Source of the DNA: Escherichia coli | GTDB taxonomy: Bacteria; Pseudomonadota; Gammaproteobacteria; Enterobacterales; Enterobacteriaceae | Length of the DNA stretch: 64,000 bases | Assembly (NCBI RefSeq): GCF_003018235.1 | Contig: NZ_CP027437.1 | Reading direction: 5' to 3' (one strand) | Part shown: positions 1 through 64,000 of the stretch, piece by piece | Numbering within the stretch: the stretch's first letter is position 1 | Layout: each line of letters starts with the position of its first letter | Notes under the pieces: model-generated | The model's database searches: none | Seen by the model: the letters and a program-made list of their open reading frames with translations, nothing else | What the model was told of the DNA's origin: nothing | Translations under genes and position numbers: made by a program

Positions 1-836
1 TTGTCGACGTTAAACAATGCCCCATTTTAGTGCCCCAACTTGAAGCATTGCTGCCCAAAGTCAGGGCATGCCTGGACAGCTTACAAGCTATGCGCCATCT
101 TGGTCATGTTGAACTGGTACAGGCAACCAGCGGCACGCTGATGATTTTGCGCCATACCGCACCGCTAAGTTCGGCTGATCGCGAAAAACTGGAACGCTTT
201 TCGCATTCTGAAGGCCTGGATCTGTATCTCGCCCCCGATAGTGAGATACTCGAAACCGTCGCTGGTGAGATGCCCTGGTATGACTCAAACGGGTTGCGCT
301 TAACTTTTAGCCCGCGCGATTTTATTCAGGTCAATGCGGGTGTGAACCAAAAAATGGTAGCGCGTGCGTTGGAATGGCTGGATGTGCAACCTGAAGATCG
401 CGTACTGGATCTGTTCTGCGGTATGGGCAACTTTACACTGCCATTGGCGACACAAGCTGCCAGTGTGGTGGGTGTAGAAGGCGTTCCGGCGCTGGTGGAA
501 AAAGGCCAGCAGAATGCGCGTCTTAATGGCTTACACAATGTGACGTTTTATCACGAAAATCTTGAAGAAGATGTCACAAAGCAGCCGTGGGCGAAAAACG
601 GCTTCGATAAAGTGTTGCTGGACCCGGCGCGAGCAGGTGCCGCAGGTGTTATGCAGCAAATTATAAAACTGGAACCTATTCGTATAGTTTATGTATCCTG
701 TAACCCTGCAACGCTGGCTCGGGATAGCGAAGCGTTATTAAAAGCAGGATATACCATTGCGCGACTGGCGATGCTGGATATGTTCCCACACACGGGACAT
801 CTGGAATCGATGGTACTTTTCTCGCGCGTTAAATAG
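1..836 (+). CDS. rlmD: 23S rRNA (uracil-C5)-methyltransferase RlmD/RumA, 3' part only; gene start lies upstream of the window
   Basis: Frame open from window edge to stop at 834-836; SAM-methyltransferase motif ([14 protein letters not shown]); sits directly upstream of relA. Confidence 0.9.
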
Positions 837-883
837 TTACGATTTGCCGATTTCGGCAGGTCTGGTCCCTAAAGGAGAGGACG

Positions 884-3118
884 ATGGTTGCGGTAAGAAG
901 TGCACATATCAATAAGGCTGGTGAATTTGATCCGGAAAAATGGATCGCAAGTCTGGGTATTACCAGCCAGAAGTCGTGTGAGTGCTTAGCCGAAACCTGG
1001 GCGTATTGTCTGCAACAGACGCAGGGGCATCCGGATGCCAGTCTGTTATTGTGGCGTGGTGTTGAGATGGTGGAGATCCTCTCGACATTAAGTATGGACA
1101 TTGACACGCTGCGGGCGGCGCTGCTGTTCCCTCTGGCCGATGCCAACGTAGTCAGCGAAGATGTGCTGCGTGAGAGCGTCGGTAAGTCGGTCGTTAACCT
1201 TATTCACGGTGTGCGTGATATGGCGGCGATCCGCCAGCTGAAAGCGACGCATACCGATTCTGTTTCCTCCGAACAGGTCGATAACGTTCGCCGGATGTTA
1301 TTGGCGATGGTCGATGATTTTCGCTGCGTGGTCATCAAACTGGCAGAGCGTATTGCTCATCTGCGCGAAGTAAAAGACGCGCCGGAAGATGAACGCGTAC
1401 TGGCGGCAAAAGAGTGCACCAATATCTACGCGCCGTTGGCGAACCGTCTTGGGATTGGACAACTGAAATGGGAGCTGGAAGATTACTGCTTCCGTTATCT
1501 CCACCCGACCGAATACAAACGCATCGCAAAACTGCTGCATGAACGCCGTCTCGACCGCGAACACTATATCGAAGAGTTTGTCGGTCATCTGCGCGCTGAG
1601 ATGAAAGCTGAAGGCGTTAAAGCTGAAGTGTATGGTCGTCCGAAACACATCTACAGCATCTGGCGCAAAATGCAGAAAAAGAACCTCGCCTTCGATGAGC
1701 TGTTTGATGTGCGTGCGGTACGTATTGTCGCCGAGCGTTTACAGGATTGTTATGCCGCACTGGGGATAGTGCACACTCACTATCGCCACCTGCCGGATGA
1801 GTTTGACGATTACGTCGCTAACCCGAAACCAAACGGTTATCAGTCTATTCATACCGTGGTTCTGGGACCAGGTGGCAAAACCGTAGAGATCCAAATCCGC
1901 ACCAAACAGATGCATGAAGATGCAGAGTTGGGTGTTGCTGCGCACTGGAAATATAAAGAAGGCGCGGCAGCTGGCGGCGCACGTTCGGGACATGAAGACC
2001 GAATTGCCTGGCTGCGTAAACTGATTGCGTGGCAGGAAGAGATGGCTGATTCCGGCGAAATGCTCGACGAAGTACGCAGCCAGGTCTTTGACGACCGGGT
2101 GTATGTCTTTACGCCGAAAGGTGATGTCGTTGATTTGCCTGCGGGATCAACACCGCTGGACTTCGCTTACCACATCCACAGTGATGTCGGACACCGCTGC
2201 ATCGGGGCAAAAATTGGCGGGCGCATTGTGCCGTTCACCTACCAGCTGCAGATGGGCGACCAGATTGAAATTATCACCCAGAAACAGCCGAACCCCAGCC
2301 GTGACTGGTTAAACCCAAACCTCGGTTACGTCACAACCAGCCGTGGGCGTTCGAAAATTCACGCCTGGTTCCGTAAACAGGACCGTGACAAAAACGTTCT
2401 GGCTGGGCGGCAAATCCTTGACGACGAGCTGGAACATCTGGGGATCAGCCTGAAAGAAGCAGAAAAACATCTGCTGCCGCGTTACAACTTCAATGATGTC
2501 GACGAGTTGCTGGCGGCGATTGGTGGCGGGGATATCCGTCTCAATCAGATGGTGAACTTCCTGCAATCGCAATTTAATAAGCCGAGTGCCGAAGAGCAGG
2601 ACGCCGCCGCGCTGAAGCAACTTCAGCAAAAAAGCTACACGCCGCAAAACCGCAGTAAAGATAACGGTCGTGTGGTGGTTGAAGGTGTCGGTAACCTGAT
2701 GCACCACATCGCGCGCTGCTGCCAGCCGATTCCTGGAGATGAGATTGTCGGCTTCATTACCCAGGGACGCGGTATTTCAGTACACCGCGCCGATTGCGAA
2801 CAACTGGCGGAACTGCGCTCCCATGCGCCAGAACGCATTGTTGACGCGGTATGGGGTGAGAGCTACTCCGCCGGATATTCGCTGGTGGTCCGCGTGGTGG
2901 CTAATGATCGTAGTGGGTTGTTACGTGATATCACGACCATTCTTGCCAACGAGAAGGTGAACGTACTTGGCGTTGCCAGCCGTAGCGACACCAAACAGCA
3001 ACTGGCGACTATCGACATGACCATTGAGATTTACAATCTGCAAGTGCTGGGCCGCGTGCTGGGTAAACTCAATCAGGTGCCAGACGTTATCGACGCGCGT
3101 CGGTTGCACGGGAGTTAG
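884..3118 (+). CDS. relA: GTP pyrophosphokinase, (p)ppGpp synthetase I
   Basis: 744-aa ORF with RBS aaggagagg upstream; RelA/SpoT family sequence; synteny with mazEF. Confidence 0.95.
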   Translation: MVAVRSAHINKAGEFDPEKWIASLGITSQKSCECLAETWAYCLQQTQGHPDASLLLWRGVEMVEILSTLSMDIDTLRAALLFPLADANVVSEDVLRESVGKSVVNLIHGVRDMAAIRQLKATHTDSVSSEQVDNVRRMLLAMVDDFRCVVIKLAERIAHLREVKDAPEDERVLAAKECTNIYAPLANRLGIGQLKWELEDYCFRYLHPTEYKRIAKLLHERRLDREHYIEEFVGHLRAEMKAEGVKAEVYGRPKHIYSIWRKMQKKNLAFDELFDVRAVRIVAERLQDCYAALGIVHTHYRHLPDEFDDYVANPKPNGYQSIHTVVLGPGGKTVEIQIRTKQMHEDAELGVAAHWKYKEGAAAGGARSGHEDRIAWLRKLIAWQEEMADSGEMLDEVRSQVFDDRVYVFTPKGDVVDLPAGSTPLDFAYHIHSDVGHRCIGAKIGGRIVPFTYQLQMGDQIEIITQKQPNPSRDWLNPNLGYVTTSRGRSKIHAWFRKQDRDKNVLAGRQILDDELEHLGISLKEAEKHLLPRYNFNDVDELLAAIGGGDIRLNQMVNFLQSQFNKPSAEEQDAAALKQLQQKSYTPQNRSKDNGRVVVEGVGNLMHHIARCCQPIPGDEIVGFITQGRGISVHRADCEQLAELRSHAPERIVDAVWGESYSAGYSLVVRVVANDRSGLLRDITTILANEKVNVLGVASRSDTKQQLATIDMTIEIYNLQVLGRVLGKLNQVPDVIDARRLHGS

Positions 3119-3134
3119 GCCGAAATTAGCTCGT

Positions 3135-3173
3135 ATCTACAATGTAGATTGATATATACTGTATCTACATATG
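3135..3173 (+). promoter_or_regulatory. mazEF promoter/operator region with palindromic repeats
   Basis: Perfect palindrome atctacaatgtagat at 3135-3149 and repeated tatctacat at 3161-3170; -10-like tatact at 3155-3160; directly upstream of mazE. Confidence 0.6.
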
Positions 3174-3195
3174 ATAGCGGTTTGAGGAAAGGGTT

Positions 3196-3444
3196 ATGAT
3201 CCACAGTAGCGTAAAGCGTTGGGGAAATTCACCGGCGGTGCGGATCCCGGCTACGTTAATGCAGGCGCTCAATCTGAATATTGATGATGAAGTGAAGATT
3301 GACCTGGTGGATGGCAAATTAATTATTGAGCCAGTACGTAAAGAGCCCGTATTTACGCTTGCTGAACTGGTCAACGACATCACGCCGGAAAACCTCCACG
3401 AGAATATCGACTGGGGGGAGCCGAAAGATAAGGAAGTCTGGTAA
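3196..3444 (+). CDS. mazE: Antitoxin MazE
   Basis: 82-aa [22 protein letters not shown]..., AbrB/MazE fold; overlaps mazF start (ATGGTAA). Confidence 0.95.
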
Positions 3445-3779
3445 TGGTAAGCCGATACGTACCCGATATGGGCGATCTGATTTGGGTTGATTTTGACCCG
3501 ACAAAAGGTAGCGAGCAAGCCGGACATCGTCCGGCTGTTGTCCTGAGTCCGTTCATGTACAACAACAAAACAGGTATGTGTCTGTGTGTTCCTTGTACAA
3601 CGCAATCAAAAGGATATCCGTTCGAAGTTGTTTTATCCGGTCAGGAACGTGATGGCGTAGCGTTAGCTGATCAGGTAAAAAGTATCGCCTGGCGGGCAAG
3701 AGGAGCAACGAAGAAAGGAACGGTTGCCCCAGAGGAATTACAGCTCATTAAAGCCAAAATTAACGTGCTGATTGGGTAG
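3444..3779 (+). CDS. mazF: Endoribonuclease toxin MazF
   Basis: 111-aa [25 protein letters not shown]..., PemK/MazF family. Confidence 0.95.
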   Translation: MVSRYVPDMGDLIWVDFDPTKGSEQAGHRPAVVLSPFMYNNKTGMCLCVPCTTQSKGYPFEVVLSGQERDGVALADQVKSIAWRARGATKKGTVAPEELQLIKAKINVLIG

Positions 3780-3850
3780 GTGTTACTAACTCACTTCTAT
3801 TCTGGTCACAGGTTTCCACCTGACAGACCCGCAATTTTCAGGACATTCTA

Positions 3851-4642
3851 ATGAATCAAATCGACCGTTTGCTCACTATTATGCAGCGCCTGCGCGACCC
3901 GGAAAACGGCTGCCCGTGGGATAAAGAGCAGACATTTGCCACCATTGCACCTTACACCCTTGAAGAAACCTACGAAGTGCTGGACGCTATTGCCCGTGAA
4001 GATTTTGACGATCTGCGCGGTGAACTCGGCGATCTACTGTTCCAGGTGGTTTTTTACGCACAAATGGCCCAGGAAGAAGGGCGCTTTGATTTTAATGATA
4101 TTTGCGCCGCGATTAGCGATAAATTAGAACGTCGCCATCCGCATGTTTTTGCTGACAGTTCTGCCGAAAACAGTAGTGAAGTGCTTGCCCGTTGGGAGCA
4201 AATCAAAACCGAAGAGCGCGCGCAGAAAGCGCAGCATTCGGCGCTGGACGATATTCCTCGTAGTTTACCAGCCTTAATGCGTGCACAAAAAATCCAGAAA
4301 CGTTGCGCCAACGTTGGTTTTGACTGGACGACGCTTGGTCCGGTAGTCGATAAAGTCTACGAAGAGATCGACGAGGTGATGTACGAGGCACGGCAGGCTG
4401 TTATCGACCAGGCTAAACTGGAGGAGGAAATGGGCGACCTGCTGTTTGCCACGGTCAATCTGGCTCGTCATTTAGGGACAAAAGCGGAAATCGCATTGCA
4501 AAAAGCGAACGAAAAATTCGAGCGTCGTTTTCGCGAAGTGGAGCGTATTGTTGCCGCGCGTGGACTGGAAATGACAGGTGTTGACCTCGAAACAATGGAA
4601 GAAGTCTGGCAACAGGTAAAACGGCAGGAAATTGATCTCTAA
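3851..4642 (+). CDS. mazG: Nucleoside triphosphate pyrophosphohydrolase MazG
   Basis: 263-aa ORF, MazG NTP-PPase family; downstream of mazEF. Confidence 0.93.
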   Translation: MNQIDRLLTIMQRLRDPENGCPWDKEQTFATIAPYTLEETYEVLDAIAREDFDDLRGELGDLLFQVVFYAQMAQEEGRFDFNDICAAISDKLERRHPHVFADSSAENSSEVLARWEQIKTEERAQKAQHSALDDIPRSLPALMRAQKIQKRCANVGFDWTTLGPVVDKVYEEIDEVMYEARQAVIDQAKLEEEMGDLLFATVNLARHLGTKAEIALQKANEKFERRFREVERIVAARGLEMTGVDLETMEEVWQQVKRQEIDL

Positions 4643-4655
4643 GGGAATTACGTGG

Positions 4656-4697
4656 TCAAGCGCGATTTGTGTCATTTTTTAAATGACAAGCGCTTGA
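4656..4697 (+). repeat. Inverted repeat / stem-loop in the mazG-pyrG spacer (possible mazG terminator or pyrG leader element)
   Basis: tcaagcgc...tgtcattt ttt aaatgaca...gcgcttga, nested inverted repeat; no clean T-tract. Confidence 0.3.
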
Positions 4698-4784
4698 TTT
4701 GCGTCAAAAACATTTACCCCAAAGGGGCTATTTTCTCACTCCTGATTTCAATAGTGCGCTGGCGAAGAGGAGGGATAATGAAAG

Positions 4785-4814
4785 TTTGTGGCACAGGTCA
4801 TGTTCGGGTATACT
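4785..4814 (+). promoter_or_regulatory. Candidate sigma70 promoter for pyrG
   Basis: -10-like tatact at 4809-4814 with weak -35 tttgtg about 18 bp upstream; about 55 bp before the pyrG start. Confidence 0.3.
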
Positions 4815-4854
4815 GCTTTCCCGTCCTGGTTATTCCATCGTCTTTTCAACCTAA

Positions 4855-6507
<1,653 letters not shown>

Positions 6508-6526
6508 GTAAAAAAGTTAGAACGGC

Positions 6527-6558
6527 AACGCGTACCCTGGGTACGCGTTGTTTGTCTG
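6527..6558 (+). terminator. Stem-loop between pyrG and eno (partial terminator or processing site)
   Basis: aacgcgtac cctgg gtacgcgtt hairpin followed by gtttgtctgg; T-tract imperfect. Confidence 0.4.
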
Positions 6559-6579
6559 GAGTTTCAGTTTAACTAGTGA

Positions 6580-7893
<1,314 letters not shown>

Positions 7894-7912
7894 GTCTGAC
7901 TTTATCTGATTT

Positions 7913-7944
7913 AAAAATGCCAGCCTTCGGGCTGGCATTTTTTA
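7913..7944. terminator. Bidirectional rho-independent terminator between convergent eno and ygcG
   Basis: aaaaatgccagcc ttcg ggctggcatttttt: GC stem flanked by A-run and T-run. Confidence 0.85.
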
Positions 7945-7952
7945 TGGTTGAG

Positions 7953-8825
7953 TTACCAGCGACCGGACGCGCCGCCACCGCCAGAAGAACCGCCCCCGCC
8001 GCTAAATCCGCCGCCACTTGAGCCGCCACCGGAACCGCTGTTGTCTGAATGATAACTTCTACCAGATGCTTTTTTCTGAAGTACACATAAACAGGTAAAG
8101 ACCATAATGGTGGTGAAAGTAAAAAAGAAGAAAAATACAGCAATGGAAAAAGTTTTATCGGAGAACAGGAATAAATCTAAAAGATAGATTGCTGAAATAC
8201 AGACACTGCTTTTACATGCGCGACAAAAATTACTGCCTTGATGAAAAAACCAGAAAGGGAAGAACATCACTGCAAATACCCAAAAAATAGCAAAGTAGTA
8301 ATGATCGCTGGAATACGCTGATTCACTTTCTGAAGGATTAGCCGAATATTGGTGTTGTGAAGTGAGTTGGTTATTTAAAGCGATTATAGCTAACTCTAAT
8401 CCCTTAGCTAATTTTTGTTGTTTAAATGCGGGTATCATGTTGCTACGGATGATATCTCCAGCCAGAGCATCGGTTACCTTTTCTTCCAGCCCATAACCTA
8501 CCTGGATGCGGACAGCACGATCCGACAAGGCAACAATGATCAGTATCCCATCATTGCGTTTGGCATCTCCTAAACGCCAATTGTTAAAAACCCTTGTAGC
8601 ATATTGTTCAATTGTCTCGTCTTTGGTTGTGGGAATAATTAATACAGCAATTTGTACTTGGGTATTATTGAAAATAGATTCTAACTTCCGCGTCAGTTCT
8701 TTCTTTTCTTGTGAGTTTAAGCTACTCGTAAGATCCGTAACTTGTTGCTGTAATGATGGGACAATAGTTGGTTGGGCTGCAACAAAGGAACACACGAATG
8801 TAAACATTAGTATGAAATAGCGCAT
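7953..8825 (-). CDS. ygcG: TPM-domain membrane protein with Gly/Ser-rich C-terminal tail
   Basis: ORF 7953-8894; start set at [18 protein letters not shown] (signal-peptide-like) giving 290 aa; C-terminus [20 protein letters not shown]. Confidence 0.8.
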
Positions 8826-9118
8826 TATAAATTTCTCATTAAATCTGGATAAATAAATTGACGGCGGCATCGGTAATTTGAGATTCGTTATCATTAAAAA
8901 CGAACACAGAAAAAATAAATATAAATTTGGTGAATGTTTTTGACATGATTAAATCCCTTTACTTTATTTATTTCTGACATAATACGTTACTCCCTTTTAT
9001 TATTAACGATCTGTTTCTCATTTTTCTTTAAACCTGCCTGTAACAGAATGTTAATAAGACATGATTGTTGTGGCAGGATCTGCAATAATTAACAATTATC
9101 CACTTCACAGAGAATGCT

Positions 9119-9790
9119 ATGCAGTACCCGATTAACGAGATGTTCCAGACCCTGCAAGGTGAGGGTTACTTTACCGGCGTCCCCGCTATTTTTATTCGTT
9201 TACAGGGATGCCCGGTCGGCTGTGCCTGGTGCGACACCAAACACACATGGGAAAAGCTTGAGGATCGGGAAGTTTCCCTTTTCAGCATTCTGGGTAAAAC
9301 GAAAGAGAGTGATAAGTGGGGAGCAGCAAGCAGTGAAGACTTACTCGCAGTCATCGGTCGTCAGGGATACACCGCGCGTCACGTGGTGATTACGGGTGGT
9401 GAGCCTTGCATTCATGATTTGCTACCACTGACTGATCTGCTCGAAAAGAACGGTTTTAGCTGCCAGATCGAAACCAGTGGTACTCATGAGGTACGCTGCA
9501 CACCGAATACCTGGGTTACCGTATCACCAAAGCTGAACATGCGCGGCGGCTATGAAGTGTTGTCACAGGCACTGGAGCGAGCCAACGAAATCAAGCATCC
9601 AGTGGGACGCGTACGTGATATTGAAGCACTGGATGAACTTTTGGCGACGCTGACCGATGATAAACCGCGAGTCATTGCACTGCAGCCGATTAGCCAAAAG
9701 GATGATGCCACACGATTGTGCATTGAAACCTGCATTGCGCGTAATTGGCGTTTGTCGATGCAAACACATAAATATCTAAATATTGCCTGA
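9119..9790 (+). CDS. queE: 7-carboxy-7-deazaguanine synthase (radical SAM), queuosine biosynthesis
   Basis: 223-aa ORF with CPVGCAWCDTKH radical-SAM cysteine motif. Confidence 0.93.
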   Translation: MQYPINEMFQTLQGEGYFTGVPAIFIRLQGCPVGCAWCDTKHTWEKLEDREVSLFSILGKTKESDKWGAASSEDLLAVIGRQGYTARHVVITGGEPCIHDLLPLTDLLEKNGFSCQIETSGTHEVRCTPNTWVTVSPKLNMRGGYEVLSQALERANEIKHPVGRVRDIEALDELLATLTDDKPRVIALQPISQKDDATRLCIETCIARNWRLSMQTHKYLNIA

Positions 9791-9999
9791 TTAAACATTT
9801 ATAAGCGTTATAAATGGGTGGAACCTGTAAAGATTTCTACTCATTTATATTGTTTGTCGCCTCTGAAAACTCCTCCATTTTACCCATCCAGGGCTAATCA
9901 TTAGCATTCTCTACAAATTCTGCGGCATTAATTTTTCGCTGGAGTGAAAATTATTGCGGTAAAGTTTGGTAGATTTTAGTCGGTATAGGATTACTTTAA

Positions 10000-10128
10000 A
10001 TATTTAGCTTTTCAATCAATGAATTAAGTGCTCTTTAACATAATGGATGTGTTGTTTGTGTGATACTGTAAAGTTGGTAGATTGTGACTGGCTTAAAAAA
10101 TCATTAATTAATAATAGGTTATGTTTAG
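10000..10128 (+). promoter_or_regulatory. AT-rich CRISPR leader (approximate bounds)
   Basis: AT-rich non-coding stretch abutting the first, leader-proximal repeat; the degenerate repeat is at the opposite end of the array. Confidence 0.5.
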
Positions 10129-10400
10129 AGAGTTCCCCGCGCGAGCGGGGATAAACCGGCCGTCGCCGGATCAGCCTGGCTATGCCAGCAGAGTTCCCCG
10201 CGCCAGCGGGGATAAACCGGACGAACAAAATAAAAACCAACTGAATGATGCGAGTTCCCCGCGCCAGCGGGGATAAACCGCGAACCCTTGAACCGATAAG
10301 GGCGCTGTTTTGGAGTTCCCCGCGCCAGCGGGGATAAACCGGATAGGTGTTACACATATGACCTGGCACTGGCGAGTTTCCCGCGCCAGCGGGGATAACC
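10129..10400 (+). CRISPR. Type I-E-style CRISPR array, 5 repeats and 4 spacers
   Basis: 29-nt repeat gagttccccgcgccagcggggataaaccg at 10129 (variant cgcgag), 10190, 10251, 10312, plus degenerate terminal repeat at 10373-10400; four 32-nt spacers at 10158-10189, 10219-10250, 10280-10311, 10341-10372. Confidence 0.95.
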
Positions 10401-10447
10401 ATTCAGGTATGTTCAGGCCGGGCAGTTTCCCGCCCGGCCTTCCTCAC

Positions 10448-11925
10448 TTACGCATTCGACCAGCTCTGGATCGAATCCGCATTCCCCAATTCCCCATGCA
10501 TCACTTCATACGATTTTTTCAGGATTACATCAGTATGTTTGGTTAACTCCTTGAAAATGCTTTTATTCATCGCGTCGTAGCGTTTGGCACTGTTCTCAAC
10601 AGGCATAAAGATATCTTTCACGCGAACCATTTTGTCGACAGCCGTTGCGTAATCCGGGTATAGCCCCAGACCTACCGCCGTATTAATCGCTGCCCCCAGA
10701 CTTGCACAACCATTAATGGCGTTACGGCGTGCCGGAAGGTTGAACACGTCGGCAAAAATCTGCATAAACAGATCGCTGTTCGAACCGCCGCCAGTAATGA
10801 TCACATGCTTTGCAAAGTGATTCATTTCATTACACATATTGTCGTAATTGTTCTTCAGCGTCAGGCCACGCTTTCCAGTATCGAACGATATATCCATGCG
10901 TAATCCATGCTGGAATCAAAGCCAATCATAATCCCGCGTTTGTACGGTTCCCACGGATTGGTCAGCCAGTCCAGCACCGTCATCAGACCATTACAGCCTG
11001 GCGGCACACAAGACGCTTTTTTGTTGAGCAAATCTTCCGGTGAAAGATCCTGTGCTTTGGCATCCTGAATTAACGACTCGCCTAACATGTCGCGTAGCCA
11101 GCTCACCGTCCACATGCCTTTGCGAATACCGTAACCTTCATACAGCAAGGTTTGCGGAATAGAAGACATAATCGGCCAGTACGCTACCGGATCTTTCGGT
11201 AGTAATTTGCCGTTCATCATCAACGCGATGTAAGTGCCAAGAGAAATTACCGCAGTTTCATCATCCAGTAACCCGGCTCCCAGTGCTTCTACCGGTTTAT
11301 CACTGGTGGTACAAACAACCGGCAGCCCAGCCGGGAAATGTGTCGCCAGCGCGGCTTGAGGAGTGATATGCCCAAGAACAGTGCCCGGCATTTGCACATC
11401 AAACAGCATATGACGGGGGATATTAAACTTCTCCATGACTGCGGCATCTTCACTCCATGCCCAGGTCTTATAATCCACCGGCCACTGACCAAAATAGTTG
11501 GCGATATTGTCTTTAAACTCGCCGGTTAAGCGATGCGTCAGATAACCTGAAAAAGAGGTGACATATGCCACGTCAGGATTCGTATGTTCGTAAGGGCGTG
11601 TAACGCGTGCATCCTGCCAGCTAATCAACGGCGCAGCTGGCGTGCCATCGGCTTTCAATAACGCACGGCAGCAACGGATGGATCCCAGACCAATACCGAC
11701 AATATCTTCTTTATTCCCGGCAAACTGACTCATCAAATCGTGACCGGCAAAACATAATGATGCCCATAAATCGTCGTCAGGATGTTCTGCGGTATCGGCA
11801 TCTGGCGTGTGCATCGGCTGCAATAAGCCTTTGCCTTCGCAAACCACATTACCTTCCAGATCATACATCACCACTTTTGTGCTCTGACTTCCGCCATCAA
11901 TCCCTATGATGTATTTTTTCGACAT
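10448..11925 (-). pseudogene. ygcE: FGGY-family sugar kinase gene split by a frameshift (two ORFs overlapping at 10861-10897)
   Basis: N-terminal ORF 10861-11925 ends ...YRSILESVA*; the other frame continues ...LTLKNNYDNM... to 10448; restoring one C in the minus-strand run gtggcc-ctgacg rejoins them into a 492-codon frame. Confidence 0.7.
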
Positions 11926-11951
11926 GATTTTTCTCCTGTAATTTTCTGGAC

Positions 11952-13229
11952 TTACTTGCTGCTAGCCATAGCAGGGGCGCTATCAGCAGTACGAATTTTT
12001 TGGAACAGCAAAAAGGTAAAGACGATCACCATGGCAAGCGCCGCCATGCCCATCAGCCACATATTGCGGTAGGCTTCTGCAGCGGGCAGGGTGTCTTGCC
12101 AGTAGCCGATAATCGGGTAAACGAAGACATCCGGCAGGAATCCAATCACCGAACAAATACCTACCGTGGTGCCCATAATGTAAGACGGTGTTCTCGCTTC
12201 GCCAGGGCAGGCCCAGTACAGCCCGCGTGAGGCGTAACAGGTGAATCCCAGCAGTAAAATCAGGCCAATCCCCATCGCGACCGATTGCGGGTTAGAGTTC
12301 GTGACGAGCAGGGCAGTTAACGCCAGCAAGCCGAGTACGGAAAGGATTTGGATCACGCGGGTAGGGGATTTCACTTTGCTGTAAGTGGTGATAATGCCGC
12401 CAAGCGGACCGCACAGTGCGCGGAAGATTTTGTTGATCACAATCCCCATGTAGCTCGCCGCCACCAGCGACATACCGTACATTTCGGTCAGATAGTTGGT
12501 GGAGTAACTCAGAATGGCGTAGATGGTGAAGACACCAAAAATCACCATGCTGCAATACCAGGTGGTGCTGATGCGCAAAACGGCCAGGATGTCGCTAAGC
12601 TGGAATGACTGTTTTTCTTCGTTATTGGTATTGCGTAGGTTGTTGTTATCGCTAACAAAAAACCAACACAAAATGCCCAGCAGAATGTAAACCACACTAT
12701 AGATAATAATGACCGTTTTCAGGCTGGCGCTGTCATCCGGTGCAAAGCGAGAAAAGACCCACATGGTAAACACCGCCAGCGACATTACACCGACGCCGCG
12801 CAGCCCTTCCATCCAGCCCATAATTTTCCCTTGCTCGCTATGATCGCCCAGCAACGATGCGGCTTTAATCGACACCGACCACAGCATTAAAATCGTCGTT
12901 ATCGCAAAGGCGACCTGAATACAGAGCATTACCCACAGCGGTGGATATGTTGCCATTAACAGACCCAGTAATCCGGTAATGATCATCGCGGAAGTAATCA
13001 TTTTGCGGTGTGAAAATTTATCGGCAATAACGCCGCTGGGGGCATAAAGAATAATAGCCGCAATACCAAAGGTACTCATTATTAAACCTATCTCGGTATT
13101 GCTGAATCCCATAAATTTCGCCATGGGAATTTGATAAATATAACGTAAATAAGCCAGGTCGAAACTAACGCCGCCGCTAAAACTAATTATCGCGAGGGTT
13201 ATCCAACGGCGATATGAGTTGTGTTGCAT
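11952..13229 (-). CDS. yqcE: MFS-family transporter
   Basis: 425-aa ORF with multiple hydrophobic helices; synteny next to ygcE. Confidence 0.85.
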   Translation of the reverse strand: MQHNSYRRWITLAIISFSGGVSFDLAYLRYIYQIPMAKFMGFSNTEIGLIMSTFGIAAIILYAPSGVIADKFSHRKMITSAMIITGLLGLLMATYPPLWVMLCIQVAFAITTILMLWSVSIKAASLLGDHSEQGKIMGWMEGLRGVGVMSLAVFTMWVFSRFAPDDSASLKTVIIIYSVVYILLGILCWFFVSDNNNLRNTNNEEKQSFQLSDILAVLRISTTWYCSMVIFGVFTIYAILSYSTNYLTEMYGMSLVAASYMGIVINKIFRALCGPLGGIITTYSKVKSPTRVIQILSVLGLLALTALLVTNSNPQSVAMGIGLILLLGFTCYASRGLYWACPGEARTPSYIMGTTVGICSVIGFLPDVFVYPIIGYWQDTLPAAEAYRNMWLMGMAALAMVIVFTFLLFQKIRTADSAPAMASSK

Positions 13230-13407
13230 ATCGTATTCCCATTTGTAATAGACAAAAAAAAGAGAAAAGTAAGCCGCCCTTTCAGGTGGATTACTTTTCT
13301 CAGGTCTCTAGTAATTGCAATAAGAAATAACATGGAAAGTAGTGGTGTTGTGTGAGAGTAATCACGCTTCTGCTTTTTAAAATTATTTGACAATTCGAAT
13401 ATCACAC

Positions 13408-13423
13408 TGTGATTACGATCACA
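13408..13423. promoter_or_regulatory. Candidate CRP binding site in the yqcE/ygcW divergent region
   Basis: tgtgattacgatcaca = TGTGA-N6-TCACA, perfect match to both CRP consensus half-sites. Confidence 0.5.
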
Positions 13424-13440
13424 TTAGCGATTATGCCCTT

Positions 13441-13523
13441 ATGATAAAAATTATCTCCAGTTACCAGAGATAATGAGAAAGGTAACTTCCCTCTCGCGGG
13501 GGAAGTTACCTTTCTTTTTTTTT
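13441..13523 (+). promoter_or_regulatory. Attenuator-like leader upstream of ygcW: hairpin, alternative pairing, intrinsic terminator, possible 10-codon leader ORF
   Basis: Hairpin 1 attatctc/gagataat (13450-13474); terminator stem ggtaacttccc/gggaagttacc (13481-13510) followed by a 13-nt T-rich tract (tttc + 9 T, 13511-13523); agttacc in the hairpin-1 loop is complementary to the terminator 5' arm; ORF MIKIISSYQR at 13441-13473. Confidence 0.45.
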
Positions 13524-13547
13524 GCCTTACGGAAATTGGAGCTAACT

Positions 13548-14333
13548 ATGTCAATCGAATCTCTCAATGCGTTCTCAATGGATTTTTTCTCCCTGAAAGG
13601 TAAAACCGCAATTGTTACCGGCGGGAATAGCGGTTTAGGCCAGGCATTTGCCATGGCGCTGGCCAAAGCAGGCGCAAATATCTTTATTCCAAGCTTCGTT
13701 AAAGATAACGGTGAAACAAAGGAAATGATTGAAAAACAGGGTGTTGAGGTGGACTTCATGCAGGTGGATATCACCGCAGAAGGCGCGCCGCAGAAGATAA
13801 TCGCCGCCTGTTGCGAACGTTTCGGTACCGTCGATATTCTGATTAACAATGCCGGTATTTGTAAGCTGAATAAGGTGCTGGACTTCGGTCGTGCCGACTG
13901 GGACCCGATGATTGATGTGAACCTGACCGCCGCATTCGAGTTAAGCTATGAAGCTGCAAAAATTATGATCCCGCAGAAAAGCGGTAAAATCATTAATATC
14001 TGTTCATTATTCTCTTACTTAGGTGGACAATGGTCACCTGCATATTCTGCCACTAAACATGCTCTTGCCGGGTTCACCAAAGCTTATTGTGATGAACTAG
14101 GTCAATATAATATTCAGGTAAATGGTATTGCTCCGGGATATTACGCTACCGATATCACTCTGGCGACCCGTAGTAATCCAGAAACTAACCAGCGCGTTCT
14201 TGATCATATTCCGGCAAACCGTTGGGGCGATACTCAGGATTTAATGGGCGCAGCCGTATTCCTCGCAAGTCCGGCATCGAATTATGTCAACGGACATTTA
14301 TTAGTGGTTGATGGCGGTTATTTAGTGCGCTAA
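13548..14333 (+). CDS. ygcW: Short-chain dehydrogenase/reductase (SDR) family oxidoreductase
   Basis: Start set at MSIESLNAF... (261 aa) with RBS ggag; TGGNSGLG Rossmann motif. Confidence 0.85.
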   Translation: MSIESLNAFSMDFFSLKGKTAIVTGGNSGLGQAFAMALAKAGANIFIPSFVKDNGETKEMIEKQGVEVDFMQVDITAEGAPQKIIAACCERFGTVDILINNAGICKLNKVLDFGRADWDPMIDVNLTAAFELSYEAAKIMIPQKSGKIINICSLFSYLGGQWSPAYSATKHALAGFTKAYCDELGQYNIQVNGIAPGYYATDITLATRSNPETNQRVLDHIPANRWGDTQDLMGAAVFLASPASNYVNGHLLVVDGGYLVR

Positions 14334-14402
14334 TCCATAACGGTGGTTTCTGTTTTCTCTTATTAATGATTATTCCATTTTTATTATCAGGAAGGAATTA
14401 CT

Positions 14403-15857
14403 ATGTCTTTATCTCGCGCAGCGATTGTCGACCAGCTAAAGGAAATTGTTGGTGCAGATCGCGTAATTACCGATGAAACAGTATTAAAGAAGAACAGTAT
14501 TGACCGTTTTCGCAAATTTCCGGATATTCATGGCATTTATACTTTGCCGATTCCGGCAGCGGTCGTAAAACTCGGTTCCACAGAACAAGTATCCCGTGTG
14601 CTGAATTTTATGAATGCGCACAAAATTAACGGTGTGCCGCGTACCGGTGCTTCCGCTACCGAAGGTGGGCTGGAAACCGTTGTGGAAAACTCGGTGGTGC
14701 TCGACGGCTCTGCCATGAATCAAATCATTAATATTGATATTGAGAATATGCAGGCCACGGCGCAATGCGGAGTTCCGCTGGAAGTGCTGGAAAACGCGTT
14801 GCGTGAAAAAGGTTACACCACGGGGCATTCTCCGCAGTCAAAGCCGCTGGCGCAGATGGGCGGCCTGGTAGCAACCCGCAGTATCGGGCAGTTCTCCACA
14901 CTCTACGGCGCAATCGAAGATATGGTCGTTGGTCTGGAAGCAGTATTGGCTGATGGCACCGTAACACGCATTAAAAACGTACCACGCCGCGCGGCAGGCC
15001 CGGACATTCGTCACATCATCATCGGCAACGAAGGTGCATTGTGCTATATCACTGAAGTAACTGTGAAAATCTTTAAGTTCACCCCGGAAAACAACCTCTT
15101 CTACGGCTATATCCTGGAAGACATGAAAACCGGCTTCAACATCCTGCGTGAAATCATGGTGGAAGGGTATCGTCCGTCGATCGCTCGTTTGTATGACGCT
15201 GAAGATGGCACCCAACACTTCACCCATTTTGCTGACGGAAAATGCGTGCTGATCTTTATGGCTGAAGGTAACCCTCGCATTGCGAAGGCGACGGGCGAAG
15301 GGATTGCTGAAATCGTGGCACGTTACCCGCAATGCCAGCGAGTGGACAGCAAGCTGATCGAAACCTGGTTTAACAACCTGAACTGGGGACCGGATAAAGT
15401 GGCCGCTGAACGTGTGCAGATCCTCAAAACCGGCAACATGGGCTTTACCACCGAAGTGTCCGGCTGCTGGAGCTGCATCCACGAAATCTACGAAAGCGTT
15501 ATTAACCGTATTCGTACCGAGTTCCCGCACGCCGACGACATCACCATGCTGGGCGGTCACTCCTCTCACAGCTACCAGAACGGCACCAACATGTACTTCG
15601 TTTACGACTACAACGTTGTTGACTGTAAGCCGGAAGAGGAAATCGACAAGTACCACAATCCGCTCAACAAAATCATCTGCGAAGAAACCATTCGCCTCGG
15701 CGGTTCGATGGTGCACCACCACGGTATTGGTAAACATCGCGTTCACTGGAGCAAACTGGAACACGGCAGCGCGTGGACGTTGCTGGAAGGTCTGAAAAAA
15801 CAGTTCGATCCTAACGGCATTATGAATACGGGTACTATCTATCCGATTGAAAAATAA
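14403..15857 (+). CDS. ygcU: FAD-linked oxidase (alkyl-DHAP synthase-like)
   Basis: 484-aa ORF; FAD-binding PCMH-type domain. Confidence 0.85.
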   Translation: MSLSRAAIVDQLKEIVGADRVITDETVLKKNSIDRFRKFPDIHGIYTLPIPAAVVKLGSTEQVSRVLNFMNAHKINGVPRTGASATEGGLETVVENSVVLDGSAMNQIINIDIENMQATAQCGVPLEVLENALREKGYTTGHSPQSKPLAQMGGLVATRSIGQFSTLYGAIEDMVVGLEAVLADGTVTRIKNVPRRAAGPDIRHIIIGNEGALCYITEVTVKIFKFTPENNLFYGYILEDMKTGFNILREIMVEGYRPSIARLYDAEDGTQHFTHFADGKCVLIFMAEGNPRIAKATGEGIAEIVARYPQCQRVDSKLIETWFNNLNWGPDKVAAERVQILKTGNMGFTTEVSGCWSCIHEIYESVINRIRTEFPHADDITMLGGHSSHSYQNGTNMYFVYDYNVVDCKPEEEIDKYHNPLNKIICEETIRLGGSMVHHHGIGKHRVHWSKLEHGSAWTLLEGLKKQFDPNGIMNTGTIYPIEK

Positions 15858-15950
15858 TGTGTGAGGCAGCGTTCCGCTATGACGGGGCGTTGCCTTTTCG
15901 GCTTCTCAGGCGAGAAGCCGTTCTTATTACCGGACAATGAAGGGGTAAAG

Positions 15951-17288
15951 ATGAACACTTCACCGGTGCGAATGGATGATTTACCGCTTAACCGTTTTCA
16001 CTGTCGAATTGCTGCGCTCACTTTCGGCGCGCACCTGACCGACGGTTATGTTCTCGGCGTCATTGGTTACGCCATTATTCAGCTTACGCCCGCCATGCAA
16101 CTGACGCCGTTAATGGCGGGAATGATTGGCGGCTCGGCGCTCCTTGGTTTGTTTCTTGGCAGCCTGGTTCTTGGATGGATCTCCGACCATATTGGTCGGC
16201 AAAAAATCTTCACCTTCAGCTTTTTGCTGATTACGCTCGCTTCGTTTTTACAATATTTTGCCACCACGCCAGAGCATCTTATAGGACTACGCATTTTGAT
16301 TGGCATTGGTCTGGGAGGCGATTACTCAGTAGGTCACACTTTGCTGGCTGAATTTTCTCCGCGCCGCCATCGCGGTGTTTTGCTGGGCGCGTTCAGCGTG
16401 GTGTGGACCGTAGGCTATGTGTTAGCAAGTATTGCCGGACATCACTTTATTAGCGAAAGCCCGGAGGCCTGGCGCTGGCTGCTGGCATCGGCAGCTCTGC
16501 CCGCGTTGTTGATTACGTTATTACGCTGGGGAACGCCAGAATCGCCACGCTGGCTACTGCGCCAGGGGCGTTTTGCAGAAGCTCACGCTATCGTGCATCG
16601 CTATTTTGGTCCCCATGTTTTACTGGGCGATGAAGTGGCAACGGCGACCCATAAACACATCAAAACCTTGTTCTCTTCGCGCTACTGGCGGCGCACAGCG
16701 TTTAACAGCGTCTTCTTTGTCTGCCTCGTAATCCCATGGTTTGTGATTTATACCTGGCTGCCAACTATCGCCCAGACTATTGGACTGGAAGATGCGCTGA
16801 CTGCCAGCCTGATGCTTAATGCGTTGTTAATTGTGGGCGCGCTGTTGGGATTAGTTCTGACGCACCTGCTGGCACATCGCAAATTTTTGCTGGGAAGTTT
16901 TTTGCTGCTGGCGGCAACGCTGGTCGTGATGGCCTGTTTGCCTTCCGGCAGTTCATTAACGCTGCTGCTTTTTGTTCTCTTCAGCACCACCATTTCGGCA
17001 GTCAGTAATCTGGTGGGCATTTTGCCTGCGGAAAGTTTTCCTACTGACATTCGCTCGCTGGGCGTCGGTTTTGCCACCGCCATGAGTCGACTTGGCGCGG
17101 CGGTAAGTACTGGCCTGCTGCCGTGGGTGCTGGCGCAGTGGGGAATGCAAGTCACCTTATTGCTCCTGGCGGCAGTGTTGTTGGTTGGTTTTGTTGTGAC
17201 CTGGCTATGGGCACCAGAAACCAAAGCACTCCCGCTGGTGGCGGCGGGAAATGTAGGAGGTGCGAATGAACATTCTGTTAGCGTTTAA
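15951..17288 (+). CDS. ygcS: MFS-family transporter
   Basis: ORF 15861-17288; start set at MNTSPVRMDDLPLNRF (445 aa); 12-TM-like hydrophobic profile. Confidence 0.8.
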   Translation: MNTSPVRMDDLPLNRFHCRIAALTFGAHLTDGYVLGVIGYAIIQLTPAMQLTPLMAGMIGGSALLGLFLGSLVLGWISDHIGRQKIFTFSFLLITLASFLQYFATTPEHLIGLRILIGIGLGGDYSVGHTLLAEFSPRRHRGVLLGAFSVVWTVGYVLASIAGHHFISESPEAWRWLLASAALPALLITLLRWGTPESPRWLLRQGRFAEAHAIVHRYFGPHVLLGDEVATATHKHIKTLFSSRYWRRTAFNSVFFVCLVIPWFVIYTWLPTIAQTIGLEDALTASLMLNALLIVGALLGLVLTHLLAHRKFLLGSFLLLAATLVVMACLPSGSSLTLLLFVLFSTTISAVSNLVGILPAESFPTDIRSLGVGFATAMSRLGAAVSTGLLPWVLAQWGMQVTLLLLAAVLLVGFVVTWLWAPETKALPLVAAGNVGGANEHSVSV

Positions 17289-18045
17289 AGCCGAACCGGA
17301 TGCCGGAATGCTGGCGGAAAAAGAGTGGCAGGCGGCGGCTCAGGGTAATAGCGGACCGGATGTTTCGCTACTGCGAAGTTTACTCGGTGCTGATGAACAG
17401 GCTGCCGCCGCGCTGCTGTTGGCGCAGAGAAAAAACGGTACGTCGATGTCTTTAACCGCGTTGAGCATGGGGGATGAACGGGCGTTGCACTGGCTGCGCT
17501 ATCTCATGGCTCTTGGGTTTGAGGAAGCTGTATTGCTGGAGACGGCGGCAGATCTGCGCTTTGCGCCGGAATTTGTCGCTCGCCATATTGCCGAATGGCA
17601 GCGTCAGAATCCGCTGGATCTGATAATTACCGGCTGCCAAAGCAGCGAAGGGCAGAATGGGCAAACGCCATTTTTGCTGGCGGAAATGCTGGGCTGGCCC
17701 TGCTTCACCCAGGTGGAGCGTTTCACTCTCGACGCGCCGTTTATCACCCTCGAACAGCGTACTGAACATGGGCTGCGCTGTTGCCGGGTTCGCTTGCCTG
17801 CGGTGATTGCCGTGCGTCAGTGCGGTGAAGTGGCCTTGCCAGTACCGGGAATGCGTCAGCGAATGGCGGCGGGGAAAGCAGAAATTATCCGTAAAACTGT
17901 TGCTGCCGAATCGCCAGCGATGCTGTGTCTGCAACTGGCAAGAGCAGAGCAACGACGCGGAGCGACGCTGATTGATGGGCAAACGGTAGCAGAAAAAGCG
18001 CAAAAGCTATGGCAGGACTATTTACGCCAAAGGATGCAGCCATGA
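17266..18045 (+). CDS. ygcR: Electron-transfer flavoprotein beta-subunit-like protein (FixA-like)
   Basis: ORF 17260-18045; start set at MNILLAFK; ETF-beta family; overlaps ygcQ start. Confidence 0.8.
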   Translation: MNILLAFKAEPDAGMLAEKEWQAAAQGNSGPDVSLLRSLLGADEQAAAALLLAQRKNGTSMSLTALSMGDERALHWLRYLMALGFEEAVLLETAADLRFAPEFVARHIAEWQRQNPLDLIITGCQSSEGQNGQTPFLLAEMLGWPCFTQVERFTLDAPFITLEQRTEHGLRCCRVRLPAVIAVRQCGEVALPVPGMRQRMAAGKAEIIRKTVAAESPAMLCLQLARAEQRRGATLIDGQTVAEKAQKLWQDYLRQRMQP

Positions 18046-18902
18046 ATATCGCAATTGTGACAATAAATCAGGAGAATGCCGCAATAGTGAGCTGGCTGGC
18101 AGAACAGGATTTCAGCGGTTGTACCCTGGCACACTGGCAGATTGAACCTCAGCCCGCTGTGGCGGAACAGGTACTGGATGCGCTGGTGGAACAGTGGCAG
18201 CGAACGCCTGCGGACGTTGTTATCTTTCCGCCGGGAACGTTTGGCGATGAACTGTCGACCCGGCTGGCCTGGCGTTTACATGGTGCAAGCATCTGCCAGG
18301 TGACTTCGTTAGATATTCCAACCGTAAGCGTGCGCAAATCCCACTGGGGAAATGCGCTAACGGCGACGCTGCAAACAGAAAAACGCCCGCTATGCCTTTC
18401 GCTGGCACGTCAGGCGGGAGCAGATAAAAACGCCACGTTGCCCTCTGGTATGCAGCAACTGAACATTGTCCCAGGTGCGCTTCCCGACTGGCTGGTTAGC
18501 ATAGAAAACCTGAAAAATGTTACCCGCGACCCATTAGCTGAAGCCAGACGGGTGCTGGTGGTGGGGCAGGGCGGAGAGGCAGATAACCAGGAAATCGCTA
18601 TGCTGGTAGAAAAGCTGGGAGCCGAAGTGGGCTACAGTCGGGCGCGAGTGATGAACGGTGGCGTTGATGCCGAAAAAGTGATTGGTATTTCCGGACATTT
18701 GCTGGCACCTGAGGTGTGTATTGTTGTTGGCGCTTCCGGCGCAGCAGCGTTAATGGCGGGCGTACGCAATAGCAAGTTTGTGGTGGCGATTAATCATGAC
18801 GCCAGTGCAGCGGTATTTTCACAGGCAGATGTTGGCGTGGTTGATGACTGGAAAGTGGTGCTGGAGGCACTGGTGACAAACATTCACGCAGATTGCCAAT
18901 AA
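18042..18902 (+). CDS. ygcQ: Electron-transfer flavoprotein alpha-subunit-like protein (FixB-like)
   Basis: ORF 18009-18902; start set at MNIAIVTINQ; ETF-alpha C-terminal FAD-binding region. Confidence 0.8.
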   Translation: MNIAIVTINQENAAIVSWLAEQDFSGCTLAHWQIEPQPAVAEQVLDALVEQWQRTPADVVIFPPGTFGDELSTRLAWRLHGASICQVTSLDIPTVSVRKSHWGNALTATLQTEKRPLCLSLARQAGADKNATLPSGMQQLNIVPGALPDWLVSIENLKNVTRDPLAEARRVLVVGQGGEADNQEIAMLVEKLGAEVGYSRARVMNGGVDAEKVIGISGHLLAPEVCIVVGASGAAALMAGVRNSKFVVAINHDASAAVFSQADVGVVDDWKVVLEALVTNIHADCQ

Positions 18903-18904
18903 CG

Positions 18905-19015
18905 TGCAGCCGGATGATCCTGCCTACGGTTCTGGGCTGGGGACTTGTAAGCCTGATAAGACGCGTCAAGCGTCGCATCAGGCGCTGAATGTCGGATGTG
19001 GCGTGCAGCCTACAA
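18905..19015. repeat. REP/BIME-type palindromic repeats between convergent ygcQ and ygcP
   Basis: gcctgataagacgcgtcaagcgtcgcatcaggc and cggatgtggcgtgcagcctac-type REP units. Confidence 0.7.
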
Positions 19016-19049
19016 ATCACACCAAATTCAACTTGTTACGATTATCCCG

Positions 19050-19625
19050 TCAAAGCAATTTTTTCGCTAACGTCCAGACCCCGGTATTCGTGGTGGAAAG
19101 CGCCACGACACCTGCGTTAATCGCATTACGCGCATCTTCTTCATCGCACACCAGCCCGCCAGCAATCAGCGGTTGGCGGATTTTCTCCGTTACCCAGCCC
19201 AGCACTTTGGGCATACAGCCAGGCAGGATCTCAATACAATCCGGATTCGATTGCGCAACTTGCTTATCAATGTTGTGAAACGAAATCGAATCAACAATAA
19301 ACAGGCGATGAATACAGAAAAAACCTTCCGCTCTTGCCGCTTTCAGCATTGAGGCTTTGGTACTGATAATGCCGTCCGCCTCGGTCACCAGTTTCAGAAA
19401 CTGAATCACCACTTCTTTGTTCGATGCGCCTTCCAGCAAATCAACATGAATAAAGGCATATTTTCCGGCGTGTTTAATCTTTTTCACGATTTGACTAATG
19501 GTGCAGATATTGCCGTACAACACGGAAATAAACTGGCATTCAGAATCGATTGCCAGTTGCAGGCTGGCATTATCTTTAACGGCAGCAATCACCGGATTCT
19601 GGCGGAGCAGGTGTAAGAGGGGCAT
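19050..19625 (-). CDS. ygcP: GlpP-like antiterminator-family regulatory protein
   Basis: 191-aa ORF; G3P-antiterminator (GlpP) family similarity. Confidence 0.8.
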   Translation of the reverse strand: MPLLHLLRQNPVIAAVKDNASLQLAIDSECQFISVLYGNICTISQIVKKIKHAGKYAFIHVDLLEGASNKEVVIQFLKLVTEADGIISTKASMLKAARAEGFFCIHRLFIVDSISFHNIDKQVAQSNPDCIEILPGCMPKVLGWVTEKIRQPLIAGGLVCDEEDARNAINAGVVALSTTNTGVWTLAKKLL

Positions 19626-19641
19626 AAATTATCCTTATTAT

Positions 19642-19902
19642 TTATCCAAAGCGGTAGGTGATGCCGAATCCGGAAGGCGGATAGCGCCACTGTTGTAGTG
19701 TTGATTCGTCACACAGCAAACGGCAGGTGCCACACTCCAGGCAGCCGCGATAATCAACGCGTAAGTCACCTTCCGGTGTGAGCGAAAAAAGACCTGCCGG
19801 ACAGGCGTTAATCAACCGTTGTACCATCTGACGCTCAACGGAGTCAGCCGGAACAATGTGCGGCGCATCGGCAACGCGCCAGAGATTACGGGCTACAGAC
19901 AT
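19642..19902 (-). CDS. ygcO: Ferredoxin-like protein (FixX-like)
   Basis: ORF 19642-19938; start set at MSVARNLW (86 aa); CxxC...C cysteine pattern. Confidence 0.75.
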   Translation of the reverse strand: MSVARNLWRVADAPHIVPADSVERQMVQRLINACPAGLFSLTPEGDLRVDYRGCLECGTCRLLCDESTLQQWRYPPSGFGITYRFG

Positions 19903-21164
19903 CGCAGACTCCTGATAACATCGCCCGCCAGATGCCACAGGCCGTGACGACGTAAATGACGCCAGAATAACTGGCGCAGCGATGGAACAGGTTTATCACC
20001 CTGATCCCATAAATCGCGGGAAATATCCTGCATTAACGCAGGCCACGCACGGTACCATCCAGGGCGTTGCAAAAGCGCCGGAACATGCTGATAACGTTGT
20101 AGAACATCCCATAGCAGGCTGCGCTCGACGTTGTGATGATAAAGCGGAAACAGATTTTGCGGCTCGCGGTGCTGGCAGGCGCTTATCAGCGTTTGTGCCG
20201 CCGCCTGTGCGCCAGCCAGCGCCATATCCATACCGCGCACGGAAATTCCGGTATTGACGCAACTGCGCAACGCATCGCCCACCAGCAGCCAGCCGTTACC
20301 GGCGTATTGCACTGGCATACTGTGCAAGCCACCTTCTGGCACCAGATGCGCACCATACTCCAGTGATTCCGTGTTTTTGATAAGCGGGCGCACTGCCGGA
20401 TGCGTTTTAAAGCGAGCCAGCAGCTCGCTTGCCGGAACACGACTTTGCGTAAGGGAAGAGAGCGGGCAAACAATCCCTAACGAGAGCGTTTGTTGATTAG
20501 TATAAAGAAATGCGCCGCCGGGTAAGTCATCACAGATCCTGCCGCTGAACAGCAACGCTGCGCCTTCGTTATTCTCCAGATGAAAACGTTCTTCAATAGC
20601 GGATGTTTCCAGCGACAGCACTTCTTTGATCCCCAACGCCATCGCTTCGCCAGCAGGACGAGTCACTAACCCGTGACGTTCAGCCAGGACGCTGTTGGCA
20701 CCTTCTGCCAGCACCACATAACGGGCGCGGAGAATATCGTCACCACAAATGACACCACACACCCTGCCGTTTTCTTCATACAGCGCATCCACCGTCGCAC
20801 CAGGGATGCATTCGACACCTTCTTTTTCGGCTTCGGCAACCAGCCACGGATCGAACCGTGCACGTAATACACTCCAGGATTCACCGCCGGGCTGTAAGCT
20901 GGAAAACGTCGTTGCGCCATCCGGCGTTAGCAGAGAAAGGCTTTCGTGAGTGATGCGTCGTTCAAGAGGCGCGGTCAGATGAAATTGCGGGAGGAGTTCC
21001 GCGAGTGCATGGGTATATAACCGCCCGCCGGAAAGATTTTTGCTGCCGGGGATTTCAGCGCGTTCCAGTAACAAAACGGATAAACCCGCTCGCGCGCAGT
21101 GTAACGCGCAAGCGGTGCCTGCAATACCGGCACCAATAATAATAATGTCGCAGTCGTCTTCCAT
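19893..21164 (-). CDS. ygcN: FAD-dependent oxidoreductase (FixC/ETF-QO-like)
   Basis: ORF 19893-21194; start set at MEDDCDIIIIGAGIAGTACAL (FAD-binding GxGxxG). Confidence 0.8.
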   Translation of the reverse strand: MEDDCDIIIIGAGIAGTACALHCARAGLSVLLLERAEIPGSKNLSGGRLYTHALAELLPQFHLTAPLERRITHESLSLLTPDGATTFSSLQPGGESWSVLRARFDPWLVAEAEKEGVECIPGATVDALYEENGRVCGVICGDDILRARYVVLAEGANSVLAERHGLVTRPAGEAMALGIKEVLSLETSAIEERFHLENNEGAALLFSGRICDDLPGGAFLYTNQQTLSLGIVCPLSSLTQSRVPASELLARFKTHPAVRPLIKNTESLEYGAHLVPEGGLHSMPVQYAGNGWLLVGDALRSCVNTGISVRGMDMALAGAQAAAQTLISACQHREPQNLFPLYHHNVERSLLWDVLQRYQHVPALLQRPGWYRAWPALMQDISRDLWDQGDKPVPSLRQLFWRHLRRHGLWHLAGDVIRSLRCL

Positions 21165-21241
21165 GTCATGCCCCGGATATCCAGAACACAACACCCTAAC
21201 ATAGCGTTACTTAAGGGAAATTGACCGCCGACATACTCTTA

Positions 21242-21607
21242 TCATTCGCCGCGATAGATGCAACCTGCGGTGCAGGTTTCTTTCACCATAACCGCACTTA
21301 ACAGCGGAACAACCGGTTTAACCTGATCCCAAATCCATTTTGCTAAAACTTCGCTGGTTGGGTTTTCCAGACCTGGAATATCATTGAGATAATGGTGATC
21401 GAGGCGCTCATAAGTTGGCTTAAACGCCGCTTTCAGTTCAGCGAAATCGATAATCCAGCCCGTATGCGGATCGACTTCCCCGGTAATTTCCAGTCGCACC
21501 ATAAAGGAATGCCCGTGCAGGCGACCACATTTATGCCCTTCCGGGACGTGTGGTAAGCGGTGAGCGGCTTCGAAGGTGAAATCTTTAAATAACGTGGTGG
21601 ACATCAT
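21242..21607 (-). CDS. queD: 6-carboxy-5,6,7,8-tetrahydropterin synthase (queuosine biosynthesis)
   Basis: ORF 21242-21691; start set at [18 protein letters not shown] (121 aa); PTPS family CxxxHGH motif. Confidence 0.9.
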
Positions 21608-21922
21608 AATTTCTCTACAGGACGATAAAACCGCCGTAGAGTACCGGAAAGGCTGTTTTTTCGCATTATCTAAAACGACTTTGTTGCGCAAAATCGCTGA
21701 TTTATCTTAATGATTGGCTAAATTCATTTGTTTTTCATTGGGTTGGTTAATCTGTTTTGTTGTTAAAGACTATTGCTAAAACAGGTTAGTCGATTTGGTT
21801 ATTAGTTATCGCTATCCCGTCTTTAATCCACACCGTTCACCCCGTTAACCTTACCTTCTCTTCTGTTTTATGGGCGCTGACAGGGCGCAGAAACAGCTTT
21901 GCTTACTGGAACATAACGACGC

Positions 21923-23722
21923 ATGACGACACAGGTCCCACCTTCCGCGTTGCTTCCGTTGAACCCGGAGCAACTGGCACGCCTTCAGGCGGCCACGACC
22001 GATTTAACTCCCACCCAGCTTGCCTGGGTTTCTGGCTATTTCTGGGGCGTGCTCAACCAGCAGCCTGCTGCGCTTGCAGCGACGCCAGCGCCCGCCGCAG
22101 AAATGCCGGGTATAACTATTATCTCCGCTTCGCAAACCGGCAATGCGCGCCGGGTTGCTGAAGCATTACGCGATGATTTATTAGCGGCAAAACTGAACGT
22201 TAAGCTGGTGAACGCGGGCGACTATAAATTCAAACAAATCGCCAGCGAAAAACTGCTTATCGTGGTGACGTCAACGCAAGGGGAAGGGGAACCGCCGGAA
22301 GAAGCCGTCGCGCTGCATAAGTTCCTGTTCTCCAAAAAAGCGCCAAAGCTGGAAAACACCGCGTTTGCCGTGTTTAGCCTCGGCGATAGTTCTTATGAAT
22401 TTTTCTGCCAGTCCGGGAAAGATTTTGACAGTAAGCTGGCGGAACTGGGCGGTGAACGCCTGCTCGACCGTGTCGATGCCGACGTTGAATACCAGGCTGC
22501 TGCCAGCGAGTGGCGCGCCCGCGTGGTTGATGCGCTTAAATCGCGTGCGCCTGTCGCGGCACCTTCGCAATCCGTCGCTACTGGCGCGGTAAATGAAATC
22601 CACACCAGCCCGTACAGCAAAGACGCGCCGCTGGTGGCGAGCCTCTCTGTTAACCAGAAAATTACCGGGCGTAACTCTGAAAAAGACGTTCGCCATATCG
22701 AAATTGACTTAGGTGACTCTGGCCTGCGTTACCAGCCGGGTGACGCGCTGGGCGTCTGGTATCAGAACGATCCGGCACTGGTGAAAGAACTTGTCGAACT
22801 GCTGTGGCTGAAAGGCGATGAAACTGTCACCGTTGACGGCAAAACCCTGCCGCTGAACGAAGCGCTACAGTGGCACTTCGAACTGACCGTCAACACCGCC
22901 AACATTGTTGAGAACTATGCCACGCTTACCCGCAGCGAAACGCTGCTGCCGCTGGTGGGCGATAAAGCGAAGTTACAGCATTACGCCGCGACCACGCCGA
23001 TTGTCGACATGGTGCGTTTCTCTCCGGCGCAACTGGATGCCGAAGCGCTGATTAATCTGCTGCGCCCGCTGACCCCGCGCCTGTATTCCATCGCCTCCTC
23101 GCAGGCGGAAGTCGAGAACGAAGTACACGTCACCGTTGGTGTGGTGCGTTACGACGTGGAAGGCCGCGCCCGTGCCGGTGGTGCCTCCAGCTTCCTCGCG
23201 GACCGCGTGGAAGAAGAGGGCGAAGTCCGCGTATTTATCGAACATAACGACAACTTCCGCCTGCCAGCCAACCCAGAAACCCCGGTGATTATGATTGGCC
23301 CAGGCACCGGCATCGCGCCGTTCCGAGCCTTTATGCAGCAGCGCGCCGCTGACGAAGCGCCGGGTAAAAACTGGCTGTTCTTTGGCAATCCGCACTTTAC
23401 GGAAGATTTCCTCTACCAGGTGGAATGGCAGCGCTACGTCAAAGAGGGCGTGCTGACGCGTATCGATCTTGCCTGGTCGCGCGATCAAAAAGAAAAAATT
23501 TACGTACAAGACAAACTGCGCGAACAGGGCGCGGAGCTGTGGCGCTGGATCAATGACGGTGCCCACATTTATGTCTGCGGCGACGCTAATCGCATGGCGA
23601 AAGACGTTGAGCAGGCACTTCTGGAAGTGATTGCCGAATTTGGTGGCATGGACACCGAAGCGGCGGATGAATTTTTAAGTGAGCTGCGCGTAGAGCGCCG
23701 TTATCAGCGAGATGTCTACTAA
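21923..23722 (+). CDS. cysJ: Sulfite reductase [NADPH] flavoprotein alpha subunit
   Basis: 599-aa ORF with flavodoxin and FAD/NADPH-binding domains; stop overlaps cysI start. Confidence 0.97.
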
Positions 23723-25434
23723 TGAGCGAAAAACATCCAGGGCCTTCAGTGGTCGAAGGAAAACTGACAGACGCCGAGCGCATGAAGCTTGAAAGCAACT
23801 ACCTGCGCGGCACCATTGCGGAAGATTTAAACGACGGTCTGACCGGTGGTTTTAAGGGCGACAACTTCCTGCTGATCCGCTTCCACGGCATGTATCAGCA
23901 GGATGACCGCGACATCCGCGCCGAACGTGCTGAACAGAAGCTGGAGCCACGTCATGCAATGCTGTTGCGCTGTCGTCTGCCGGGTGGGGTGATTACCACC
24001 AAACAGTGGCAGGCGATCGATAAATTTGCCGGTGAAAACACCATCTATGGCAGCATTCGCCTGACCAACCGCCAGACGTTTCAGTTCCACGGCATTCTGA
24101 AAAAGAACGTCAAACCGGTGCACCAGATGCTGCACTCGGTCGGTCTTGATGCGCTGGCGACTGCTAACGACATGAACCGTAACGTGCTGTGCACTTCGAA
24201 CCCGTTCGAGTCGCAGCTGCACGCGGAAGCCTATGAATGGGCGAAGAAAATCTCTGAACATCTGCTGCCTCGTACCCGCGCGTATGCAGAGATCTGGCTC
24301 GATCAGGAAAAAGTCGCCACTACTGATGAAGAGCCGATCCTTGGTCAGACCTACCTGCCGCGTAAGTTCAAAACCACGGTAGTGATCCCGCCGCAGAACG
24401 ATATCGATCTGCACGCCAACGACATGAACTTCGTGGCGATCGCCGAAAACGGCAAGCTGGTGGGCTTTAACCTGCTGGTGGGCGGTGGGCTTTCCATCGA
24501 GCACGGCAACAAGAAAACCTACGCCCGCACCGCGAGTGAGTTTGGCTATCTGCCGCTGGAGCATACACTGGCAGTGGCGGAAGCCGTCGTGACAACTCAG
24601 CGTGACTGGGGTAACCGAACCGATCGTAAAAATGCCAAAACCAAATACACGCTGGAGCGCGTGGGGGTTGAGACGTTTAAAGCGGAAGTGGAGCGTCGCG
24701 CGGGGATCAAATTTGAACCGATCCGTCCGTATGAGTTCACCGGACGCGGCGATCGTATTGGTTGGGTTAAGGGCATTGATGATAACTGGCACCTGACGCT
24801 GTTTATCGAAAATGGTCGCATCCTTGATTATCCGGGGCGTCCGCTGAAAACTGGCCTGCTGGAGATCGCGAAGATCCACAAAGGTGATTTCCGCATTACG
24901 GCGAACCAGAATCTGATCATCGCCGGTGTGCCGGAAAGCGAGAAAGCGAAGATCGAGAAGATCGCCAAAGAGAGCGGGTTAATGAATGCCGTCACGCCGC
25001 AGCGTGAAAACTCAATGGCCTGCGTGTCATTCCCGACTTGCCCGCTGGCGATGGCCGAAGCCGAGCGTTTCCTGCCGTCTTTTATCGACAACATCGATAA
25101 TTTAATGGCGAAACATGGTGTCAGCGATGAGCATATCGTGATGCGTGTAACAGGCTGCCCGAACGGTTGTGGTCGCGCGATGCTGGCGGAAGTGGGCCTG
25201 GTGGGTAAAGCGCCGGGTCGCTACAACCTGCATCTTGGCGGCAACCGCATTGGGACACGTATCCCACGGATGTATAAAGAAAACATCACCGAGCCGGAAA
25301 TCCTGGCGTCGCTTGATGAACTGATAGGGCGCTGGGCGAAAGAGCGCGAAGCGGGTGAAGGCTTCGGCGACTTTACGGTGCGTGCGGGCATCATTCGCCC
25401 GGTGCTCGATCCGGCGCGCGATTTGTGGGATTAA
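23722..25434 (+). CDS. cysI: Sulfite reductase [NADPH] hemoprotein beta subunit
   Basis: 570-aa ORF; nitrite/sulfite reductase siroheme Fe-S family. Confidence 0.97.
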
Positions 25435-25450
25435 CCATCAGCCCGGTCTT

Positions 25451-25486
25451 GTAGGCCTGATAAGACGCGTGAGCGTCGCATCAGGC
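25451..25486. repeat. REP element between cysI and cysH
   Basis: gtaggcctgataagacgcgtgagcgtcgcatcaggc palindromic unit. Confidence 0.7.
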
Positions 25487-25507
25487 AAGGCAAACAGTGA
25501 GGAATCT

Positions 25508-26242
25508 ATGTCCAAACTCGATCTAAACGCCCTGAACGAACTGCCGAAGGTAGATCGCATTCTGGCGCTGGCAGAAACTAACGCCGAACTGGAAAAACTG
25601 GATGCTGAAGGCCGCGTTGCCTGGGCGCTGGATAATCTGCCCGGTGAATATGTACTTTCTTCCAGTTTCGGCATTCAGGCGGCGGTGAGCCTGCATCTGG
25701 TGAATCAGATTCACCCGGATATCCCGGTGATCCTGACCGATACGGGTTATCTGTTCCCGGAAACCTACCGCTTTATTGACGAGTTAACGGACAAACTCAA
25801 GCTCAACCTGAAAGTGTACCGCGCTACCGAAAGCGCCGCCTGGCAGGAAGCGCGCTACGGCAAACTGTGGGAGCAGGGTGTTGAAGGCATTGAAAAGTAC
25901 AATGACATCAACAAAGTCGAACCGATGAACCGGGCGCTGAAAGAACTGAATGCGCAAACGTGGTTTGCTGGCCTGCGCCGCGAACAATCCGGCAGTCGCG
26001 CCAATTTACCGGTGCTGGCAATTCAGCGTGGCGTATTTAAAGTGCTGCCGATTATCGACTGGGATAACCGAACGATATATCAGTATCTGCAAAAACATGG
26101 CCTGAAATATCACCCATTATGGGACGAAGGATATTTATCGGTCGGTGATACCCATACAACCCGTAAATGGGAACCCGGCATGGCGGAAGAAGAAACGCGT
26201 TTCTTTGGCTTAAAAAGAGAATGTGGTTTACACGAAGGGTAA
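25508..26242 (+). CDS. cysH: Phosphoadenosine phosphosulfate (PAPS) reductase
   Basis: ORF 25355-26242; start set at [14 protein letters not shown] (244 aa); C-terminal ECGLH motif. Confidence 0.95.
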
Positions 26243-26260
26243 ATGTTATCCGGATAAATT

Positions 26261-26299
26261 AAACGCCTCTGTCAGAAATGATGGGGGCGTTTTTATTTT
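26261..26299 (+). terminator. Rho-independent terminator after cysH
   Basis: aaacgcc...ggcgttt stem followed by ttttatttt. Confidence 0.6.
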
Positions 26300-26409
26300 G
26301 CGAGCAGCATTCCTGATTTTAAACGTGAACGCCGCTGGAAGAATCAACAGGTATAGAATGGTGTCGGGTGCTTGAGGCTGTCTGGCGTTAAGCATTCGCG
26401 AGGTTCCAG

Positions 26410-26514
26410 ATGGACAAAAGCCCCAGGCGATATTTCTATCAACCTGAGGCCAGCGTTCGAACCCAAACAATTCGAATGTTAGTCTCTTCTTTGCAGGGAG
26501 GCAAGACATGCTGA
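26410..26514 (+). CDS. mok-like leader ORF overlapping the hok-like start (34 codons)
   Basis: ATG at 26410, stop TGA at 26512-26514 overlapping the downstream ATG (acATGcTGA); translation [34 protein letters not shown]. Confidence 0.4.
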
Positions 26515-26660
26515 CAAAATATGCCCTTGTGGCAATCATAGTGCTGTGTTTTACAGTACTGGGATTCACGCTGATGGTAGGCGACTCGTTGTGTGAGTTG
26601 AGTATCAGAGAACGTGGTATGGAGTTTAAGGCAGTTCTCGCTTACGAATCGAAGAAGTAG
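26508..26660 (+). CDS. Hok/Gef-family membrane toxin (type I toxin-antitoxin), 50 aa
   Basis: [50 protein letters not shown]: single TM helix plus conserved LCEL..R.G..E..A..AYES.K tail; below the ORF-track size cutoff. Confidence 0.8.
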
Positions 26661-26786
26661 CCACCACGCGGGGGTAAAACCCCGCGTACTGAATTGTTAA
26701 AGTTTGGCCTCCTGCACCCCTTTTTTATACTCTGTTTCTGGTGGCATTGATTTCCTGCAGGCAAGGGAGTAATCATTTCAAACCCA

Positions 26787-27824
26787 TCAAGACGCCTTCG
26801 CCAGCTCCTTCACCAGCGGTAGCATTATCCGCATAACATCACGGCAGCGACGTTCTATTCTTCCTGGAAGTGCCTTATCAATATGTTGTTGATTATCCAG
26901 TCTTACGTCATGCCAGCTATTTCCCGCAGGGAATGCAGCTGTTTTTGCGCGTTGCTGATAACCATCCTTATTCCCAAGATTCCAATTTGTTGCTTCTACC
27001 GAAAGTACGGCAATACCGGCTTTGTCGAAAACTTCGGCGTCATTACAACAGCCAGTACCCTTCGGATAATTTTTATTCAAACCCGGATTGGTCGTTGCGG
27101 CAATTCCATGACTACGCGCAATTGCCAGCGCCCTGTCGCGCGTTAATTTCCTTACTGCTTCAGGGGTTTTTACGCCGCTGTTGAAATACAATTTATCGCC
27201 AACAATTAAGTTATCGAGATTAATCACCAGCAGCGTATTTTTCTTTTCGGTGTCACTCATCCGCTTGAGTAAATTCTCAGCACCTAATTTCCCTTCCTCT
27301 TCACCACTGGTCGCCACAAATCGAATACCATACTCGGTAGGCGTATTTTTCAGGCGTTCTGCCAATTCCAGCATGACACCTAAACCTGCAGCGTTATCAT
27401 CCATTCCTTGTAACGTCAGTCCGCCGAGATTGGCATCGGCGTCAGCATCGCTCAGCGGGGCGTAAGTATCCAGATGCGCCATAATGATGATCTGCTGCGG
27501 CGCTTTGCCTTCATGAGCGGCAATCACCGTACTTCCCGTCACGTTATGCCAGCTCTTGCGATTATCGCGGGCGGTATAAATATACCGACTATTAAATGTC
27601 CGAATATCACTGCGATAACCCATTTGCTGAAACTGTTGGCGAATATAATCGGCAGATAACATTTCTGCTGGAGTTCCGGTCATGCGTCCCGGAAAGAAAG
27701 TAGCAATATGTCGTGCCTGAGTATTAGCAAAATCGCCAGGTTTAGATGACGAGGCGTGTACGGGGAGAATAAAGCATACGCCGAGCGCCAGGGCAGCGGT
27801 ACGGTGGCGCAATGCGGAAAACAT
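26787..27824 (-). CDS. iap: Alkaline phosphatase isozyme conversion aminopeptidase
   Basis: 345-aa ORF with signal peptide; M28 peptidase family; convergent with cysH. Confidence 0.9.
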   Translation of the reverse strand: MFSALRHRTAALALGVCFILPVHASSSKPGDFANTQARHIATFFPGRMTGTPAEMLSADYIRQQFQQMGYRSDIRTFNSRYIYTARDNRKSWHNVTGSTVIAAHEGKAPQQIIIMAHLDTYAPLSDADADANLGGLTLQGMDDNAAGLGVMLELAERLKNTPTEYGIRFVATSGEEEGKLGAENLLKRMSDTEKKNTLLVINLDNLIVGDKLYFNSGVKTPEAVRKLTRDRALAIARSHGIAATTNPGLNKNYPKGTGCCNDAEVFDKAGIAVLSVEATNWNLGNKDGYQQRAKTAAFPAGNSWHDVRLDNQQHIDKALPGRIERRCRDVMRIMLPLVKELAKAS

Positions 27825-28075
27825 AGTGAGTCCTTAAATACCATGCAAATTTTTTTACCGCCATAGTATGAAACTGCCGATGCGCTAAAACAATTTCAAA
27901 TCTTCCTAAACGCCCGAAATCCGGTGCCTTAAGCACTTTTTGATATTAGCTTTGCCAAATCGTTATTCCGTTAAGGAACTACTCATTCTAATTGGTAATT
28001 TCATTCGTTCTCCTGCGCTCCCTATAGTCGAAACATCTGATGGCAAGAAAATAGCGGTATTGCAAAGGAACGGTT

Positions 28076-28984
28076 ATGGATCAAAAACGACTTACTCACC
28101 TGCGGCAACTGGAGGCGGAAAGCATCCACATTATTCGCGAGGTGGCGGCAGAATTCTCAAATCCGGTGATGCTCTACTCTATCGGTAAAGATTCCAGCGT
28201 CATGCTGCATCTGGCGCGCAAGGCGTTTTATCCAGGTACGCTGCCTTTCCCGTTGCTGCATGTCGATACCGGCTGGAAATTCCGCGAGATGTATGAGTTC
28301 CGCGATCGTACGGCTAAAGCCTACGGCTGCGAGCTGCTGGTGCATAAAAACCCGGAAGGCGTGGCGATGGGGATTAATCCATTCGTTCATGGCAGCGCGA
28401 AACATACCGATATTATGAAAACTGAAGGCCTGAAACAGGCGCTGAATAAATACGGTTTTGATGCCGCCTTCGGTGGTGCACGCCGCGACGAAGAGAAATC
28501 CCGCGCTAAAGAGCGAATCTACTCTTTCCGTGACCGCTTCCATCGCTGGGATCCGAAAAATCAGCGCCCGGAGCTGTGGCACAACTACAACGGGCAAATT
28601 AACAAAGGCGAAAGCATTCGCGTCTTCCCGCTCTCTAACTGGACCGAGCAGGATATCTGGCAATACATCTGGCTGGAAAATATCGATATTGTTCCGCTGT
28701 ATCTCGCTGCGGAACGACCGGTTCTGGAACGCGACGGTATGTTGATGATGATTGATGACAACCGTATCGACCTGCAACCGGGCGAAGTGATTAAAAAACG
28801 GATGGTGCGTTTCCGTACGCTGGGCTGCTGGCCGCTGACCGGCGCGGTGGAGTCAAATGCGCAAACACTGCCGGAGATCATCGAAGAGATGCTGGTCTCC
28901 ACCACCAGTGAACGTCAGGGCCGCGTGATTGACCGCGACCAGGCGGGGTCTATGGAGCTGAAAAAACGTCAGGGGTATTTTTAA
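28076..28984 (+). CDS. cysD: Sulfate adenylyltransferase subunit 2
   Basis: 302-aa ORF; PAPS-reductase-like fold. Confidence 0.97.
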
Positions 28985-28985
28985 G

Positions 28986-30413
28986 ATGAACACCGCACTT
29001 GCACAACAAATCGCCAATGAAGGCGGCGTCGAAGCCTGGATGATTGCGCAACAACATAAAAGCCTGCTGCGTTTTCTGACCTGTGGTAGCGTCGATGACG
29101 GCAAAAGTACCCTGATTGGTCGCCTGTTGCACGATACCCGCCAAATCTACGAAGATCAGCTCTCATCGCTGCATAACGACAGTAAACGTCACGGCACCCA
29201 GGGCGAAAAACTGGATCTGGCACTGCTGGTGGACGGCCTGCAAGCTGAGCGCGAACAGGGCATCACCATTGACGTGGCTTACCGTTATTTCTCTACCGAG
29301 AAGCGTAAATTTATTATCGCCGATACCCCAGGGCACGAGCAGTACACTCGCAATATGGCGACTGGCGCATCGACATGTGAACTGGCGATCTTACTGATCG
29401 ATGCCCGTAAAGGCGTGCTCGATCAAACCCGTCGTCACAGTTTTATCTCCACACTGTTGGGGATCAAACATCTGGTCGTGGCGATCAACAAAATGGATCT
29501 GGTGGATTACAGTGAAGAGACGTTCACCCGTATTCGTGAAGATTATTTGACCTTTGCCGGGCAGCTGCCGGGTAATCTGGATATCCGCTTTGTGCCGCTC
29601 TCTGCACTGGAAGGCGACAACGTGGCTTCGCAAAGTGAAAGTATGCCGTGGTACAGCGGTCCGACACTGCTCGAAGTGCTGGAAACCGTGGAGATCCAGC
29701 GAGTGGTGGATGCCCAGCCAATGCGCTTCCCGGTGCAGTACGTTAATCGCCCGAATCTCGATTTTCGTGGCTACGCCGGAACGCTGGCATCCGGTCGCGT
29801 GGAAGTCGGGCAACGTGTAAAAGTGCTGCCCTCTGGTGTGGAATCAAACGTCGCGCGGATCGTGACTTTTGATGGCGATTGCAAAGAAGCCTTTGCCGGA
29901 GAAGCGATCACCCTGGTGCTGACGGATGAGATCGACATCAGCCGTGGCGATCTGCTGCTGGCGGCAGACGAAGCGTTACCGGCTGTGCAGAGCGCGTCGG
30001 TGGATGTGGTATGGATGGCGGAACAGCCGCTTTCCCCGGGCCAGAGTTATGACATCAAAATTGCCGGTAAGAAGACGCGTGCTCGTGTTGATGGCATTCG
30101 TTATCAGGTTGATATTAATAACCTTACCCAACGCGAAGTTGAAAACCTGCCGCTGAACGGCATCGGCCTGGTGGATCTCACTTTTGACGAGCCACTGGTG
30201 TTAGATCGTTATCAGCAAAATCCGGTTACCGGTGGGCTGATTTTTATCGATCGCCTGAGCAATGTGACCGTGGGTGCCGGTATGGTGCACGAGCCAGTTA
30301 GCCAGGCAACTGCTGCGCCATCTGAATTCAGTGCATTCGAACTGGAATTGAATGCCCTGGTTCGTCGCCACTTTCCGCACTGGGGCGCGCGCGATTTGCT
30401 GGGGGATAAATAA
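28986..30413 (+). CDS. cysN: Sulfate adenylyltransferase subunit 1 (GTPase)
   Basis: 475-aa ORF with GTP-binding motifs ([18 protein letters not shown]). Confidence 0.97.
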
Positions 30414-31018
30414 TGGCGCTGCATGACGAAAACGTCGTCTGGCATAGCCATCCGGTCACTGTGCAACAACGCGAGCTACACCACGGTCATCGTGGTGTAG
30501 TGCTGTGGTTTACCGGCCTCTCCGGGTCCGGTAAATCAACGGTCGCCGGGGCGCTGGAGGAGGCGTTACATAAACTCGGCGTCAGTACGTATCTGCTGGA
30601 TGGCGACAATGTTCGCCACGGATTATGCAGCGATCTCGGTTTTAGCGATGCCGATCGTAAAGAGAATATCCGTCGCGTCGGTGAAGTGGCGAATTTGATG
30701 GTTGAAGCCGGACTGGTGGTGCTGACCGCATTCATCTCGCCACACCGCGCCGAACGCCAGATGGTTCGTGAACGCGTAGGAGAAGGGCGCTTTATCGAAG
30801 TGTTTGTCGATACGCCGCTGGCGATTTGCGAAGCCCGCGATCCAAAAGGCTTATATAAGAAAGCGCGTGCCGGTGAACTGCGCAACTTTACGGGAATAGA
30901 TTCCGTTTACGAAGCGCCTGAATCGGCAGAAATTCATCTCAATGGTGAACAATTAGTAACAAATTTGGTACAGCAATTATTAGATCTGTTGAGACAGAAC
31001 GATATTATCAGATCCTGA
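30413..31018 (+). CDS. cysC: Adenylylsulfate (APS) kinase
   Basis: 201-aa ORF with P-loop GLSGSGKST; start overlaps cysN stop. Confidence 0.97.
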
Positions 31019-31067
31019 GACACCACCGGGTTTCCATGCCCGGTTCGTCAAAGTAACAGGATCAAAT

Positions 31068-31391
31068 ATGCGTAATAGCCATAACATTACACTAACAAAT
31101 AACGACAGCCTTACTGAGGATGAAGAAACCACATGGTCACTGCCTGGTGCCGTGGTCGGTTTTATCTCCTGGTTATTTGCGCTGGCGATGCCGATGTTGA
31201 TTTATGGCTCTAACACGCTGTTTTTCTTTATCTACACCTGGCCTTTCTTTCTGGCACTGATGCCTGTCGCGGTAGTGGTGGGGATTGCGCTGCATTCATT
31301 GATGGACGGAAAGCTACGCTACAGTATTGTTTTCACCCTGGTGACAGTAGGCATTATGTTTGGCGCACTGTTTATGTGGCTACTGGGCTAA
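31068..31391 (+). CDS. ygbE: Small inner-membrane protein YgbE
   Basis: 107-aa ORF with hydrophobic helices; synteny. Confidence 0.8.
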   Translation: MRNSHNITLTNNDSLTEDEETTWSLPGAVVGFISWLFALAMPMLIYGSNTLFFFIYTWPFFLALMPVAVVVGIALHSLMDGKLRYSIVFTLVTVGIMFGALFMWLLG

Positions 31392-31584
31392 TTTGTACTT
31401 TCTTGTCTCCTCTGTTCATAATTCAAACCGTAACTAATAATGAGATTATGTTCTGCACGCCCTGGGTATACGTAACAATGGACAAATGTGGTACATTTGC
31501 CCGCGTTGTCGCGGTATCCCCAACAGAGGATGTAGAGTCGTCTTCGGATGCATGGGATGATGATGCCGTTTTTCAGGGGGCAGG

Positions 31585-31896
31585 ATGGGTAAACTAACGC
31601 TGCTGTTGCTGGCTATTCTGGTCTGGCTACAGTATTCGCTGTGGTTCGGTAAGAACGGTATACATGACTATACCCGCGTCAATGATGATGTGGCGGCACA
31701 GCAAGCTACAAACGCGAAACTTAAAGCGCGAAACGATCAACTTTTTGCCGAAATTGACGATCTCAATGGCGGCCAGGAGGCGCTCGAAGAGCGTGCGCGT
31801 AATGAACTCAGCATGACCAGGCCGGGCGAAACTTTTTATCGTCTGGTGCCTGACGCGTCGAAGCGCGCACAGTCTGCGGGGCAAAACAATCGATAA
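31585..31896 (+). CDS. ftsB: Cell division protein FtsB
   Basis: 103-aa ORF, N-terminal TM then coiled coil. Confidence 0.9.
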
Positions 31897-31914
31897 ATCA
31901 GCCCGGGAATTAAC

Positions 31915-32625
31915 ATGGCAACCACTCATTTGGATGTTTGCGCCGTGGTTCCGGCGGCCGGATTTGGCCGTCGAATGCAAACGGAATGTCCTAAGCAATA
32001 TCTCTCAATCGGTAATCAAACCATTCTTGAACACTCGGTGCATGCGCTGCTGGCGCATCCCCGGGTGACACGTGTCGTCATTGCCATAAGTCCTGGCGAT
32101 AGCCGTTTTGCAAAACTTCCTCTGGCGAATCATCCGCAAATCACCGTTGTAGATGGCGGTGATGAGCGTGCCGATTCCGTGCTGGCAGGTCTGAAAGCCG
32201 CTGGCGACGCGCAGTGGGTATTGGTGCATGACGCCGCTCGTCCTTGTCTGCATCAGGATGACCTCGCGCGATTGTTGGCGTTGAGCGAAACCAGCCGCAC
32301 GGGGGGGATCCTCGCCGCACCAGTGCGCGATACGATGAAACGTGCCGAACCGGGCAAAAATGCCATTGCTCATACCGTTGATCGCAACGGCTTATGGCAC
32401 GCGCTGACGCCGCAATTTTTCCCTCGTGAGCTGTTACATGACTGCCTGACGCGCGCTCTAAATGAAGGCGCTACCATTACCGACGAAGCCTCGGCGCTGG
32501 AATATTGCGGATTTCATCCGCAGTTGGTCGAAGGCCGCGCGGATAACATTAAAGTCACGCGCCCGGAAGATTTGGCACTGGCCGAGTTTTACCTCACCCG
32601 AACCATCCATCAGGAGAATACATAA
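31915..32625 (+). CDS. ispD: 2-C-methyl-D-erythritol 4-phosphate cytidylyltransferase
   Basis: 236-aa ORF; synteny with ispF. Confidence 0.95.
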
Positions 32626-33104
32626 TGCGAATTGGACACGGTTTTGACGTACACGCCTTTGGCGGTGAAGGCCCAATTATCATTGGTGGCGTACGCATTC
32701 CTTACGAAAAAGGATTGCTGGCGCATTCTGATGGCGACGTGGCGCTCCATGCGTTGACCGATGCATTGCTTGGCGCGGCGGCGCTGGGGGATATCGGCAA
32801 ACTGTTCCCGGATACCGATCCGGCATTTAAAGGTGCCGATAGCCGCGAGCTGCTACGCGAAGCCTGGCGTCGTATTCAGGCGAAGGGTTATACCCTTGGC
32901 AACGTCGATGTCACTATCATCGCTCAGGCACCGAAGATGTTGCCGCACATTCCACAAATGCGCGTGTTTATTGCCGAAGATCTCGGCTGCCATATGGATG
33001 ATGTTAACGTGAAAGCCACTACTACGGAAAAACTTGGATTTACCGGACGTGGGGAAGGGATTGCCTGTGAAGCGGTGGCGCTACTCATTAAGGCAACAAA
33101 ATGA
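32625..33104 (+). CDS. ispF: 2-C-methyl-D-erythritol 2,4-cyclodiphosphate synthase
   Basis: 159-aa [16 protein letters not shown]... Confidence 0.95.
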
Positions 33105-34130
33105 TTGAGTTTGATAATCTCACTTACCTCCACGGTAAACCGCAAGGCACCGGGCTGCTGAAAGCCAATCCGGAAGACTTTGTGGTGGTGGAAGATTTGG
33201 GCTTTGAGCCTGATGGTGAAGGTGAGCATATTCTGGTTAGAATCCTCAAAAACGGCTGCAATACCCGTTTTGTGGCGGATGCACTGGCGAAATTCCTGAA
33301 AATTCATTCCCGTGAAGTCAGCTTCGCTGGGCAAAAAGACAAACATGCTGTTACGGAACAGTGGTTATGCGCTCGCGTGCCGGGCAAGGAAATGCCCGAT
33401 CTGAGCGCCTTTCAACTGGAAGGCTGCCAGGTGCTGGAGTATGCGCGGCACAAGCGCAAGCTGCGTTTAGGCGCGCTGAAAGGTAACGCCTTTACCCTGG
33501 TTCTGCGCGAAGTGAGCAATCGCGATGACGTTGAACAACGTCTGATCGATATTTGCGTAAAAGGTGTACCGAACTACTTCGGTGCCCAACGTTTTGGGAT
33601 TGGCGGTAGCAACTTGCAGGGCGCGCTGCGCTGGGCGCAAACCAATACTCCGGTGCGCGATCGCAATAAACGGAGTTTTTGGTTGTCGGCAGCCCGCAGT
33701 GCGTTGTTTAATCAGATTGTTGCTGAGCGCCTCAAAAAAGCAGACGTTAATCAAGTTGTTGACGGCGATGCGCTACAATTAGCCGGACGTGGTAGCTGGT
33801 TTGTCGCAACCACCGAAGAACTGGCGGAATTACAGCGTCGCGTCAACGATAAAGAGCTGATGATAACCGCCGCATTGCCGGGCAGTGGCGAATGGGGAAC
33901 TCAGCGTGAAGCGTTGGCATTCGAACAAGCAGCTGTCGCCGCAGAAACTGAATTACAAGCCTTACTGGTGCGCGAAAAAGTTGAAGCCGCGCGCAGAGCG
34001 ATGCTGCTGTATCCGCAACAATTAAGCTGGAACTGGTGGGATGACGTCACCGTAGAAATCCGTTTCTGGCTTCCGGCGGGAAGTTTTGCAACCAGCGTTG
34101 TCAGGGAACTTATCAACACAACAGGTGATT

Positions 34131-34150
<20 letters not shown>
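33101..34150 (+). CDS. truD: tRNA pseudouridine13 synthase
   Basis: 349-aa ORF; TruD family. Confidence 0.93.
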
Positions 34151-35512
<1,362 letters not shown>

Positions 35513-35651
35513 AACGTGAGGAAATACCTGGATTTTTCCTGGTTATTTTGCCGCAGGTCAGCGTATCGTGAACATCTTTTCCAGTGTTCAGTATGGTGCC
35601 TTGCACGGTAATTATGTCACTGGTTATTAACCAATTTTTCCTGGGGGATAA

Positions 35652-36791
35652 ATGAGCGCGGGAAGCCCAAAATTCACCGTTCGCCGCATTGCGGCTTTGT
35701 CACTGGTTTCGCTATGGCTGGCAGGCTGTTCTGACACTTCAAATCCACCGGCACCGGTCAGCTCCGTTAATGGCAATGCGCCTGCAAATACCAATTCTGG
35801 TATGTTGATTACGCCGCCGCCGAAAATGGGGACGACGTCTACAGCGCAGCAACCGCAAATTCAGCCGGTACAGCAGCCACAAATTCAGGCTACTCAACAA
35901 CCGCAAATCCAGCCAGTACAGCCAGTAGCTCAGCAGCCGGTACAGATGGAAAACGGACGCATCGTCTATAACCGTCAGTATGGGAACATTCCGAAAGGCA
36001 GTTATAGCGGCAGTACCTATACCGTGAAAAAAGGCGACACACTTTTCTATATCGCCTGGATTACTGGCAACGATTTCCGTGACCTTGCTCAGCGCAACAA
36101 TATTCAGGCACCATACGCGCTGAACGTCGGTCAGACCTTACAGGTGGGGAATGCTTCCGGTACTCCAATCACTGGCGGAAATGCCATTACTCAGGCCGAC
36201 GCAGCAGAGCAAGGAGTTGTGATCAAGCCTGCACAAAATTCCACCGTTGCTGTTGCTTCGCAACCGACAATTACGTATTCTGAGTCTTCGGGTGAACAGA
36301 GTGCTAACAAAATGTTGCCGAACAACAAGCCAACTGCGACCACGGTCACAGCGCCTGTAACGGTACCAACAGCAAGCACAACCGAGCCGACTGTCAGCAG
36401 TACATCAACCAGTACGCCTATCTCCACCTGGCGCTGGCCGACTGAGGGCAAAGTGATCGAAACCTTTGGCGCTTCTGAGGGGGGCAACAAGGGGATTGAT
36501 ATCGCAGGCAGCAAAGGACAGGCAATTATCGCGACCGCAGATGGCCGCGTTGTTTATGCCGGTAACGCGCTGCGCGGCTACGGTAATCTGATTATCATCA
36601 AACATAATGATGATTACCTGAGTGCCTACGCCCATAACGACACAATGCTGGTCCGGGAACAACAAGAAGTGAAGGCGGGGCAAAAAATAGCAACCATGGG
36701 TAGCACCGGAACCAGTTCAACACGCTTGCATTTTGAAATTCGTTACAAGGGGAAATCCGTAAACCCGCTGCGTTATTTGCCGCAGCGATAA
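35652..36791 (+). CDS. nlpD: Murein hydrolase activator lipoprotein NlpD (LysM plus M23 domains); the rpoS promoter is expected inside its 3' half
   Basis: 379-aa ORF with lipobox LAGCS, Q/P-rich repeats, LysM and C-terminal M23 peptidase-like domain. Confidence 0.95.
35851..35940 (+). repeat. In-frame tandem repeats encoding QQPQIQ(P/A)V units within nlpD
   Basis: Three to four imperfect ~24-nt direct repeats (cagcaaccgcaaattcagccggta ...). Confidence 0.8.
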
Positions 36792-36853
36792 ATCGGCGGA
36801 ACCAGGCTTTTGCTTGAATGTTCCGTCAAGGGATCACGGGTAGGAGCCACCTT

Positions 36854-37846
36854 ATGAGTCAGAATACGCTGAAAGTTCATGATTTAAATGAAGATGCGGA
36901 ATTTGATGAGAACGGAGTTGAGGTTTTTGACGAAAAGGCCTTAGTAGAAGAGGAACCCAGTGATAACGATTTGGCCGAAGAGGAACTGTTATCGCAGGGA
37001 GCCACACAGCGTGTGCTGGACGCGACTCAGCTTTACCTTGGTGAGATTGGTTATTCACCACTGTTAACGGCCGAAGAAGAAGTTTATTTTGCGCGTCGCG
37101 CACTGCGTGGAGATGTTGCCTCCCGCCGCCGGATGATCGAGAGTAACTTGCGTCTGGTGGTAAAAATTGCCCGCCGTTATGGCAATCGTGGTCTGGCGTT
37201 GCTGGACCTGATCGAAGAGGGCAACCTGGGGCTGATCCGCGCGGTAGAGAAGTTTGACCCGGAACGTGGTTTCCGCTTCTCAACATACGCAACCTGGTGG
37301 ATTCGCCAGACGATCGAACGGGCGATTATGAACCAAACCCGTACTATTCGTTTGCCTATTCACATCGTAAAGGAGCTGAACGTTTACCTGCGAACCGCAC
37401 GCGAGTTGTCCCATAAACTGGACCACGAACCAAGTGCGGAAGAGATCGCAGAGCAACTGGATAAGCCAGTTGATGACGTCAGCCGTATGCTTCGTCTTAA
37501 CGAGCGCATTACCTCGGTAGACACCCCGCTGGGTGGTGATTCCGAAAAAGCGTTGCTGGACATCCTGGCCGATGAAAAAGAGAACGGTCCGGAAGATACC
37601 ACGCAAGATGACGATATGAAGCAGAGCATCGTCAAATGGCTGTTCGAGCTGAACGCCAAACAGCGTGAAGTACTGGCACGTCGATTCGGTTTGCTGGGGT
37701 ACGAAGCGGCAACACTGGAAGATGTAGGTCGTGAAATTGGCCTCACCCGTGAACGTGTTCGCCAGATTCAGGTTGAAGGCCTGCGCCGTTTGCGCGAAAT
37801 CCTGCAAACGCAGGGGCTGAATATCGAAGCGCTGTTCCGCGAGTAA
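36854..37846 (+). CDS. rpoS: RNA polymerase sigma factor RpoS (sigma-38)
   Basis: ORF 36818-37846; start set at [17 protein letters not shown] (330 aa); codon 33 is GAG (Glu) at 36950-36952. Confidence 0.97.
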
Positions 37847-37861
37847 GTAAGCATCTGTCAG

Positions 37862-37898
37862 AAAGGCCAGTCTCAAGCGAGGCTGGCCTTTTTCTTTT
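37862..37898 (+). terminator. rpoS rho-independent terminator
   Basis: aaaggccagtctc aagc gaggctggccttt stem followed by tttcttttg. Confidence 0.85.
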
Positions 37899-37965
37899 GG
37901 TTGGGGAGCCGGTGTGTTTGTGGGCTGGATAAGCCGCAATAGCGTCTCATCCGGCAATTTGCACC

Positions 37966-38373
37966 CTATGTGTTCATCATCTTGCGCACTAGCTGCATAA
38001 ACAGCTCCTGCTCTTCTCCACTCAAACGCCCCAAAAATTCCTCATCCACGCTGTCACCTATCGGTATCGCCGCAGCAAGTATCTTTTCGCCTTCGGCAGT
38101 CAGCCAGACAAAGCGTCGCCGCTTGTCAGCGGCGTCATGTTCACGTCTGACTAAGCCACGATTTTCCATTCTTGCCAACATTTCTGCCAGCGTTGCTTTG
38201 GTGCTGACGGCTGCTTCCATCAGTGCCACCTGTTCGATACCAGGTTTATCAGCAATGGCGCGCATCACCGCGTACTGTGGTTTGGTCAGATCAGGTAACT
38301 CGTGCTGCCAGCGGGCCGTGTGTTGCTGAAAAAGCTGTCGTAACTGATGGAACGCTTTATTTCGTAACGCCAT
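37966..38373 (-). CDS. MarR/SlyA-family transcriptional regulator
   Basis: 135-aa ORF with winged-helix MarR-like region; divergent from the decarboxylase operon. Confidence 0.8.
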   Translation of the reverse strand: MALRNKAFHQLRQLFQQHTARWQHELPDLTKPQYAVMRAIADKPGIEQVALMEAAVSTKATLAEMLARMENRGLVRREHDAADKRRRFVWLTAEGEKILAAAIPIGDSVDEEFLGRLSGEEQELFMQLVRKMMNT

Positions 38374-38488
38374 GTAAACTCCGGGCTAATTCTCTGTCGC
38401 TATCATAGCGGTTTTTCAGTGACGAAGAAGATGTTGTTACTTTTCAATCCTTGCCGCTGTGGAAATGAAGGAGTATGTTAATAATAAC

Positions 38489-38502
38489 GTTCGTATACGA
38501 AC
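38489..38502. promoter_or_regulatory. Candidate operator: 14-bp perfect palindrome between the regulator and decarboxylase operon
   Basis: gttcgtatacgaac is its own reverse complement; 18 bp upstream of the UbiX-like start. Confidence 0.45.
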
Positions 38503-38519
38503 AATTAAGAGAGTAAGCA

Positions 38520-39113
38520 ATGAAACTGATCGTCGGGATGACAGGGGCTACCGGTGCGCCTCTTGGTGTGGCATTACTGCAAGCGCTGCGGGAGATGCCG
38601 AATGTCGAGACTCATCTGGTGATGTCGAAGTGGGCGAAAACCACTATTAAACTGGAAACGCCTTACAGCGCTCGCGATGTTGCCGCCCTCGCAGACTTCA
38701 GCCATAACCCGGCGGATCAGGCGGCGACTATCTCTTCCGGCTCCTTTCGTACCGACGGCATGATCGTTATTCCATGCAGTATGAAAACGCTCGCCGGTAT
38801 CCGCGCTGGTTACGCCGATGGCCTGGTGGGGCGCGCGGCGGACGTCGTGCTCAAAGAAGGCCGCAAACTGGTGCTGGTGCCGCGTGAAATGCCGCTTAGC
38901 ACAATCCATCTCGAAAATATGCTCGCACTTTCGCGCATGGGCGTGGCGATGGTGCCGCCGATGCCTGCCTTTTATAACCATCCCGAAACGGTAGATGACA
39001 TTGTCCACCACGTGGTAGCCCGCGTGCTGGATCAATTTGGCCTCGAACATCCTCACGCCAGGCGCTGGCAAGGATTGCCGCAGGCCCGGAATTTTTCTCA
39101 GGAGAATGAATAA
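38520..39113 (+). CDS. ecdB: UbiX-like flavin prenyltransferase (Pad1 / decarboxylase B subunit)
   Basis: 197-aa ORF MKLIVGMTGATGAPLGVALLQAL...; symbol from memory of O157-type annotation. Confidence 0.85.
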   Translation: MKLIVGMTGATGAPLGVALLQALREMPNVETHLVMSKWAKTTIKLETPYSARDVAALADFSHNPADQAATISSGSFRTDGMIVIPCSMKTLAGIRAGYADGLVGRAADVVLKEGRKLVLVPREMPLSTIHLENMLALSRMGVAMVPPMPAFYNHPETVDDIVHHVVARVLDQFGLEHPHARRWQGLPQARNFSQENE

Positions 39114-40540
39114 TGGCATTTGATGATTTACGCAGCTTTTTACAGGCGCTTGATGACCACGGCCAGTTACTGAAAATCAGCGAAGAGGTGAACGCGGAAC
39201 CGGATCTGGCAGCCGCAGCCAACGCCACCGGGCGTATCGGCGACGGCGCGCCCGCGCTTTGGTTTGATAATATTCGCGGCTTTATCGATGCCCGCGTGGC
39301 AATGAACACCATCGGTTCCTGGCAGAACCACGCGATTTCCCTCGGCCTGCCGCCAAACACCCCGGTTAAAAAACAGATTGATGAGTTTATCCGCCGCTGG
39401 GATAACTTCCCCATTACCCCGGAGCGCCGCGCTAATCCAGCCTGGGCGCAGAACACCGTCGATGGCGACGAGATCAACCTGTTCGATATTCTGCCGCTGT
39501 TTCGTTTAAACGACGGTGATGGCGGTTTCTATCTCGATAAAGCGTGCGTGGTTTCCCGCGATCCGCTCGACCCGGATAACTTCGGCAAGCAGAACGTCGG
39601 CATCTACCGCATGGAAGTGAAGGGCAAACGTAAGCTCGGCCTGCAACCGGTGCCGATGCACGATATCGCTCTGCATCTGCATAAAGCGGAAGAACGCGGT
39701 GAAGATCTGCCGATTGCCATCACCCTGGGTAACGATCCGATCATCACCCTGATGGGCGCCACGCCGCTGAAATACGATCAGTCTGAGTACGAAATGGCGG
39801 GCGCGCTGCGCGAAAGCCCGTACCCGATCGCCACCGCCCCGCTGACCGGTTTTGATGTGCCGTGGGGCTCGGAAGTGATCCTCGAAGGGGTTATCGAAAG
39901 TCGTAAACGTGAGATTGAAGGGCCGTTCGGTGAGTTTACCGGCCACTACTCCGGCGGGCGTAACATGACCGTGGTGCGTATCGATAAAGTCTCTTACCGT
40001 ACCAAACCGATTTTCGAATCGCTCTATCTTGGTATGCCGTGGACCGAAATCGACTACCTGATGGGGCCTGCCACCTGCGTGCCGCTGTATCAGCAACTGA
40101 AAGCCGAGTTCCCGGAAGTGCAGGCGGTAAACGCCATGTACACCCACGGCCTGTTGGCGATTATCTCCACCAAAAAACGCTACGGCGGCTTTGCCCGCGC
40201 GGTGGGCCTGCGTGCAATGACCACGCCGCACGGTCTGGGCTACGTGAAGATGGTGATTATGGTCGATGAAGACGTTGATCCGTTCAACCTGCCGCAGGTG
40301 ATGTGGGCGCTCTCCTCGAAAGTGAACCCGGCAGGCGACCTGGTGCAGTTGCCAAATATGTCCGTGCTGGAACTCGACCCTGGCTCAAGCCCGGCGGGGA
40401 TCACCGACAAGCTGATTATCGACGCCACCACGCCTGTCGCCCCGGACAACCGTGGTCACTACAGCCAGCCGGTGGTGGATTTACCGGAAACCAAAGCCTG
40501 GGCTGAAAAACTGACCGCTATGCTGGCCGCACGTAAATAA
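39113..40540 (+). CDS. ecdC: UbiD-family (prFMN-dependent) aromatic acid decarboxylase, C subunit
   Basis: 475-aa ORF, UbiD family; start overlaps the UbiX-like stop; symbol from memory. Confidence 0.85.
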   Translation: MAFDDLRSFLQALDDHGQLLKISEEVNAEPDLAAAANATGRIGDGAPALWFDNIRGFIDARVAMNTIGSWQNHAISLGLPPNTPVKKQIDEFIRRWDNFPITPERRANPAWAQNTVDGDEINLFDILPLFRLNDGDGGFYLDKACVVSRDPLDPDNFGKQNVGIYRMEVKGKRKLGLQPVPMHDIALHLHKAEERGEDLPIAITLGNDPIITLMGATPLKYDQSEYEMAGALRESPYPIATAPLTGFDVPWGSEVILEGVIESRKREIEGPFGEFTGHYSGGRNMTVVRIDKVSYRTKPIFESLYLGMPWTEIDYLMGPATCVPLYQQLKAEFPEVQAVNAMYTHGLLAIISTKKRYGGFARAVGLRAMTTPHGLGYVKMVIMVDEDVDPFNLPQVMWALSSKVNPAGDLVQLPNMSVLELDPGSSPAGITDKLIIDATTPVAPDNRGHYSQPVVDLPETKAWAEKLTAMLAARK

Positions 40541-40550
40541 GGAGAACAAG

Positions 40551-40787
40551 ATGATTTGTCCACGTTGTGCCGATGAACAGATTGAAGTGATGGCGAAATC
40601 GCCGGTAAAAGATGTCTGGACGGTCTACCAGTGCCAGCATTGCCTCTATACCTGGCGCGATACCGAACCGCTACGCCGCACCAGCCGCGAACATTATCCC
40701 GAAGCGTTCCGCATGACGCAGAAAGATATTGATGACGCGCCGATGGTGCCGAGCATCCCGCCGCTGCTGGCGGAAGGTAAGCGCTAA
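40551..40787 (+). CDS. ecdD: Decarboxylase small subunit D (Cys-rich, zinc-ribbon-like)
   Basis: 78-aa ORF MICPRCADEQ...CQHC; typical third gene of bsdBCD/kpdBCD-type operons; symbol from memory. Confidence 0.75.
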   Translation: MICPRCADEQIEVMAKSPVKDVWTVYQCQHCLYTWRDTEPLRRTSREHYPEAFRMTQKDIDDAPMVPSIPPLLAEGKR

Positions 40788-40790
40788 ATA

Positions 40791-40818
40791 AAAAGTCCGA
40801 TGCCCATCGGACCTTTTT
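40791..40818. terminator. Bidirectional terminator between the decarboxylase operon and convergent ygbN
   Basis: aaaa gtccgatg ccc atcggac ctttttatt: hairpin flanked by A- and T-runs. Confidence 0.7.
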
Positions 40819-40825
40819 ATTAAGG

Positions 40826-42190
40826 TCAAATTACCGCCCATACGCACCAGGTAATTAAGAATCCGGTAAAACCGAGAATGGTCGTTAACACTGTCCAGGT
40901 TTTCAGACCGTCTGCTACCGACAACCCCAGATATTTGGTCACAATCCAGAACCCTGAGTCATTAATATGTGACGCGCCAAGCCCACCAAAGCAGGCTGCC
41001 AGCGTCACCAATACGCACTGAATCGGATTCAATCCCATCACCGCTTCTGAGAGTAACCCGCCGGTTGTCAGGATTGCTACGGTTGCTGACCCCTGCGATG
41101 CACGCAGCGCCAGTGAAATAATAAATGCGGCTGGTAACAGAGGCAGGTCAATCATTTGTAGCATGTTGGCAAGGGCTTTGCCGACGCCCGATTCCACCAG
41201 CACTTTGCCAAATACCCCTCCAGCACCAGTAACCAAAATCACTACCGCCGCAGTGGGAAGGGCTGAGCCCATAATGTCGCTGGTGTGTTGTAAGCTCCAG
41301 CCGCGACGTAAAGCCAATAACCAGAATGCCAGCACCAGCGCAATCATTAGAGCTACCATTGGTGAGCCGATCAGCTGTAGCGTACCAAGCAGGGGATGCG
41401 AAGGCGGCATCAGTGTTGCGGAAACCGTACCCGCCATGATAATCGCGATAGGAATAACAATTAGCGAGGTGACCAGCGCGACGCCCGGTGGATTTATTTT
41501 ATCGCTTAATTTTGTCGCGCCTTCCTCACTGGCCGGAGCCAGTTGCATCTGTTCCAGTACTTCCACCGACATCGCATATTGGCGCTTATTGATTATTTTC
41601 GCTGCAAAGTAGCCAACAATCCCTACTGGAATAGAAATCGCAATACCGATGATGGTTAGCCAGCCGATGTCTGCGTGGAGTAACCCCGCTGCGGCGACAG
41701 GGCCTGGATGCGGCGGTACCGCCACATGAACAGTTAGCATGATTCCAGCGACAGGCAGGCCAAATTTGAGTGGCGATATTTTGGCAACCTTGGCAAAACC
41801 GTAAATGATTGGCGCAAGAATAATAAAGCCGACATCAAAGAAGACGGGAATACCGAGGAAGAACGCTGCCAGAGTCAGCGCAGCGATAGTTCGTTTGTCA
41901 CCTAACTTGCGACTGAAATAATTAGCCAGTGACTCTGCACCACCAGAGTGTTCGATCATACGCCCCAGCATAGCACCCAGACCAATAATAATAGTGACGG
42001 AACCAAGCACACCGCCCATCCCGGCGATCATCACTTTACCCACTTCGCCCGCTGGTATACCCGCCGCAAGTGCGACTAACAGGCTGACGAGGAGCAGAGC
42101 AACGAATGGTTGTACCTTTGCCTTGATGACCAGCAGCAACAGCATGATTACGCCAGTTAACGCAATGCATAACAATGTAATTGTGGACAT
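40826..42190 (-). CDS. ygbN: GntP-family permease (putative acid-sugar transporter)
   Basis: 454-aa polytopic membrane ORF; synteny with ygbM-ygbI. Confidence 0.88.
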   Translation of the reverse strand: MSTITLLCIALTGVIMLLLLVIKAKVQPFVALLLVSLLVALAAGIPAGEVGKVMIAGMGGVLGSVTIIIGLGAMLGRMIEHSGGAESLANYFSRKLGDKRTIAALTLAAFFLGIPVFFDVGFIILAPIIYGFAKVAKISPLKFGLPVAGIMLTVHVAVPPHPGPVAAAGLLHADIGWLTIIGIAISIPVGIVGYFAAKIINKRQYAMSVEVLEQMQLAPASEEGATKLSDKINPPGVALVTSLIVIPIAIIMAGTVSATLMPPSHPLLGTLQLIGSPMVALMIALVLAFWLLALRRGWSLQHTSDIMGSALPTAAVVILVTGAGGVFGKVLVESGVGKALANMLQMIDLPLLPAAFIISLALRASQGSATVAILTTGGLLSEAVMGLNPIQCVLVTLAACFGGLGASHINDSGFWIVTKYLGLSVADGLKTWTVLTTILGFTGFLITWCVWAVI

Positions 42191-42278
42191 GGGAAACCCT
42201 GTCTGAAAGTTATAGTTAACCTACCCCATCCGTAGATGGGGGGATGTATGGGTACGTTGTAATTAGGGATTTAACGAA

Positions 42279-43055
42279 TTAGCGCCAGGCGTCAAACCAG
42301 CCAAGCCCTTCTTCGGTGAGGCCACGAGGTTTATATTCACAACCGATCCAGCCCTGATATCCCACCTCATCGAACAGGCGGAACAGCCACGGATAGTTGA
42401 TTTCTCCATCGTCCGGTTCATGTCGATCAGGTAGTCCGGCAATTTGTACGTGCGCATATTTCCCGGCGTAGTCGCGGATTAAATGCGTCAGGTTGCCATC
42501 TACTTTTTGCGCATGAAAAGTATCTAGTTGAATAAACACGTTATCTCGCGCAACTTCTTCAACAATAGCCAGTGCCTGATACTGGCTGGAGAAGAGATAA
42601 TGAGGCTTAACGCCGGGGCTGAGTGCTTCAACTAATATTCGCTTGCCGTGTGGCGCAAAGCGGTCGGCAGCGTAGCGGAGATTATCGATAAATACTGCCC
42701 TGTACCGTTCAGCATCTTCGCCAGCGGGCACGACGCCTGCCATCACATGGACTTGTTCACAATTGAGCGCCAATGCATATTCCAGTGCCAGGTCGATGTC
42801 TGCGTGTGCTTCGTGCTCACGTCCGGGAAGGGCGGATAATCCCCATTCCCCCGCATTAATATCTCCGGGAGCGGTATTGAACAGCGCCAGTGTCAGATGG
42901 TTTTGCTCCAGTTGCTTTTGGATTTGCAGGGTGGAGTAGTCATAGGGAAACAGAAATTCCACAGCATCGAACCCGGCTTTTCGCGCTGCGGCGAAGCGTT
43001 CAATAAAAGGCACTTCGGTGAACATCATGGATAAATTAGCTGCAAAACGAGGCAT
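42279..43055 (-). CDS. otnI: 2-oxo-tetronate isomerase (hydroxypyruvate isomerase family)
   Basis: 258-aa ORF; xylose-isomerase-like TIM barrel; former ygbM. Confidence 0.85.
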
Positions 43056-43059
43056 TGCA

Positions 43060-43698
43060 TTAACTCCTTAATTCCGCAATTTCACCTGCGGTCAGATAAC
43101 GGATCGGGCGATCACCGAGAATAAAAATCAGCTTTGCCGTTTCCTCCAGCTCTTCCATATTGTTGGCGGCTTCTTGCAGGCTTTCACCGCAAACCACTGG
43201 GCCATGATTTGCCAGTAAAAAAGCCTGATTGTCTGCTGCCAGTTCCGCCAGATCCTGTGCGATGCGTTTATCGCCCGGTCGGTAATAAGGCACCAGCGGG
43301 ATATTTCCCATCCGCATCACCACGTATGGTGTGAACGGACGAATAACGTTGCTGCTGTCCAGCCCTTGCAGGCAGGAAAGCGCCGTCGACCATGTGCTGT
43401 GCAAATGCACCACCGCTTTACAGCGCGGATTGTTGCGATACAGCGCCAGATGAAAGAGCACCTCTTTCGAGGGTTTGTCACCACTTAACCATTCGCCATC
43501 CGCGGCGACTTTGGAAAGCCGCTGCGGATCGAGATTGCCCAGGCATGAACCTGTCGGTGTCGCCAGTAAATTCCCGTCAGGTAAAAGCAGCGACAGATTG
43601 CCAGCCGAACCGGTTGCATAGCCGCGCTGAAAGAATGAACTGGCAATCCGCGTCATCTCCTCTCGCAAAGACTGCTCTACTTTTGCGAAATCGCTCAT
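43060..43698 (-). CDS. otnC: 3-oxo-tetronate 4-phosphate decarboxylase (class II aldolase/adducin family)
   Basis: 212-aa ORF; former ygbL. Confidence 0.85.
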
Positions 43699-44957
43699 GA
43701 TAAAAACTCTCTTTGGGCTCGTGAAAAAAAGGCGTCATCACCGAAGTTGCCAGATTTAAGGGCGAGTGAGACAGGCTTATCCAGTGCGTTTACCCACGGC
43801 ACGCCGGGGGAAATGGTTGGGCCAATATGAAACCCTTTTATTCCCAGGCTCTGTGTGACTACGCCGGAGGTCTCACCGCCTGCGACAATAAAGCGTGTTA
43901 CGCCTTCCGCGGCTAACCGCGTCGCTAGTTGAGAAAACAGTGTTTCTACTGCCTGACTGGCTTTTTGTGCACCGTATTGCTGTTGAATTGCTGCCAATGC
44001 GTCAGTGCTGGCGGTGGCAAAAACCAGTGGAGCAAGTACACTTTCCTGGCCCAGAACCCACTCTGCCAGTTCGTGTGCATAAGCGGCCAGAGTTTCAATT
44101 GAGAGGCAGCGTGCCACATCAACTTCACGGGCTGGTGCAATTTGACGGTAATGTGCTACCTGGCGGTTGGTCATTTGAGAGCATGAACCGGAGAGCACTA
44201 CGCCGCGCCCAGCGAGCGGATGCCCTGCTTTGCGAGCCTGGTTACCGTTTTCTTGCGCCCACTGCCGGGCAAGGCCAATCGCCAGACCAGAACCGCCCGT
44301 TACCAGTGGGGCATCGCGCAAGGCTTCTCCCTGAATTTCCAGATGGTGTTCGGTCAGCGCATCAAGCACCGCGTAGCGGTAGCCCTCTTGCTGTAAGCGA
44401 GCCAGCTCTTGACGAACGGCATCCACACCTTGTTCGAAAACATGTGCCGAAACGACGCCGCAGCGCCCTGTGGATTGCGCTTCAACCAGACGGGGAAGAT
44501 AGCTGTCGGTCATGGGATTTACCGGGTGATGGCGCATCCCGGATTCGGCCAGCAGTTGATTCATTACGAACAAATACCCCTGATAAACCGTACGTCCGTT
44601 GACCGGCAGGGCCGGAGAGAAGACCGTAAACGGCGTGTCGAGAGCATCCATTAATGCATCGGTAACCGGGCCGATATTACCTTTCGCCGTACTGTCGAAA
44701 GTAGAGCAGTATTTGAAATAGATCTGTTTGCAACCTTGCTGTTGCAACCAGCTCAGAGCCGCCAGCGATTGCTGTGTGGCTTCAACCACCGGACAGGAAC
44801 GCGTTTTCAGGCTGATCACCAGTGCGTCGATTGCTTCCGGCATTTTACTTGTTGGAACACCGTTAATTTGTACCGTTGGTAGACCGTTTTCCACCAGAAA
44901 ACTGGCGATATCCGTCGCGCCGGTAAAATCATCGGCGATAACGCCAATCTTGATCAT
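43695..44957 (-). CDS. otnK: 3-oxo-tetronate kinase (four-carbon acid sugar kinase family)
   Basis: 420-aa ORF starting MIKIGVIADDFTGATD; former ygbK; exact start not verified. Confidence 0.8.
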   Translation of the reverse strand: MIKIGVIADDFTGATDIASFLVENGLPTVQINGVPTSKMPEAIDALVISLKTRSCPVVEATQQSLAALSWLQQQGCKQIYFKYCSTFDSTAKGNIGPVTDALMDALDTPFTVFSPALPVNGRTVYQGYLFVMNQLLAESGMRHHPVNPMTDSYLPRLVEAQSTGRCGVVSAHVFEQGVDAVRQELARLQQEGYRYAVLDALTEHHLEIQGEALRDAPLVTGGSGLAIGLARQWAQENGNQARKAGHPLAGRGVVLSGSCSQMTNRQVAHYRQIAPAREVDVARCLSIETLAAYAHELAEWVLGQESVLAPLVFATASTDALAAIQQQYGAQKASQAVETLFSQLATRLAAEGVTRFIVAGGETSGVVTQSLGIKGFHIGPTISPGVPWVNALDKPVSLALKSGNFGDDAFFSRAQREFLS

Positions 44958-45862
44958 GATTTCGCTCCCGGTAGAGTGATGCCAGAGAAAATCTTGATAA
45001 CTGCGCTATCGTCTTCTTTCCCGTAACCCGCGTTACTGGCGCTGGTGAACATATTCAATGCTGTTGAGGCCAATGGCAGCGGGAAGTGCAGGGCTTTGGC
45101 TGTATCGGCAACCAGACCAAGATCCTTAACAAAAATATCGACGGCTGAATGCGGGGTGTAATCGCCATCCACCACATGACGCATCCGGTTTTCGAACATC
45201 CAGGAATTTCCGGCGGCATTGGTCACGACGTCATACATCACATCCAGCGGGATCCCCGCACGGGCTGCAAGTGCCATCGCTTCGGCTCCGGCAGCAATAT
45301 GTACGCCCGCTAACAACTGGTGAATAATTTTTACGGTCGAACCTAGTCCCGGTTCTGCACCTATGCGATAAACTTTTCCGGCAACGGCTTCCAGCACAGG
45401 TGCCAGTCGTTCAAAGGCAATATCGCTACCGGAGGCCATGACAGTCATTTCACCGTTAGCGGCTTTTACTGCACCACCAGAAACTGGCGCATCCAGCATT
45501 TCCAGATCGAATCCAGCCAGAGCGGTAGCAATTTCTTGCGCATCAGCACTAGCGATAGTGGAAGAAACCATTACTGCCGTACCGGGTTTCAGATGTTGTG
45601 CAACGCCTGTTTCACCAAACAGCACCTGTTTAACCTGGGCCGCATTGACCACCAGCACCAGCAGAGCGTCCAGTTTTTCGGCAAACGTCGCGGCGTTATC
45701 AGAAACCCCGCAAGCACCTGCCTCTTTCAACGTAGCGCAGGCATTGCTGTTCAGGTCTGCGCCCCAGGTAGAAAGACCTGCGCGGACACATGACAGTGCT
45801 GCTCCCATTCCCATTGACCCTAAGCCAACGATACCGACATGAAACTCAGATCCCGTTTTCAT
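44954..45862 (-). CDS. ltnD: L-threonate dehydrogenase (3-hydroxyisobutyrate dehydrogenase family)
   Basis: 302-aa ORF with N-terminal Rossmann GLGSMGMG; former ygbJ. Confidence 0.85.
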   Translation of the reverse strand: MKTGSEFHVGIVGLGSMGMGAALSCVRAGLSTWGADLNSNACATLKEAGACGVSDNAATFAEKLDALLVLVVNAAQVKQVLFGETGVAQHLKPGTAVMVSSTIASADAQEIATALAGFDLEMLDAPVSGGAVKAANGEMTVMASGSDIAFERLAPVLEAVAGKVYRIGAEPGLGSTVKIIHQLLAGVHIAAGAEAMALAARAGIPLDVMYDVVTNAAGNSWMFENRMRHVVDGDYTPHSAVDIFVKDLGLVADTAKALHFPLPLASTALNMFTSASNAGYGKEDDSAVIKIFSGITLPGAKS

Positions 45863-46027
45863 CTGCTCTCCTTGTTAATTTAAGTGATATTTTGTTTGAT
45901 ATTGTGAATATAAGCGCTGGAAGATAACGATATGGTGAGCTGATTCACATAAATTAACATTGCGTGTTATTTTATGTGAACTAAGTGTTAGTTGCGCCGC
46001 GCACGTTTCGCAGGCAAATAGCGTAGA

Positions 46028-46825
46028 ATGTCAGCAGGACAAAGGAAGGAGCAAAAGTTGATACCCGTAGAGCGTCGCCAAATCATCCTTGAGATGGTAG
46101 CTGAAAAAGGCATTGTCAGTATTGCTGAACTAACGGACAGAATGAATGTGTCACATATGACCATTCGTCGGGATTTACAAAAACTGGAGCAGCAGGGAGC
46201 CGTTGTGCTGGTGTCCGGAGGCGTCCAGTCTCCGGGACGCGTGGCGCATGAACCTTCTCATCAGGTAAAAACTGCGCTGGCAATGACGCAAAAAGCGGCT
46301 ATTGGCAAGCTGGCGGCAAGTCTTGTTCAGCCGGGACGTTGTATCTATCTGGATGCGGGAACGACCACGCTAGCGATAGCACAGCATCTGATTCACATGG
46401 AGTCACTGACTGTGGTCACAAACGATTTCGTTATTGCGGACTACTTGCTCGACAACAGTAATTGCACAATTATTCACACTGGCGGTGCAGTGTGTCGGGA
46501 AAACCGTTCCTGTGTCGGGGAAGCCGCTGCGACCATGCTGCGCAGCCTGATGATTGATCAGGCTTTTATTTCTGCATCGTCATGGAGTGTGCGGGGGATT
46601 TCTACGCCAGCGGAAGATAAAGTCACGGTGAAACGGGCGATTGCCAGTGCCAGCCGCCAGCGAGTTTTGGTCTGTGATGCGACGAAATATGGTCAGGTGG
46701 CGACATGGCTGGCGTTACCATTAAGCGAGTTTGATCAGATTATTACAGACGACGGTTTGCCGGAGAGTGCCAGTCGCGCGCTGGCGAAGCAGGATCTCTC
46801 TTTGCTGGTAGCGAAAAATGAATAA
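46028..46825 (+). CDS. ygbI: DeoR-family transcriptional regulator
   Basis: 265-aa ORF with HTH (VSHMTIRRDL); an alternative TTG start 30 bp downstream would give 255 aa. Confidence 0.85.
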   Translation: MSAGQRKEQKLIPVERRQIILEMVAEKGIVSIAELTDRMNVSHMTIRRDLQKLEQQGAVVLVSGGVQSPGRVAHEPSHQVKTALAMTQKAAIGKLAASLVQPGRCIYLDAGTTTLAIAQHLIHMESLTVVTNDFVIADYLLDNSNCTIIHTGGAVCRENRSCVGEAAATMLRSLMIDQAFISASSWSVRGISTPAEDKVTVKRAIASASRQRVLVCDATKYGQVATWLALPLSEFDQIITDDGLPESASRALAKQDLSLLVAKNE

Positions 46826-46848
46826 TGGCCTGCAATAACACCGGGTTA

Positions 46849-46888
46849 CTCATGCTTCACAGAAGAAGCATGAGACTACTTTATTTTA
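46849..46888. terminator. Terminator hairpin between convergent ygbI and pphB
   Basis: ctcatgcttc acagaa gaagcatgag perfect 10-bp stem followed by ctactttatttta. Confidence 0.7.
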
Positions 46889-47532
46889 TAAAATGACAGC
46901 CGCCCGCTTTTCGGCGATCCGGTATCAATATAAATCTGGTTTGCGAACGTCTGAATGTTATCAAACATCATATGTCCAAATATAAAATAATCAGCGCCGT
47001 TTATTTGTTGTAACTCGCCATTAAGCGATTTCTGCACACGATCATCAGGCCAGAGTAATTCTCTCTCCGCTATTTCTTTGCCAAAGAGATATTCACTCCC
47101 CGGATAATCTGCATGTGCGATGACATATTTTATTATGTCGTTAGTGATTTCAATAATATGTGGAAGGCGATGAAATTTCAGCAACAGATTTATTGCTTCT
47201 TGTTGTTCCGTCTCATTTAATTCAAAGAACCAGTCGCCGCCGCTGGCAAGCCACATATTTCCATCGCCAGTTTCGAATGCCTCAAGCGCCATCGCTTCAT
47301 GGTTGCCTTTAACCGATGTAAACCAGGGCTGGTTTAACAGGCGTAGTACGTTAAGACTCTCCGGCCCACGATCAATATTATCGCCGACAGAAATAAGTAA
47401 GTCGGTTTCAGGGCAAAAAGAGAGTTGATGTAAGCGGGATTGTAATAATTGATAGTCACCATGAATATCACCAACGGCCCATATATAACGATAGTGATGG
47501 GCATTAATTTTTTGATAGCGTGTAGATGGCAT
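46876..47532 (-). CDS. pphB: Serine/threonine protein phosphatase 2
   Basis: 218-aa ORF with metallophosphatase motifs GDIHG, GDNIDRG, GNHE. Confidence 0.9.
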   Translation of the reverse strand: MPSTRYQKINAHHYRYIWAVGDIHGDYQLLQSRLHQLSFCPETDLLISVGDNIDRGPESLNVLRLLNQPWFTSVKGNHEAMALEAFETGDGNMWLASGGDWFFELNETEQQEAINLLLKFHRLPHIIEITNDIIKYVIAHADYPGSEYLFGKEIAERELLWPDDRVQKSLNGELQQINGADYFIFGHMMFDNIQTFANQIYIDTGSPKSGRLSFYKIK

Positions 47533-47637
47533 GGTTTTACCCTGTAAAATAAGATTTCCTATTATACAGGGTATTTTTATTTGATTCGTCAGTTGTCGTT
47601 AATATTCCCGATAGCAAAAGACTATCGGGAATTGTTA

Positions 47638-50199
47638 TTACACCAGACTCTTCAAGCGATAAATCCACTCCAGCGCCTGACGCGGAGTCAGTGAATCCGG
47701 GTCGAGATTTTCCAGTGCTTCGACCGCAGGCGAAGTTTCTTCTGGCACTGACAGCAAAGACATTTGCGTACCATCCACTTGCGTAGCGGCGGCGTTCGGC
47801 GAAATGCTTTCCAGCTCACGCAGTTTTTGCCGTGCGCGCTTAATAACCTCTTTTGGCACGCCCGCCAGAGCTGCAACTGCCAGGCCGTAGCTTTTGCTCG
47901 CCGCGCCATCCTGCACGCTGTGCATAAAGGCAATGGTGTCGCCGTGCTCCAGTGCATCGAGATGCACGTTAGCCACGCCTTCCATTTTCTCCGGTAACTG
48001 GGTCAGCTCGAAATAATGGGTAGCAAACAACGTCAACGCTTTAATCTTATTCGCCAGATTTTCCGCGCACGCCCACGCCAGCGACAGACCATCGTAAGTG
48101 GAAGTTCCACGCCCAATCTCATCCATCAGCACCAGACTGTACTCGGTGGCGTTATGCAGAATATTGGCGGTTTCGGTCATTTCCACCATAAAGGTTGAAC
48201 GCCCGGATGCCAGATCATCCGCTGCCCCTACGCGGGTAAAGATGCGATCGATAGGTCCAATCTCGACTTTTTGTGCCGGTACATAGCTGCCGATGTAGGC
48301 CATCAGCGCAATCAGTGCGGTCTGGCGCATATAGGTACTTTTACCGCCCATATTCGGACCGGTAATGATCAACATGCGACGTTGCGGCGACAGGTTCAGC
48401 GGGTTGGCGATAAACGGCTCATTCAGCACCTGTTCAACCACCGGATGGCGGCCTTCGGTGATGCGAATACCCGGTTTATCAATAAAGGTCGGGCAGGTGT
48501 AGTTCAGCGTATAGGCCCGTTCTGCCAGGTTCACCAGCACGTCGAGTTCCGCCAGCGCGCTCGCGCTCTGTTGCAACGCTTCCAGATGCGGCAACAGCAG
48601 GTCGAACAACTCTTCATAAAGCTGTTTTTCCAGTGCCAGTGCTTTGCCTTTTGAAGTGAGAACTTTGTCTTCGTACTCTTTTAGCTCTGGAATAATGTAG
48701 CGCTCGGCGTTTTTCAGCGTCTGGCGACGCATGTAATTGATGGGTGCCAGATGGCTTTGTCCACGGCTGATCTGAATGTAATAACCATGAACCGCGTTAA
48801 AGCCGACTTTCAGCGTGTCCAGGCCAGTACGTTCACGCTCGCGGACTTCCAGACGCTCCAGATAATCGGTCGCGCCGTCAGCCAGCGCGCGCCACTCATC
48901 CAGCTCTTCGTTATAGCCCGGTGCGATAACACCACCGTCGCGTACCAGCACTGGCGGTGTGTCGATGATTGCTCGCTCCAGCAGATCGCGCAGCTCGGCA
49001 AACTCGCCCATTTTTTCACGCAGCGCCTGTACCGGAGCGCTATCGACATTTTCTAATAGCGCACGCAGCTCCGGCAGTTGCTGGAAAGCGTGACGCATAC
49101 GGGCCAGATCGCGTGGGCGAGCAGTTCGTAAAGCCAGACGCGCCAGAATACGTTCCAGGTCGCCGACCTGACGCAGTACCGGCTGCAGCTCGGCGGTGAA
49201 ATCCTGCAATGCGCCAATAGTTTGCTGGCGCTCAAGCAAGACGCGGGTATCGCGCACTGGCATATGCAGCCAGCGTTTCAGCATACGGCTGCCCATCGGC
49301 GTGACGGTGCAGTCGAGCACAGAAGCCAGCGTATTTTCCGCACCACCCGCCAGGTTCTGGGTGATTTCCAGATTACGACGCGTCGCGGCATCCATAATGA
49401 TGCTGTCCTGCTCACGTTCCATGGTGATGGAACGAATATGCGGCAGAGTCGTACGTTGGGTATCTTTCGCATACTGCAACAGACAACCGGCAGCACAAAG
49501 TCCGCGCGGCGCGTTCTCGACGCCAAAACCGACCAGATCGCGGGTGCCAAATTGCAGATTCAACTGCTGGCGCGCGGTGTCGATTTCAAACTCCCACAGC
49601 GGGCGACGGCGCAGGCCGCGACGGCCTTCAATTAACGACATTTCAGCAAAATCTTCTGCATACAGCAGTTCCGCCGGATTAGTGCGTTGCAGTTCTGCCG
49701 CCATCGTTTCCCGGTCAGCCGGTTCGCTCAGGCGAAAACGACCGGAACTGATATCCAGCGTCGCGTAGCCGAAACCTTTGCTGTCCTGCCAGATAGCCGC
49801 CAGCAGGTTATCCTGACGCTCCTGCAACAGCGCTTCATCGCTGATGGTGCCCGGCGTAACGATACGCACAACTTTGCGCTCAACCGGACCTTTGCTGGTC
49901 GCTGGATCGCCAATTTGTTCGCAGATGGCAACGGACTCGCCCTGATTCACCAGTTTGGCGAGGTAGTTTTCCACCGCATGGTAGGGGATCCCCGCCATCG
50001 GGATCGGCTCTCCCGCCGAAGCACCGCGTTTGGTCAGTGAAATATCCAGCAGTTGCGACGCGCGTTTTGCGTCGTCATAAAACAGTTCATAAAAATCACC
50101 CATCCGGTAAAACAGCAGGATCTCGGGATGCTGGGCTTTCAGCTTGAGATATTGCTGCATCATGGGCGTATGGGCATCGAAATTTTCTATTGCACTCAT
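47638..50199 (-). CDS. mutS: DNA mismatch repair protein MutS
   Basis: 853-aa ORF; Walker [10 protein letters not shown]. Confidence 0.98.
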
Positions 50200-50445
50200 G
50201 GGGTTATGTCCGGTTCCCTGATATTAAATGGGGTGTGATGGTTTTTATTTTCGTTGTAATCACATAAGGCGCACATGATACCGGAGTTAATCATTTCAGG
50301 GGAAGAAGCGAACGGCGAGTTCTTGATGCTGGTTCCGGGAAAGATGCTGTTTTGCAGCTTTTGCGTGATGCTTATGAAGCAAGTACGCAAAATTGTATCG
50401 GTTGGCTAACCCTTCTTCTTTAGAGTCATAGTGCCCTTTAAGATT

Positions 50446-50468
50446 AAGTTGTAATATAAATGCATCTT
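50446..50468. promoter_or_regulatory. Candidate NsrR operator upstream of ygbA
   Basis: aagttgtaata t aaatgcatctt: right half matches the NsrR half-site AAATGCATCTT, left half is a 7/11 match. Confidence 0.45.
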
Positions 50469-50485
50469 AATGAGGTGGAGGCAGC

Positions 50486-50830
50486 ATGTCCGGCAAGCGT
50501 ATCTCTCGTGAAAAACTGACGATTAAAAAAATGATCGATCTTTATCAAGCGAAATGCCCGCAGGCGTCAGCGGAGCCGGAGCATTACGACGCGCTGTTTG
50601 CCTACGCGCAAAAGCGGCTGGATAAATGTGTGTTCGGCGAAGAGAAACCAGCCTGTAAGCAGTGTCCGGTGCACTGTTACCAGCCTGCAAAGCGTGAAGA
50701 GATGAAACAGATTATGCGTTGGGCCGGGCCGAGAATGCTGTGGCGTCATCCGATCTTAACCGTGCGTCATCTCATCGATGACAAGCGTCCGGTGCCGGAG
50801 TTGCCAGAAAAATATCGTCCAAAGAAATAA
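50486..50830 (+). CDS. ygbA: Nitrosative-stress-associated protein YgbA
   Basis: 114-aa ORF with cysteine motifs CPQ...CKQCPVHC. Confidence 0.85.
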   Translation: MSGKRISREKLTIKKMIDLYQAKCPQASAEPEHYDALFAYAQKRLDKCVFGEEKPACKQCPVHCYQPAKREEMKQIMRWAGPRMLWRHPILTVRHLIDDKRPVPELPEKYRPKK

Positions 50831-50868
50831 ATCTGCCGGAGAGCCATACTCTCCGGCAAATAAGGCGT

Positions 50869-51297
50869 TTACGCTTTGGTGGCAATCAGGATGGCTGATG
50901 CTTTGATCAATGCAATAACGCGCGAGCCAGTGGTGAGTTTCATTTCATCCTGACTTTCATTTGTTACCACTGCCACAATTTCAAAACCCGCATCCGTTTT
51001 GATATGGACAGTGGCGTTCACTGCGCCTTCGGTGATTGTCGACACGCTGCCAGCAAACTGGTTGCGAGCAGAGAATTTTAGTCCACAGTCTTCCGTTGCC
51101 AGCGTTACCCACGGGGCTTTAATCAGGGCAATCGCTTCTTTCCCTTTCGCCAGACCCAGCGCTTGCTGGCTGCTGTGAGTCACAATTGCCACCAGCTTTG
51201 CACCACCTGCCAGCGTCAGTTCTACTTCATCATTCACAGCGCCCATTGCTACTGCGCTAACTGTTCCGGTTAATTGATTTCTTGCTGAAACTGCCAT
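50869..51297 (-). CDS. Di-Mop (tandem TOBE) molybdate/tungstate-binding protein, molbindin
   Basis: ORF 50869-51336; start set at MAVSARNQLTG with RBS aaggagg (142 aa); two ~70-aa halves each beginning SARNQ(L/F)(T/A)G...V. Confidence 0.8.
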   Translation of the reverse strand: MAVSARNQLTGTVSAVAMGAVNDEVELTLAGGAKLVAIVTHSSQQALGLAKGKEAIALIKAPWVTLATEDCGLKFSARNQFAGSVSTITEGAVNATVHIKTDAGFEIVAVVTNESQDEMKLTTGSRVIALIKASAILIATKA

Positions 51298-51341
51298 ACT
51301 GCCTCCTTTCATTGAATGTTGATCGAGTATAACCACATCTG

Positions 51342-53420
51342 TTAAATCAATGCCGATTTATCAATTCCAAGCCGCTTCATCCGTGACAGCAGGGTCGTGC
51401 GTTTCAGCCCCAGACGTTGCGCAGCGCCTTTAGGCCCGGCAACCACGCCGTTGGTTTCTTTCAGCACGCGAACAATCAACTGATATTCATCTTCGCCCTC
51501 CTGGGCGACAACCGTTGCGGCAGGCGGCGTTTCAGGCTCCGGTAAAGCAATATCAGGCAATGACAGCTGCAGCACGTTGCCGCGTGTTAGCAATACCGCG
51601 CGCTCAATGACATTTTCCAGTTCGCGTACGTTACCCGGCCACTCCATGTTGCTCAAGGTGCGCAGCGTCTCCGCAGGAATGCTGTCGATATTGCGCCCCA
51701 GACGACGGGCAATTTTGAAGGTAAAGGCTTTCGCCAGCAGCGGAATATCTTCCGGACGCTCGCGTAGTGGCGGCAGGTGGATCGGGAATACATTCAGGCG
51801 GTAATAGAGATCGCTACGGAACTCACGGTCGGCGACCATTTTTTTCAGATCGCGGTTAGTTGCGGCGATTAGACGCACGTCCGTCTGAATGATTTTGTTG
51901 CTGCCGAGACGTTCAAACTCCTGTTCCTGTAATACACGCAGCAACTTCGGCTGTAACTCCAGTGGCATATCGCCCACTTCGTCGAGGAACAGGGAGCTTT
52001 TATCCGCCAGTTCAAAACGACCGATACGCTGGGCGCTGGCACCGGTAAAAGCCCCACGCTCATGACCAAACAGATCGCTCTCCAGCAATCCGGCAGGCAT
52101 TGCCGCGCAGTTCATTTTGACCATGCGGCGATTATTACGCCCACTGAGATTATGGATAGCACGGGCAATCAGCTCTTTACCCGTGCCAGTTTCACCGAGG
52201 ATCAGCACGGTACTGTCACTTTGCGCCACCATTTCAACTTGTTTAAGTACGCTGTACATGGCTTCGCTGCGGCCAATAATCTCGCCAAATTCACTATCAA
52301 CATTGTTGAGCTGCTCGGTCAGGGCGAGGTTTTCATCAACCAGCCGTTCTTTCAGACGATGAATTTCCTGATAGGCGAGGGCGTTATCGACAGCGATTGC
52401 CACACGTTCGGCAATCTGGCGCAGTAAGCTCAGATTGGTAGTGGTAAATACTTTCTCTTCGCATTGCGCCAGTTTCAGCACGCCCAGCATGGTGTTGCCA
52501 GACATCAGCGGTAACAGGCACAAGGTTTGAATCTGGTTGCCCCAGGTGTCGAACAACATGCGTTCATAGGGGGCTAAATCGTCCCGCTCGTGGAGATTAA
52601 TCAACAACATCTCTTTACTTTTGAACACGCGTTCGGTGAGGGTTCCGGCTTCATCGACTTCGCTCTGTTCGTGGGCGGGATGTTGTTTATCAAGATAGTG
52701 AGTGGAGTAGATGTTGAGTTTGTTTTTACGGTGGCTGCGTAAGACAATGCTGATATCGTCAATGTCGAAATAGTAATGGATTTCTTTGGCGACTTCGCTG
52801 ACCAGTTCGTCCATATCCAGGCGGGAAAGCACCGCGTTGGTAATGGCAACCAGGATGCGGAAGTTATCGCGCTCCCGGCATAACAACTCATAGTCGACAT
52901 TATTGACGACGCGGCTCTGGATTTGTTCGGTGACGACAGAAACGATCTGCGTAAATGTTTGCAGACGATTGAACTCTTTTTCGCTCCAGGGGCGATCGTC
53001 ATAACGAATAAATTCACAGCCACCAAAAATATGCCCTTCCGCCGCCAGTGGCATCAGGCAATAGTGACCAAATTTTGGGTATAGCCCACCTGCGGCCAGC
53101 TGCGGCCAGGTTTCACAAAATTCTTCGTAACTGCAATGCAGCGTATCAGGGCGCGACAAAATGCTGCGTACCGGACCGTGTGCCAGAACAGTTTCGTCTT
53201 CATATTTAATGGGGGTGTCTTTTTCACGCGATGCGTAATAAGACGCACGTTGAGTCTGCGCTTGCCACAACACAATAGCCGCGTTGTCGGCGAGCGCAGA
53301 ACGCTTTACCAGTTGCGAAAGAGCCTCACACAGCGAGGCCAGATCGGGCTGCTGCAATAGTGTCCGAGTGATGTCGAACAACCCTTGTTGTCCGAGATCA
53401 CTCATCGGTGTATATGACAT
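51342..53420 (-). CDS. fhlA: Formate hydrogenlyase transcriptional activator (sigma54-dependent)
   Basis: ORF 51342-53456; start set at MSYTPMSDLGQQGLFD; GAF domains, AAA+ sigma54-interaction domain (GETGTGKE, GAFTGA) and C-terminal HTH. Confidence 0.95.
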   Translation of the reverse strand: MSYTPMSDLGQQGLFDITRTLLQQPDLASLCEALSQLVKRSALADNAAIVLWQAQTQRASYYASREKDTPIKYEDETVLAHGPVRSILSRPDTLHCSYEEFCETWPQLAAGGLYPKFGHYCLMPLAAEGHIFGGCEFIRYDDRPWSEKEFNRLQTFTQIVSVVTEQIQSRVVNNVDYELLCRERDNFRILVAITNAVLSRLDMDELVSEVAKEIHYYFDIDDISIVLRSHRKNKLNIYSTHYLDKQHPAHEQSEVDEAGTLTERVFKSKEMLLINLHERDDLAPYERMLFDTWGNQIQTLCLLPLMSGNTMLGVLKLAQCEEKVFTTTNLSLLRQIAERVAIAVDNALAYQEIHRLKERLVDENLALTEQLNNVDSEFGEIIGRSEAMYSVLKQVEMVAQSDSTVLILGETGTGKELIARAIHNLSGRNNRRMVKMNCAAMPAGLLESDLFGHERGAFTGASAQRIGRFELADKSSLFLDEVGDMPLELQPKLLRVLQEQEFERLGSNKIIQTDVRLIAATNRDLKKMVADREFRSDLYYRLNVFPIHLPPLRERPEDIPLLAKAFTFKIARRLGRNIDSIPAETLRTLSNMEWPGNVRELENVIERAVLLTRGNVLQLSLPDIALPEPETPPAATVVAQEGEDEYQLIVRVLKETNGVVAGPKGAAQRLGLKRTTLLSRMKRLGIDKSALI

Positions 53421-53493
53421 TTTGTTCTTCCAGGAAAGCACCGCAAAGCGGTGCAAAAGGTCATTGACTAACTATAGGAGATTTAGAATTTTA

Positions 53494-54504
53494 TTAGCAT
53501 ATACGCGGAAGCGGTTCGGCGTGCGGTAGATCGAGGGTTCGTTTCACGCCATACAGACCGGCAAGACGAACACCTTTACGTTCCACCACTTCACCAATCA
53601 GCGCCGCGTCTTTCCCCAGTGGATGGGAATGTAACGCTGCCAAAACTTGCTCTGCCGCGTTGCGTTCAACGGCGATCACCAGTTTGCCTTCGTTGGCAAA
53701 GTTAAGTGCGTCCAGTCCCAGCAGTTCGCAAACGCCGCGCACAGCAGGTTTAACCGGCAGTGCCGCTTCTGAAAGTTCAATACCACAACCGCAGGCTGCC
53801 GCGAACTCATGTACCACCGCGTTTACACCACCACGGGTGGCATCACGCAGCGCTTTCACGCCGGGAATGTCACGCAGCGTCTGAATAAGCGGCGTTAGTA
53901 CCGCACAGTCGCTGACCAGTTCGCCATCCAGCCCCAGCTGCTCACGCAGGTTAAGGATAGTCGCCCCGTGATCGCCGAGCGTGCCGCTCACCAGCAATAC
54001 ATCGCCTGCGGTTAGCGTCTGTGCGCCCCAGTGAATATTCGCCGGAATTGCGCCCATGCCAGCGGTGTTGATAAACAGTTTATCTGCCGCGCCGCGCTGC
54101 ACCACTTTAGTATCGCCAGTGACGATGGCAATGCCTGCCGCGCGCGCGGTTTCTGCCATGCTGGTCACGACGGCTTTCAGTGTCTCCATCGGCAATCCTT
54201 CTTCGAGGATAAAGCCACAGGAGAGATAGCGCGGAATAGCGCCACTGACCGCAACGTCATTGGCTGTGCCGCAAATCGCCAGATTGCCGATATTACCGCC
54301 AGGAAAGAACAGCGGGTCAATGACGTAACTGTCGGTGGAGAACGCCAGACGGTCGCCTTCCGCTACCAGCTGCGCCAGATCAAGACGGGCCTGATCTTCC
54401 TGCTCTGCCAGCCACGGGTTGGCAAAGGCTTCCATAAACAGGCTGTTGATTAATTGCTGCATCGCCTGGCCGCCGCTGCCGTGGGCGAGTTGGATATTCT
54501 TCAC
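53494..54504 (-). CDS. hypE: Hydrogenase maturation protein HypE
   Basis: 336-aa ORF ending in ...PRIC. Confidence 0.95.
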   Translation of the reverse strand: MKNIQLAHGSGGQAMQQLINSLFMEAFANPWLAEQEDQARLDLAQLVAEGDRLAFSTDSYVIDPLFFPGGNIGNLAICGTANDVAVSGAIPRYLSCGFILEEGLPMETLKAVVTSMAETARAAGIAIVTGDTKVVQRGAADKLFINTAGMGAIPANIHWGAQTLTAGDVLLVSGTLGDHGATILNLREQLGLDGELVSDCAVLTPLIQTLRDIPGVKALRDATRGGVNAVVHEFAAACGCGIELSEAALPVKPAVRGVCELLGLDALNFANEGKLVIAVERNAAEQVLAALHSHPLGKDAALIGEVVERKGVRLAGLYGVKRTLDLPHAEPLPRIC

Positions 54505-55622
54505 GCTTCACTCTCCTGCTGACGATACTGATACCACGCGGCGCACGCTCCTTCGGAGGAAACCATCAGCGCACCAAACGCGGTTTGAGGATTACAGGTG
54601 TTACCAAACAGCGGGCATTGATGCGGCTTACATTTGCCCGTTAATACTTCGCCACAACGTGCGCGCGGGTCATCGCAGACCTGCTGCGGTGCCGGGCGGA
54701 AATGCGCTTCGGCATCGAATCGTTGATAATCCGGCGTCAGGTGTACACCAGAAGATTCAATCACGCCTAAGCCGCGCCATTCGCTGTCGCCGTTGACACA
54801 GAACACATCGGCAATCGCCTGTTGCGCCAGCAGGTTACCGGCATCCGGCACCACCCGACGATACTGATTCTCTACCTTGCTGTGGGCCGCTATTTTCTGC
54901 TCCACCAGCATGACCACGCCTTGCAGTAGATCAAGCGGTTCGAAACCAGCCACCACCAGCGGACGATGAAAATCGCTGGCGATAAAATTATAGGCATCAG
55001 TGCCGATCACCATACTGACGTGGCCGGGCGCGAGGAACGCGTCGATACCGTTATCCGGCTCTTCCAGCAAACTGCGCAGCGTCGGGATAAGCGTAATATG
55101 CTGGCAGAAGAAGTAAAAATTCTGCACATCACGCGCTTTCGCCTGTTGCAGAGTGATGGCCGTCGTCGGCATGGTGGTTTCAAAACCTAAGCCGAAGAAC
55201 ACCACTTTGCGGGTTGGATTCTCCTGCGCCAGTTTCAACGCATCCATCGGCGAGTAAACGATGCGCACATCGGCACCGCGTGCTTTTGCCTGCAACAGCG
55301 ATCCCTGTTTCCCCGGCACGCGCATGGCGTCGCCAAAGGTACAGAAGATGACTTCCGGATGGCTGGCAATCTCCACGCAGGTGTCGATTCTACCCATCGG
55401 CAGTACACACACCGGGCAACCGGGACCGTGGATAAACTCAACGTTTTCCGGTAGCAACTGGTCGAGGCCGAATTTAAAAATGGCGTGGGTATGACCTCCA
55501 CACACTTCCATAATCCGCAGAGGGCGTTCGGCGGTGTAAGAGAGATGTGAAGCACGTTCGCGCAGATGCTCAATTAACTGCATCACCTGTTCCGGCGCGC
55601 GATATTCATCAACAAAACGCAT
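54501..55622 (-). CDS. hypD: Hydrogenase maturation protein HypD
   Basis: 373-aa ORF with CGxH and CPVC motifs. Confidence 0.95.
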   Translation of the reverse strand: MRFVDEYRAPEQVMQLIEHLRERASHLSYTAERPLRIMEVCGGHTHAIFKFGLDQLLPENVEFIHGPGCPVCVLPMGRIDTCVEIASHPEVIFCTFGDAMRVPGKQGSLLQAKARGADVRIVYSPMDALKLAQENPTRKVVFFGLGFETTMPTTAITLQQAKARDVQNFYFFCQHITLIPTLRSLLEEPDNGIDAFLAPGHVSMVIGTDAYNFIASDFHRPLVVAGFEPLDLLQGVVMLVEQKIAAHSKVENQYRRVVPDAGNLLAQQAIADVFCVNGDSEWRGLGVIESSGVHLTPDYQRFDAEAHFRPAPQQVCDDPRARCGEVLTGKCKPHQCPLFGNTCNPQTAFGALMVSSEGACAAWYQYRQQESEA

Positions 55623-55894
55623 TATTTTTCCTCGCCATACAACAGCGCACCGACATCCGGCTCAACGTCAAACATGTTTTGTAAGGCGTCGAGAGTGTCG
55701 CGCGCTTCGGCTTCATTAATTACGCTCATGGCAAAGCCAACGTGGACCAGTACCCACTGGCCCACGCGTGGCTGACCGTTTTCATCGCAGCTGCCGACTA
55801 GCGTTAAATCGACATCGCGCTGAATGCCGCAGACGTCGACTTTCGCCTGGTTGCCGTCAATGGTGCGGATCTGGCCGGGAACGCCTATGCACAT
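55622..55894 (-). CDS. hypC: Hydrogenase maturation chaperone HypC
   Basis: ORF 55622-55921; start set at MCIGVPGQ (90 aa). Confidence 0.9.
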
Positions 55895-56757
55895 CGCTGT
55901 GTCTCCAGCCAGTTCAGCCACTGGTCCATCCCTTCGCCGCTGGTGGCGGAAATAAGGATGATTTCAATTTCTGGATTGACTTCGCGGGCGCAGGCGATGC
56001 ACTTCTCAACGTCAAAGTTGAGATACGGCAGCAAGTCAACTTTGTTGAGCAGCATCAGCGAAGCTGCGGCAAACATATGCGGATATTTCAGCGGTTTGTC
56101 TTCACCTTCGGTAACGGAAAGCACCGCCACTTTGTGTTTTTCACCGAGATCGAAGCTGGCCGGGCACACGAGGTTGCCGACGTTTTCGATAAACAGAATA
56201 CCGTTATCGTCCAGTGGCAGGCGCGGCGCGGCGTCGGCAATCATCTGTGCGTCAAGATGGCAGCCTTTACCGGTGTTCACCTGAATCGCTGGTGTGCCGG
56301 TAGCGCGAATGCGTGCGGCATCGTTCACGGTTTGCTGGTCGCCTTCAATAACCGCGCACGGAACGCTGTCTTTCAGGCGCATTAAGGTTTCCGTCAGCAG
56401 GGTGGTTTTACCGGAACCAGGGCTGGAAACCAGGTTGAGCACCAGTTGCTTGCGGGCAGCAAAGCGCGCGCGGTTGCGTTCAGCCAGACGGTTGTTTTTG
56501 TCCAGCACGTCAATTTCAACTTCCAGCATCCGGCGCTGGCTCATGCCCGGCGCGTGAGTGCCCGCTTCGCCATGACCGTAATGCAGGTCGCCTTCTTCAG
56601 TCTGGCTGGGGGTAAATTCAGGCGTTTTAATGCCGGTGATTTTCATCTTCGGGCGTGCCGCCGGGGCAAATGGCGCGCTACGAAACGCGGAATGAGGGTT
56701 ATGTTCATCACCCTCGATATACAGGTTGCCTTCACCGCAACCGCATGTTGTACACAT
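55885..56757 (-). CDS. hypB: Hydrogenase nickel incorporation GTPase HypB
   Basis: 290-aa ORF with N-terminal CxxCGC metal motif and G-domain. Confidence 0.95.
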
Positions 56758-56760
56758 CGC

Positions 56761-57111
56761 TCACTCCTGGTCTATTTCTATCCGCCGAATCTGTAAACCG
56801 TCGTCTGCCACAATCTGTAGCATGTCACCATGACACTGTGGACAGCGGCGGACGCGCTGGGTCAGTAGCGTCACATACTGTTGGCATGTTTCACACCAGC
56901 ATTCGGCCTCTTGTTCTTCGAGGTGCAGTTTACAACCTTCCGCCACGCTGCCGCGGCAAACCAGATCAAAACAAAAGGCAAGAGAGCTGGTTTCGACACA
57001 AGAAAATGCGCCAATTTTGAGCCAGACCCCAGTTACGCGTTTTGCGCCGTGTTTTGCGGCCTGCTGTTCGATCAATTCCAGTGCCCGTTGGCAGAGGGTT
57101 ATTTCGTGCAT
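56761..57111 (-). CDS. hypA: Hydrogenase nickel incorporation protein HypA
   Basis: ORF 56761-57123; start set at MHEITLCQ (116 aa); zinc motif CxxC...CxxC. Confidence 0.93.
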   Translation of the reverse strand: MHEITLCQRALELIEQQAAKHGAKRVTGVWLKIGAFSCVETSSLAFCFDLVCRGSVAEGCKLHLEEQEAECWCETCQQYVTLLTQRVRRCPQCHGDMLQIVADDGLQIRRIEIDQE

Positions 57112-57141
57112 ATCGCCTCCCATTAACTATTGCCAGCTACA

Positions 57142-57158
57142 AGCAATAATTGTGCCAG
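57142..57158 (-). promoter_or_regulatory. Sigma54 (-24/-12) promoter for the hyp operon
   Basis: Minus-strand ctGGcacaattattGCttg (GG-N10-GC with TTGC), about 30 bp upstream of hypA. Confidence 0.7.
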
Positions 57159-57192
57159 TGTTGATTATCCCTGCAGTGAATAATGTCGATGA

Positions 57193-57213
57193 TGTCGAAA
57201 TGACACGTCGACA
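57193..57213. promoter_or_regulatory. Inverted repeat between the divergent sigma54 promoters (candidate FhlA upstream activating site)
   Basis: tgtcga aatgacacg tcgaca inverted repeat. Confidence 0.45.
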
Positions 57214-57270
57214 CGGCGACGAAATTCATCTTTAGCTTAAAAATCGCTTTAATAACAATGAATTAAAAGT

Positions 57271-57286
57271 TGGCACAGAAAATGCT
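57271..57286 (+). promoter_or_regulatory. Sigma54 (-24/-12) promoter for the hyc operon
   Basis: tGGcacagaaaatGCt (GG-N10-GC), about 37 bp upstream of hycA. Confidence 0.7.
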
Positions 57287-57322
57287 TAAAGCTGGCATCT
57301 CTGTTAAACGGGTAACCTGACA

Positions 57323-57784
57323 ATGACTATTTGGGAAATAAGCGAGAAAGCCGATTACATCGCACAGCGGCATCGTCGCCTACAGGACCAGTGGCACATC
57401 TACTGCAATTCGCTGGTTCAGGGGATCACGTTATCGAAAGCGCGCCTGCATCACGCCATGAGCTGCGCGCCGGACAAAGAACTCTGTTTCGTCCTTTTTG
57501 AACATTTTCGTATTTACGTCACCCTGGCGGATGGCTTTAACAGCCACACCATCGAGTATTACGTCGAAACAAAAGATGGTGAAGACAAACAGCGGATTGC
57601 GCAGGCGCAACTGAGCATTGACGGCATGATTGATGGCAAGGTCAACATCCGCGATCGCGAACAGGTTCTGGAACACTATCTCGAAAAAATCGCTGGCGTT
57701 TACGACAGCTTATACACCGCCATTGAAAACAATGTGCCGGTGAATTTAAGCCAACTGGTAAAGGGACAAAGCCCGGCAGCATGA
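57323..57784 (+). CDS. hycA: Formate hydrogenlyase regulatory protein HycA
   Basis: 153-aa ORF; first gene of hyc operon by synteny. Confidence 0.9.
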   Translation: MTIWEISEKADYIAQRHRRLQDQWHIYCNSLVQGITLSKARLHHAMSCAPDKELCFVLFEHFRIYVTLADGFNSHTIEYYVETKDGEDKQRIAQAQLSIDGMIDGKVNIRDREQVLEHYLEKIAGVYDSLYTAIENNVPVNLSQLVKGQSPAA

Positions 57785-57908
57785 GCTGAGGCTTTGCCCG
57801 TTTTGCAGGCGTTACGCCTGTTTGGGGATGGGCGTGTCGATGAGTGTCGAAAATGACATTTCATCGGCATGTTTTCGTCAAAAATGACAATCACCTGAGG
57901 AATGCCTG

Positions 57909-58520
57909 GTGAATCGTTTTGTAATTGCTGACTCCACGCTCTGTATCGGCTGCCACACCTGTGAGGCCGCCTGTTCAGAGACGCATCGCCAGCACGGCCT
58001 GCAATCAATGCCGCGCCTGCGAGTGATGCTCAATGAAAAAGAATCTGCGCCGCAGCTCTGTCACCACTGTGAAGATGCGCCCTGTGCGGTGGTTTGCCCG
58101 GTTAACGCCATCACCCGCGTTGATGGGGCCGTGCAGTTGAATGAAAGTCTGTGCGTAAGCTGCAAACTGTGCGGCATCGCCTGCCCGTTTGGCGCAATTG
58201 AATTTTCCGGCAGCCGTCCGCTGGATATTCCTGCAAATGCCAATACCCCGAAAGCGCCACCGGCACCGCCTGCTCCGGCGCGTGTCAGCACATTGCTTGA
58301 CTGGGTGCCAGGTATTCGCGCGATCGCCGTCAAATGTGACCTTTGTAGTTTTGATGAACAAGGTCCGGCCTGCGTGCGGATGTGCCCGACTAAAGCCCTG
58401 CATCTGGTGGATAACACCGATATCGCCCGCGTCAGCAAACGTAAGCGTGAGCTGACCTTTAACACGGACTTTGGCGATCTCATCTTGTTTCAGCAGGCTC
58501 AAAGTGGAGAGGCTAAATGA
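57909..58520 (+). CDS. hycB: Formate hydrogenlyase 4Fe-4S ferredoxin subunit
   Basis: 203-aa ORF with multiple CxxCxxCxxxCP motifs. Confidence 0.95.
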   Translation: MNRFVIADSTLCIGCHTCEAACSETHRQHGLQSMPRLRVMLNEKESAPQLCHHCEDAPCAVVCPVNAITRVDGAVQLNESLCVSCKLCGIACPFGAIEFSGSRPLDIPANANTPKAPPAPPAPARVSTLLDWVPGIRAIAVKCDLCSFDEQGPACVRMCPTKALHLVDNTDIARVSKRKRELTFNTDFGDLILFQQAQSGEAK

Positions 58521-60343
58521 GCGCAATTTCCCTGATCAATAGCGGCGTGGCGTGGTTTGTCGCCGCCGCTGTTCTGGCATTTCTCTTTTCTTTTCAAAAG
58601 GCGCTAAGCGGCTGGATAGCCGGAATTGGCGGCGCGGTGGGTAGTCTGTATACGGCAGCCGCGGGCTTCACTGTACTGACTGACGCGGTTGGCGTGAGCG
58701 GTGCGCTGTCGCTGGTAAGCTACGATGTGCAAATCTCTCCGCTTAACGCGATTTGGCTGATTACGCTCGGTCTGTGCGGTCTGTTTGTCAGCCTCTACAA
58801 CATTGACTGGCATCGCCACGCGCAGGTGAAGTGCAACGGCTTGCAGATCAATATGTTGATGGCTGCCGCCGTCTGCGCCGTCATCGCCAGCAACCTCGGC
58901 ATGTTCGTGGTAATGGCTGAAGTCATGGCCTTGTGTGCGGTGTTCCTTACCAGCAACAGCAAAGAGGGCAAACTGTGGTTTGCGCTGGGGCGTCTTGGCA
59001 CTCTGCTGCTGGTGATTGCTTGCTGGCTGCTGTGGCAGCGTTACGGCACGCTGGATCTGCGCCTGCTGGATATGCGTATGCAACAGCTGCCGCTCGGTTC
59101 CGATATCTGGCTGCTCGGTGTGATTGGCTTTGGCCTGCTGGCCGGGATTATTCCGCTGCACGGCTGGGTGCCGCAGGCACATGCTAACGCCTCTGCGCCA
59201 GCTGCCGCGTTGTTTTCTACGGTGGTGATGAAAATCGGCCTGCTGGGCATTTTAACCCTGTCGCTGCTGGGCGGTAACGCACCGCTGTGGTGGGGGATCG
59301 CGCTGCTGGTGCTCGGCATGATCACCGCGTTCGTCGGCGGTCTGTATGCGTTGATGGAACATAATATCCAACGTTTGCTGGCTTACCACACCCTGGAGAA
59401 TATCGGCATTATCCTGCTGGGGCTGGGCGCTGGCGTAACGGGTATCGCGCTCGAACAACCGGCGCTGATTGCCCTTGGTCTGGTCGGTGGTCTGTACCAT
59501 CTGCTTAACCATAGCCTGTTCAAAAGCGTACTGTTCCTCGGGGCGGGGAGCGTCTGGTTCCGTACCGGGCATCGCGATATCGAAAAACTCGGTGGTATTG
59601 GCAAGAAAATGCCGGTTATCTCCATCGCCATGTTAGTCGGGCTGATGGCAATGGCTGCGCTGCCGCCGCTGAACGGGTTTGCCGGGGAATGGGTTATCTA
59701 TCAATCCTTCTTCAAACTGAGCAATAGTGGCGCGTTTGTTGCCCGTCTGCTGGGGCCGCTGCTCGCTGTGGGGCTGGCAATTACCGGTGCGCTGGCAGTG
59801 ATGTGTATGGCGAAAGTCTATGGCGTCACGTTCCTCGGCGCGCCGCGTACCAAAGAAGCCGAAAACGCCACCTGTGCGCCGCTCCTGATGAGCGTAAGCG
59901 TAGTGGCACTGGCGATTTGCTGCGTAATTGGCGGTGTTGCTGCGCCGTGGCTGCTGCCGATGCTCTCTGCTGCTGTACCTCTGCCGCTGGAGCCTGCTAA
60001 CACCACCGTTTCTCAACCCATGATCACATTGCTGCTGATTGCCTGCCCGCTGCTGCCATTCATCATTATGGCTATTTGCAAAGGCGATCGCTTGCCGTCG
60101 CGTTCCCGCGGCGCGGCCTGGGTGTGCGGCTACGACCATGAAAAATCAATGGTGATTACTGCTCACGGTTTTGCCATGCCGGTGAAACAGGCGTTTGCGC
60201 CGGTGCTGAAACTGCGCAAATGGCTGAATCCGGTGTCGCTGGTACCGGGCTGGCAGTGCGAGGGGAGTGCGTTGCTGTTCCGCCGGATGGCGCTGGTTGA
60301 ACTGGCGGTGCTGGTGGTGATTATTGTTTCACGAGGAGCCTGA
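58517..60343 (+). CDS. hycC: Formate hydrogenlyase membrane subunit 3 (NuoL/Mrp antiporter-like)
   Basis: 608-aa polytopic membrane ORF. Confidence 0.95.
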   Translation: MSAISLINSGVAWFVAAAVLAFLFSFQKALSGWIAGIGGAVGSLYTAAAGFTVLTDAVGVSGALSLVSYDVQISPLNAIWLITLGLCGLFVSLYNIDWHRHAQVKCNGLQINMLMAAAVCAVIASNLGMFVVMAEVMALCAVFLTSNSKEGKLWFALGRLGTLLLVIACWLLWQRYGTLDLRLLDMRMQQLPLGSDIWLLGVIGFGLLAGIIPLHGWVPQAHANASAPAAALFSTVVMKIGLLGILTLSLLGGNAPLWWGIALLVLGMITAFVGGLYALMEHNIQRLLAYHTLENIGIILLGLGAGVTGIALEQPALIALGLVGGLYHLLNHSLFKSVLFLGAGSVWFRTGHRDIEKLGGIGKKMPVISIAMLVGLMAMAALPPLNGFAGEWVIYQSFFKLSNSGAFVARLLGPLLAVGLAITGALAVMCMAKVYGVTFLGAPRTKEAENATCAPLLMSVSVVALAICCVIGGVAAPWLLPMLSAAVPLPLEPANTTVSQPMITLLLIACPLLPFIIMAICKGDRLPSRSRGAAWVCGYDHEKSMVITAHGFAMPVKQAFAPVLKLRKWLNPVSLVPGWQCEGSALLFRRMALVELAVLVVIIVSRGA

Positions 60344-60345
60344 GA

Positions 60346-61269
60346 ATGAGTGTTTTATATCCGTTAATTCAGGCGCTGGTGTTATTTGCCGTTGCGCCGC
60401 TGCTCTCCGGTATAACCCGCGTGGCGCGCGCCCGCTTGCATAACCGTCGCGGGCCGGGCGTGTTGCAGGAGTATCGCGACATTATCAAACTACTGGGTCG
60501 CCAGAGCGTTGGCCCGGATGCCTCCGGCTGGGTGTTCCGCCTGACGCCGTATGTGATGGTGGGCGTCATGCTGACTATCGCTACTGCGCTGCCGGTGGTG
60601 ACCGTTGGTTCTCCGCTGCCGCAGCTGGGCGATTTGATCACTTTACTGTATCTCTTTGCCATCGCGCGTTTCTTCTTTGCCATTTCCGGTCTGGATACCG
60701 GTAGCCCGTTTACCGCTATCGGCGCGAGCCGTGAAGCGATGCTTGGCGTGCTGGTCGAACCGATGCTGCTGCTTGGTCTGTGGGTTGCCGCACAGGTTGC
60801 CGGTTCCACCAACATCAGCAACATCACCGACACCGTTTATCACTGGCCGCTGAGCCAGAGCATTCCGCTGGTGCTGGCGCTTTGTGCCTGTGCGTTCGCC
60901 ACTTTTATCGAAATGGGCAAACTGCCGTTCGACCTGGCGGAAGCCGAGCAGGAGTTGCAGGAAGGTCCGCTCTCTGAGTATAGCGGCAGCGGCTTTGGCG
61001 TCATGAAATGGGGCATCAGCCTGAAACAGCTGGTGGTGTTGCAGATGTTCGTCGGGGTGTTTATTCCGTGGGGACAAATGGAAACCTTCACCGTCGGTGG
61101 GCTGCTGCTGGCGCTGGTGATTGCCATCGTCAAACTGGTGGTCGGCGTCCTGGTTATCGCGCTGTTCGAAAACAGCATGGCCCGTCTGCGTCTTGATATT
61201 ACTCCGCGCATTACCTGGGCTGGGTTTGGCTTTGCATTTTTAGCGTTCGTCTCCTTGCTGGCGGCGTGA
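60346..61269 (+). CDS. hycD: Formate hydrogenlyase membrane subunit 4 (NuoH-like)
   Basis: 307-aa membrane ORF. Confidence 0.95.
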   Translation: MSVLYPLIQALVLFAVAPLLSGITRVARARLHNRRGPGVLQEYRDIIKLLGRQSVGPDASGWVFRLTPYVMVGVMLTIATALPVVTVGSPLPQLGDLITLLYLFAIARFFFAISGLDTGSPFTAIGASREAMLGVLVEPMLLLGLWVAAQVAGSTNISNITDTVYHWPLSQSIPLVLALCACAFATFIEMGKLPFDLAEAEQELQEGPLSEYSGSGFGVMKWGISLKQLVVLQMFVGVFIPWGQMETFTVGGLLLALVIAIVKLVVGVLVIALFENSMARLRLDITPRITWAGFGFAFLAFVSLLAA

Positions 61270-61286
61270 TTAAAGAGAGTTTGAGC

Positions 61287-62996
61287 ATGTCTGAAGAAAA
61301 ATTAGGTCAACATTATCTCGCCGCGCTGAATGAGGCATTTCCGGGCGTCGTGCTGGACCACGCCTGGCAGACCAAAGATCAGCTGACTGTCACCGTAAAG
61401 GTGAACTATCTGCCGGAAGTAGTGGAGTTTCTCTATTACAAGCAGGGTGGCTGGCTGTCGGTGCTGTTTGGTAACGACGAACGCAAACTGAATGGTCATT
61501 ACGCCGTTTATTACGTGCTGTCAATGGAGAAGGGGACTAAGTGCTGGGTAACGGTGCGCGTCGAAGTTGACGCCAACAAACCGGAATATCCGTCCGTAAC
61601 GCCGCGCGTTCCGGCGGCGGTATGGGGCGAGCGTGAAGTGCGCGATATGTACGGTTTGATTCCGGTAGGGCTGCCGGATGAACGTCGTCTGGTGCTGCCG
61701 GATGACTGGCCGGATGAACTTTATCCGCTGCGTAAAGACAGCATGGATTATCGTCAACGTCCGGCACCGACTACCGATGCTGAAACCTACGAGTTCATCA
61801 ACGAACTGGGCGACAAGAAAAACAACGTCGTGCCGATTGGTCCGCTGCACGTCACTTCCGACGAACCGGGTCACTTCCGTCTGTTCGTCGATGGCGAAAA
61901 CATTATCGACGCCGACTACCGCCTGTTCTATGTCCATCGCGGCATGGAAAAACTGGCGGAAACCCGCATGGGTTACAACGAAGTGACCTTCCTCTCTGAC
62001 CGTGTGTGCGGGATCTGCGGCTTTGCTCACAGCACCGCCTACACCACGTCGGTGGAAAACGCGATGGGTATTCAGGTGCCAGAACGTGCGCAGATGATCC
62101 GCGCCATTCTGCTGGAGGTGGAACGCCTGCACTCGCATCTGCTCAACCTCGGCCTCGCCTGCCACTTTACCGGCTTTGACTCCGGCTTTATGCAGTTCTT
62201 CCGCGTGCGTGAAACCTCCATGAAAATGGCAGAGATCCTTACCGGTGCGCGTAAAACCTACGGCCTGAACCTGATCGGCGGGATTCGTCGCGATCTGCTG
62301 AAAGATGACATGATCCAGACCCGCCAGCTGGCGCAACAGATGCGTCGTGAAGTGCAGGAGCTGGTGGATGTGCTGCTGAGCACACCGAACATGGAACAAC
62401 GCACCGTCGGTATTGGTCGTCTGGACCCGGAAATCGCTCGCGACTTCAGTAACGTTGGCCCGATGGTCCGTGCCAGCGGTCACGCCCGTGATACCCGTGC
62501 CGATCACCCGTTTGTTGGTTATGGCCTGCTGCCAATGGAAGTCCACAGCGAGCAGGGCTGCGACGTTATTTCCCGTCTGAAAGTGCGTATCAACGAGGTC
62601 TATACCGCGCTGAACATGATCGACTACGGTCTGGATAACTTGCCGGGCGGCCCGCTGATGGTGGAAGGCTTTACCTACATTCCGCACCGTTTCGCGCTGG
62701 GCTTTGCCGAAGCGCCGCGCGGCGACGATATCCACTGGAGCATGACCGGCGACAACCAGAAGCTGTACCGCTGGCGCTGCCGTGCGGCGACCTACGCGAA
62801 CTGGCCGACCCTGCGCTACATGCTGCGCGGCAACACCGTTTCCGATGCGCCGCTGATTATCGGTAGCCTGGACCCTTGCTACTCCTGTACCGACCGCATG
62901 ACGGTGGTCGATGTACGTAAGAAGAAGAGCAAAGTGGTGCCGTACAAAGAACTCGAGCGCTACAGCATTGAGCGTAAAAACTCGCCGCTGAAATAA
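61287..62996 (+). CDS. hycE: Hydrogenase 3 [NiFe] large subunit
   Basis: ORF 61266-62996; start set at MSEEKLGQHYL (569 aa); RxCGxCxxxH and DPCxSC nickel-binding motifs. Confidence 0.95.
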   Translation: MSEEKLGQHYLAALNEAFPGVVLDHAWQTKDQLTVTVKVNYLPEVVEFLYYKQGGWLSVLFGNDERKLNGHYAVYYVLSMEKGTKCWVTVRVEVDANKPEYPSVTPRVPAAVWGEREVRDMYGLIPVGLPDERRLVLPDDWPDELYPLRKDSMDYRQRPAPTTDAETYEFINELGDKKNNVVPIGPLHVTSDEPGHFRLFVDGENIIDADYRLFYVHRGMEKLAETRMGYNEVTFLSDRVCGICGFAHSTAYTTSVENAMGIQVPERAQMIRAILLEVERLHSHLLNLGLACHFTGFDSGFMQFFRVRETSMKMAEILTGARKTYGLNLIGGIRRDLLKDDMIQTRQLAQQMRREVQELVDVLLSTPNMEQRTVGIGRLDPEIARDFSNVGPMVRASGHARDTRADHPFVGYGLLPMEVHSEQGCDVISRLKVRINEVYTALNMIDYGLDNLPGGPLMVEGFTYIPHRFALGFAEAPRGDDIHWSMTGDNQKLYRWRCRAATYANWPTLRYMLRGNTVSDAPLIIGSLDPCYSCTDRMTVVDVRKKKSKVVPYKELERYSIERKNSPLK

Positions 62997-63005
62997 GGAA
63001 TCGCC

Positions 63006-63548
63006 ATGTTTACCTTTATCAAAAAAGTTATCAAAACCGGCACGGCGACCTCGTCTTATCCGCTGGAGCCGATTGCGGTTGATAAAAACTTCCGTGGTAA
63101 GCCAGAGCAGAACCCGCAGCAGTGCATCGGCTGCGCGGCCTGCGTCAATGCCTGCCCGTCAAACGCCTTAACGGTTGAAACTGACATCGCCACAGGAGAG
63201 CTGGCCTGGGAGTTTAATCTCGGGCGCTGCATCTTCTGTGGACGCTGCGAAGAAGTTTGCCCGACGGCGGCGATCAAACTGTCGCAAGAGTACGAACTGG
63301 CGGTGTGGAAGAAAGAAGACTTCCTGCAACAGTCCCGCTTCGCGCTGTGCAACTGCCGCGTCTGCAATCGTCCTTTCGCCGTCCAGAAAGAGATCGACTA
63401 CGCCATTGCGCTGCTTAAGCACAATGGTGACAGCCGCGCGGAAAACCACCGCGAAAGCTTTGAGACTTGCCCGGAATGTAAGCGCCAGAAATGCCTGGTG
63501 CCGTCCGACCGTATTGAACTGACTCGCCATATGAAAGAGGCCATCTGA
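63006..63548 (+). CDS. hycF: Formate hydrogenlyase iron-sulfur subunit
   Basis: 180-aa ORF with two 4Fe-4S motifs (CIGCAAC..CP, CIFCGRC..CP). Confidence 0.95.
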
Positions 63549-64000
63549 TGAGCAATTTATTAGGCCCCCGTGACGCCAACGGCATTCCGGTCCCGATGAC
63601 GGTGGATGAATCCATCGCCAGCATGAAGGCGTCGTTACTGAAAAAAATCAAACGTTCTGCCTACGTTTACCGCGTGGACTGCGGCGGCTGCAACGGCTGC
63701 GAAATCGAAATTTTCGCCACGCTTTCGCCGCTGTTTGATGCAGAACGCTTCGGCATTAAAGTCGTTCCTTCACCGCGTCATGCGGATATTTTACTGTTTA
63801 CCGGCGCGGTCACCCGTGCAATGCGATCCCCTGCGCTGCGTGCGTGGCAGTCCGCGCCGGACCCGAAAATCTGTATCTCCTACGGTGCCTGCGGTAACAG
63901 TGGCGGGATCTTCCACGATCTCTACTGCGTGTGGGGCGGTACGGATAAAATCGTCCCGGTAGATGTCTACATCCCTGGCTGCCCACCAACGCCTGCCGCT
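63548..64000 (+). CDS. hycG: Hydrogenase 3 small subunit, 5' part (runs off window end)
   Basis: ATG at 63548 overlaps hycF stop (ATGA); translation [17 protein letters not shown]... with [10 protein letters not shown]; no stop before window end. Confidence 0.9.

Follow-up and report, generated by a model that had tools for sequence, protein, structure and literature searches.

The question raised by this locus is whether ygbA, as it stands in a 64-kb stretch of Escherichia coli DNA (64,000 nucleotides, here called the window), is controlled by NsrR and, if so, which bases carry that control and how they might act. NsrR is an Rrf2-family Fe-S repressor; nitrosylation of its cluster destabilises DNA binding, and its target genes are derepressed. 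A first-pass annotation of this DNA had proposed an NsrR-like operator upstream of ygbA and had described ygbA as a gene regulated by nitrosative stress. The description of the gene agrees with published NsrR-dependent regulation of ygbA in both E. coli and Salmonella. In E. coli, ygbA is regulated by NsrR, and ChIP-chip in K-12 found the ygbA promoter bound by NsrR (PMC5320621). In Salmonella Typhimurium, ygbA mRNA is up 31.8-fold in an nsrR mutant (PMC2884951). Rodionov et al. (2005; PMC1274295) had already named ygbA as NsrR-repressed, via personal communication. Based on the analysis described below, we hold with high confidence that positions 50446-50468 are an NsrR operator at the ygbA promoter, which would repress by promoter occlusion and be relieved by NO.

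A 1251-bp query taken from this locus (50150-51400) finds a match in 5420 of the 5426 complete genomes of E. coli, with identity up to 99.1%. The open reading frames of mutS (47638-50199) and fhlA (51342-53456) are both on the minus strand. The regulated gene, ygbA (50486-50830, plus strand, 114 aa), was identified by its Pfam domain (YgbA_NO, PF11756, E = 4.2e-41) and by the RefSeq annotation of near-identical genomes. Next to it is a minus-strand gene (50869-51297) for a molbindin-like protein of 142 aa with two TOBE domains (PF03459, E = 1e-34). K-12 has the same gene arrangement, except that it lacks the TOBE-domain gene between ygbA and fhlA. About 1888 of the 5420 matching genomes cover at least 80% of the TOBE-containing query, and the presence of this gene alters the last residues of YgbA, which has 114 aa here compared with 117 aa in K-12. 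A hairpin with a 14-bp G+C-rich stem (50831-50861) lies between the convergent ygbA and TOBE-domain genes, directly after the ygbA stop codon on the plus strand; on the minus strand it is terminator-like, with a T-run after it. From its sequence, it is possible that this hairpin serves as a bidirectional terminator. The nsrR gene is absent from the 64-kb window and is unlinked to ygbA.

The operator is an imperfect inverted repeat of 11-1-11 layout with no strand of its own, AAGTTGTAATA T AAATGCATCTT, which we assigned from the sequence itself, its matrix score, its identity with known sites and its conservation. The left half-site, AAGTTGTAATA, occupies 50446-50456 on the plus strand. The right half-site, AAATGCATCTT, occupies 50458-50468 and is read on the minus strand as its reverse complement, AAGATGCATTT. 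The two are inverted 11-bp half-sites set 1 bp apart, and the spacer is the T at 50457. When compared with the idealised NsrR consensus, the 23-mer matches at 18 of the 22 specified positions. There are 17 nt between the end of the operator and the ygbA ATG at 50486, so that a count downstream from the operator reaches the A of this ATG at the 18th base. The first-pass annotation had put a clear right half and a weaker left half here, 18 bp before the ygbA start, and we read both at the same places and the same distance. The box that it drew, 50440-50485, does contain the operator, but is wider than the element proper. A Shine-Dalgarno region, GAGGTGGAGG (50472-50481, plus strand), can be read from the sequence as a G-rich block and is partly conserved in orthologues.

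Is this resemblance to NsrR sites greater than expected of such DNA? Table 4 of Mehta et al. (2015; PMC5320621) gives 27 genome-wide 11-1-11 NsrR sites in strain CFT073. We made a symmetrised matrix from 16 distinct ChIP-seq-positive CFT073 sites, with ygbA left out. In a scan of the window with this matrix, the score of the 23-mer was not low relative to the background; at 23.39 bits, it was the top match among 63,978 positions, and it would be the third-highest if placed beside the scores of the 16 training sites. The probability of such a score per position is approximately 6e-9 at the composition of the window (about 0.03 expected per 5 Mb), 3.5e-8 when the composition is that of the mutS-ygbA intergenic region, and 2.6e-7 when A+T is set to 70%. 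In first-order Markov simulations of the intergenic region, none of 5000 sequences reached the score of the 23-mer, and the maximum was 21.4 bits. The near-identical ygbA site of CFT073 also passes the published genome-wide cut-off (PatSer ln P = -16.65 compared with -14.28; PMC5320621). Thus, an NsrR-like operator is indeed found upstream of ygbA, as the annotation had proposed.

The two halves of the operator are not equally close to the NsrR motif. With an 11-bp half-site matrix, the near-consensus right half scored 15.96 of a possible 16.2 bits and ranked first of the 127,980 half-site positions on both strands of the window, whereas the left half scored 7.48 bits and ranked 100 of 127,980. 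This confirms that the left half is the weaker one, as had been noted, although its score is inside the range of the training half-sites.

Two other NsrR-like sequences in the window should be mentioned in their own right. The second-best match, AAATGACATTTCATCGGCATGTT (57851-57873, 17.0 bits), lies between hycA and hycB and stops 35 nt short of the hycB GTG at 57909. CFT073 has the identical sequence as its ChIP-seq-positive 'hycB' NsrR site, which was one of the training sites. A single NsrR-like half-site, AAGATGAATTT (57222-57232, minus strand, 12.95 bits), lies between the divergent genes hypA and hycA, the former of which is a listed NsrR ChIP target in K-12 and CFT073. Separate consensus comparisons for Fur, FNR, CRP, NarL/P, IscR, MetJ, ArcA and LexA gave no convincing fit at the operator.

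The 23-mer is the already published NsrR site at the ygbA promoter, and in this respect the finding is known and ordinary. The CFT073 ygbA site, printed on the other strand as AAGGTGCATTTATATTACAACTT, is identical at 22 of 23 positions; it has a C at 50466 (position 20), where the present sequence has a T. The K-12 site, AAGATGTAATATAAATACATCTT, is identical at 21 of 23 positions and has the 11-1-11 layout, the distance and the ATG in common with the present one. It differs at position 4 (A in K-12, T here) and at position 17 (A in K-12, G here), and both substitutions shift the present site toward the matrix consensus. The three alleles score 23.4 bits (here), 22.4 bits (K-12) and 22.3 bits (CFT073). 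The site is therefore orthologous to one for which there is experimental evidence of NsrR binding or regulation, from K-12 and Salmonella. K-12 and CFT073 reportedly have identical NsrR proteins; the CFT073 ygbA site was without a ChIP-seq peak, and the authors call it a false negative (PMC5320621). The present allele is a minority one: of the 5426 complete genomes of E. coli, 37 carry the 65-mer at 50426-50490 with at least 99% identity, a frequency that is rough because the 65-nt megablast used a word size of 28 nt and matched only 2934 of the 5426 genomes. Together with a best 1.25-kb identity of only 99.1%, this suggests a less-sampled lineage of E. coli as the source of the window.

Conservation defines the limits of the element. 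We used the YgbA protein to scan a single genome from each species and obtained 80 Enterobacterales loci of about 3.3 kb each, from Escherichia, Citrobacter, Salmonella, Enterobacter, Klebsiella, Raoultella, Kluyvera, Lelliottia, Leclercia, Pluralibacter, Rahnella, Hafnia and other genera. The best matrix match in the whole locus was just upstream of the ygbA ATG in 79 of the 80 loci, so that both position and sequence are kept, and the gap between site and ATG was 12-22 nt in all but Hafnia (41 nt). As these sites were chosen by the matrix itself, the footprint in a MAFFT alignment, which is unbiased, is the better evidence. In the alignment of the 130 bp upstream of ygbA (81 sequences), 50446-50468 was the only conserved block; conservation stepped up sharply at exactly 50446 and dropped after 50468. 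The pattern within the block is AA..tGTA..AT..ATGCA.cTT, and its conserved bases are dyad-symmetric, with AA..tG.A on the left and T.CA.cTT on the right. This symmetry counts for an operator because a bare promoter would not need a dyad. The information per position in the ChIP-derived matrix and in the orthologues was only weakly, and not significantly, correlated (Spearman rho 0.27), and we do not count this comparison in favour of the operator.

One locus was an exception. Locus L074, from the metagenome-assembled genome of Enterobacteriaceae bacterium UBA5654, has a degenerate copy, AAGAGGTAACATTCAAGCCTCTT, that scores 2.8 bits but in which TAnnAT, the outer AAG and the outer CTT are retained. 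Judging from this copy, NsrR control may be lost or altered there. Another side observation concerns a small open reading frame in the mutS-ygbA intergenic region (50275-50409, plus strand), which PGAP calls a 'hypothetical protein' in related genomes. The frame of strain N3 has 59 aa and extends through the left half of the NsrR operator; in the window, a TAA at 50407-50409 ends it after 44 aa. Pfam gave no match for it, and the gene call is probably spurious.

The conserved block appears to hold a promoter element as well as an operator. The motif TAnnAT was present at site positions 7-12 in 79 of 80 sequences, as TATTAT (53 sequences), TAATAT (8), TAGAAT (7) or TAAAAT (7), among others. We propose that the TAATAT at 50452-50457 (plus strand) is probably the -10 hexamer, based on this conservation. 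The A at position 11 and the spacer T are conserved at 99-100% across orthologues, whereas the NsrR matrix prefers a T at position 11 and has no information at the spacer. These two bases would be conserved because they are positions 5 and 6 of the -10 hexamer. The same overlap bears on the weakness of the left half, in which 4 of the 11 positions differ from the NsrR consensus and three of these four fall within the probable -10 hexamer. The weaker left half of Escherichia would follow from its having TAATAT where most genera have TATTAT, which puts it farther from the NsrR consensus. Most genera carry a AAGGTGTATTA-like left half, close to consensus, and in most related species this half is not a poor half-site.

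The remainder of the promoter is less distinct. A possible weak -35 element, TAGTGC (50429-50434, plus strand), would be separated from the -10 hexamer by a 17-bp spacer. Conservation of the G at 50431 reaches 91%, and the mean number of matches to TTGACA across the orthologues peaks at a 17-bp spacer (2.8, compared with 0.8-2.1 elsewhere), although the candidate here shares just 2 of 6 positions with TTGACA. A sigma-70 consensus scan of 50150-50900 found no promoter; as a result, the promoter assignment rests on conservation. The predicted transcription start, placed by geometry only at 6-8 nt past the -10 hexamer, would be at 50463-50465 (plus strand), inside the right half-site, and would give a leader of approximately 22 nt. 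Our literature search found no paper pairing ygbA with a transcription start site, and in the supplements of Kim 2012 ygbA is present as an orthologue pair only. Between 49500 and 51500, Rfam gave no RNA family at E <= 1, so there was no RNA element in the leader or the intergenic region. Across species, the footprint can be seen as a clear illustration of how an operator and a -10 element may be fused.

A rival account of the left half is that NsrR binds the right half-site (50458-50468) alone, as a single 11-bp motif, and that the left half is merely the -10 region. The difference between 15.96 and 7.48 bits fits such an arrangement, as does the occupation of the centre of the left half by TAnnAT, and Partridge et al. 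(2009), as they are cited in PMC5320621, proposed that a single 11-bp motif is able to serve as an NsrR site. We nevertheless consider this very unlikely. A1, A2 and G6 of the left half are outside the -10 hexamer, and yet they are 97-100% conserved in the orthologous loci of 80 species and mirror the right half. Moreover, a half that is near consensus in most genera is not what this account leads one to expect, and the published genome-wide scan gives ygbA as a full 11-1-11 site (PMC5320621).

There is almost no chance, in our view, that the conserved block is the ygbA core promoter only (the -10 element, discriminator and start), with its likeness to NsrR sites arising as a by-product of A+T-richness. 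The block is A+T-rich, it is located where a promoter must be, and its TAnnAT is nearly invariant; however, the score of the 23-mer remains improbable even at 70% A+T and was never reached in the simulations. The ATGCA and terminal TT past the -10 hexamer, with the AA upstream of it, make up a dyad in agreement with the NsrR consensus, and NsrR-dependent regulation and ChIP-chip binding have been published for ygbA. That some other regulator binds here, such as the Rrf2 protein IscR (a paralogous Fe-S regulator), NarL/NarP or FNR, is hardly credible, because the IscR type 1 and type 2 motifs match at 16/25 and 16/24 at best and neither is centred on the conserved block, FNR matches at 6/10, and the degenerate NarL/P 7-2-7 pattern, with 11/14 matches at 50413-50428 upstream of the operator, falls in a non-conserved region.

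We therefore return to the full 11-1-11 repeat as the NsrR operator, and propose a model for how it may act. A dimer of the Fe-S-bearing, Rrf2-family NsrR would bind the imperfect repeat, presumably also in the allele present here. As the repeat overlaps the probable -10 hexamer (50452-50457) and the predicted start near 50464, bound NsrR would keep RNA polymerase off the promoter. When NO nitrosylates the cluster, the affinity of NsrR for DNA would fall and ygbA would be derepressed. We infer from the position of the repeat that occlusion of the -10 and start region by the NsrR dimer is the likely mode of repression.

A further idea, which we regard as doubtful, is that the fusion of operator and -10 element holds the left half between promoter strength and repressor affinity, and that natural alleles tune the repression of ygbA. 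If this were true, the tuning alleles might include those at 50466 (T or C) and at 50462 (G or A), and the TAATAT of Escherichia as opposed to the TATTAT of most other genera. It could then also explain why CFT073, with a C at the equivalent of 50466, was without a ChIP-seq peak when K-12 was positive in ChIP-chip. Even so, such fine-tuning would be a small point within a known regulon, not a new system.

The operator marks the ygbA of this window as belonging intact to the NsrR (nitrosative-stress) regulon, and its closeness to consensus at least equals that of the K-12 and CFT073 sites. Beyond correct annotation, this is of little importance. To our knowledge, YgbA has no known biochemical function. 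YgbA has been reported to be necessary for the growth of Salmonella under nitrosative stress, and the link with NsrR is one of the few functional clues for this protein family.

Finally, the ygbA operator can be compared with those of ytfE and hmp, the strongest in the enterobacterial NsrR regulon, with which it has the 23-bp inverted-repeat architecture in common. In the work of Bodenmiller and Spiro in 2006, the ytfE repeat reportedly overlaps the -10 element. The ytfE site is an almost perfect palindrome, whereas the ygbA left half has the four departures from consensus described above. The right halves are more alike: those of ytfE and hmp in CFT073 are identical to the right half here, AAATGCATCTT (PMC5320621). 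The motif of Rodionov et al. (2005), gATGyAT-N5-ATrCATc (PMC1274295), agrees with 50448-50466 at 12 of its 14 specified positions. It describes a shorter core of 19 bp, and the conserved outer AA and TT of the present operator belong to the later 11-1-11 definition.

Follow-up and report, generated by a model that had tools for sequence, protein, structure and literature searches.

A ModG-type molbindin gene behind fhlA of Escherichia coli, probably ancestral and deleted in the lineages of K-12

In the present study a short gene between fhlA and ygbA of Escherichia coli, here called mop, was analyzed in a stretch of 64,000 nucleotides (contig NZ_CP027437.1, assembly GCF_003018235.1), which is referred to as the window. 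It probably encodes a ModG-type binder of molybdate or tungstate that is ancestral, stands last in the hyp-fhlA unit, buffers molybdenum and was deleted in the lineages of K-12. The gene is an already known and annotated member of a known family and its polymorphism is already in print: the exact 142-aa protein, which occurs on at least 1,000 contigs, is listed in RefSeq under 'MULTISPECIES: TOBE domain-containing protein [Enterobacteriaceae]', some databases call it 'molybdate transport system regulatory protein' or 'transporter', and a paper of 2020 noted the gene at the fhlA-ygbA site in passing, naming it 'modE' (PMC7232297). Literature searches yielded no functional study of an enterobacterial molbindin or of an fhlA-linked TOBE gene. 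Added here are the polarity of the deletion in K-12, the assignment to the ModG type and the conserved placement as the last gene of the hyp-fhlA unit. The locus comprises the following features:

50869-51297, minus strand: mop/modG-like coding sequence for 142 aa (coordinates with the stop codon) with two tandem Mop/TOBE domains (residues 1-70 and 73-142)
51302-51308, minus strand: AAGGAGG ribosome-binding site, its end separated from the ATG by 4 nt
51298-51341, minus strand: fhlA-mop spacer of 44 nt, with no terminator-like hairpin (z = +1.1)
51326-51331, minus strand: TATACT, a -10-like hexamer within the conserved GGYTATACT, candidate promoter element
50831-50861, no strand: G+C-rich hairpin of 14 bp separating the convergent genes mop and ygbA (-28.5 kcal/mol, z = -5.25)
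51342-53420, minus strand: fhlA, formate hydrogenlyase transcriptional activator, 692 aa, directly upstream of mop
50486-50830, plus strand: ygbA, 114 aa, convergent with mop (117 aa in K-12)
50831-51341, no strand: ygbA-fhlA intergenic segment of 511 bp, polymorphic in E. coli (36 bp in K-12-type genomes)

The reading frame of mop extends on the minus strand from an ATG at 51297 to a stop codon at 50869-50871 and specifies a protein that begins with MAVSARNQ and ends with IATKA; the stop codon of fhlA (51342-51344) lies 44 nt before this ATG on the same strand. The first-pass annotation had described a 142-aa frame of two tandem Mop/TOBE domains that starts 44 bp behind fhlA and has a strong ribosome-binding site; it was correct in coordinates, length, ribosome-binding site, spacing and strand. 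A GTG start at 51336, given in a program-made list of open reading frames, would lead to an alternative form of 155 aa, which was rejected because the region 5' of the ribosome-binding site lacks coding conservation. The ATG start of the 142-aa form is kept in 35 of 35 orthologues, the sequence 5' of the ribosome-binding site diverges, and a GGAG(G) core precedes the orthologues in every genus examined. With 50.3% against 52.3% for the whole window the G+C content of mop was regarded as native; its GC3 is 0.47 against 0.57-0.61 in neighbouring genes. As to the nomenclature of the upstream gene, PGAP-annotated RefSeq genomes of E. coli give fhlA (51342-53420 in the window) the symbol 'flhA' and the product name 'formate hydrogenlyase transcriptional activator FlhA', a symbol that collides with the name of a flagellar export gene; MG1655 is correctly labelled fhlA.

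Two TOBE/Mop domains are the sole domains detected in the protein. Pfam TOBE (PF03459) matches it twice, at residues 4-66 (E = 1.6e-17) and 76-137 (E = 6.2e-16), the two domains that had been expected, and NCBIfam TIGR00638 'Mop' matches in two stretches with 142 bits against a cutoff of 55. The two halves are identical at 30 of 70 residues and each opens with SARNQ(L/F)(T/A)G. The Pfam and NCBIfam profiles detected no DNA-binding (HTH), ATPase or other partner domain. The ModE profile (NF007957) reaches 88 bits against a cutoff of 369 and is covered only at positions 124-261 of 263, the start of the protein being equivalent to ModE residue 123; a ModE regulator was thus ruled out, with the score far under the cutoff and the N-terminal DNA-binding part absent. 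From the ModC and WtpC profiles only the C-terminal TOBE part (positions 283-352) is matched, with 47-49 bits against cutoffs of 285-440, and the identity of an ABC-transporter ATPase was ruled out since no ABC ATPase domain stands ahead of TOBE. As it possesses neither a DNA-binding nor an ATPase domain, the labels 'modE', 'molybdate transport system regulatory protein' and 'transporter' are misnomers.

Among solved structures the best relative is ModG of Azotobacter vinelandii (1H9J; phmmer E = 5e-33, residues 1-140, 49% identity), followed by the di-Mop half of E. coli ModE with 34-36% identity. The AlphaFold model of the protein (pLDDT 96.2) was superimposed by Foldseek on ModG with TM scores of 0.95/0.93 and an rmsd of 1.3 Å over 142 columns, and on the di-Mop half of ModE with TM scores of 0.88-0.90. 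In the structure of Tub of Eubacterium limosum, type 1 tungstate is contacted by the backbone of A20-V21-N22 and type 2 tungstate by S4, R6, S40, K60 and A61 (PMC11980592). Both halves align gap-free to Tub, and by this alignment the equivalent ligand positions are S4, R6, A20-V21-N22, T40, K60 and A61 in the first half and S76, R78, A92-V93-N94, T112, K132 and A133 in the second. In an alignment of 23 sequences, ModG and ModE among them, conservation at these positions is 90% or higher, up to invariance, and the second-half set is missing from ModE alone. Since domain architecture, similarity to ModG, fold and ligand positions all match, the protein is a ModG-type molbindin on every feature that sequence and predicted fold can test. 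A cysteine in the inter-domain linker (C71, within an E-D/E-C-G motif, codon at about 51085-51087) is conserved across the aligned orthologues of Enterobacterales, and an equivalent is absent from ModG, ModE and distant homologues in the alignment.

ModG of A. vinelandii (PDB 1H9J, 1H9K, 1H9M), a cytoplasmic molybdate-binding di-Mop protein, is with 145 aa nearly as long as the 142-aa protein described here, and both consist of two Mop domains only and carry ligand residues in both halves. They differ in the linker, where Cys 71 is found in the enterobacterial orthologues, and in their surroundings: modG adjoins mod transport genes, whereas mop closes the hyp-fhlA unit behind fhlA; modG is controlled by ModE, whereas no ModE-box-like site lies near mop; and, unlike A. 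vinelandii, the host of mop does not fix nitrogen. Linkage to mod genes and control by ModE are traits of the genomic setting rather than of the family. With the C-terminal half of E. coli ModE (PDB 1H9R, 1H9S, 1O7L) the di-Mop fold is shared, and by alignment the first half of the protein shares the positions equivalent to ModE S126, R128, T163, S166, K183 and A184. Unlike ModE, however, it has no N-terminal DNA-binding domain, and its second half retains the ligand residues which ModE lost. Single-domain molbindins of about 70 aa (MopII of Clostridium pasteurianum, 1GUG; Mop of Sporomusa ovata, 1FR3; Tub of E. limosum, 9BEB) align end to end with each half, with about 40% identity to Tub, and have the same type 1 and type 2 ligand positions as each half; in contrast to them the two domains are fused, so that by analogy with ModG three chains, not six, would form the eight-site assembly.

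The 511-bp segment with mop was found in 1,892 of 5,426 complete E. coli genomes (about 35%), always in single copy and on the chromosome; carriers include CFT073 (C_RS15650), Nissle 1917 and ATCC 25922, and E. coli IAI39, E. albertii and E. fergusonii have been reported with 'modE' between fhlA and ygbA (PMC7232297). In MG1655 fhlA (b2731) and ygbA (b2732) are separated by 36 bp with no gene between, as the first-pass annotation had stated for K-12. Eighteen genomes lacking mop, sampled evenly down the ranking and including a K-12 derivative, O157:H7 and O26, all span exactly 935 bp of the 1,401-bp query and hence display one allele shorter by 466 bp. Statements on the presence of mop in lineages refer to the named strains in the sampled rows of the 5,426 genomes.

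Beyond E. coli, a scan with one genome per species produced 49 loci. In 35 of them, representing about 15 genera, mop adjoins fhlA in the same orientation with hypE preceding; these comprise Citrobacter, Pseudocitrobacter, Raoultella, Klebsiella, Enterobacter, Pluralibacter, Kluyvera, Yokenella, Lelliottia, Kosakonia and others and, within Escherichia, E. albertii and one Escherichia clade genome. Spacers between fhlA and mop measure 36-56 nt in most genera, and all 35 fhlA-adjacent orthologues have exactly 142 codons. With a dN/dS of 0.02-0.09 against the 35 orthologues, at a dS that is often saturated, the gene is under strong purifying selection; this ratio together with the constant length establishes a real gene far beyond chance. 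A pseudogene or a decaying modE fragment was rejected on the same two grounds.

The remaining orthologues are placed differently. Those of Serratia, Edwardsiella and Cedecea (68-73% identity) are not beside fhlA; in Serratia they are flanked by genes for an AI-2E-family transporter and a LysE-family exporter, and in Edwardsiella the context is another unrelated one. In three Phytobacter loci (L035, L040 and L047, at about 4870-5000) mop follows directly after hypE and fhlA is absent from the locus; the hypE-mop spacer of about 130 nt contains a conserved inverted repeat, ATACCCAT-N9-ATGGGTAT. The orthologue found in some Salmonella (89% identity) is likewise not adjacent to fhlA. A location at the SPI-1 boundary was considered and dismissed, as the gene lies elsewhere, by an IS21 fragment: on two Salmonella enterica contigs (L052:6001-6429 and L053:4025-4453) it is found outside the fhlA/SPI-1 locus beside an IstB_IS21 fragment, in the neighbourhood of a TetR gene, a YedY/YedZ-like molybdoenzyme pair and a fimbrial usher gene. 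This relocated copy retains the leader of the fhlA-mop spacer, GGCTATACT...GAAAGGAGGCAGT, and leader and gene seem to have moved into the Salmonella site as one unit.

The absence of the gene from K-12 had led the first-pass annotation to propose an accessory insertion, that is a horizontal gain of mop by some E. coli between fhlA and ygbA. Such a gain could explain why K-12, O157:H7 and O26 are without the gene; islands are known to be gained preferentially in the fhlA-mutS interval (PMC7232297), the Salmonella copy by an IS21 fragment implies that mop can move, and its GC3 of 0.47 falls under that of the neighbours. However, we consider this explanation very improbable. Position and orientation are identical in E. 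albertii, the Escherichia clade genome, Citrobacter, Klebsiella, Raoultella and Enterobacter and also in Kluyvera, Pluralibacter, Kosakonia, Yokenella and Lelliottia, synteny of fhlA and mop thus extending over at least 15 genera; genes of mobile elements and flanking repeats are absent; all sampled genomes without mop present a single identical shorter allele; and the divergence of mop is congruent with that of the flanking genes. Its dS against E. albertii is 0.37 (fhlA, ygbA and hypE: 0.65, 0.33 and 0.56) and against Citrobacter 0.98 (1.33, 1.89 and 1.05), and both dS and dN track those of the three genes in E. albertii, the Escherichia clade genome and Citrobacter. With the native G+C content, these observations contradict an insertion, and the comparison of the ygbA-fhlA spacer across genomes points to deletion, not gain. 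On this multi-genus synteny, congruent divergence, native G+C and single shorter allele rests the parsimonious reading that mop is an ancestral gene of Enterobacteriaceae, deleted once toward strains of the K-12, O157 and O26 type. A single deletion of spacer and reading frame would have removed it from E. coli lineages including K-12, O157:H7 and O26, while B2 and F strains, E. albertii and other genera would have retained it.

Alignment of the two alleles places the right edge of the difference exactly at the stop codon of fhlA and the left edge at the last codons of ygbA. The hairpin behind fhlA in K-12 resembles the one that separates ygbA and mop in Citrobacter amalonaticus, and so K-12 has kept the terminator and is without the spacer and the mop reading frame. 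The ends of ygbA differ between the alleles, with 114 aa in the window and 117 aa ending in ...KKPHE in K-12, and the shared hairpin also differs in sequence (window 50820-50866 against L001:1925-1976 of the K-12-type allele), that of K-12 being nearer to the hairpin of C. amalonaticus than to that of the window. Because of these differences in ygbA end and hairpin the deletion allele may descend from another ancestral haplotype. Furthermore, the mop reading frame of the window is identical to that of CFT073 at 424 of 426 nt and to that of strain 1190 at 418 of 426; yet when the entire ygbA-mop-fhlA stretch of 1.4 kb is compared, strain 1190 matches best. That mop alone is nearer to CFT073 suggests that small-scale recombination has made the locus a mosaic.

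In another part of the window, at about 37967-40788 in the rpoS-mutS interval, genes for a MarR-family regulator and for hydroxyarylic acid decarboxylase B, C and D are present, as assigned from the collinear sequence of E. coli strain 1190 (98.8% over 33.6 kb); they presumably belong to the polymorphic rpoS-mutS (o454-nlpD) segment absent from K-12.

Concerning expression, no terminator was found between fhlA and mop by a consensus scan, and the fold of the spacer is no better than that of shuffled sequences (z = +1.1). On the mop strand, a U-rich tract comes after the hairpin at 50831-50861. This hairpin is likely the terminator of a hyp-fhlA-mop transcript and probably terminates in both directions. 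With no terminator before and a strong one after the gene, read-through of mop from the hyp-fhlA unit would be the simplest expectation. A consensus scan revealed no sigma-70 promoter in the spacer or at the 3' end of fhlA, and GGYTATACT is only -10-like, no acceptable -35 hexamer being present at 16-18 nt. The motif is conserved in Escherichia, Citrobacter and Kluyvera and is also carried by the relocated copy of Salmonella, and in Lelliottia a terminator-like hairpin follows right after fhlA; for these reasons expression may be at least partly independent of fhlA, from a promoter of its own. No ModE-box-like site (TATAT-N7-TAYAT with at most one mismatch) was detected near mop or hyp-hyc, the window containing four matches against about three by chance, and by eye neither the fhlA-mop spacer nor the inverted repeat between hypE and mop of Phytobacter fits the spacing of a Mo-box.

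By analogy with ModG, mop most likely provides what we infer to be a cytoplasmic molybdate or tungstate buffer expressed with the hyp-fhlA operon. In the proposed mechanism a small, cytoplasmic di-Mop binder of the ModG type would assemble, like ModG, as a trimer (a pseudo-hexamer of Mop domains) and take up oxyanions at the three-fold axis (type 1) and at the domain interfaces (type 2). As last gene of the hyp-fhlA transcription unit, with which it would be co-transcribed, mop would probably be expressed alongside FhlA and the hydrogenase-maturation proteins when cells ferment and formate acts as inducer, and its product would serve as a buffer or store of molybdate for molybdoenzymes, among them formate dehydrogenase H (FDH-H) of formate hydrogenlyase (FHL). 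Homology to ModG and the position of the gene make molybdate storage or sensing tied to FHL, as suggested in the first-pass annotation, a reasonable assumption. However, a role specific for FHL is weakened by the orthologues of Serratia, Edwardsiella and Salmonella in unrelated contexts, which argue for a more general part in the homeostasis of molybdenum and tungsten. The gene is dispensable, since about 65% of the complete E. coli genomes are without it, and K-12 has an active FHL in the absence of mop.

Other functions have to be weighed against such a buffer. The protein might be a regulatory accessory that senses molybdate and, through contacts with FhlA, ModE or MoeA, couples transcription of hyc, hyp and fdhF or cofactor insertion to molybdenum. 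It is a free counterpart of the molybdenum-sensing half of ModE (36% identity), its linkage to the regulator gene fhlA is tight and ancient, with the short spacers given above in most genera, and in Phytobacter it persists after hypE without fhlA in the locus. The Mop molbindin of Rhodobacter capsulatus reportedly interacts with the ModE-like regulator MopB, and transcription of FHL in K-12 is known, from work of the Shanmugam laboratory, to depend on molybdate via ModE and MoeA. Yet this molybdate-dependent regulation of hyc occurs in a strain lacking mop, orthologues elsewhere are unlinked to fhlA, a DNA-binding or other partner domain is missing, and complete type 1 and type 2 sets occupy both halves as in the storage protein ModG, unlike ModE. 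Owing to these storage-type ligand sets and to hyc regulation in K-12 without the gene, a sensor has less support than the ModG-type buffer, and we regard it as rather unlikely. Slightly less credence still is given to a dedicated part of the ancestral FHL system, a molybdate sensor or chaperone that would gate FhlA-dependent transcription or, during fermentation, pass molybdate to the cofactor pathway of FDH-H, which appears unlikely.

The choice between molybdate and tungstate is unreadable from sequence (PMC11980592), and the protein might also be a tungstate-specific, 'TudG'-type binder, sequestering tungstate and thereby shielding molybdoenzymes like FDH-H from mis-metallation, or supplying tungsten. 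Molbindins bind both oxyanions, structures of the di-Mop part of ModE are known with tungstate as well as with molybdate, and di-TOBE proteins of gut microbes are often predicted to be associated with tungsten (PMC11980592). In the loci examined, however, neither a tungsten-specific TupABC transporter nor a tungstoenzyme gene was seen. Molybdenum, moreover, is the metal of the formate dehydrogenases of E. coli, tungstate being inhibitory, and specificity for tungstate is considered improbable. The preferred reading accordingly remains the ModG-type buffer, for whose product 'ModG-type molbindin' would be the accurate name.

K-12, the reference for formate hydrogenlyase and for molybdenum regulation, is thus without a gene that is carried by most Enterobacteriaceae and by about one third of E. 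coli. If the protein were, after all, a dedicated part of FHL, decades of studies in K-12 on how molybdate governs hyc and fdhF via ModE and MoeA would describe a system missing one of its original parts. If it buffers or senses molybdate for FDH-H, hydrogen and formate metabolism under molybdenum limitation could differ by lineage.

Follow-up and report, generated by a model that had tools for sequence, protein, structure and literature searches.

The hycA and hypA promoters of Escherichia coli K-12, together with their FhlA enhancer, are long-established parts of the formate regulon, described by the Bock laboratory between 1990 and 2000 and recorded in EcoCyc and RegulonDB. Two other FhlA/sigma-54 targets of E. 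coli, fdhF and hydN-hypF, likewise combine a -24/-12 promoter with GTCG/GTCA-type units about 100 bp upstream. The hydN units read TGTCATCACATGTCATCGTCACTAGTGTCGATGACA and are followed by an AT-rich tract before CTGGCAT, while those of fdhF read TTTCGTTTCGTCACGTCAAAACTGACGACA, the K-12 fdhF array scoring 8.6 bits with the 14-nt FhlA matrix described below. Both differ from the hyc-hyp region in having single, unidirectional promoters and another order and spacing of the units. Back-to-back -24/-12 promoters placed around shared activator sites are also found at zraP/zraSR, where the activator is ZraR and the signal is different; to our knowledge, that system has no second, distal enhancer. The zraP and zraS (hydH) promoters both appear on the sigma-54 ChIP-chip list of Salmonella (PMC3844500).

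Here we analyse the same locus as the K-12 hyc-hyp region in a 64-kb stretch of E. coli DNA (contig NZ_CP027437.1; this whole stretch is referred to as the window). The region is the long-studied hyp-hyc control region of E. coli, a feature that was already known and whose accepted model our analysis leaves unchanged. We consider it close to certain that it is the divergent control region in which back-to-back sigma-54 promoters are served by one or more FhlA arrays through the mechanism proposed below. The hypA ATG at 57111 on the minus strand and the hycA ATG at 57323 on the plus strand are separated by a 211-bp spacer, and a longer hypA reading frame starting at 57123 was dismissed as an artefact of the rule used to call open reading frames. 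The segment 56700-57800, annotated as hypB, hypA and hycA, has matches in 5,425 of 5,426 complete E. coli genomes, many of them at 100% identity. MG1655 differs from the spacer at four bases (57175, 57246, 57260 and 57278; subtracting a window coordinate from 2907758 gives the K-12 coordinate), and nothing of substance sets the two apart: one substitution affects a non-consensus spacer position of P_hyc and another the N4 stretch of the IHF-like site. The hycA product mediates negative feedback as an anti-activator and the fhlA product mediates positive feedback; since hycA is the first gene of one operon and fhlA the last gene of the other, both kinds of feedback meet in this region. The coordinates of all features are collected in the table.

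Features of the hyp-hyc control region and its surroundings, in window coordinates
Feature	Position	Strand	Sequence	Basis or remark
fhlA	51345-53456	-		Pfam GAF, Sigma54_activat, AAA lid and HTH_8; at the end of the hyp operon
hypA start codon	57111-57109	-		K-12 annotation; protein MHEITLC...; Pfam HypA
hypA ribosome-binding site	complement of 57116-57120	-	GGAGG	columns invariant, with the start codon, in the spacer alignment
Predicted hyp transcription start	57131 (+/-2 nt)	-		promoter geometry (12 nt beyond the -12 C); leaves 20 nt to the hypA ATG
P_hyp, sigma-54 (-24/-12) promoter of hypABCDE-fhlA	57158-57142	-	CTGGCACAATTATTGCT	
Candidate FhlA enhancer (UAS) array	57184-57213		TGTCGAtgaTGTCGAAATGACAcGTCGACA	matrix match, consensus half, conservation
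Conserved core of the array	57184-57187 and 57193-57209		TGwCGAAATGACAyGTC; TGTCGAAATGACA	
Degenerate extension of the array	to 57225		GCGACGAAAT	
IHF-like site	57253-57265	+	TAACAATGAATTA	one mismatch to WATCAANNNNTTR; the hyc -24 element follows 18 nt downstream
P_hyc, sigma-54 (-24/-12) promoter of hycABCDEFGHI	57270-57286	+	TTGGCACAGAAAATGCT	57271-57286 reads TGGCACAGAAAATGCT
Predicted hyc transcription start	57297 (+/-2 nt)	+		promoter geometry (12 nt beyond the -12 C); leaves 26 nt to the hycA ATG
hycA	57323-57784	+		Pfam HycA_repressor
Second FhlA-type array, part 1	57835-57858		TGTCGATGAGTGTCGAAAATGACA	holds rank 1 of the FhlA matrix
Second FhlA-type array, part 2	57872-57889		TTTTCGTCAAAAATGACA	holds rank 4 of the FhlA matrix
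hycB start	57909			list of open reading frames

For comparison, we used 80 loci recovered in a scan for relatives of HycA in Escherichia, Salmonella, Citrobacter, Enterobacter, Klebsiella, Raoultella, Kluyvera, Kosakonia and other genera. All of them carry a divergent hypA, across a spacer of 188-223 bp. Conservation was read from an alignment of 81 unique orthologous hypA-hycA spacers from many genera, whose conserved blocks comprise the start codon of hypA and its ribosome-binding site, the elements of both promoters, the TGTC at 57184-57187, the TGwCGAAATGACAyGTC at 57193-57209, the IHF-like AATCAAnnnnTTAAA and part of the hycA 5' UTR.

A preliminary description of this DNA had proposed back-to-back GG-N10-GC elements, one for hyp on the minus strand and one for hyc at 57271-57286 on the plus strand, and both proved right in position, strand and sigma-54 assignment, each corresponding to a motif under a K-12 sigma-54 ChIP-seq peak. 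In P_hyp, 57156-57155 supply the GG and 57144-57143 the GC, both read as the complement, with 10 nt between them; in P_hyc the doublets lie at 57272-57273 and 57284-57285. Both promoters fit the extended consensus TGGCAC-N5-TTGCW with GG and GC exactly 10 nt apart, and they are the sole matches to TGGCAC-N5-WTGCW in the 64 kb. The pattern TGGCACNNNNNWTGCW occurs exactly twice in the window, against 0.27 matches expected, and at least two matches were found in only 2 of 100 shuffles. When about 128,000 positions were scanned with an RpoN matrix built from 186 promoters (PMC7658346), P_hyp ranked first (18.5 bits) and P_hyc second (15.3 bits). Additionally, the hyp elements GCAATAA and TGCCA and the hyc elements TGGCA and TGCTT are invariant in all 81 spacers.

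Published binding data agree with these assignments. In the K-12 sigma-54 ChIP-seq study of Bonocora et al. 2015 (PMC4591121), peak OS27 is assigned to hycA with the motif TTGGCACAAAAAATGCT (FAT score 91) and peak OS28 to hypA with the motif CTGGCACAATTATTGCT (FAT score 201), and both are marked as experimentally confirmed EcoCyc promoters. The hyp motif of the window is identical to that of OS28, and the hyc motif differs from that of OS27 at a single spacer base, 57278. The hycA/hypA spacer was also recovered by gSELEX in vitro with the sigma-54 holoenzyme (Shimada et al. 2021). In Salmonella LT2, the orthologous motifs were bound by sigma-54 in ChIP-chip experiments, and sigma-54-dependent induction reached 26-fold for hyc and 5.6-fold for hyp (PMC3844500).

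The transcription starts predicted from promoter geometry lie at the same distances from the two ATGs as those given under 'Distance' in Table 1 of the K-12 ChIP-seq study (26 for hycA and 20 for hypA; PMC4591121). The 5' UTRs predicted in this way are of similar length among the orthologues, at 18-24 nt for hyp in 80 of 81 and 24-27 nt for hyc in all 81. The start-site supplements of PMC3415461 hold no entry near 57297 or 57131, and scans for sigma-70 promoters and for terminators returned nothing above chance.

Some further features of the promoter surroundings deserve mention. The third-best sigma-54 matrix match of the window, TGGCACATCTACTGCA at 57392-57407 on the plus strand (14.9 bits), lies inside hycA in the orientation of hyc. 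We rejected it as a promoter: it overlaps the codons for W-H-I-Y-C and is probably a coding coincidence, since its GC belongs to the Cys codon, which is the synonymous TGT in several lineages. In E. coli, the segments 57131-57157 and 57271-57297 resemble each other in inverted orientation over 27 nt (78%), and the resemblance continues beyond the -12 elements up to a common AGCTGGCA at the predicted starts; the portion at the starts is not kept in other genera. Within the hycA 5' UTR (57298-57322), the positions of TCTC, TAA-CGG and AACCTGAC are conserved across genera, and this 5' UTR folded as RNA is no more stable than its shuffles (z = 0.55).

Between the promoters lies a candidate FhlA array, which reads aATGTCGATGA-TGTCGAAA-TGACAcGTCGACA and extends from -113 to -84 relative to the predicted hyc start and from -53 to -82 relative to the predicted hyp start. 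Two published descriptions of FhlA sites are available, namely a 14-nt matrix (TGWC-RAWRAT-GWCA) derived from 13 characterised sites (PMC7658346) and the consensus CATTTCGTACGAAATG, which PMC4987338 credits to Leonhartsberger 2000. Over the whole window, the matrix places 57184-57197 (TGTCGATGATGTCG) at rank 2, with 15.3 of a possible 16.8 bits, and its ranks 1, 2 and 4 all flank hycA, a ranking that is partly circular because these matches are probably among the 13 sites. Of the consensus, the half CGAAATG lies at 57196-57202. Most columns of the core are 80-100% conserved among the 81 spacers, compared with 0-60% for the flanking spacer, with T or A at 57195 and C or T at 57206. The intergenic array is also a near copy of the array between hycA and hycB, GTGTCGATGAGTGTCGAAAATGACA, showing about 90% identity to 57835-57858 with two 1-nt gaps, and the kindred words TGTCGATGACA, TTTCGTCA and GTCAAAACTGAC occur upstream of hydN and fdhF in K-12. 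Physical binding of FhlA and loss of activation when the enhancer is deleted have reportedly been described, by Schlensog in 1994 and by Leonhartsberger in 2000.

The preliminary description had placed its candidate FhlA site on an inverted repeat within this segment, tgtcga (57193-57198), nine nucleotides and tcgaca (57208-57213). The repeat is indeed present at these positions, and it lies inside an array that matches the published descriptions of FhlA sites; the arms as drawn represent one of several overlapping pairings, the right arm TCGACA pairing also with a second TGTCGA at 57184. Given the matches to the FhlA matrix and consensus, the near-duplicate array and the kindred words at hydN and fdhF, we read the inverted repeat as belonging to a larger set of TGWCR units, in which it forms one of the pairings, and not as a free-standing dyad. 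The number of such units was discarded as evidence: the arrays reach 4 per 45 bp, and so do a third of the shuffles.

We also asked whether tgtcga-N9-tcgaca could be a chance palindrome, or the operator of another regulator, lying outside FhlA recognition altogether. The bare repeat is within chance expectation, with perfect 6+6 repeats with loops of up to 20 nt arising in 62% of shuffled 211-bp spacers, and its right arm is conserved to only 30-60% beyond the initial TC and is degenerate in Kluyvera, Pseudocitrobacter, Superficieibacter, Pseudescherichia, Kosakonia and C. amalonaticus. However, the left arm and the nine-nucleotide spacer rank with the best conserved positions of the intergenic region, they match both the FhlA matrix and the consensus, and their words reappear in the second array as well as upstream of hydN. 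Moreover, where the right arm reads TCGWCA, its W (57211) agrees with the W of the left arm (57195) in 37 of 43 orthologues, with 6 discordant. We therefore regard a palindrome unrelated to FhlA as very improbable.

The agreement between the arms reflects two forms of the repeat. Perfect 6+6 repeats are present in 37 of the 81 orthologues, 19 as TGTCGA/TCGACA and 18 as TGACGA/TCGTCA, and 6 more are mixed. On a tree of hycA and hypA, one-sided intermediates link the two perfect forms in Escherichia and in the Enterobacter group (E. albertii, cryptic Escherichia clades and two Enterobacter-related genomes), and the arms may have gone from TGACGA/TCGTCA to TGTCGA/TCGACA through one-sided states in at least two lineages. 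We take these paired changes as no more than suggestive, since they amount to only about two events. The paired T/A changes at 57195 and 57211, seen with their one-sided intermediates in Escherichia and Enterobacter alike, would also be explained if the repeat acted as a structure, be it a cruciform in DNA or a hairpin in RNA. Such a structure is the least credible of the explanations we weighed, and we give it hardly any weight: the segment lies upstream of both predicted starts and should stay untranscribed, single-stranded DNA of the array folds no more stably than its shuffles (z = -1.25), the independent events number about two, and many genera lack the right arm. An Rfam search of the region returned no credible match. 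We rejected a structural role for the repeat. Separately, eight Klebsiella/Raoultella loci (L037, L040, L044, L059, L063, L064, L070 and L084) carry an insertion of about 12 nt at the centre of the array, so that TGwCGAAATGACA is replaced by another palindrome of greater length (for example TGTCGATGTCGACGCCCCGGGGCTGTCATCGACATGTCG in K. pneumoniae).

A conserved IHF-like site, absent from the preliminary description, lies between the array and P_hyc. Of the 81 spacers, 32 have a perfect WATCAANNNNTTR, in each case 18-19 nt upstream of the -24 element, and most of the others have near-matches, and its C, AA and TTAAA columns are 70-100% conserved. Binding of IHF at the hyc region was reportedly found by Hopper and colleagues in 1994.

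The second FhlA-type array is located outside the intergenic spacer, between hycA and hycB. It holds the best FhlA matrix match of the window, TGTCGAAAATGACA at 57845-57858 (16.6 bits), as well as the fourth, CGTCAAAAATGACA at 57876-57889 (12.2 bits), and its first part, at 57834-57858, reads GTGTCGA-n3-GTGTCGAAAATGACA. Among 77 unique orthologous hycA-hycB spacers, TTTCGTCAAAAATGAC (57873-57888) and GTGTCGA/GTGTCG are at least 95% conserved, so that the distal array exceeds the intergenic one in conservation. Relative to the predicted hyp start, the distal array sits about 704-758 bp upstream. Schlensog, Lutz and Bock reportedly showed in 1994 that FhlA binds a site between hycA and hycB and activates hyp from there, over about 0.7 kb, and 57835-57889 is most likely this hyp enhancer. 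The intergenic region had been put forward as useful for defining regulatory coordinates, and all the elements listed for it are there; because the second array sits outside it, however, the spacer alone does not contain the full control coordinates of hyp. The hycA-hycB spacer has a further peculiarity, an extra 60-70 nt after the hycA stop codon (57785-57830) in Escherichia, Salmonella and Citrobacter that is missing from the other genera. In E. coli this extra segment includes a hairpin, CAGGCGTTACGCCTG (57805-57819), followed by TTTGGGG, which could be a weak terminator or a pause between hycA and hycB.

The distances within the intergenic region vary in a regular manner. The predicted starts are 144, 154-155 or 164-168 nt apart across genera; the array is separated from the predicted hyc start by 75, 86-89, 97-98 or 109-111 nt and from the predicted hyp start by 45, 55-57, 67-69 or 78-80 nt. 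Array-promoter and promoter-promoter distances thus change among genera only by steps of about 11 bp, and in Kluyvera and the Klebsiella group the array has moved by one turn with the total distance unchanged. Steps of this size fit a helix-face-dependent activation acting through a DNA loop. Because the sequences share a phylogeny, the spacing pattern is to be read as descriptive and not as statistical.

That the intergenic array keeps phase with both promoters is also compatible with its serving the two of them. In this respect, it is conceivable, though in our judgment unlikely, that the array at 57184-57213 is a shared bidirectional enhancer from which one FhlA oligomer activates P_hyc and P_hyp alike, leaving the array between hycA and hycB an auxiliary role. 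The helical phasing of the array with both promoters and the set steps in the promoter-to-promoter distance speak for such sharing, but the phasing to P_hyp may simply follow from the phasing to P_hyc combined with a fixed distance between the promoters. Moreover, only some 53-82 bp separate the array from the hyp start and columns 57159-57182 lack conservation, so that a conserved bend site is missing there, the stronger conservation of the distal array compared with the proximal one argues for an essential role, and Schlensog and colleagues reportedly gave the distal site to hyp in 1994. It is tempting to go further and see P_hyp, the FhlA array and P_hyc as one phase-locked unit with a symmetric FhlA oligomer serving both promoters, since across Enterobacteriaceae the array moves, and the spacer shrinks, by steps of about one helical turn only, and the dyad arms have changed together in at least two lineages. 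We hold this stronger version to be slightly more doubtful still; if true, it would go beyond the textbook arrangement of one enhancer per promoter.

Our preferred reading remains that the intergenic array probably serves P_hyc and the distal array P_hyp, an assignment that follows the earlier work. RNA polymerase with sigma-54 would form closed complexes at both P_hyp and P_hyc, the binding itself being shown by published ChIP-seq at the same motifs. Formate-bound FhlA, an enhancer-binding protein with GAF, AAA+ and HTH domains, would then assemble on the 57184-57213 array, a step suggested by the motif match and the conservation and consistent with the literature. An IHF-type bend at 57253-57265 may carry the array to P_hyc, which FhlA would then open by hydrolysing ATP, and transcription is predicted to begin at about 57297 for hyc and about 57131 for hyp. 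The distal array (57835-57889) most likely serves P_hyp over about 0.7 kb. The control by FhlA and sigma-54 that had been proposed for this region at the outset is supported by sigma-54 ChIP, by the FhlA matrix and consensus matches and by conservation.

The present analysis supplies exact window coordinates for a textbook regulatory region, which are of use for annotation and also for the engineering of hydrogen production, where this promoter region is routinely swapped or rewired. The comparative data add modest detail on how the region is kept among related genera, identifying the constrained bases of the FhlA array, the partial conservation of the inverted repeat and the spacing steps of a helical turn.
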